A stretch of DNA of 64,000 nucleotides from Octopus vulgaris. Taxonomy: Eukaryota. Below, in pieces: positions 1 to 64,000 of this stretch (within the stretch, counting starts at the first letter, position 1; each line of letters starts with the position of its first letter). The translations under genes were made by a program, and so were the position numbers. The DNA lies in the NCBI GenBank assembly GCA_951406725.2, contig OX597829.1, positions 16,864,001 to 16,928,000 of the forward strand, in the 5' to 3' direction. A model generated the notes under the pieces. It saw only the letters and a program-made list of their open reading frames with translations, had not been told where the DNA came from and searched no databases.

Positions 1-26142: not shown

Positions 26143-26179
26143 TCATAACGGGGAGTATTGTCCGAGCGCATATTCGTAC
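26143..26179 (-). other. Candidate host-gene exon start (3' splice site)
   Basis: Minus strand pyrimidine tract, CTAAC, then TTTGAGTGCAG|GTACGAATATG; no homology recognised. Confidence 0.25.
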
Positions 26180-26523
26180 CTGCACTCAAACAAACCCGAA
26201 GGTATGGTTAGAGAAAGAGAGAAACGGTAGGAGAAAAAGACCCAGAGAGAGAGAGAGAGAGAGAGGGGGGAGGGAGAAAAGTAAAGAAAGAGAAAAGAAA
26301 AGAGAGAAGAGGGAAAATAAGTTATTTTTCCCGTGTGTTCAGGAAATTTGTGAACAGCATTATATTCATTTTTTTTTTTACTTGCGTTATACACACGCGA
26401 ACACGCATACTACCACACATACGTTCACATGCATATATACGTATGCGTAAAATGGCATGAGCATGCGAGAATGTCGGAAGATGTTTTTTTTGAGCTTGTG
26501 CATGTATGTGTATGACTATATGC

Positions 26524-26564
<41 letters not shown>

Positions 26565-26574
26565 CATATATAAG

Positions 26575-26785
26575 GTTAGCAGGCCGGGCGAAATGCTTTG
26601 CGGTATTTCGTCCGCCGCTGCTGCGCGTTTTGAGTTCAAATTCCACCAAGGTCGACTTTACCTTTCATCCTTTCGGGGTCGATAAATAAAGTACCAGTTT
26701 CACAGTGGAGTCGATGTAATCGACTTAATACCTCTGTCTGTCCTTGTTTGTCCCCGCTATGTTTAGCCCCTTGTGGGCACTAAAG

Positions 26786-26790
<5 letters not shown>
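26575..26790 (+). mobile_element. SINE family A, 5'-trimmed
   Basis: Family consensus. Confidence 0.85.
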
Positions 26791-26843
<53 letters not shown>

Positions 26844-26937
26844 GTGTGTATGTGTGTGTGCGTTTGTGTACGTATGCATACGTATTTACATGTATAATGT
26901 ATCTCTCTCTATATATATGCATATATGTGTATATATA

Positions 26938-26973
<36 letters not shown>

Positions 26974-28087
26974 TGTATGTATGTATATGTAAATTTTAAA
27001 ACAACTACACGTTTTGATATCAGGTGCATTTTCAAACCCCTAAGCAAATTCTCTTATATTCTTTCTTGCGTGGGAATACACTGCTTCATTCCATATTATA
27101 CATATGTGGGTGTGGGTGTGTGTGTGTTTGTTTGTGCGTATGTGTGAGTGTGTGTATATGTATACATATATGTACATATACATGTATGTGTATATTTATA
27201 TATGTATTTGTACATATCTATGTATATATATTTATATTTATATATATATTCATATATACATACATACATATATACATATATATATATACGCATATATATA
27301 TATATATATATATATATACAAATATACATATATATACATATATATATACAAATATACATATATACATATATATATATACATATATACATACATATGTGTA
27401 CATATATACATATATGTACATATATATATATATTCACATACATACACACACACTTATATATATATATATATATATATATGCGTGTGTGTGTATAAGTTTG
27501 TATGTATGTATGTGGATATATGTATATTTATATATATACGAATATATACGTGTCTACATACGCTTGTTTTAAAGGTATGTATACATACACAATGTGTTTT
27601 GCCATCGTTTTTGCCTTTCATTTTTTTCTTTCGTATGTGTTTATTTTTTTATGTATGTATTTTTGTTTTAAAAGCTACCAATGAATAATTCGCATACCTG
27701 AACTAACTTGTGGTGGTTGGGTCGATGGGATCTCATGAAAGCGTGTAAGATTATGATTTATTTCATATATCTTAAAATAACATGTCGATAAAAACGAATA
27801 AATTGATAAGACTGACATTTTTTTTTCTATTCTTTTCTACTTGTTTTTTTTTTTTACGCCTTCAGTAGGATAAGTGAAGTAGAATACAAGGTTTGTTTCA
27901 TATAATATAGAGAAGGGTGAAAACGGGGTAGGGTTATGTATAAAAATCCAAATAGACAAACAAGAAACAAAGACAAAGAAATAACACAGAAACAAATTGT
28001 CATGATCTCGTGAGAAAATGTACGGACACAGGTTCAGAACGATAAATGCGATTCATTAAGAAAACATCGCGTATCTAGACGTGACTG

Positions 28088-28603
28088 TATGTATGTATGT
28101 ATGTATGCATGTATGTATGTATGTATGTATGTATGTATGTATGTATGTATGTATGTATGTATGTATGTATGTATGTATGCATGCATGTATGTATGTATGT
28201 ATGTATGTATGTATGTATGTGTGCGTGTATGTATGTGTGTGTATGTATGTGTGTGTGTATGTGTGTATGTATGTGTGTATGTATGTGTGTGTGTGTGTGT
28301 GTGTATGTATGTGTGTATGTATGTGTGTATGTATGTGTGTATGTGTATGTATGTATGCGTGTATGTGTATGTATGTATGTATGTATGTATGTATGTATGT
28401 ATGTGTGCGTGTATGTATGTGTGTATGTATGTGTGTGTATGTATGTGTGTATGTATGTGTGTATGTATGTGTGTATGCATGTATATATGTGTGTATGTAT
28501 GTGTGTATGTATGTGTGTATGTATGTGTGTGTATGTGTGTGTGCGTTTATATGTATGTATTTATATGCATGTATATATGTATGTGTGTATGTATGTACAT
28601 ATG

Positions 28604-28643
<40 letters not shown>

Positions 28644-28680
28644 TGTGTGTATGTGCGTGTGTGTGTATGTGTGTGTGTAC
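28088..28680. repeat. (TATG)n/(TG)n compound microsatellite
   Basis: Directly visible. Confidence 0.95.
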
Positions 28681-29053
28681 ATTTTTGTGTGCAAAGAAGA
28701 CTCATGGCCTAGGCTTTAGGGTGCTGCCCTCACGATTGTGAGATCGTAGTTTCGGTTCCTAGACGGGTGGTGCGTTGGTTTCTTAAGCAAAATACTTCAT
28801 CTCACGCTGGTCTCCGATCACTTCGACACCTGAGGCGTGGTACACCTAGGTGCACCTGTTCAAACTAAGTTGGTTTGATGGAGAGAGCGTGGGCTAATAT
28901 ATAGCACATACATTTCAGCAACGTAGACAAATCATTTGTGCAGGTCATTCACCAAAAGCTGAAAGCTAATACATCGTTTTCGACGGGATAGTCCATTATA
29001 GTGTGTGTGTTCATGTATATGTGCAAATAGATGGGACCTCGGCTTGTACTACC

Positions 29054-29286
29054 TATTTCTTTACTACCCACAAGAGGCTAAATACAGAGAGGACAAACAA
29101 GGACAGACAAACGGATTAAGTCGATTATATCGACCCCAGTGCGTAACTGGTACTTATTTAATCGACCCCGAAAGGATGAAGGGCAAAGTCGACCTCGGCG
29201 GAATTTGAACTCAGAACGTAGCGGCAGACGAATTACCGCTAGGCGTTTCGCCCGGTGTGCTAACGTTTCTGTCTACTCACCGCCTT
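29054..29286 (-). mobile_element. SINE family A
   Basis: Reverse-complement consensus; 16-bp TSD CTCGGCTTGTACTACC. Confidence 0.92.
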
Positions 29287-29705
29287 CTCGGCTTGTACTA
29301 CCGTTTTGAATCAGAATAGAGCTGGGATTAAAAGTAATTAAAGGGTGACTCTCCGCTGCCCACAATTCCAGGACTCATGAACTGCAGTCTCACCACCAGA
29401 GGCAGTTTAATCCATTAATTGCCAAATTGCTTTATGCATATGTTTTTGGTTTTGCCAGGGGTCGTAGGAGTTAAAATAATATATAGTATTTAAATGTTCT
29501 TCATATGTAAATTGTTTTGAAAATTATGGGGATCGCTGAAAAAACGCATATTTATCCTTTTCTATTCAGATGCAATGATAAACATAATAGTTTTTTTTTT
29601 TTTTAACTATTGTATCAAATACAAATGTCTATGAAAAATCAATGAAGGATATTTTGATGGGAAATGCAAAAAAAAAAAAAAAGGAAAAACATTTCAAAAC
29701 AGTCG

Positions 29706-29847
29706 TAGGAGTGGTTCCACGTGGTTCCGAGTTCAGTCCCACTGCGTGGCACCTTCGGCAAGTGTCTTCTACTATAGCCTCGGACCGACCAAGGCCTTGT
29801 GAGTGGATTTGGTAGACGGAAACAGAAAGAAGCCCGTCGTATATATG

Positions 29848-29878
<31 letters not shown>

Positions 29879-30095
29879 GTATGTGTTTGTGTGTCTGTGT
29901 TTGTCCCCCCAACATCGCTTGACAACCGTTGCTGGTGTGTTTACGTCCTCCGTAACTTATCGGTTCGGCAAAAGAGGCCGATAGAATAAGTACTTGGCTT
30001 CCAAAGAATATGTCCTGGGGTCAATCTGCTCGACTAAAGGTGGTGCTCCAGCATGGCCACAGTCAAATGACTGAAACAAAAGAGTAAAGTAAAGA
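29706..30095 (+). mobile_element. SINE family B
   Basis: Family consensus with a head deletion. Confidence 0.88.
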
Positions 30096-30731
30096 GAGTC
30101 CATATTTTTGTAGTTCAAGAATTACGATTTATGACATAAAATGTCCTCTAGAATTAGCCAGAGATAATAATGACAAACTTTAATTACTAAAGATTGTTAA
30201 ACACACCTCGGCAAATACAATGTACTTATGAAATTAACTTTAAATACAACGAACAACCGGCAGTGGGACTACTTTTAGGAGAGTCCCAAATGAGGCTCAT
30301 AACAAGCAATAGGCTTATTTCATATCCAGTTTCATATTTTGATCTGCGTTGTATTATATAAAGTCCTATGTCGATAGAATATCAGTTACGGGCTTGCAAA
30401 GACGAAAGTAGATCAGAACAATCAGTCTGAATGTGAGACGGTCATCACCTGACAAGATGAGGAACCCACCATCGTTTGCATGTATATATATGTGCGTATG
30501 TGTTAGAAAAGGAACCGGTTTCTAACCTAGGTCCTTCAGTGGAATTTTTAAACAACGTCAGCAAAACATTTGTGCATATTTGTGTGTATATGTGCAATAT
30601 TTTAAGTCAGGTGAGTGTGAAGATATGTATGTTTTACTTTATGTATTTATTCTCGTGCATATAGTTACATATCTAGACATGAGCACATATACATTTTGCA
30701 CGTATGAGTGTGTATACGTATGTATGTATAC

Positions 30732-30797
<66 letters not shown>

Positions 30798-30798
30798 C

Positions 30799-31108
30799 GG
30801 GAAGCTTTATGAAAATAGACAAAAGACGAAGGCAGATGGAAAACAAACAAACAATTGTATTAGTATGGCGCTCAGGAAATATAAATAAAACAAGTCTTTA
30901 ACGTTTCGAGCCTACGCTCTTCATATATATATATATAAATATATATGTATAGGGAAAATTTACGAAAAAAACAAAAGACGAAGACAGGTGGTGTACAAAA
31001 CAAACAGATGTATAAGTATAACGCCTAGGAATAGAAAAAGTCTTTTACGTTTCGAGCCTACGCCATTCTACAGAAAGGTACACAGAAAAAACAAGGAGCG
31101 AAAAAAAT
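30799..31108 (-). mobile_element. Two tandem pLTR-like repeats with variant hammerhead, in (TA)n
   Basis: Homologous to 14439-14600; minus strand CTTT-CTGTAGA-A-TGGC-GTAG-GCTC-GAAA-CG-TA-AAAG. Confidence 0.7.
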
Positions 31109-31158
31109 GTGTGTAGCATATATATATATATATATGCTACACACATTTTTTTCGGCAG

Positions 31159-31241
<83 letters not shown>

Positions 31242-31287
31242 ATGTATGTATGTATGTATGTATGTATGTATGTATGTATGTATATAT

Positions 31288-31400
31288 CGGCCTGCTCGCT
31301 TAGCCAGCGGGGTGGCGTCATTTGAAGGCTAATAAACAATGCGAAGCGCATTGTGACCAGCGATGTGTAGCAATATCTGATAGCCTGGTCGGTCACGTGA
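31288..31400 (+). mobile_element. Isolated tail type 2 of SINE family R
   Basis: Matches the 3' part of the 32858-33159 copy (..CCTGGTCGGTCACGTGA). Confidence 0.8.
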
Positions 31401-32014
31401 TATATATAGACCTCAGGTATAATACATAGCTTAATTTAATAGCACAACTGTATACCTAATGTGTATGGATTTCGCTGAGTAAATTTAATTATAGTAAACT
31501 ATTTTGCTTGGATAATGCGGAAGCATCTTCAAGTTTAATCGATTCTTAAACCAGCACTACCAGTAGGCTTACTGTCATTAAAAAAACAAACATGAAAAAC
31601 TCCAGATTCTGGAGAGGAAATCTGACTGGGAACAGAAATAGACGCAATCCGTTATCAATGTCGAGTTTTATATTCAATTTCAAAATTTAATGCCGTTTAG
31701 ATAATTTATTTCGTCATACTTCATCGCCAAACTCTGTAACTTCCTTTACAGGCAATTATTTTAACAATTTTTACATACGTTGCTATTCCAGCAAAAACAA
31801 TCGCAACCTACGAAGGAATTGAATCTGTTCTGGTTCGTACGCTCATCTCCCTCGAGTCACAGGCTTTAAGAGCCTTAAAAAAAAATGGAAGAATATATTT
31901 CATATTGTAATCCTAGCTTTAAAAAAAAATGAACGAAAAAGGCGACAGCTGGAATGCATTTAAACATAGTTCCTGTGAATCAGGCGTGACGTGCAACAAA
32001 AGAATAATGGAAAG

Positions 32015-32085
<71 letters not shown>

Positions 32086-32426
32086 TAATAATAATAATAA
32101 CGAGAAAGGACACATTGTATTATTTATTCTTAGATACACAAAAACTGTGAAAACAAATAATGGGATTGAGAGTTACAGTAAGACCGTCTTTAGGTATGCC
32201 TTGTTGTGCTCGATTAAAGCTGACCTAAAGTTAAGACAGCAGCAACGAATTAACAATCGGAAAATTAATTACCTTAATTATGAATTTTGGGGGGAAATTT
32301 TGTATGTATTGATGGCGTATGTATTGATGGCTTTTCGCTTTCTTACTTTCATCTGATTCATCGAAAGAAAACTCTAATCAACTCAAGCTACTTTGAATGC
32401 TCGAATCAAAAAGTTACTTAAAAAGT

Positions 32427-32483
<57 letters not shown>

Positions 32484-32612
32484 CGTGCAACAAAAGTTTC
32501 CAAGAAGTGAAACACTTAATAATTGAGTATTACCCTAGACGTAATTAGAATCCCCAATGAACGACAATCACTCAATATCAAAGTATGTTATAATACAAAC
32601 AAAAGAACTCAC

Positions 32613-32637
32613 CCTCAACCAAGACACAAAGAAACGA
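32613..32637 (-). other. Candidate 25-nt micro-exon
   Basis: Minus strand TTTCTTTCAG|TCGTTTCTTTGTGTCTTGGTTGAGG|GTGAGT. Confidence 0.25.
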
Positions 32638-32735
32638 CTGAAAGAAATATCGGGCCCAAACAGTTTCAATGAGCGAATTATGAGGAGACATAGGATGTCT
32701 AGAACGAAGAAAATGAGTAGGAAAGAAAAACGCGT

Positions 32736-32799
<64 letters not shown>

Positions 32800-32823
32800 T
32801 CTCACACAAACACAAATATATAC

Positions 32824-32857
<34 letters not shown>

Positions 32858-32864
<7 letters not shown>

Positions 32865-33155
32865 ACCGACCAGGCCATCAGATGTTGCTACACATCGCTC
32901 GTCACAATGTGCTTCGCATTGTTTTAAGCCTTCAAATGACGCCACCTCGCTGGCTAAGTGCGCAAGCCAACAGAAACAAGAGTGAGAGAAAGTTGTGGCG
33001 AAAGAGTACAGCAGGGATTACCACCACACCCTGCCGCAACCTCGTGGAGCTTTAGGTGATTTCGCTCGATAAACACTCATAACGTCTGGTCTGGGAATCG
33101 AAACCGCGATCCTACGACCGCGATCCGCTGCCCTAACCACTGGGCTATTGCACCT

Positions 33156-33159
<4 letters not shown>
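32858..33159 (-). mobile_element. SINE family R, tail type 2
   Basis: Same head and core as 22595, different tail ending in (TA)n. Confidence 0.88.
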
Positions 33160-33203
<44 letters not shown>

Positions 33204-34189
33204 TTACATATATATATATATTAGCTTAAAAGCTGCCCTATCGAGCAGCTTTTAAGCTAGCTCCTGTGGAGGGCTCTTCATTTTGTTTGAACTTTAGTGT
33301 GTTTTAGTATTTTTTAAGGCAAAAATAAGGTTAGTCGAATCGGTGTTCATGCAATCGGTGTGCGCTAAGTTTCCATAGTTCTGACGGCCGATGGCATGAA
33401 AATAGGTCTAAAAAAATTTATTAATATCTGAAAAAATACTAAGTTTCCCACATTTTTATGTTAGAGAGTTATGAGAAATAATATTGTACGTGAGAGTGAA
33501 TTCGATACGTATTTCAGTTCAGGCACGTGTTATGGTCTAATTATTTGATACAGTTATAATATTTAGAGAAAGCTTTTTTCAAAATGTTCATTTTGGAAAT
33601 TACTTTTGGAAATAATTATAATATTTAGAGAAATAGTTTTTTAAAAAAAATATTAGGATTCAGAAAAAAACAAGAGTGAAGAATAACAGAAGTGTCATTG
33701 AATAGTGAGAGAGGGGTTAAAGCATGAGGAATAGTAGAAGTGTTATTGAAAAGGGAAATTGTAAAGCAAATCCCTTTTTTTTACAATCTTCATTTCTCCC
33801 TTGTTTTTGCTCCCTCTTAACTCAGTATGATACATATTTCTTGTTGATCACTAATAACACTAATGGGCTTTGTACATTGAAAAAAATTGATCAACAGTTT
33901 TTATATTATTGACTGTTATGAACATTTAAACTTATCAACATTGAAACTTTCAAATATGTTTTTCTAATTCATAATTCTAAATTTTTGCCATTGATAAACA
34001 AAAATATTGTTCAAACTAGTTTGGTATATATGTAAATAAATTTATTTTAAACAAAGTTTTCAAATTCAGGTGCATTTTCAACGGAAAATTTGCCTCTGTG
34101 TGTGCGTGGGTGTACTTACATAAATACATATATACAGGAGGTGAACAATTACATCATTTTCTTCTTGTTTTTCGACGCACTTCTTCCAG

Positions 34190-34221
34190 CGGTAGACGGA
34201 AACTGAAAGAAGCCCATTGTA

Positions 34222-34278
<57 letters not shown>

Positions 34279-34490
34279 ATATGTTTATGTGTCTGTGTTT
34301 CTCCCCCCAACATCGATTGACAATCGATGCTGGTGTGTTTGTTTCCCCGTAACTTAGCAGTCTCAAAAGAGACCGATAGAATAAGTACTAGGCTTACAAA
34401 GAATAAGTCCTGGGGTCGATTTTCTCGACTAAAGGCGGTGCTCCAGCATGCCCGCAGTCAAATGAGTGAAACAAGTAAAAAGAGTAAAGA

Positions 34491-34492
<2 letters not shown>
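34190..34492 (+). mobile_element. SINE family B, 3' part
   Basis: Starts at GGTAGACGGAAACTG. Confidence 0.85.
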
Positions 34493-34525
<33 letters not shown>

Positions 34526-34605
34526 ACATTGCTCCGGGTTTAGTCCCACTGCGTGGCAACTTGGGCAAGTGTCTTCTACTATATACATGTCTATAAATAT
34601 ATAGG

Positions 34606-34731
<126 letters not shown>

Positions 34732-35020
34732 TGTGTAAAGAGAGAGAAAGTGAAAGAGAGAGAAAGACTGCTGAAAGATCGAAGAATGTTGCTTGCTTGA
34801 TTCTCGTGGAATATATAATTAAAAAGTAGCGAGTTACAGAAAGCAATGCTAAATGAGATAGGACATTAAACATCAGTAATTAGAATTAGATATTGAAACG
34901 CTATCTAAAAAAATGTAAGGAGTAATTAAATATTTGTAAGGTAACATTCCAGCATCGTTGTTAGAATAGGTGTTTAATGTTCCATTTACATTACTATTAA
35001 CAGAGCTTTCTATAACCAAC

Positions 35021-35064
<44 letters not shown>

Positions 35065-36003
35065 GCATGTATATTTATATATATATACATACATGTATAT
35101 ATATGTATGTGTGTGTGTCTCAGTGTGTTATGTATGTATGTGTGTATCTATCTATATACACACTCATATATATATACATACGTGAATATGAAAAACGGGA
35201 ACATGAATAAACAGAAACATGATAAACAAACATTTATTTGAACAACGAAAGAAACAAATAGAGAAACGAGACAGCAACATAACGAACCATCCCTTCATCA
35301 GTTGTCCCCTTTTTTTATCTACTCTGCATTTTGAATATTTAGGACAAGATGCGCCTTCATCAAAACAGTCGTTCCCGCAAAGTAAATCAAATAAAATTCG
35401 AGCTTTGCGGAGGGTTAAAGTGGTAAGAAAACGGGATATAAAAACAAAACAGTAAAAACAAACGGTAACGAGAGCTCTGACAGGAGACAGGCAAAAATGT
35501 GTTTTGTCTCTTGTAACGCAAGGAGGAAAATGAAAGATACCCGCTGGTCACGTATGAGCAATGGGAGAAGTACATGTATGTATGCATATTATTTATATCA
35601 TTATATGATCGAACACCACGCTTCCATTTCGAAGTAAATTTTATCTTAATAATTCTGATGCGACACTTATATCACTATTCTATCACTATCTCTATTCTCC
35701 CCCATTTCTTTTTTCTCTCCCACTCTTTCTCTAATTCTTTTCCTCCCCTTCACCTCTCTTTATCTCTCCCACTCTCTCTCCGCCACTCTTCCTCCTTGAC
35801 TCTCTCGTTGCTCACATGAGATGCATTTCGTCCATCCTTTAACATATGGCTTGGATTTTTCTACTTGACTGTATGTGGTGTGTTGATGGTCTTCAAACTC
35901 CATACGTGGTTAGCCAACTTGGTGGCTTACTGAAAACATTAAATGCGATACGTGTGTGTGCACGCGCTTGTGTGTGCGTGTCTTTGTGTGTGCTTAACTT
36001 TAA

Positions 36004-36237
36004 GGCGGCAAGCTGGCAGAAACGTTAGCACGCCGGGCGAAATGCTCAGCGGTATTTCGTCTGCCGCTACGTTCTGAGTTCAAATTCCGCCGAGGTCGAC
36101 TTTGCCTTTCATCCTTTCGGGGTCGATTAAATAAGTACCAGTTACGCACTGGGGTCGATATAATCGACTTAATCCGTTTGTCTGTCCTTGTTTGTCCTCC
36201 CTGTGTTTAGCCCCTTGTTGGTAGTAAAGAAATAAGT
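36004..36237 (+). mobile_element. SINE family A
   Basis: Near-consensus copy. Confidence 0.92.
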
Positions 36238-36588
36238 ATTTCTTCTGACTTTACTTTCTGAGAATAAACGTATGCATAGATATTTATTCGTCGTTTTCGT
36301 TGGTGAGTGTTTAGCTGCATTACCTGATCCTGAATTATGCTGTCATTGAACATATCTCAGACGGTTATACCTTAACATAATACACAGTTTGTATTAGTGG
36401 TTTAAATTGCAGATGCAATCCACTCGACGTATTTCTATGCTTTGTTCCGTTATCCAATTTCACTCACAAGCTTCGGGGCAAACCTAAGATATGGAAAGCA
36501 ACATCAGTACAAACTAGCGGGTTTTGGGATTAAAACCGACGCATCCGTTGTTGTGAGGCAAATTTCTACCCACTATTTTATACGGAGC

Positions 36589-36645
<57 letters not shown>

Positions 36646-36646
<1 letters not shown>

Positions 36647-36830
36647 CTTATATAAAAATGGTGACTTTTGTCTTTCTGTCTGTTACCATCTTGGTACCTT
36701 TACCAGCGAACCAATCTTTACAAAACTTTGCATACATGTTATAACTACCATCCAGTTCAATTGTAGGCCAAATGGATTTCAATAAAATTTGAGAATGGGG
36801 CCCCGTATGGGGACTGGGTTATTATATGAT
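36646..36830 (+). mobile_element. Probable Helitron 5' end
   Basis: A|TCTTATATAAAAA start followed by (GTCT)-like run; 3' end not identified. Confidence 0.4.
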
Positions 36831-38537
36831 GAAATGAAAAGGGTGCAAAGAGTGTTAGTTTGAGGGAAATGTGGAGGCATAATGAGGGTGGCTGATATCA
36901 GGGAAGGGGAGGGGACAGGAAAAGACAGAGAGACGGGGAATGTTAGAGAGAGGGAGAGAGAGAGAACGAGAGACAGGGACAGAGAGGGAGAGAGAGAATG
37001 TGTTTACTGAAGGGAAGAGCGAATTTTAATAATATCAGTTAACGCATGCGCTTTAGTGAATTAACTATCGTATGCTCAATCAAAACTTTTGCTCTATATC
37101 CAACAACAGGTGTAACAAGTGAAAGGTAAAGCGTTTTTATATTTGTTTTCAAATCACCATATTAAGATTTATAAAAAAACTTCACCAACGTACTAAAGCA
37201 ATAAAACTATAGGTAATGTCTTTCATTTTGTTCCGTTGCTAAAACTGTTTCATTCTTAACATAAATTGAAAAGTAACACACAACTCAAACTAGAAAAAGT
37301 AGGAATAGAAGAAAACATTGAGAGGAGTTGTTTATTTAAAGAGCACTTTCAATTCTATTTATTTGGAATTTTACATCATCGCAAGATTGCGATGGTTCAG
37401 AAAATATTCAGTTCCATCTTCCAATTTTCTCTATTTTTGTAAAGTCATCCCTGTTGCTGTTACATTGTAAAATTAAAAAATTACGTCGAAGTTTTCAAAT
37501 TTAGTAATTGAAATAATTTTCCTCATGAAGTCCGATTTTTGTTATTTATTTGTTCCAGAAAAATTGCAGTAAAACGTTACTGGCGTTTTAAGTTTAACCA
37601 ATATACAAAGCATGATTTGAAAGCTGGCATTTTCTGCATGATAGTTGCCTTTCATAAGATGAAAGCAAAATAATTACGAGGAAGAATTTTTATTAAACAA
37701 ATGAAAGCATAACATTTCTGAAGTTTTAATGAATAAAGTCGTGTGAAACGGTCGAACAAACATGTAACTAATTAAAAAAGATCGTCAACAAAGTTTTTTT
37801 TTTTTTTTTTGCGAAAACTTGCACAAATCTGTCCTGATCAAAAGGCCTATCTGTCGGGGGAGGCATAGTCTGAAAATGGAATAAACAAAAGTTTATACTT
37901 TTGGTAGCGCAAAAATTTATTATTCTTTAAAAAGTATGGTATTGTCAGGGACTTCGACGTTTCGGCTAGCTAACCCATCATCGGAAGCGAGAAAGAGAGA
38001 GAGATGGGGAAGGAGAGAGACCGGAATAAAGAGATGGGGAGATAGGTAATTTGGAAAAGATAGGTAATTTGGCAGATAAATACAATTTGGCTCGAGACAT
38101 ATTTTCATGGAGCACAAAATAAAGACCACAGAGTAAAACAAGAAAAATTGTCACGTGTTATTTTGCTGTATTTAGTGTTTCATGTAAATATATGTCTCAG
38201 TGATGATCCGTCCTACTACCTTCAATAACAGCTCAAAATGGCGATGAAAAGTTGGAGTTGAATAGTATCACATTCATTTGAGTACTACTCCGTGTTATCT
38301 ATACTGAGCTTAGTTTGCTCTCATCCAGTTACACTGTCCCTGTGTACCTGGCTGTCTACCAGTCTGTCTGTCTTTTCTCCCTTTTCCCTCTCTTCGCGCT
38401 CTCTTTATGTGTATATATATATATATAATAATTATTTGAGGGAATATTAATCCTAACTTACTGGGGAAAAAATTCAATTTAGAAATACTAAATCAAATTT
38501 CACACAATATGATATATATATATATATATATATATAT

Positions 38538-38718
38538 TTAGAAAAAACACCTTGTATCAATTCAAACGGAACAATTAAATTACACCATCTAGAAAATTAC
38601 ATATAATAGAAATTGGTATTTTATTGTTATTTTAACTTTAATATTTCTATTATATATAATTTTCTAGATAGTGTAATTTAATTGTTCATTTTGAATTGAT
38701 AAAAGGTGTTTTTTTTTC

Positions 38719-38721
<3 letters not shown>
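38538..38721. repeat. ~76-bp-arm inverted repeat embedded in (TA)n
   Basis: TTAGAAAAAACACCTTGTATCAATTCAAA..CTAGAAAATTA mirrored after a ~30-nt spacer. Confidence 0.88.
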
Positions 38722-38771
<50 letters not shown>

Positions 38772-38773
<2 letters not shown>

Positions 38774-38948
38774 TCCTTTATTTGTTTCAGTCATTTGACC
38801 GCGACCATACTGGAGAACTACCTTTAGTCGATCCCCAGCACTTATTCTTTCTAAGCCTAGTATTTATTCTATCGGTCTCTTTTGCCGAACCACTATATTA
38901 CGGGAACGTAAGCACACCAGCTTCGGTTGTCAAGCGATGCTGTGGGGA

Positions 38949-39014
<66 letters not shown>

Positions 39015-39186
39015 CATATATACGACAGGCTTCTTTCAGGTTCCGTCTACCAAATCCACTCACAAGGTTTTGGTCGGCCCGAGGCTATAGTAGAAGACAC
39101 TTGCCCAAGGTGCCACGCAGTGGGACTGAACCCGGAACCAGGTGGCTGGTAAGCAAGCCTCTAACAACACAGCCACTCCTGCGCCT
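38772..39186 (-). mobile_element. SINE family B
   Basis: Reverse-complement consensus. Confidence 0.9.
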
Positions 39187-40039
39187 TCTTTTATACTTTT
39201 TTCTTTTATTTGTTTCAGCCATGCGGTCATGCTGCAGCACCGTCGTGTCTTGAAAGACCTTAGTATCCAGCCAACCAGTTGTCTGTTCTTTGGTGCCAAC
39301 TTGATAGTGCATAAGTAGTGATACATTATTGCACTTAATGTACACACACACACACACACACACATATATGTACGTATACATATACATATGGAGGGTGTTG
39401 TTGTTGTTGTGTATACTACTATATATTATAATATTTTATTTTATTATATATATTTATTTTTTAATTCTTTTCTAGTTTCAGCTCACGAGCTGTGGCCATA
39501 CTAGGACACTGCCATTGGTGTTGCTACATAATTTTACTTCACGAATGCTTTTTAGGAATTGACATTTGGTGCATGTGAGAGTTTGATGCAGCTTCCCTCA
39601 TCTGCACCTCCTGCCGCGAAGTTGGTTCATCTGGGACTGTTGAAAATTTGTTCACTATGTGATAAGGGTAATTGCCAAATTATTTTGGGGGCACAGTCTT
39701 TGTATAATTTTATTTATTCACGTCTCTTTTGTTCTTGTTTTTTTTTTCTTGCTCGTTTATTTATTTATTTTTGTTTTTGTTTTTCTTTGCCTTTTCCCCT
39801 GTTGGAATTATGGAGTGAGTACCACCCACTACAAATTGAACTAGGAAGTAGCAGAAAGAGTAACATCCAAGTATAAAATTCATTAGAAAATATTACGTTC
39901 TCCCACGCCCACCCCGTTCTTCTCATGCGACAGCTGGGCAGGATGGCTGTAGGAAGCGATGCGTGCACGAAAGTAACAAACAACAATAACAGAAATGTTA
40001 ACAATCACTGTATCAATAGAATAGGACAACGACTTTAAT

Positions 40040-40440
40040 AACCCTTCGTACTGGAAGCACAAGGCCTCAAATTTGGGGGAAGGGATTAAGTCGATTACAT
40101 CGACCCCAGTGCGTAACTGGTATTTAATTTATCGACCCCGAAAGGTTGAAAGGCAAAGTCGACCCCCGTCGGAATTTGAACTCAGAACATGTAGACAGAC
40201 GAAATACCCATTTCTTTACTACCCACAAGGGGCTAAACACAGAGAGGACAAACAAGGACAGACAAACGGATTAAGTCGATTATATCGACCCCAGTGCGTA
40301 ACTGGTACTTATTTAATCGACCCCGAAAGGATGAAAGGCAAAGTCGACCTCGGCGGAATTTGAACTCAGAACGTAGCGGTAGACGAAATACCGCTAAGCA
40401 TTTCGCCCGACGGACTAACGATTCTGACAGCTAGCAGCCT
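40040..40440 (-). mobile_element. SINE family A dimer (second body with alternative tail)
   Basis: Reverse-complement consensus; junction AAGAAATGGGTATTTCG. Confidence 0.88.
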
Positions 40441-40505
40441 TCAACGACTTTAATAACGAGAACAACAAAACACAAGCAACAACGGCACCACCAACAGCAG
40501 CATTG

Positions 40506-40995
40506 GTGGAGGCGTAATGGCCCAGTAGTTATGGCAGCGGGCTCGCGGTCGTAAGAAAGCGGTTTCGATTCCCAGACCGGGCGTTATGAGTGTTTGTTGA
40601 GCAAAAACACCTAAGCTCCACGAGGCTCCGGCGGGGAGGGGTGGTGAACCCCGCTGTACTCTTTCACCACAACTTTCTCTCACTCTTTCTTCCTAATTCT
40701 GCCACAAAGCAGAAGAACCATGGTGTAACCCACTATGGTATGGTAAACTTTCAGACCCTAGTCTAGATTGCGAATCCTCTGTACCCCAGGATGGTTCAGC
40801 TCTCCACCCGTTAAAAGCCACCGTTTACGGAATGAGGATAACAACGTAGCTTTCACGCTCGTGCAACCGCCAGTCAATCGCGTGTGGTGGGTGGATCTTC
40901 AAGTTGCCACACGCATTCTTAGTAGCTTAGAGTAGGCTCGAATTAGAGATTATTCTTTGTGGCTAATGGCGTGAGTCCTGATTGGAAGAAGAAGA
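40506..40995 (+). mobile_element. SINE family R, putative tail type 3
   Basis: Head and core to about 40693, then a unique ~300-bp segment ending in (GAA)n; 3' boundary uncertain. Confidence 0.7.
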
Positions 40996-41558
40996 CAGCA
41001 GCATCAGCAGTAACAGAAGCATCGGCAGTAGCTACAACACCACAAACAACACCAACACCAACACCACCACCACCACCACCACCACCACCACCACCATAAA
41101 CTTTTAATGCTGGTTCTGAATTCTACAGAAAATCTGTAGATAAATATAAAAATGAAAATAATGCACTGCTAACACAAAAGTAAGACAGCATTGGCTAATA
41201 AGCCCTTAATATAATTCGTATTATATTGTGATTGCAGAAACGAAATATTGTGTCCCTTCCGGCAATTTATATGTATGCACCTTTTGCTAGAAATGCGTTT
41301 AATATGTAAATTGCTTCATCTAATAGTGTAATACAGTTAAACTTTGAGGGTATTTAAACAATGTATTCATGAGTAGCTAATGGGTTGAATGTGGTACTGA
41401 AGAAATAGCCAGGAGTGCTGAAATATGCATATACAGCCATTAGTTATTTTTCTATTTTCGACTGCTTTGTTTATGTAGACGTATTCGGACACGAAGCCGT
41501 AACTTTCGGTCCTGGCTCTATAGTCTACAGAAAATCTATAGATAAGCTTTAAAATGAA

Positions 41559-41648
<90 letters not shown>

Positions 41649-41714
41649 ATATATATATATATCAATCTGTCTATCTATCTATCCATCTATCCATCCATCT
41701 ATCTATCAATCTAT

Positions 41715-42158
41715 ACTCTTTTACTCGTTTCAGTCATTTGACTGTGGCCATGCTAGAGCACCACCTTTTATTCGAAGAAATCGACCCTTTGACTCATTCT
41801 TTGTAAGCGTGGTGCTTATTCTATCGGTCTCTTCTGCCGAACCGCTAAGGTACGGGAATGTAAACACACCAACATCGGTAGTCAAGTGATGGTGGGAGGA
41901 CAAACATAGGCACAAACATAACTATGTACACGCACACACACACACATACACACACACACACACACACACATACACACATATATATATATATATACGACGG
42001 GCGTCTTTCAGTTTCCGTCTACCAAATCCACTCACAAGGATTTGGTCGGGCCGAGGTTATAGTATAAGACACTTGCCCACAGTACTATGCAGTGAGACTG
42101 AATCCAGAACCATGCGGTTGGGAAGCGAACTTCTTTACCACATAGTCATGCCTGCGCC
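41715..42158 (-). mobile_element. SINE family B
   Basis: Reverse-complement consensus. Confidence 0.88.
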
Positions 42159-42174
42159 TCCCTTTTATATATAT

Positions 42175-43455
42175 TTCTTAAGCATATCAAAAGCTAGATA
42201 AGATACGACCTAGATGTGCTCAACCACCTCCCTGAAACAATAAATAAATGCTCCTTACTAGTATATTTTGATGTAGTCAACCTCTAACCTCTATTCCAAT
42301 ATCCCTCACAGCCTAGGAATAGAGGCTGGCTAGAGAATTACACTAATGAACTCCCACACCGCATCCCAAAAAATTCGTAATAGAAGGACTAGAATTCGTA
42401 ATAGAAGAGCTAAAAGAATTCGTAATAGAAAGGCTTGGAGAATAACTTCATATTTAATGACAAATTCTATCGATAGAATTGGGGACAACGATGGACACGC
42501 GAATGGTCCCCTCCTTTGCTAATCTAGTCATGGGGTACCTAGAAATCGATCGCTATCGTAAGGTACTAGAAGAATACAGAAACCCATTCTTCCTGTACAT
42601 AGTAAATGACTGGAAAAGATATCTAGATGACTGTTTGATTCTTTGGTACGAAAGTATAGAGAGACTTAAAGAATTTCAAACACTTTTGAAAGGACTTGAA
42701 TTAAGCGTTCAATTTACGATAGAATAAAGCCACCAACAACTTCTATTTTTCGAAATCTTCATTAAGAAATCTAACACCAAAATAGAAACTGACATCTACC
42801 CTAAGCCCACGAACTCCAAGCAATATCTTGCCACACCTCCATTCAACTTTTGCCACCGCAGACACACGAAAATGAATATCCCTTACAAGCTATCAAAAAA
42901 GACTTGTACCATAGTATCTGATAGAAACACCAGGGACACACGACTACACAAGCTAAAGGATGCACCTACCATCACTAATTGATATAGGCTTTCAACTCAA
43001 CATCTACAACTCAACATCTACGAACTCAGACACCCCAAACTAAAGAAAGATTTACAACCAAAAGCCCTACCATACATATCCCCGCACGACCCCCTAGACA
43101 ATGAGGCCTTCAACACCATCATCCACAACATCCCTTTACTAAAAGGGGTCCATAGAATGGATCAAATCCTCCAAATACACGCCATCATAAAGAGCAAAAG
43201 ACAACCCTAGTCAATATAAAGTCTTCTAACACAGGCTCAGATACAATCGTCAACAACATCGAAACCGACAGTAACAAAATGCGGAAGACCTAACTGTGGT
43301 ATATGTGTCAACCTAATTGACGGATCGGAATTCTCTTTCAAACAAGGTCAACGTTTTACAGTGAAAACCAACTTCACATGTACCTAAGAAAACCCAATAC
43401 ATGTATTAACTTGCTCAGGGTGTCAAGAACAATATATTGGTCAAACTAAAAAAAA
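42175..43455 (+). mobile_element. Decayed Penelope-like element (Neptune-like RT plus GIY-YIG)
   Basis: FDVVNLY..NIPH, GTTMDTRMVPSFANLVMGYLE, WKRYLDDC, TDIYPKPT, KCGRPNCGIC, FTCT, VLTCSGCQEQYIGQTK. Confidence 0.9.
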
Positions 43456-44224
43456 TTAACGTTAAATTCCGTCATCGCAGATGGAACTACAACAAGAATT
43501 TAGAACATTTCCAACCACTACTGCTATGACCACAACGGGTATACTATTAGGTCATTTGACCATTAAATACGCACATAGCTACACGCACAAACAGATACAC
43601 ACACGCACACAAAAACATACACAAACATGCACACATACACACATATGTAAATATGTATATACATATGTATGTGTGCGCATGTGTGCGCATGTGTGTTTGT
43701 GTGCGTGTATATATCCCATCCATTTATACATTATACATAGAAATTTTTGCGCGCGTGTTCAAATATATTTTCCTCTGAGCGTACACGCTTAGTTAGTTAC
43801 GTCTAGCGTACATACTCTATTCTTCGGCTTCTAATACAAAATTATCTTGAACAATTTTCTTAGCAATTATCATTTTTCATTCTTTACGTTCCCTTCCTTA
43901 AATTACCTGTTCAACTGCCGTGAAGGGCTTTTAGTTCATCCATTTAGAAAATACTAGAATTATTTAAAGAAACGAACAACTAAACGAAATTAACTTTGGC
44001 AATTTCATTTCAGAATTCATATCGCTATATATATATATATCTTTTTTGTTTGTTGATAATATTTATAATTACGTTAATGCCCCCTTGTTTTTATATTTTA
44101 TTTTTCCTTTCTAATTATCGTTCTTTCCATTTTCTTACCCTTCTCTTCTTTCATTTCTTCTTTCCATATGTTATACTATATTACATATATTTATACATCC
44201 CTATATATATATATACATACATAT

Positions 44225-44289
<65 letters not shown>

Positions 44290-44548
44290 TTTATAACTGC
44301 TTATTTGCATTTTTTCTCTTTTCCTTTTTCTACATTTACCATTCTTACATTTTTTATTCTTATCTTTCTTTTTCTTCTTTATATCTTTCTCTTTTCTCCT
44401 TCGCATAATTTCAAACTTTATCACGGTGATAAAATTGCATAAACCGGAAAAATAGTGGTGGATGAGTACAGTCAACGAAATCTATTGAAAATGATTTTTC
44501 TTTCCAAAAATATATAATTTTTGGTACAGTTGTTACAAAATGTTATTC

Positions 44549-44863
<315 letters not shown>

Positions 44864-44865
44864 AA

Positions 44866-45060
44866 GGCGTCGAGCTGACGAAATGCTTTGCGGTATTCCG
44901 TCCGTCTCTTCGTTCCGTGTTCAAATTCCGCTGAGGTCGACTTTGCTTTTCATCCTTTCGGGGTCGATAAAATAAATACCAGTTGAACACTAGGATCAAT
45001 GTAATCGAATCATCACCTCCCCCAAAATTGTTGCCCGTGTGGAAAAATTTGAAACCATTG
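44866..45060 (+). mobile_element. SINE family A, alternative tail
   Basis: Core match, tail ..CCCCAAAATTG..AAATTTGAAACC. Confidence 0.8.
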
Positions 45061-45097
45061 TTGTTGTTGTCGTCATCATCATCATCATCATCATCTT

Positions 45098-45720
45098 TCA
45101 GGTTTTATGCGTATATATTGTTGCGGTTCCGTTATTTGGGTAAAGCACTGTTGTAAAATAAGCGTGTGAGATTGAAATACATTCCTTACGTGTCCATTTA
45201 TGATTTTTGGGTTTTATTTGAGTGACATGGGGAATAACGTCCGACTCTTTATTTTGATGGTCATCATTTTCGTAGGGTATCGTTCCGTTCATTTCTGGTG
45301 TTAAATGGTTTTGTTCGTGTACTTTTTGTGTGACAAATTTAAAGTACGTACTTCCCGCTTGTTATCCTTGGGTTCAATAATACGGATACTATTTAATTTA
45401 GTGTTCATGTTTTTGTGCATGGTGGTAGCGGACGGAGATGGTCGGATGTCGACTGGATCGTAATGTGGCGAACGTGTTTATAGGTCTTGTGTGAGTGATG
45501 GAAATGACACACAGTTAAAATACATTATTTCATTTGGAAAACAGAAACAAATTTTAGTATTACTCGGATATAGTCCCACACTTTTAATGAGTATTACTTA
45601 CTCGGGTGTAGTCCAGTGCTTCGTCAGTGTGGCGAGCGTGTTTACACGTGTCGTGCGAGTGACGGAGGTGACACACCGCTAAAATTCATCGTTACATTCG
45701 GAAAATAGAAATAAATTTTA
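45098..45720 (-). mobile_element. Possible 5' region of an R4/Dong-like element
   Basis: KNHKWTRKECISISHAYF resembles the R4-clade N-terminal KWT..E...AYY motif. Confidence 0.4.
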
Positions 45721-45867
45721 ATGTGCATTACTTACCCGGATAACACTTTGTCAGTTATTTTAGGCTCCATGTGGTGTCTTTATTCCCGATGATTTTGAAT
45801 AGATTTCGGAGCAGTGTTTTATCGGTCTCACATGTTAAATATGTGTTCTTCTTTATTATTATTATTA

Positions 45868-46455
<588 letters not shown>

Positions 46456-46458
46456 TTA

Positions 46459-46537
<79 letters not shown>

Positions 46538-46554
46538 CATTATTATTATTATTC

Positions 46555-46768
46555 TATGTTTGACTTTTGCTTTATGTCTGTACAAGTTGGCTCCAAGTCT
46601 CACCCAGAAACCTCGAGAGACAACAGGCTGGAAGTTCACGTTGTTGTTATGCCTAGTGTGCCATATATTTGGGTTTTTTTTGTTTGTGTTGTATTAGTGA
46701 ATGTCTAATACATAATTTTTTTTTAAAAATTTGTTTTAGACCTTGGGATTACATAGAGAGTATTTTGC

Positions 46769-46771
<3 letters not shown>
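46555..46771 (-). mobile_element. Short R4/Dong-like 3' end
   Basis: Minus strand ..RKILSM* then 3' UTR running into (TAA)n. Confidence 0.5.
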
Positions 46772-46815
<44 letters not shown>

Positions 46816-46841
46816 GTTGTTGTTGTTGTTGTTGTTGTTGT

Positions 46842-46918
<77 letters not shown>

Positions 46919-46941
46919 TTATCATTATTATTATTATTATT

Positions 46942-47440
46942 ATTCAGTTGTATTTTTATCACATGCTTTCACTGCACTACCGAGCACAGTTCTGTTTGCC
47001 TTGGTTATGTGCTGTAGTTTGTTGTGGTGCTCTTAAATTTCTCCGTACTGAAAGTGTTTGATGTAGGATGTGTGCGGTGCCTAGTAGTGCTATTTTCTAG
47101 ATGTTATATATACTTGTAAGTCCTGGTATTTTTGTTATATATTTGTCCGAATGTTTTTTTATCATAATTATTGCGCCTTCTGTGATAGGAATTGTTTCTG
47201 TTTTGAGGCTCCGCATTCAAGTTACCTCCATTTCCAGATCTTTGTATTTTGAAAGTTTCTCCGTTTCTTTTAGAGAACCATTGTCATCTGTTGGTACTGA
47301 TACGTCGATTAAAAAGTAACACTGACAGTTATATCCGGCCTATTGACCTTGATTTCACTATCTGTGTGTATTGTCATTTACCAGTGTATGGTTGATTTCT
47401 CATTTTCTGTGGACTTTCCTGGCGTGTGCCTACACCATCT
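46942..47440 (-). mobile_element. R4/Dong-like 3' end (RLE domain)
   Basis: IHTDSEIKVNRPDI, LIDVSVPTD, EKLSKYKDL, KIALLGTAHIL; tail runs into (TAA)n. Confidence 0.88.
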
Positions 47441-47500
47441 TTTTTCTATTGTTTTTCCATAATGTTGGCATGGCTTCCAGTGTATATATTATTATTATTA

Positions 47501-47892
47501 TCATTGAGTGAGAGAGCAGTGCATGCCATCAAAGTGACACTGGGGTAAAATATACGAAGCCCAATATACCCATCATGACTTACCCGTCTGATAAAGGTAC
47601 ACCAGGCACATGCATCACAACCATATGTGCGCGACATGGTGATCTCATATCAAGATAAACAGCACATGACCTTGCAGGTGGGGCCCAGTTAGAATTTTCT
47701 TCAGGTTGAGTAGCCCATCCCGCTCAAACGGTCCCTGAATAAGGGTTGTTTAAGGATGTTGAAAGAACCACCCATGTTTCCAGAGGTGAACTATTCAAAC
47801 CCCAAAGACTCCCTCTCAACACATGGCTATGATGCTCCCCCCACTACTTCTGCTCGTGATCAGAGATGCCACTAAGGGACATGCTCAACTGG
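47501..47892 (-). mobile_element. ~470-bp non-coding repeat, copy 2 (truncated)
   Basis: Near-identical to 45868-46270. Confidence 0.8.
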
Positions 47893-47949
47893 TCGTGGCG
47901 GTGGTGGTGGTGGTGGTGGTGGTGATACTGGTGGTGCTGGTAGTGATAA

Positions 47950-48330
47950 ACGTCTTCTAACCTCGGATCAGCCAAAGCCTTGTGAGTGGATTTGGTAGAC
48001 GGAAACTGAATGAAGCCCGTCGTATATATACATATATGTGAGTGTGTCTTTATGCGCTTATGTGTGCACCTGCGTGTGTTTGTTTATGTGTTTATGTGTG
48101 TGTGTGTGTGTGTGTATTTCTGTGTCTGTGTTTGTCTCCCACCATCACTTAACAACCGGTGTGGTGTGTTTACGACGCCGTAACTTAGCATTCGGCAAGG
48201 GAGATCGATAGAATAAGTACCAGGCTTATAAATACGCATAATCTCTGGAGTCAATTTGTTCGACTAAAGCCCTTCAAGGCGGTGCTCCAGCATGACCGCA
48301 GTCAAATGACTGAAACAAGTAAAAGTTAAA
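47950..48330 (+). mobile_element. SINE family B, 5'-truncated
   Basis: Family consensus. Confidence 0.85.
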
Positions 48331-48394
48331 AAAAATAAAAGGTGTTCCGGTTGAAGAAGCACTCTACTGATTACAATTTAAAATTTTATATTAA

Positions 48395-48613
48395 TAAAAT
48401 AACCTCTCCATCTTCAAAATATTCACAAAAAAGTCACTTCTATTGATTTTTTTAATGGTTTTGCGGGGTGACTGGGGAAATATAAAGATGTGCACGACCA
48501 CCCTTGGACGGTTTTGAATGACCATAGCAAGTGCGAGCCCTCTAACTGAAAAATTGTGGATTTGTATAAAGGACACGCACACACACACACAGACATTTTG
48601 CCGTTTATATATA
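48395..48613 (-). mobile_element. Helitron-like family H1, 5' region
   Basis: Closely similar to 63444-63650, which starts A|TC. Confidence 0.65.
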
Positions 48614-48614
48614 A

Positions 48615-49011
48615 CTAGCAGTATCGCCCGGCGTTGCTCGGGTTTGTAAGGGAAATAACTATATAAGCATTTTTAGAGAGTTATAGCCAAAAAATAGCAA
48701 AAAAATGCATTAAAAATGGAAAACAAATTAAGGTAATTTTTTTTTTAAATCGTTGACACATCGTAGATATTTTTAGAGAGTTACTTCCCCTATATAATAG
48801 CGAAAAAATGTATTAAAATGGAAAAATATGATGGTAAATTTTTTTTAAATCGTAGACTCATCGTAGACGCACGCTAATACCCAGAAGGGCTCGATATGAA
48901 TCACGACTATAAGATACCCGGTTTTGGTTACACTGCACCGCAAAATGTGGGAGTAGTTAGGAATCTAAATCGTAGGAGACAGACACACAACTTCACTTTT
49001 ATATATAAAGA
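48615..49011 (-). mobile_element. Complete non-autonomous Helitron H2
   Basis: Minus strand 5'-TC.., sub-terminal hairpin CCCGAGCAACGCCGGG, 3'-CTAG, inserted at A|T. Confidence 0.88.
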
Positions 49012-49479
49012 TATAAGCCACGTAGTTATATACACATACTTTGTTATATACACATTCTTAAAAGAAAATGTTATTTTGAACACAACATTTATAAAGAATA
49101 AAATATTTTTTGGTTTTTCTTTTAAACGGATGCATACATTTATTAATAACTATATATAAGTGTCGTCTGTTTATACATAAACACTGTTTCATACTGCAAG
49201 CTCGGCTCGCCAATTAATACTACCAAAATTTAACGACAGAAAGTAAAATAAAAACCAATTTACCTTTTCTGTATTGTTATAGCAATTCGACCGTCCGTGT
49301 GTCTTTGCAAATGTGTTGGAATGAGAAGTGAGTTGTGTTTTGGCGCCTTTTTTACTAATAACAAACACACACGTGTTTGTATGTAGTTGTTTGAAACGTT
49401 TGTGTTTGTCACTGTCATATATGTATGTGTATGCGTGTGTGTGAGGAATGACACACACACACTCACGCACGCACACATG

Positions 49480-50017
49480 TACATCAATGCTTTCGGAGTG
49501 AAATGTTAAAATATTGAGTTTTCTCGAATTTTGTCTTAATTGGGGGTAAAATTGAAAGAAATTTTGTATGGCATGACCCAATGGAAGTACTTTGAAAAAT
49601 CATGGGTAAACTCTAATTGAAGAAATTGTGTGAGGAGTAAATCGTTATGTATTTGTTTGTTTCTGTTTGCTGTGTTTCTTTTTTTTAGTAGTGGTTTCAC
49701 TTTAATCGTTGCAAACTTGCAAAGAGAAAGTCGTAGAAATTAGAGTGATAGCGTGAGTGAATCAGATCGCTCCCTTTTTGTGTGTGTGCGTGTGCTATAG
49801 CCCACACTAAGAAAAGCACTTGACTTACACACCACAATGTGAGTTTTCTCTAAATTTTGCTTAATTGGGGTTGAAATTTTAAAAACTGGACCTGGCATGA
49901 CCCGATGCATTCTACTCTTAAAAATGCTAGGTAAATTGTAATTGAAGAAATCCTATATTGTAGATTTCTATAAGAGACAAAGGGAGGCAGATAAAATCTG
50001 CCTTTTATAATAAGAGA
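49480..50017 (-). mobile_element. Helitron-like family H3, 5' region with internal ~115-bp diverged repeat
   Basis: Minus strand A|TCTCTTATTATAAAAGG; 49514-49627 resembles 49839-49952. Confidence 0.5.
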
Positions 50018-50411
50018 TAGAGATAAGGCTGTATCATTAATACGTCCGTTTCGGACCTACGTAGCTTCTACATTCGATACAACTCCACGTCACAAAAGCA
50101 AGCATCTATTATATTCACAGGTTGAGTAAAAACTTATAAATGGAATCTAGTGAACAAAAAATGCGAGGAAGCCTGTCAGCAAAAACGGTCTTTTTTCGTG
50201 TAAGGAGAAACTAGACTTAATTCGTTGCTTTGTTTAATAATATTAATTGAACCTCGAGTAATTTTAACATTCAAAGCATGAGTCTGTTCTGCAAGCAATT
50301 TCTTTCCCTCCTGCAAGACTCACACGCTATGAAAGAAACTATGTGATACAAGTCTTCCTCGACCGACTAAGATATTAAGGGAAAAAAAAGAACACTACTG
50401 ATACCTGATCA

Positions 50412-50818
50412 TTTAATTCAATTCAATTCAATTCAATTCAATTTTTATTGGCTCAAAAAGTAAAAGCAAGGCCATGTCGGGGGACAGGGAGGATGGTCAT
50501 ACAAAGAATTCAGGCCATTTCTGGTCAAGAGAGACTTTGAACCGAGCAGTCGTCGGCATCTTCACTATCTCGTCCGGCAGCTTATCCCACGGATCCGCAA
50601 CCGGTCGGAGAAAGCCCCTCTCCTTCGACTGAGAGGAAATCGTCGTAGATAGAGCTTTTCGGAGTGACCCCGCAGCCGACGCTCTGGAGCAGGAGTGAAG
50701 AACAGCTCTTTCGAGAGGTTACACTTTCCGCTTATGATGTTGTGAGCGAGAATGAGATGACCACGGCGTCGTCGTTTTTCTAGAGAATAAAGATCGAGCG
50801 TTTTCAGCTTTTCTTCAT
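50412..50818 (-). mobile_element. CR1-like LINE 3' end with (AATTG)n tail
   Basis: YEEKLKTLDLYSLEKRRRRGHLI..LRGHSEKL; AATAAA followed by a pentamer tail. Confidence 0.88.
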
Positions 50819-51243
50819 AAAAAACGATTATCCCTGTGCAAATGAGTAAAGATAATTCTAAATTCCAATCTACGATCACATAATGTCGTGGCTGTTTATT
50901 ACATGAACCGACGAGGGAGAGTGTTACTAATTGGTCGACCAACGAAAATCACACACTCAAATCACACTTTACATTCTCGAAAAGGGAACGACGTGTTAAT
51001 GTTGTCCTAAATAATTTTAAAGGATAGGTACGTCTCAGCTGGAACACTTTCATCCTGAGTCTTAAAAATCGATGTTGATTTGGAGCGAAACAACAACAAC
51101 AACAAATGATAAGGTTTGTAATAATATAACATAATTATTAGGTCACGCATTTTTGTGTAAAAGAGCGTTCACTAAAATTATATAGGCTCCTATTCAACGT
51201 TCCCTTTTCGACAAATATGTTTAGTATAATAATAATAATAATG

Positions 51244-51324
<81 letters not shown>

Positions 51325-51367
51325 ATAATAATAATAATAATGATAATAATAATAATAATAATAATAA

Positions 51368-51423
<56 letters not shown>

Positions 51424-51438
51424 ATAATAATAATAATG

Positions 51439-51505
<67 letters not shown>

Positions 51506-51519
51506 CAACAACGACAACT

Positions 51520-52105
51520 TCGAAAAATACCTTAGGAATAAAAACCCAGGTTCGAAGTTTCCCCAAGACACCTGATGAAGGTTGGAGGATATATCAGCCA
51601 AAACAAGGCGGCGAGGTGGCAGAAACGTTAGCGCGCCGGGCGAAATGCTTTGCGGTATTTCGTCTGTCGTTACGTTCTGAGTTCAAATTCCGCCGGGGTC
51701 AACTTTGCTTTTCATCCTTTCGGGGTCGATAAATTAAGTACCAGTTTCGCACTGGGGTCGATGTAATCGACTTAATTCGTTTGTCTGTCCTTGTTTGTCC
51801 TCTCTGTGTTTAGCCCCTTGTGGGTAATAAAGAAATAGGTATTTCGTCTGTCGTTACGTTCTGAGTTCAAATTCCGCCGGGGTCGACTTTGCTTTTCATC
51901 CTTTCGGGATCGATAAATTAAGTAACAGTTTCGCACTGGGGTCGATGTAATCGACTTAATCCGTTTGTCTGTCCTTGTTTGTCCCCTCTATGTTTAGCCC
52001 CTTGTGGGCAGTAAAGAAATATATATCAGCCGAAACGTTGTGTTAACAACGAACGAAATGTGGACAAATATCCGTGAAACGTATATAATGTAAATAATAA
52101 TTTCT
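51520..52105 (+). mobile_element. Hammerhead-tailed element copy 2 (no head visible), interrupted by SINE A
   Basis: CTGATGA at 51572; GAAACGTTGTGTT resumes at 52032. Confidence 0.82.
51607..52020 (+). mobile_element. SINE family A dimer
   Basis: 16-bp TSD ATATATCAGCC(A/G)AAAC. Confidence 0.92.
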
Positions 52106-52627
52106 TTGTTAACCGATGAGAGTTCATATAAAAGATTGGGGACGGTGCAGGACAATACAATACAAAAAAGAATGGGACTGAAACGAGTAAAAACAGAATA
52201 ACCAGGAAAACTTTAACAATTAAAACCCCAAAAGAGGGAAAGGGTAAGTGCACTCGCCCCTTCATCTACCCTTGATCTCGTGCGCATGCTTAGTGTAGGC
52301 TCGGTTTACTCGGGCCTTACGCACTACATTCACCTAACGTTTTACAAAATTGCTACAACAACGTGTGCCGTCGTGTCCTCTCAAATTCCACACAGTTTAT
52401 GTTTCGCTGACATCTTCACCCCATACATATATTTTCTCAAGTTGTTTGTTTGCAAAATTGATCTTGGGCTATTTTGATAAGACTGTCTTTTCTCTTTTTT
52501 TATTGCCCCTCCCCCCTTCCCCCCCCCACCCACCCCAACCATGTCCAGGACTTTGTTCTTCATATATTCATCTGCTGAGCTCGACTTTGCCTTTCGCCCT
52601 TTAGAAGTCGATAAAATAATCACTAGT

Positions 52628-53043
52628 TAGGCGTAGGATTGGCTGTGTGGTAAGTAGCTTGATTACCAACCACATAGTTCCGGGTTCAGTCCCACTGCGC
52701 GACACCTTGGGCAAATGTCTTCTACTATTGCCTCGGGCCAACCAAAGCCTTGTGAGTGGATTTGGTAGACGGAAACTGAAAGAAGCCCGTCGTATAAATG
52801 TGTATATATATATAAATACATGTGTGTGTGTGTCTGTCTGTCTGTGTTTGTCCCCACCCCCAATATTGCTCACTTGACAACCGATGCTGGTGTGTTTATG
52901 TCCCCGTAACTTAACGTTCGGCAAAAGAGACCGATAGAATAAGTACTAGGCTTACGAAGAATAAGTCCTGGGCTCGATTTACTTGACTAAAAGGCGGTCT
53001 CCAGCATGGCCACAGTCAAATGACTGAAACAAGTAAAAGAGTA
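52628..53043 (+). mobile_element. SINE family B nested in an old SINE A
   Basis: TAGTTA duplicated; family A fragments at 52580-52625 and 53045-53090. Confidence 0.88.
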
Positions 53044-53633
53044 GTTACGTACTAGGGTCGATGTAATTGACTAGCCCCCTCCCCTAAATTTCATAATTGT
53101 TGTTGTTGTTGTTTGTATTGCTAATTTTGTTTCTTATTGTAAAGCGTATTCCTTGTGCTGATGATTACGAATATATTTTGCTGACATTTATTTTTTAAAA
53201 TATTGATGATTTTTGCTTTTCCTGTATCACGTTACACGGGAAAGATTGCATTAATTTATTTTACTTGTTTGAACGAAAAGAAAAGAATATTTATGGGCAC
53301 ATTTCCTTAATTTATTTTGCTTAGCAATATTTCATTAGGGTTCTTTGTGTATCGGACACGTGTTGAAGGGTTCATTACAAAGTTTACAGCAATAACGTAT
53401 ACAAATATGGCCTCCAACCAAACATTTGTGAAAATAAATTTTAGCTCGGATTTTTTAAAAACAAATCTAGAAATAAATTTTAAAAGAAAAAGGCTTTTAG
53501 CAATGTCGTACAGACATGTTGGGGGTAATGTAGTGTTTATGTCTCTGGTATTTGGACAAATAACTGCGGTAATACTTATACAATCGCAACAAAAAGATAA
53601 TGAGTAATCGCATTAACAGCAACAACAATAGCA

Positions 53634-53992
53634 GTGGGGGCGCAATGGCCCAGTGGTTAGGGTAGCGGACTCGCGGTCGGAGGATCGCGGTTTCGATTCC
53701 CAGACCGGGCATTGTGTGTGTTTATTGAGCGAAAACACCTAAAGCTCAACGAGGCTCCGGCAGAGGGTAGTGGCGACCCCTGTTGTACTCTTTCGCTCCA
53801 ACTTTTTCTCATACTTTCTTCCTGTTTCTACGCAACCGCTGAGCCTGGATGCGCATTCATCCATCCGTCGATTCTCTCGGTGTCGGGTGGGTGGGTGTTG
53901 GGGTTGACCTGCTTTCTCTTCTGCGGGTCTTACGAATAGCAAAGGACCACGTTTCAGACTTCTCCCAAGAGGACGAAGACCGCTTCGCTCAA
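53634..53992 (+). mobile_element. SINE family R, tail type 4
   Basis: Same head and core, GC-rich unique tail ending in (CAA/CAG)n. Confidence 0.85.
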
Positions 53993-54163
53993 CAGCAACA
54001 GCAGCAATGAAACAACAACAACAGCAGCAGTAGCAGCCGCAGCGATAGCAACAGCAGTAAAACAACAGCAATACTACAATATCAATAAGAACGACAGCAA
54101 CAAGAACTTAAATCAAAAATATTTACCACAAAAATAGAGATTTTGGTATTAGTTTTCGAATAA

Positions 54164-54394
54164 GGTGGCGAGCTGGCAGAAACGTTAGCACGCCGGGCGA
54201 AATGCTTAGCGGTATTTTGTCTGCCGTTACGTTCCGAGTTTAAATTCTGCCGAGGTCGACTTTGTCTTTCATCCTTTCGGGGTCGATAAATTAAGTACCA
54301 GTTACGCACTGGGGTCGATGTAATCGACTTATTACCTATGTCTGTCCTTGTTTGTCCCCTCTATGTTTAGCCCCTTGTGGGTAATAAAGAAATA
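54164..54394 (+). mobile_element. SINE family A
   Basis: 18-bp TSD GGTATTAGTTTT(C/T)GAATA. Confidence 0.92.
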
Positions 54395-55042
54395 GGTATT
54401 AGTTTTTGAATATTGCTTTTTAAAGACAACATTCTGGGCTTGACGTGATCTAGTTGGAGGAAACAAAAAACGTATCAGAGATTTGACGCAAGTGAGTGCG
54501 CATTCTGGTGAGCGAAGTGAAAAATAGCTTGCTGCTTTCCTTCGTTGAGTGATGATCACTCAGCGATCCCTCAAATCAACGACTAAAGGAATCTTGTTTG
54601 GGATGTGATGTGAAGAGCAGTGAGCTGTTCATGGAATGGGCAAGACCGGAGAAAAGTATCTGTCGGATATTAAAAAGGAAGGCTGAGGAGAAGCGAGAAG
54701 TAGATAATACACGGTTGTTCATATGACTGAGCATAGTTCAATAAATGAGTTACCGGATGGAAGCGGAATTGTAATAGGCATTGGCAACAAAAGTGAATCA
54801 TGGTTTATTGTTATCTTTGTAACGTATCATGGCATGTTGTGAGTATAAATATAACATAAAATGATATGCAATTAAGAGAGGTTGGTACGAACTTGCAAAT
54901 ACGAAAGACCAACCGAAAAACTACCGAGTCATTCCGTTCGGTATCTCTTCGTTGTTAGTCCAGAAACAAAAACAATGAATTACGGAGATGTACTTGCATA
55001 GCGAGTGACTTGATCTGAGATCGTGTGCTGGAACGAAAACAA

Positions 55043-55247
55043 TTGCAGCGTGGAAGGTGTTTATAAGCCATTTAAGAAACACACAAAACCGTTAGATTCA
55101 CTTCAACATTTAAATTTAATTTGTCAAAATATTTTCGTCGCTTTCAGACCGCGACCTGTTCACTAACAAATTAAGTTCAAATGTTGAAGTGAATCTAACG
55201 GTTTTGTGTGTTTCTTAAATGGCTTATAAACACCTTCCACGCTGCAA
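55043..55247. repeat. 84-bp-arm inverted repeat enclosing a hammerhead-like core
   Basis: Arms 55043-55126 and 55164-55247. Confidence 0.95.
55118..55172 (-). ncRNA. Hammerhead ribozyme variant with G3:C8 core
   Basis: Minus strand AATTTGTTA-GTGAACA-G-GTCGC..GCGAC-GAAA-ATAT-TT-TGACAAATT. Confidence 0.7.
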
Positions 55248-55374
55248 AAACACATTGAATCTAAGTAGGAAACACAACTGTTACAATTATAACGCAAACA
55301 GTTCCTTGAAGACTTTTTTGCTTTGGGGTTCTAAAATGGCAGATGAAGAGAAAATGATAACAAAATGCTTATTA

Positions 55375-55810
55375 GGCGCAGGAGTGGCTATAGGCGCAGG
55401 AGTGGCTGTGTGGTAAGTAGCTTGCTAACCAACCACATGGTTCCGGGTTCAGTCCCACTGCGTGGCATCTTGGGCAAGTGTTTTCTGCTATAGCCCCGGG
55501 CCGACCAGTGCCTTGTGAGTGGATTTGGTAGACGGAAACTGAAAGAAGCCTGTCGTATATATGTATATATATATATGTGTGTGTGTGTGTGTTTGTGTGT
55601 CTGTGTTTGTTCCCCTAGCATTGCCTGACAACCGATGCTGGTGTGTTTACGTCCCCGTTACTTAGCGGTTCGGCAAAAGAGAATAAGTACTGGGCTTACA
55701 AAAGAATAAGTCCCGGGGTCGATTTGCTCGACTAAAGGCGGTGCTCCAGCATGGCCGCAGTCAAATGACTGAAACAAGTAAAAGAGTAAAAAGAGTAAAG
55801 AGTAAAGAGT
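55375..55810 (+). mobile_element. SINE family B with duplicated first ~17 nt
   Basis: AGGCGCAGGAGTGGCT occurs twice; (AGAGTAA)n tail. Confidence 0.92.
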
Positions 55811-56120
55811 AGTATTTCTGCCGGATTTTACGTTCTGAGTTCAAATATTACTGAAACCAACATTGCCTTTCTTCCTTTCGGGGTCGATAAGATCAGAACC
55901 AGTTGAGTACAGGTGCCTGTAATTAGTTTCTCCTTACCCGCAAGTTGCAGACCTGCCAAAATTAAAAGGAATTACTGTTGTTGCTGTTGTTGTTATTATT
56001 ATTATTATTAGCTACTTCTGAATTCAAGACCAGCAAAGTAAAAAGATCAGATAATAAGTATGTTTTCTCTCCTTCCTGCTGTGAGAATACTTTACTTCGT
56101 AAACTTATTCGTTTGACTCA

Positions 56121-56207
<87 letters not shown>

Positions 56208-57070
56208 TCTCTCTCTCTGTATATATATATAATAACAAAATAATAAATAAAACATATGCATACATATATACATATATGTACATACCTACATTTATATGTA
56301 TATATACATGCATATTTGGGTACAATGCATGTATATACATGTAGGTATGTACATATATGTATATATGCATGCATATGTTTTATTTATTAATTTGTTATAT
56401 GATCGAACGCTGCGCATCCACTTTCAAGTAAGTATATATGTATGTATGTATGTGTGTGTGTATGTATGTATGTGTGCGTGTGTGTATGTATGTATGTATG
56501 TATGTATGCATGTATGTATGTATGTATGCATGTATGTATGTATGCATGTATGTATGTATATAGCAAATAAGAAAACGGGGTGGATATGAAATCGACAGAC
56601 ATCAGCCAGTAAACATTCAAGAATGTCCTTTCATTTAATTGTATTCGATGAAATACACACACACACACACACGTATGTGTCGTACAGATTAACGAGTGGA
56701 AAAAACTGGTAACTGCATAGACAAGGGTGTGAATAAATATAAGTATATAGAAACAAATAGGCAAAAATATAAATGGGTGTGCAGGTGTCGATTTTATATC
56801 CTCCCCCGTTTTCTTATTTGCCGTATAAACCATGGGTAAATAACTTTTTTTTACCCCGCCCATATATAATACTCAATTGCGAGATTGCTATGCAATAACT
56901 AACACTTGACTATGAATAATTGGGTACACTACCAGCAGTATATTCGATAAGCACTATCCCTTAGTTGGTTTCTCAACCTCAAACTCACACAGAATATATA
57001 TATATATATATATATATACTCACGCACGCACACACACACACGCACATACACACAGACACACACATATATA

Positions 57071-57302
57071 TATTTCTTTACTACCCACAAGGGGCTAAAC
57101 CCAAAGGGAGACAAACAAGGATAGACAAACAGATTAAGTCAATTACATCGACCCCAGTGCGTAACTGGTACTTAATTTATCGACGCCGAAAGGATGAAAG
57201 GCAAAGTCGACCTCGGCGGAATTTGAACCCAGAACGTAACGGCAGACGAAATACGGCTACGCATTTCGCCCGGCGTGCTAACGTTTCTGCCAGCTCGCTG
57301 CC
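57071..57302 (-). mobile_element. SINE family A
   Basis: Reverse-complement consensus. Confidence 0.9.
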
Positions 57303-57306
57303 CTTA

Positions 57307-57371
<65 letters not shown>

Positions 57372-58499
57372 GGCGCATGGTTTAGTGGTTGGAGTATCGG
57401 CTCCACAAACATGACCGGGCCGTATGTTGTGTTCTTGAGCAAAACTCTTTATTTCACGTTGCTCCAGTTCATTCATCTGTAGAACTGAGTTGCAACATTA
57501 CTGGTGCTAAGCTGTATCAACCTTTGCCTTTCCTTTGGATAACATCGGTAGGGTGGAGAGCAGAAGCTGGTATGCATGGGCGACTGTTGGTCTTCCATAA
57601 TCAACCTCACCTGGACTTGTGTCTCGGAGAACTTTCTGGTAGGTGCCTCCCATGGCCATTCATACCGAAGGGGGTCTTTACCCTTTATATATGAAATTAA
57701 ATAAATGACAAAGGAATAAGCATTACGTAACCAACTTCTTTACCTTACAGCTGTTTCTAGTGTACGATGAACAAACATTGAGAGATGAGTGCTGTGCATC
57801 ACCTTATAGCTTCCTCGGTCTTTAAATGCAAGCTTATTTGGGAAATCATTTATATACATGGAAAGCATCTTTCTTTACGCATGTGTGTGTGCGTGTCTGC
57901 TTCTGTGTGTGCAAGTGTGTGTGCGTGTGTTTGTGTTTATGTGTGTGTGTGTGTGAATTTTCTGTTGATTAACCAAGTACTAAATTACAGGACCGAATAC
58001 ACTGCATTTGGAATGTTCATTATTGCCAGTACATTGAGTTTCACGCTCCCTTTGTTTTAGTTGACAGTGCGGACTTATTTTCCCCTGGATTAACTGTTAT
58101 TTAAATATATTGTAAAGCATAAAAGCTATTAAGAAAACGCTTATCTTAAATGTTTAGAAAACAAATCATACTACGAGCGATGCGTGTAAAGCGGCTATTT
58201 CATGGTCACGTTTTCCATTTAATTTCTGGTTCTCACTTGAACACTCGAAACGTCCTTCTTTAAATTTATCATTGCAATACAACTTGTAAGCGCCATACAC
58301 AGATCACGCGAAGAACTGCTTTCAAGAAATTGCTTATCTTTAGGTATTTTGTTTATTTTTAAACATCGTGCGAGCGGTATGTGTAAAAATGTTATTCCAG
58401 CTCAGGGTTTTCTTATTCAGTTTTCAACCCATATGTACGGGACGACTCTGTAAGAACAGATATTTTCTGGAACTGTGGTGCTGAGTCAACTCTCTGGAC

Positions 58500-58552
<53 letters not shown>

Positions 58553-58624
58553 CCTCTCTCTCCCTCTTTTCCCTCTCTCTCTATCTTCATCTCTTCGCTC
58601 ACTCTCTTACCACTTCCACCGTCT

Positions 58625-59340
58625 TCAAACCTACTGACTCACTCCTAACCTCGATTTTTCGTCCCCTACCCATCTCACACTAAACGAGCCACTTCCTACT
58701 CTCGACTCCTCCGTCTCTGATGTCTGTGCGGCCGCAACTAGGATTCTGAGACACAGTCTTATTACTTGACCCGTCTTATCATTCGTCGGGGATACCCCGC
58801 AACCCTTGTCCAAGCCGCTCTATTCGCGTGCCCGCCAAATTGATCGTGCTTCCGCACTCTCACCTCACCGACATCCATACTCCAACTGTATTCTCTTTCT
58901 CTCTCCTATTCCACCCCCTACTCTACCCTTTATCGCAAAATCCTACAGGTCTTTCGACTTCTCCAGTCCGGTCCCACCACCCTCCATGTTTTCTCAAACC
59001 CACCTCTCTCCACCTTAAAAAGTGCCCGAAATCTACCCGACCTACATGTCCGTAGTTTCTCCCACCCCATTACCACCCATCCAGAACCTTCTATTGCTCA
59101 AGTCCCCAGTGTCACACTTGTCCGTTTACCAGCAGCATCGCCTCTCTCACTGGAAACAGCCAACTTTTTTTCCTGTATTGCATCTAACATCATTTATTGC
59201 CTTAAATGTACCCTTTGCGGGTACTGTTGGACAGTCTGGCCGCCGTCTCCCTGACCGATTCACTGAACACCTTGGAGATATCCGCCTTCAGAAAAGTACT
59301 CCTGTTGCCGTCGCCTCTGCTCGATCAACCACTCCACTCA
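58625..59340 (+). mobile_element. Decayed PLE C-terminal region (thumb, linker, GIY-YIG)
   Basis: RARQIDRASAL, FSCIASNIIYCLKC, VGQSGRRLPDRFTEHLGDIR..PVA. Confidence 0.78.
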
Positions 59341-59349
59341 GCAAAGTAC

Positions 59350-59632
59350 AAATATATGGGTAATTACCACCTGTATCATCTCTTGTTAAAGGTAGAAGAG
59401 TCCAGTTTGCTGGACATTGTTGTAGAGCTGAAAACGAGGTAATTTCTACTCTTCTCCTCTGGAAGCCATCTGCTCGCAATACCAGAGGGCGCACACTCTC
59501 CTACCCTGATGTAATCTCCAGGGATACCTGCATCCAGCAACAGGACCTCCGTAATGCTACGATGGACCGTGAAGTCTGGCGTAACATAGTAAATTCCATT
59601 GTCTCGACCACGGTCGAACAATGATGATGATC
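59350..59632 (+). mobile_element. RTE-like LINE 3' end, same family as 21805-22298
   Basis: High nucleotide similarity; (GAT)n tail. Confidence 0.88.
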
Positions 59633-59914
59633 AGCATGGTCTTACAGCATGGACCTATCACTACCAGACTTCACAAAGAGCAACGGTACGTTTTCCCCTT
59701 ACGAACGCATACGCCATTTTGGAATAAAACACGTCGCCTCCTTCTTTTAACGATCTCCAACTTCTATCGCGCTTCCATATCTCATTTTCCTTCTGTTATT
59801 TCCACACACTTCCATACAAAACTTACAACCTCCCCTCCCACGCACACACAACCTGCATATCTATTGCACGCGCGCACGCACGATCCCCCCCCCCGCCACA
59901 CTCATTCTTTTATT

Positions 59915-60120
59915 CTTTTATTTCTTTCACTCATTTGACCGCGGCCACGCTGGAGCACCGCCTGTAGCCGAACAAATCGACCCCAGGGCTTTTTCTTTAT
60001 AAGCCTAGTACTTACCCTATCGGTCTCTTTTGCCGAACTGCTAGGTCAATGCGGACGTGAACACACCAGCATCGGTTGTCAAGCGATGGTGAGGGAGACA
60101 AACACAAACATACAAGCACA
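59915..60120 (-). mobile_element. SINE family B, 3' half
   Basis: Reverse-complement consensus. Confidence 0.82.
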
Positions 60121-60137
60121 CACACACACACACACAC

Positions 60138-60188
<51 letters not shown>

Positions 60189-60269
60189 CAACGCAATTGA
60201 GTCTGTATAAGGAAGCTCTCAATTGCTAAACAAGTCCGCATTAGAAACTTTGTGTTTTAGTGAATAACT

Positions 60270-61220
60270 GCAGATTGTCCTCAGTGGACGATGTCTAGTT
60301 GGTTAATGTGTCGTCAATAGGGTATCTACGATTCTGAGTCATACAACAGAGTAGTAAGAATGGCAGCTTTATAAACCTGTCCTTTTGTGTCAAGTTTGAT
60401 GCCCCTTTCATTCCATAGGCGAGTTTGCCAATGCGTTGGTTGCCTATGCAAGGCAGTTGACGATTTCATCATCAAGGGAAACGCTCAAATTCTCTTTACT
60501 ATTAAGATATGTAAATGACCTCTATTAATCTAGGTTTTTCCCATCAACCTGTATTGGAATTCCAGGAAACCTGTGAACCGATGACCTCTGCTTGATACCT
60601 CGAATTTGTTTAGGAGTAGGGCAAGGTTGGTGGATTACTGCCGTCTTCTTTATGCTGATGGTCAATCCAAAGGCTTTACATGCAGCAGAAAACCAGTCTA
60701 GAAGTTCCTGAACTTCTTCTAAAAAGATCACTACTAGTGCAGCATCATCTGCAAAATGTAGATCATTAATGATACTGGTGCGTAGCAGTGTTCTGGCTTT
60801 GAATCGCTGATGATTGAATAGTCTACTACTTGTTCGAAACTGTAATTTGGTACCACTTTTTATGTCATCAAAAGCATACCTTAGTATCACAGAAAAATGC
60901 AAACAAAATAGGGGCCACAACACAATCTTGTTTTGTGCCGATTGTAACGTCGAAGGAAGCCGAAGATCCCCCTCCGGACATGACAGCTGCCTTCATTTCC
61001 TCATGAAAGGAGATGATAACATTCAACATCTTGTCAGATATACCAAGCTTTATCAGAACTTTCCATAGCGCTTGACGGTTAACAGTGTTGAAGGCCTTAG
61101 TAAGGTCAAAGAATATCAAGAACAACTCTTGATTTTTCTTACGTACCTTCTCTATGACCTGTCGGAGGGAAAAGATCATGTCGATAGTGTCACTACCACT
61201 GCGAAATCCGCACTGTGATT
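60270..61220 (-). mobile_element. Decayed RTE (BovB-like) reverse transcriptase
   Basis: SQCGFRS..TIDMIFSLRQ, FFDLTKAFNTV, GTKQDCVVAPILF, LHFADDAAL, FGLTISIKKT. Confidence 0.9.
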
Positions 61221-61437
61221 ATTTGATGGGTCATTTCAATTAAGAGCTTTTTTTCTAAGAAACGGTGATATAAATAAAAATATCAAAAATTAGAAGGCTT
61301 AAATGTCGTATTATGCAAAATCGAAAAAAATCTTAAATCAAAATAAATATTAGTTTAAAAGGAAAAGCATACGTGGCCCACCAAATTTCAGGTTATGTGC
61401 CTAGAGTAGACAGGATTATTATTACTATTATTATTAC

Positions 61438-61620
<183 letters not shown>

Positions 61621-61688
61621 AAAAATAATATACATACATACATACATACATACGTCCATACGTCCATATGCACACATGCATTCATACA

Positions 61689-61722
<34 letters not shown>

Positions 61723-62134
61723 CACACACACATACATACATACATACATATATACATACATACATACATACGTACATACATACACACATATATACACCAT
61801 ACATACAAACATACATACATACATATCTGCATAAATACTTACCCGCATACATACATACTTCATAGAAAAATACATATACATACGGTAGCATTGCTTTAAT
61901 TCTCATCTCAACACATGAATGCATCCACATGTTACGTTGGGAATACACACACGTGGTCGCGCGCGCGCGCGAAAACAGACTCACAGATACACGTATACAA
62001 AGCATAAACAGCAATGAAGCGCACGCACTCATGTACCAACGGGGCATACATGCACACTACATGAATTAATTTTTTTAAAGCACAGACGCACACGCGTCGC
62101 GCACGCGTACACACCGCACACATGCAGACACAAA

Positions 62135-62187
<53 letters not shown>

Positions 62188-62488
62188 GCACACACATACA
62201 CACGTCAACTGCTTCAGACATTCACAGAACTAAGCAGCCGACTTGATTTAAAACAAAGAGCCCAGCTACTTTTTAGTGACAAGCTAGGATTTTGCAAAGG
62301 GGAACAAAAATAAAGTAATCCCAAAGGGGTCGTACATGCACAATGACACAAATACATACATACTCACATAGTCATAAGTCTCTACAAGTCGTAGAGCCGG
62401 TTACTAGGTTTTTATAGCTTATGAGTATAGGAGTGCAACTGGGAAGAGCGTCAAACAAAGAAATGCTTTATCGACAAACTTATTTACC

Positions 62489-62637
62489 TATTTCTTTACT
62501 ACCCACAAGGGGCTAAACATAGAGGGGACAAACAAGGACAGACAAACGGATTAAGTCGATTATATCGACCCCAGTGCATAACTGGAACTTATTTAATCGA
62601 CCCCGAAAGGATGAGAGGCAAAGTCGACCTCGGCGGA
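62489..62637 (-). mobile_element. SINE family A, 3' part
   Basis: Reverse-complement consensus. Confidence 0.85.
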
Positions 62638-62664
62638 GTGAACATCAACAGGGGCTTCATATAT

Positions 62665-62935
62665 TCCGAGTTCAGTCCCACTGTGTGACACCTTGGAAAA
62701 AGTGTCGTCTACAATAGCCTCGGACTGACCAAAGCCTTGAGAGTTGTTTTGGCGGACGGACACAGATAGAAGAAGTTCATTCTATATGTACGATATATGT
62801 CCGTCTACCAAATCCACTCTCAGTGCTTTATGCGGCCCGAGGCTATCTTAGAAAACACTTGCCCAAGGTGCCAAGCAGTGGGGCTGAATTCGGAACCATG
62901 TGATTAGTGGACGTATACTTCTTACCACACAGCAA
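62665..62935. repeat. Two SINE B 5' halves in inverted orientation
   Basis: Plus arm 62665-62762, minus arm 62798-62935, both stopping at GACGGA-CA. Confidence 0.8.
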
Positions 62936-62999
62936 CACCTTTTTATCATTTGCCGTTGCTAGTTGGTCCCCACTATGTCTCAAGAATCACTGGGGGTAT

Positions 63000-63268
63000 T
63001 TACAGTTCTATATTTAAGAGATGCGGAATTATTTACATTATTTATATTCGACGGATATTTGTCCTCATCTTGTTTGTGATTAACACAACGTTTGGGCAGA
63101 TATACCGTCCAGCCTTCTTCAGGTGTCTTGGGGAAACTTCGAACCTGGGTCCTCATTCTTAAGGTATTTTTCGATGTTGTTATTATTATTGTTGTTGTTG
63201 TTGTTCAGGTCACTGCTTGGAATCTTGGGGTTAGTAGCCCGCGCTCTTAACCACTACGCCATATGCTC
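63000..63268 (-). mobile_element. tRNA-headed hammerhead-tailed element, copy 3
   Basis: Minus strand GAGCATATGGCGTAGTGGTTAAGAGCGCGGGCTACTAACCC.., (AAC/AAT)n, GACAC-CTGAAGA-A-GGCTGG..TCTGCC-CAAA-CG-TT-GTGTT. Confidence 0.82.
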
Positions 63269-63443
63269 GTGTTTCTCATTTAGACTAACCGTAACTTTTC
63301 TATATCCTTCTTAAGGCAAAATGCAGGTAGAGCTGTTAACCCACGCTGCTTCGTTGTTATGTTCCCAGACTGCCCCATGTTTCTCTAGCAGTCACTAGTC
63401 TGTTTTAGCCATCACGCAGCCTCTTCATGTTAGCCACTGGTCA

Positions 63444-63731
63444 TCTCTATATATATATAAACGGCAAAATGTCTGCGCGCGTGTGTGTGTGCATGTCCTT
63501 TATACAAATCTACAATTTTTCAGTTAGAGGGCTCGCACTTTCTATGGTCATTCAAAACCGTCCAAGGGTGATCGTGCACATATTTACGTTTCCCCAGTCA
63601 CCCCGCAAAGCAATTAAAAACTCAATAGAAGTGACTTTTTTGTGAATTTTCTATCCAAAAACCAATCAAAATGCCCGAAACTTGATACGCCAATTGAATG
63701 CCGGCTAGCTGTATGTGATTGGTCGGAGATT
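63444..63731 (+). mobile_element. Helitron-like family H1, 5' region
   Basis: A|TCTCTATATATATATAAACGGC start; homologous to 48395-48613. Confidence 0.65.
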
Positions 63732-64000
63732 GCCGGGTCATAGAACTAGTTCCAGTTAAAACATTTTCGTTACACATTTCTGTGGTTCATCGGGACACAT
63801 CATTAATGATGTTTCCGGGGGTCATTTTATGTACAGCGTGTATATGTTTGTGTGAGTGAGTGTTCGTGTGAGTTTGTGCTGCTTAGTTCTGTGAATGAAT
63901 GTCTCAAATAGTTGACGTGTGTGTGTGTGTGTATGAGTTTGTGTCGACCTGTGTGCGTGTGGGCGCGTGCGCGACGTGTGTGCGTCTGTGCGTTAAATAT

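Follow-up and report, generated by a model that had tools for sequence, protein, structure and literature searches.

A short head-to-head insertion of a Penelope-like element with a G3:C8 hammerhead motif in the Octopus vulgaris genome

The window analysed in this study is the whole stretch of 64,000 nt of Octopus vulgaris DNA. At positions 54980 to 55247 it carries what is, judged from sequence, a short insertion of an endonuclease-bearing (EN+) Penelope-like element (PLE), a family with several thousand short copies. The pLTR and tail are arranged as in Penelope-like elements, as laid out in the text of PMC3846280 and PMC8557442, and the insertion reaches 54980, 63 bases past the start given in the earlier note. 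The features, in window positions, are as follows.

54968..54979, plus strand: possible decayed target-site duplication, left copy (read from the sequence; uncertain)
54980..55247, no strand: whole insertion, two truncated PLE pLTR copies placed head to head, one of them tailed (alignment to natural family copies)
54980..55071, minus strand: start of the PLE reading frame, 30 codons from the ATG at 55071 (the same sequence continues into the RT frame in loci L269, L270 and L314)
54980..55042, minus strand: PLE tail, about 60 nt between two preferred 3' ends (bimodal 3' ends; compare the text of PMC11167929)
55120..55170, minus strand: type I minimal hammerhead with G3:C8 core (sequence, fold probabilities, descriptor versus shuffles)
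55170-55164, minus strand: helix I, 5' strand (sequence)
55157..55163, minus strand: core GUGAACA, G3 at 55163 and C8 at 55158 (sequence, family counts)
55156, minus strand: extra G after A9 (sequence)
55155-55151/55141-55137, minus strand: helix II, GUCGC/GCGAC, 5 bp (sequence)
Starting at 55136, minus strand: GAAA (sequence)
55133-55128, minus strand: palindromic helix III, AAUAUU (sequence)
55127, minus strand: U17 (sequence)
55126..55127, minus strand: predicted cleavage site after U17, between 55127 and 55126 (hammerhead numbering)
55164..55247, plus strand: second arm, inverted and tail-less, joined through the 7-nt helix I complementarity with an overlap of 5-7 nt (alignment)
About 55246-55260, plus strand: possible target-site duplication, right copy, with two single-base length differences (read from the sequence; uncertain)

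The sequence agrees with the earlier note in placing a GUGAACA core, with both C3G and G8C, on the minus strand, and helix II, GAAA, the palindromic AAUAUU and U17 were each located there; the extra G at 55156 had not been mentioned. The core bases U4, G5, A6, A9, G12, A13 and A14, the A15.1-U16.1 pair and H17 are all present in the window motif, which does not match the literal CUGANGA consensus. With any Watson-Crick pair permitted at 3:8, a hammerhead descriptor matched once in the window and never in 100 dinucleotide shuffles. Pairing probabilities in the native context are 0.7-1.0 for helix I and 1.0 for helix II; that of helix III is 0 in the monomer, and the AAUAUU duplex is worth -0.2 kcal/mol. 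Both the extra nucleotide and the palindromic helix III are known traits of metazoan PLE hammerheads in the text of PMC4209133. Because the core reads GUGAACA, searches built around CUGANGA, such as the Naiad search described in PMC8557442, would miss such motifs, and to this extent the suggestion that the motif is hidden from standard searches stands. In Rfam no hammerhead family matched the window motif at E<=10, and two C3:G8 controls were equally unmatched, so that the blank is not specific to G3:C8.

The 84-bp inverted repeat that was described as an unbroken continuation of helix I is real (55043-55126 pairs with 55164-55247; fold z-score -24), but it contains one C-A mismatch and two G-U pairs and is therefore only nearly unbroken. 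In the window copy helix I itself is 7 bp, with a private C-to-U change that produces a U-G pair, and the native helix I of 7-8 bp folds without the long arm. Since junctions also differ between copies and the second arm repeats the first in inverted form, the long arm does not belong to the ribozyme; the idea of an 84-bp helix as a ribozyme feature had to be given up, and a comparison of copies found arm length and junctions to be variable rather than constant. The long hairpin is likely a scar of element insertion, and the window insertion lacks the promoter and is likely inert. No exact flanking repeat was found by script at this insertion. A common dispersed repeat at 55373-55790, which we take to be SINE-like, adjoins the insertion and also lies beside several other family copies, and a second inverted repeat (66-nt arms, 95%, TA/CA-rich) occupies 56232-56398.

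A search of the 2.8-Gb genome with a 205-nt query returned 1,507 candidates, of which 40 were scored. The native unit is about 209 nt; many family copies lack the inverted arm, and 389 retain upstream sequence. The pLTR unit runs directly into the N-terminus of the frame in L269, L270 and L314, a continuation that a pattern search among 77 flanks did not reveal and that was found through the N-terminus of the frame. The parent frame combines RT with GIY-YIG at the C-terminus in a single frame (loci L206 and L211, with YVDD and DKSG motifs); Pfam scored GIY-YIG at 25.4 bits against a cut-off of 22.6 and assigned no RT family. The hammerhead motif follows the stop at about 1 kb and precedes the next ATG by 56 nt, and the traits of a PLE are present, namely pLTRs in tandem or inverted, an optional tail and a hammerhead inside the pLTR. 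A unit beside a GIY-YIG frame at L088 is a chance neighbour from another family. The linker before GIY-YIG, a short CX2-5CxxC, resembles the short Nematis type in the supplement alignment of PMC8557442, a likeness taken from the linker by eye alone. The RT3-RT4 spacing of the parent (133 aa; L206:3968-7045, minus strand) is longer than in the Nematis-type rows of the same supplement and is like that of a fingers insertion, yet the endonuclease is C-terminal. Tandem arrays of the hammerhead unit were also observed (L284:1743-3067, L282 and L184), separated by (TA)n in L284 and with a 426-bp period in L184; such arrays could permit dimer folding in cis or resemble retrozymes.

The ends of the unit were mapped in 96 arms sampled in their order on one chromosome. 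Fifty-two arms begin within the first 10 nt of the unit and none begins at the predicted cut, while the 3' ends cluster at two places separated by about 60 nt (42 and 54 arms), which are likely two reverse-transcription start sites; the 3' flanks are of TA type in 50 arms. TATATATG begins 30 nt (-30) upstream of an A that resembles an initiator. Of the 33 copies starting at AG-ATG, 22 have a non-genomic G in front of it, where the element itself has C or T. This pattern points to a transcription start 21 nt before G3 and a capped RNA, the extra G being cap-derived, and most copies extend uncut through the cleavage site to this likely capped start. The sharp 5' end could also be read as a splice acceptor, given the branch-point-like and AG sequence there, but this was set aside in favour of a start site: no exon consensus extends beyond -3, a TATA lies at -30, and a cap would explain the added G.

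The 3:8 pair was counted across the genome with a 21-base pattern in which positions 3, 7 and 8 were free and only exact matches were accepted. The swapped pair in the proposed consensus, GTGAACA, was borne out: 5,747 of the 6,272 matches are G3:C8, 176 have another base at position 3, and 203 have C or G at position 3 together with G8. Among the 200 deviant matches listed (100 per class) C3:G8 is absent, and 11 with C3 keep C8. In 65 core-covering arms selected by a downstream pattern that is blind to the core, 60 have G:C at 3:8, and core letters vary at 19 of 800 positions across arms. Contigs of four sequencing runs labelled as four organisms had no change at 3 or 8 among the matches listed. 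In addition, G3:C8 occurs in both branches of the family's deepest split. The claim of a natural covariant hammerhead thus holds family-wide and in a real hammerhead context; the family-wide core swap is well supported by these counts, from which we infer pairing between G3 and C8. An unpaired G3-G8 sublineage accounts for the 203 matches with G8 (about 3%) and occurs in both arms of some inserts and in three frame-linked copies; its members lie at G000 C16 0.6-6.5 Mb and elsewhere (loci L304, L305, L307 and L293-L297). Because these copies include both arms of some inserts and frame-linked members, the element can spread without the 3:8 pair. The sublineage represents either a step on the way to the swap or a loss that came after it, and a tree of 28 frame-linked copies, from which those with no motif within reach were left out, gives no order between G3-G8 and G3:C8.

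Two other PLE families in the same genome carry hammerheads with different 3:8 pairs. The sister family (about 52-57% amino acid identity in the C-terminal part) has a CUGAUGC core, so that the homologous site reads C3:G8. It shares the extra G, and its two 3' ends fall at corresponding codons; its hammerhead lies 101 nt before the ATG, compared to 56 nt in the G3:C8 family. It is very young (L207:6890-6935, L208) and its hammerhead carries A9C, a change expected to hurt catalysis; its frame of 1,312 aa includes an Asn-rich insert. The unrelated family is Neptune-like and abundant, with a U3:A8 hammerhead and a palindromic helix III; open frames of 781 aa were seen (loci L067, L069, L070, L073, L078 and L084).

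Whether the G3:C8 hammerhead cuts is a separate matter from its origin, and we lean towards real cleavage, slow or assisted; if it does cut, the G3:C8 core would be a natural variant of a self-cutting RNA. According to the text of PMC4209133, metazoan PLE hammerheads cut poorly and as dimers, and according to that of PMC11167929, an engineered C3G/G8C partly restores cutting, which needs protein and is not needed for insertion in vitro. The strongest competing explanation accepts the same PLE origin and takes the hammerhead to be catalytically dead or irrelevant, its fold kept, if at all, structurally or for protein binding, and G3:C8 to be two unselected steps. The G3-G8 sublineage with its frame-linked members, A9C in the sister family, the uncut templates (no arm of 96 starting at the cut) and the finding in PMC11167929 that core mutants left in vitro insertion unaffected all speak for it. 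Against this, the two changed bases are exactly complementary while the remaining core bases are all canonical, and the pair is shared across the deepest family split. Furthermore, subfamily-level variants fall on none of 42 core and helix positions but on 9 of 71 other non-coding positions (p=0.012, or p=0.058 once a wobble-keeping helix I change is counted), a modest test because some of the tested positions were fixed in the patterns with which part of the sample had been selected. On balance, a dead or irrelevant hammerhead appears rather unlikely, though it is the alternative to be taken most seriously.

The long arm had been attributed to fold-back synthesis primed at helix I, that is, to self-priming of one cDNA. 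This fits the junction of the window copy, which lies within helix I with the tail on the longer arm, and self-priming is proposed for such inversions in the text of PMC3846280. The family as a whole fits poorly. In 44 unselected head-to-head pairs (50 minus six near-identical duplicates of L099), junctions are scattered across the whole unit and only one joins at helix I. Exactly one tail is present in 42 of these pairs (92 of 95 in a larger, partly selected set), and it sits on the 5'-shorter arm in 30, for which fold-back of a tail-less cDNA is therefore excluded; 12 pairs have the opposite polarity, that of the window copy, and 15 have overlapping junctions, both of which fold-back would accommodate. 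Locus L115 has the same helix I junction as the window copy but the opposite tail and a target duplication, and L100 and L108 each join different subfamilies inside one target duplication. Fold-back is thus largely refuted by these copies as a general mechanism and is an improbable source of the inverted arm, although it may apply to the window copy alone, given the position of its tail and its helix I junction. Seven near-identical head-to-head inserts with one junction lie on one chromosome (L099, L101, L131, L132, L134, L135 and L138) and probably spread inside a larger repeat.

Flanking direct repeats of at least 8 bases, mostly 11-15 nt and some TA-rich, were found in 36 of 81 inserts, and another 25 lie in (TA)n (shuffled flanks, mean 1.5). 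Such AT-rich or (TA)n target sites with short duplications are as for EN+ Penelope-like elements. The variable target duplications and the mixed-subfamily pairs favour, at the level of sequence, priming on both target strands. Among 25 pairs covering loop II, four have arms of different loop II type (subfamilies), where about 12 would be expected at random; matching types in the other 21 are commoner than random (p=6e-4), and therefore the majority of inserts drew on a single RNA or a single source. A plain MITE or foldback DNA transposon, whose spacer resembled a hammerhead by chance, would account for the long terminal inverted repeat, high copy number and target duplications, but is refuted: it is the arms that vary, whereas loop and core are conserved, an inverted arm is missing from many copies, the arms are asymmetric (the tail), the pLTR and the start of an RT element's frame make up the sequence, and neither inverted repeats nor duplication length are fixed.

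The locus is thus most probably a PLE insertion with a swapped G3:C8 pLTR hammerhead, predicted to cut slowly and to do so only as a dimer or when aided by protein, in which the hairpin would result from priming on two strands. A parent with RT and C-terminal GIY-YIG in one frame, the motif lying downstream of the stop and before the next ATG, would be transcribed from the TATA (-30) and initiator 21 nt before G3 to give a capped RNA. Its endonuclease would cut AT-rich DNA with a stagger of about 12-13 nt, as the pattern of target sites suggests. Each cut strand would then prime cDNA, one at each of two internal start sites that lie within the frame's initial 30 codons and are separated by about 60 nt. 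Both-strand priming, two start sites and an uncut template have an in vitro precedent in the text of PMC11167929. The cDNAs would be extended back past the uncut hammerhead, in most cases as far as the cap, and microhomology or filler would connect them head to head; in the window copy the helix I strands may have provided the microhomology. G3:C8 itself would be a derived double swap that preserves the 3:8 pair.

About 150,000 PLE-linked hammerhead variants were reportedly described by Lunse et al. in 2017. In the text, figures aside, of seven papers (PMC3088659, PMC4209133, PMC3884650, PMC6155905, PMC6765202, PMC10085705 and PMC11014351), no natural G3:C8 was found; U3:A8 appears there as the natural covariation and G3:C8 as engineered only. 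An earlier natural case may exist, for example in literature beyond the text of these papers. The natural G3:C8 family, the C3:G8 sister and the G3-G8 sublineage provide an allelic series on whether PLE hammerheads must cut, and the thousands of short head-to-head inserts provide genomic support for both-strand priming from two start sites, until now seen in vitro for one element. We tentatively entertain a stronger version, in which a family of thousands of copies runs on an active G3:C8 hammerhead and its inserts record a dimeric RT that primes both target strands at two fixed start sites, sometimes on two RNAs that the palindromic helix III could hold together. If this is true, three of the four possible core pairs (C3:G8, U3:A8 and G3:C8) coexist in one genome, and in many PLEs regarded as 'hammerhead-less' the motif may simply have escaped searches for CUGANGA.

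Compared to the metazoan PLE hammerheads in the text of PMC4209133, the pLTR position, the extra nucleotide between 9 and 10.1, G10.1-C11.1, the small palindromic helix III and the lack of loop I are alike. Natural U3-A8 covariation and opposite-strand pairs are known there as well, whereas the core pair is G3:C8 here and C3:G8 or U3:A8 there, and the extra nucleotide is G here and H in that consensus; four GUGANC spellings gave no match in one text-searchable supplement file of that paper. A compensated natural 3:8 pair was likewise described by Perreault et al. 2011 (PMC3088659), the text of which names U3-A8 only. The Adineta Penelope inserts, as described in the text of Arkhipova et al. 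2013 (PMC3846280), have a TATA and initiator in the pLTR, the first codons within pLTR and tail, a tail on one inverted pLTR, target duplications and head-to-head junctions, all as here. The present family differs in consisting mostly of thousands of frame-less pLTR pairs or singles, in duplications of 11-15 nt rather than 8-10 bp, and in that both-strand priming is favoured where self-priming was proposed for Adineta. PAc (Poseidon of Anolis), in the text of Frangieh et al. 2024 (PMC11167929), also has a hammerhead near the start of the frame, two internal RT start sites that define the tail, and AT-rich targets. Its tail is 30-40 bp, compared to about 60 nt here, and the Zn-finger-like linker motif found here is absent from Penelope/Poseidon. 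In PAc both strands were cut and extended on an uncut RNA template in vitro, a pattern that is read here from genome copies, and the C3G/G8C change that was engineered in PAc, with partial rescue, is the natural state in the octopus family.
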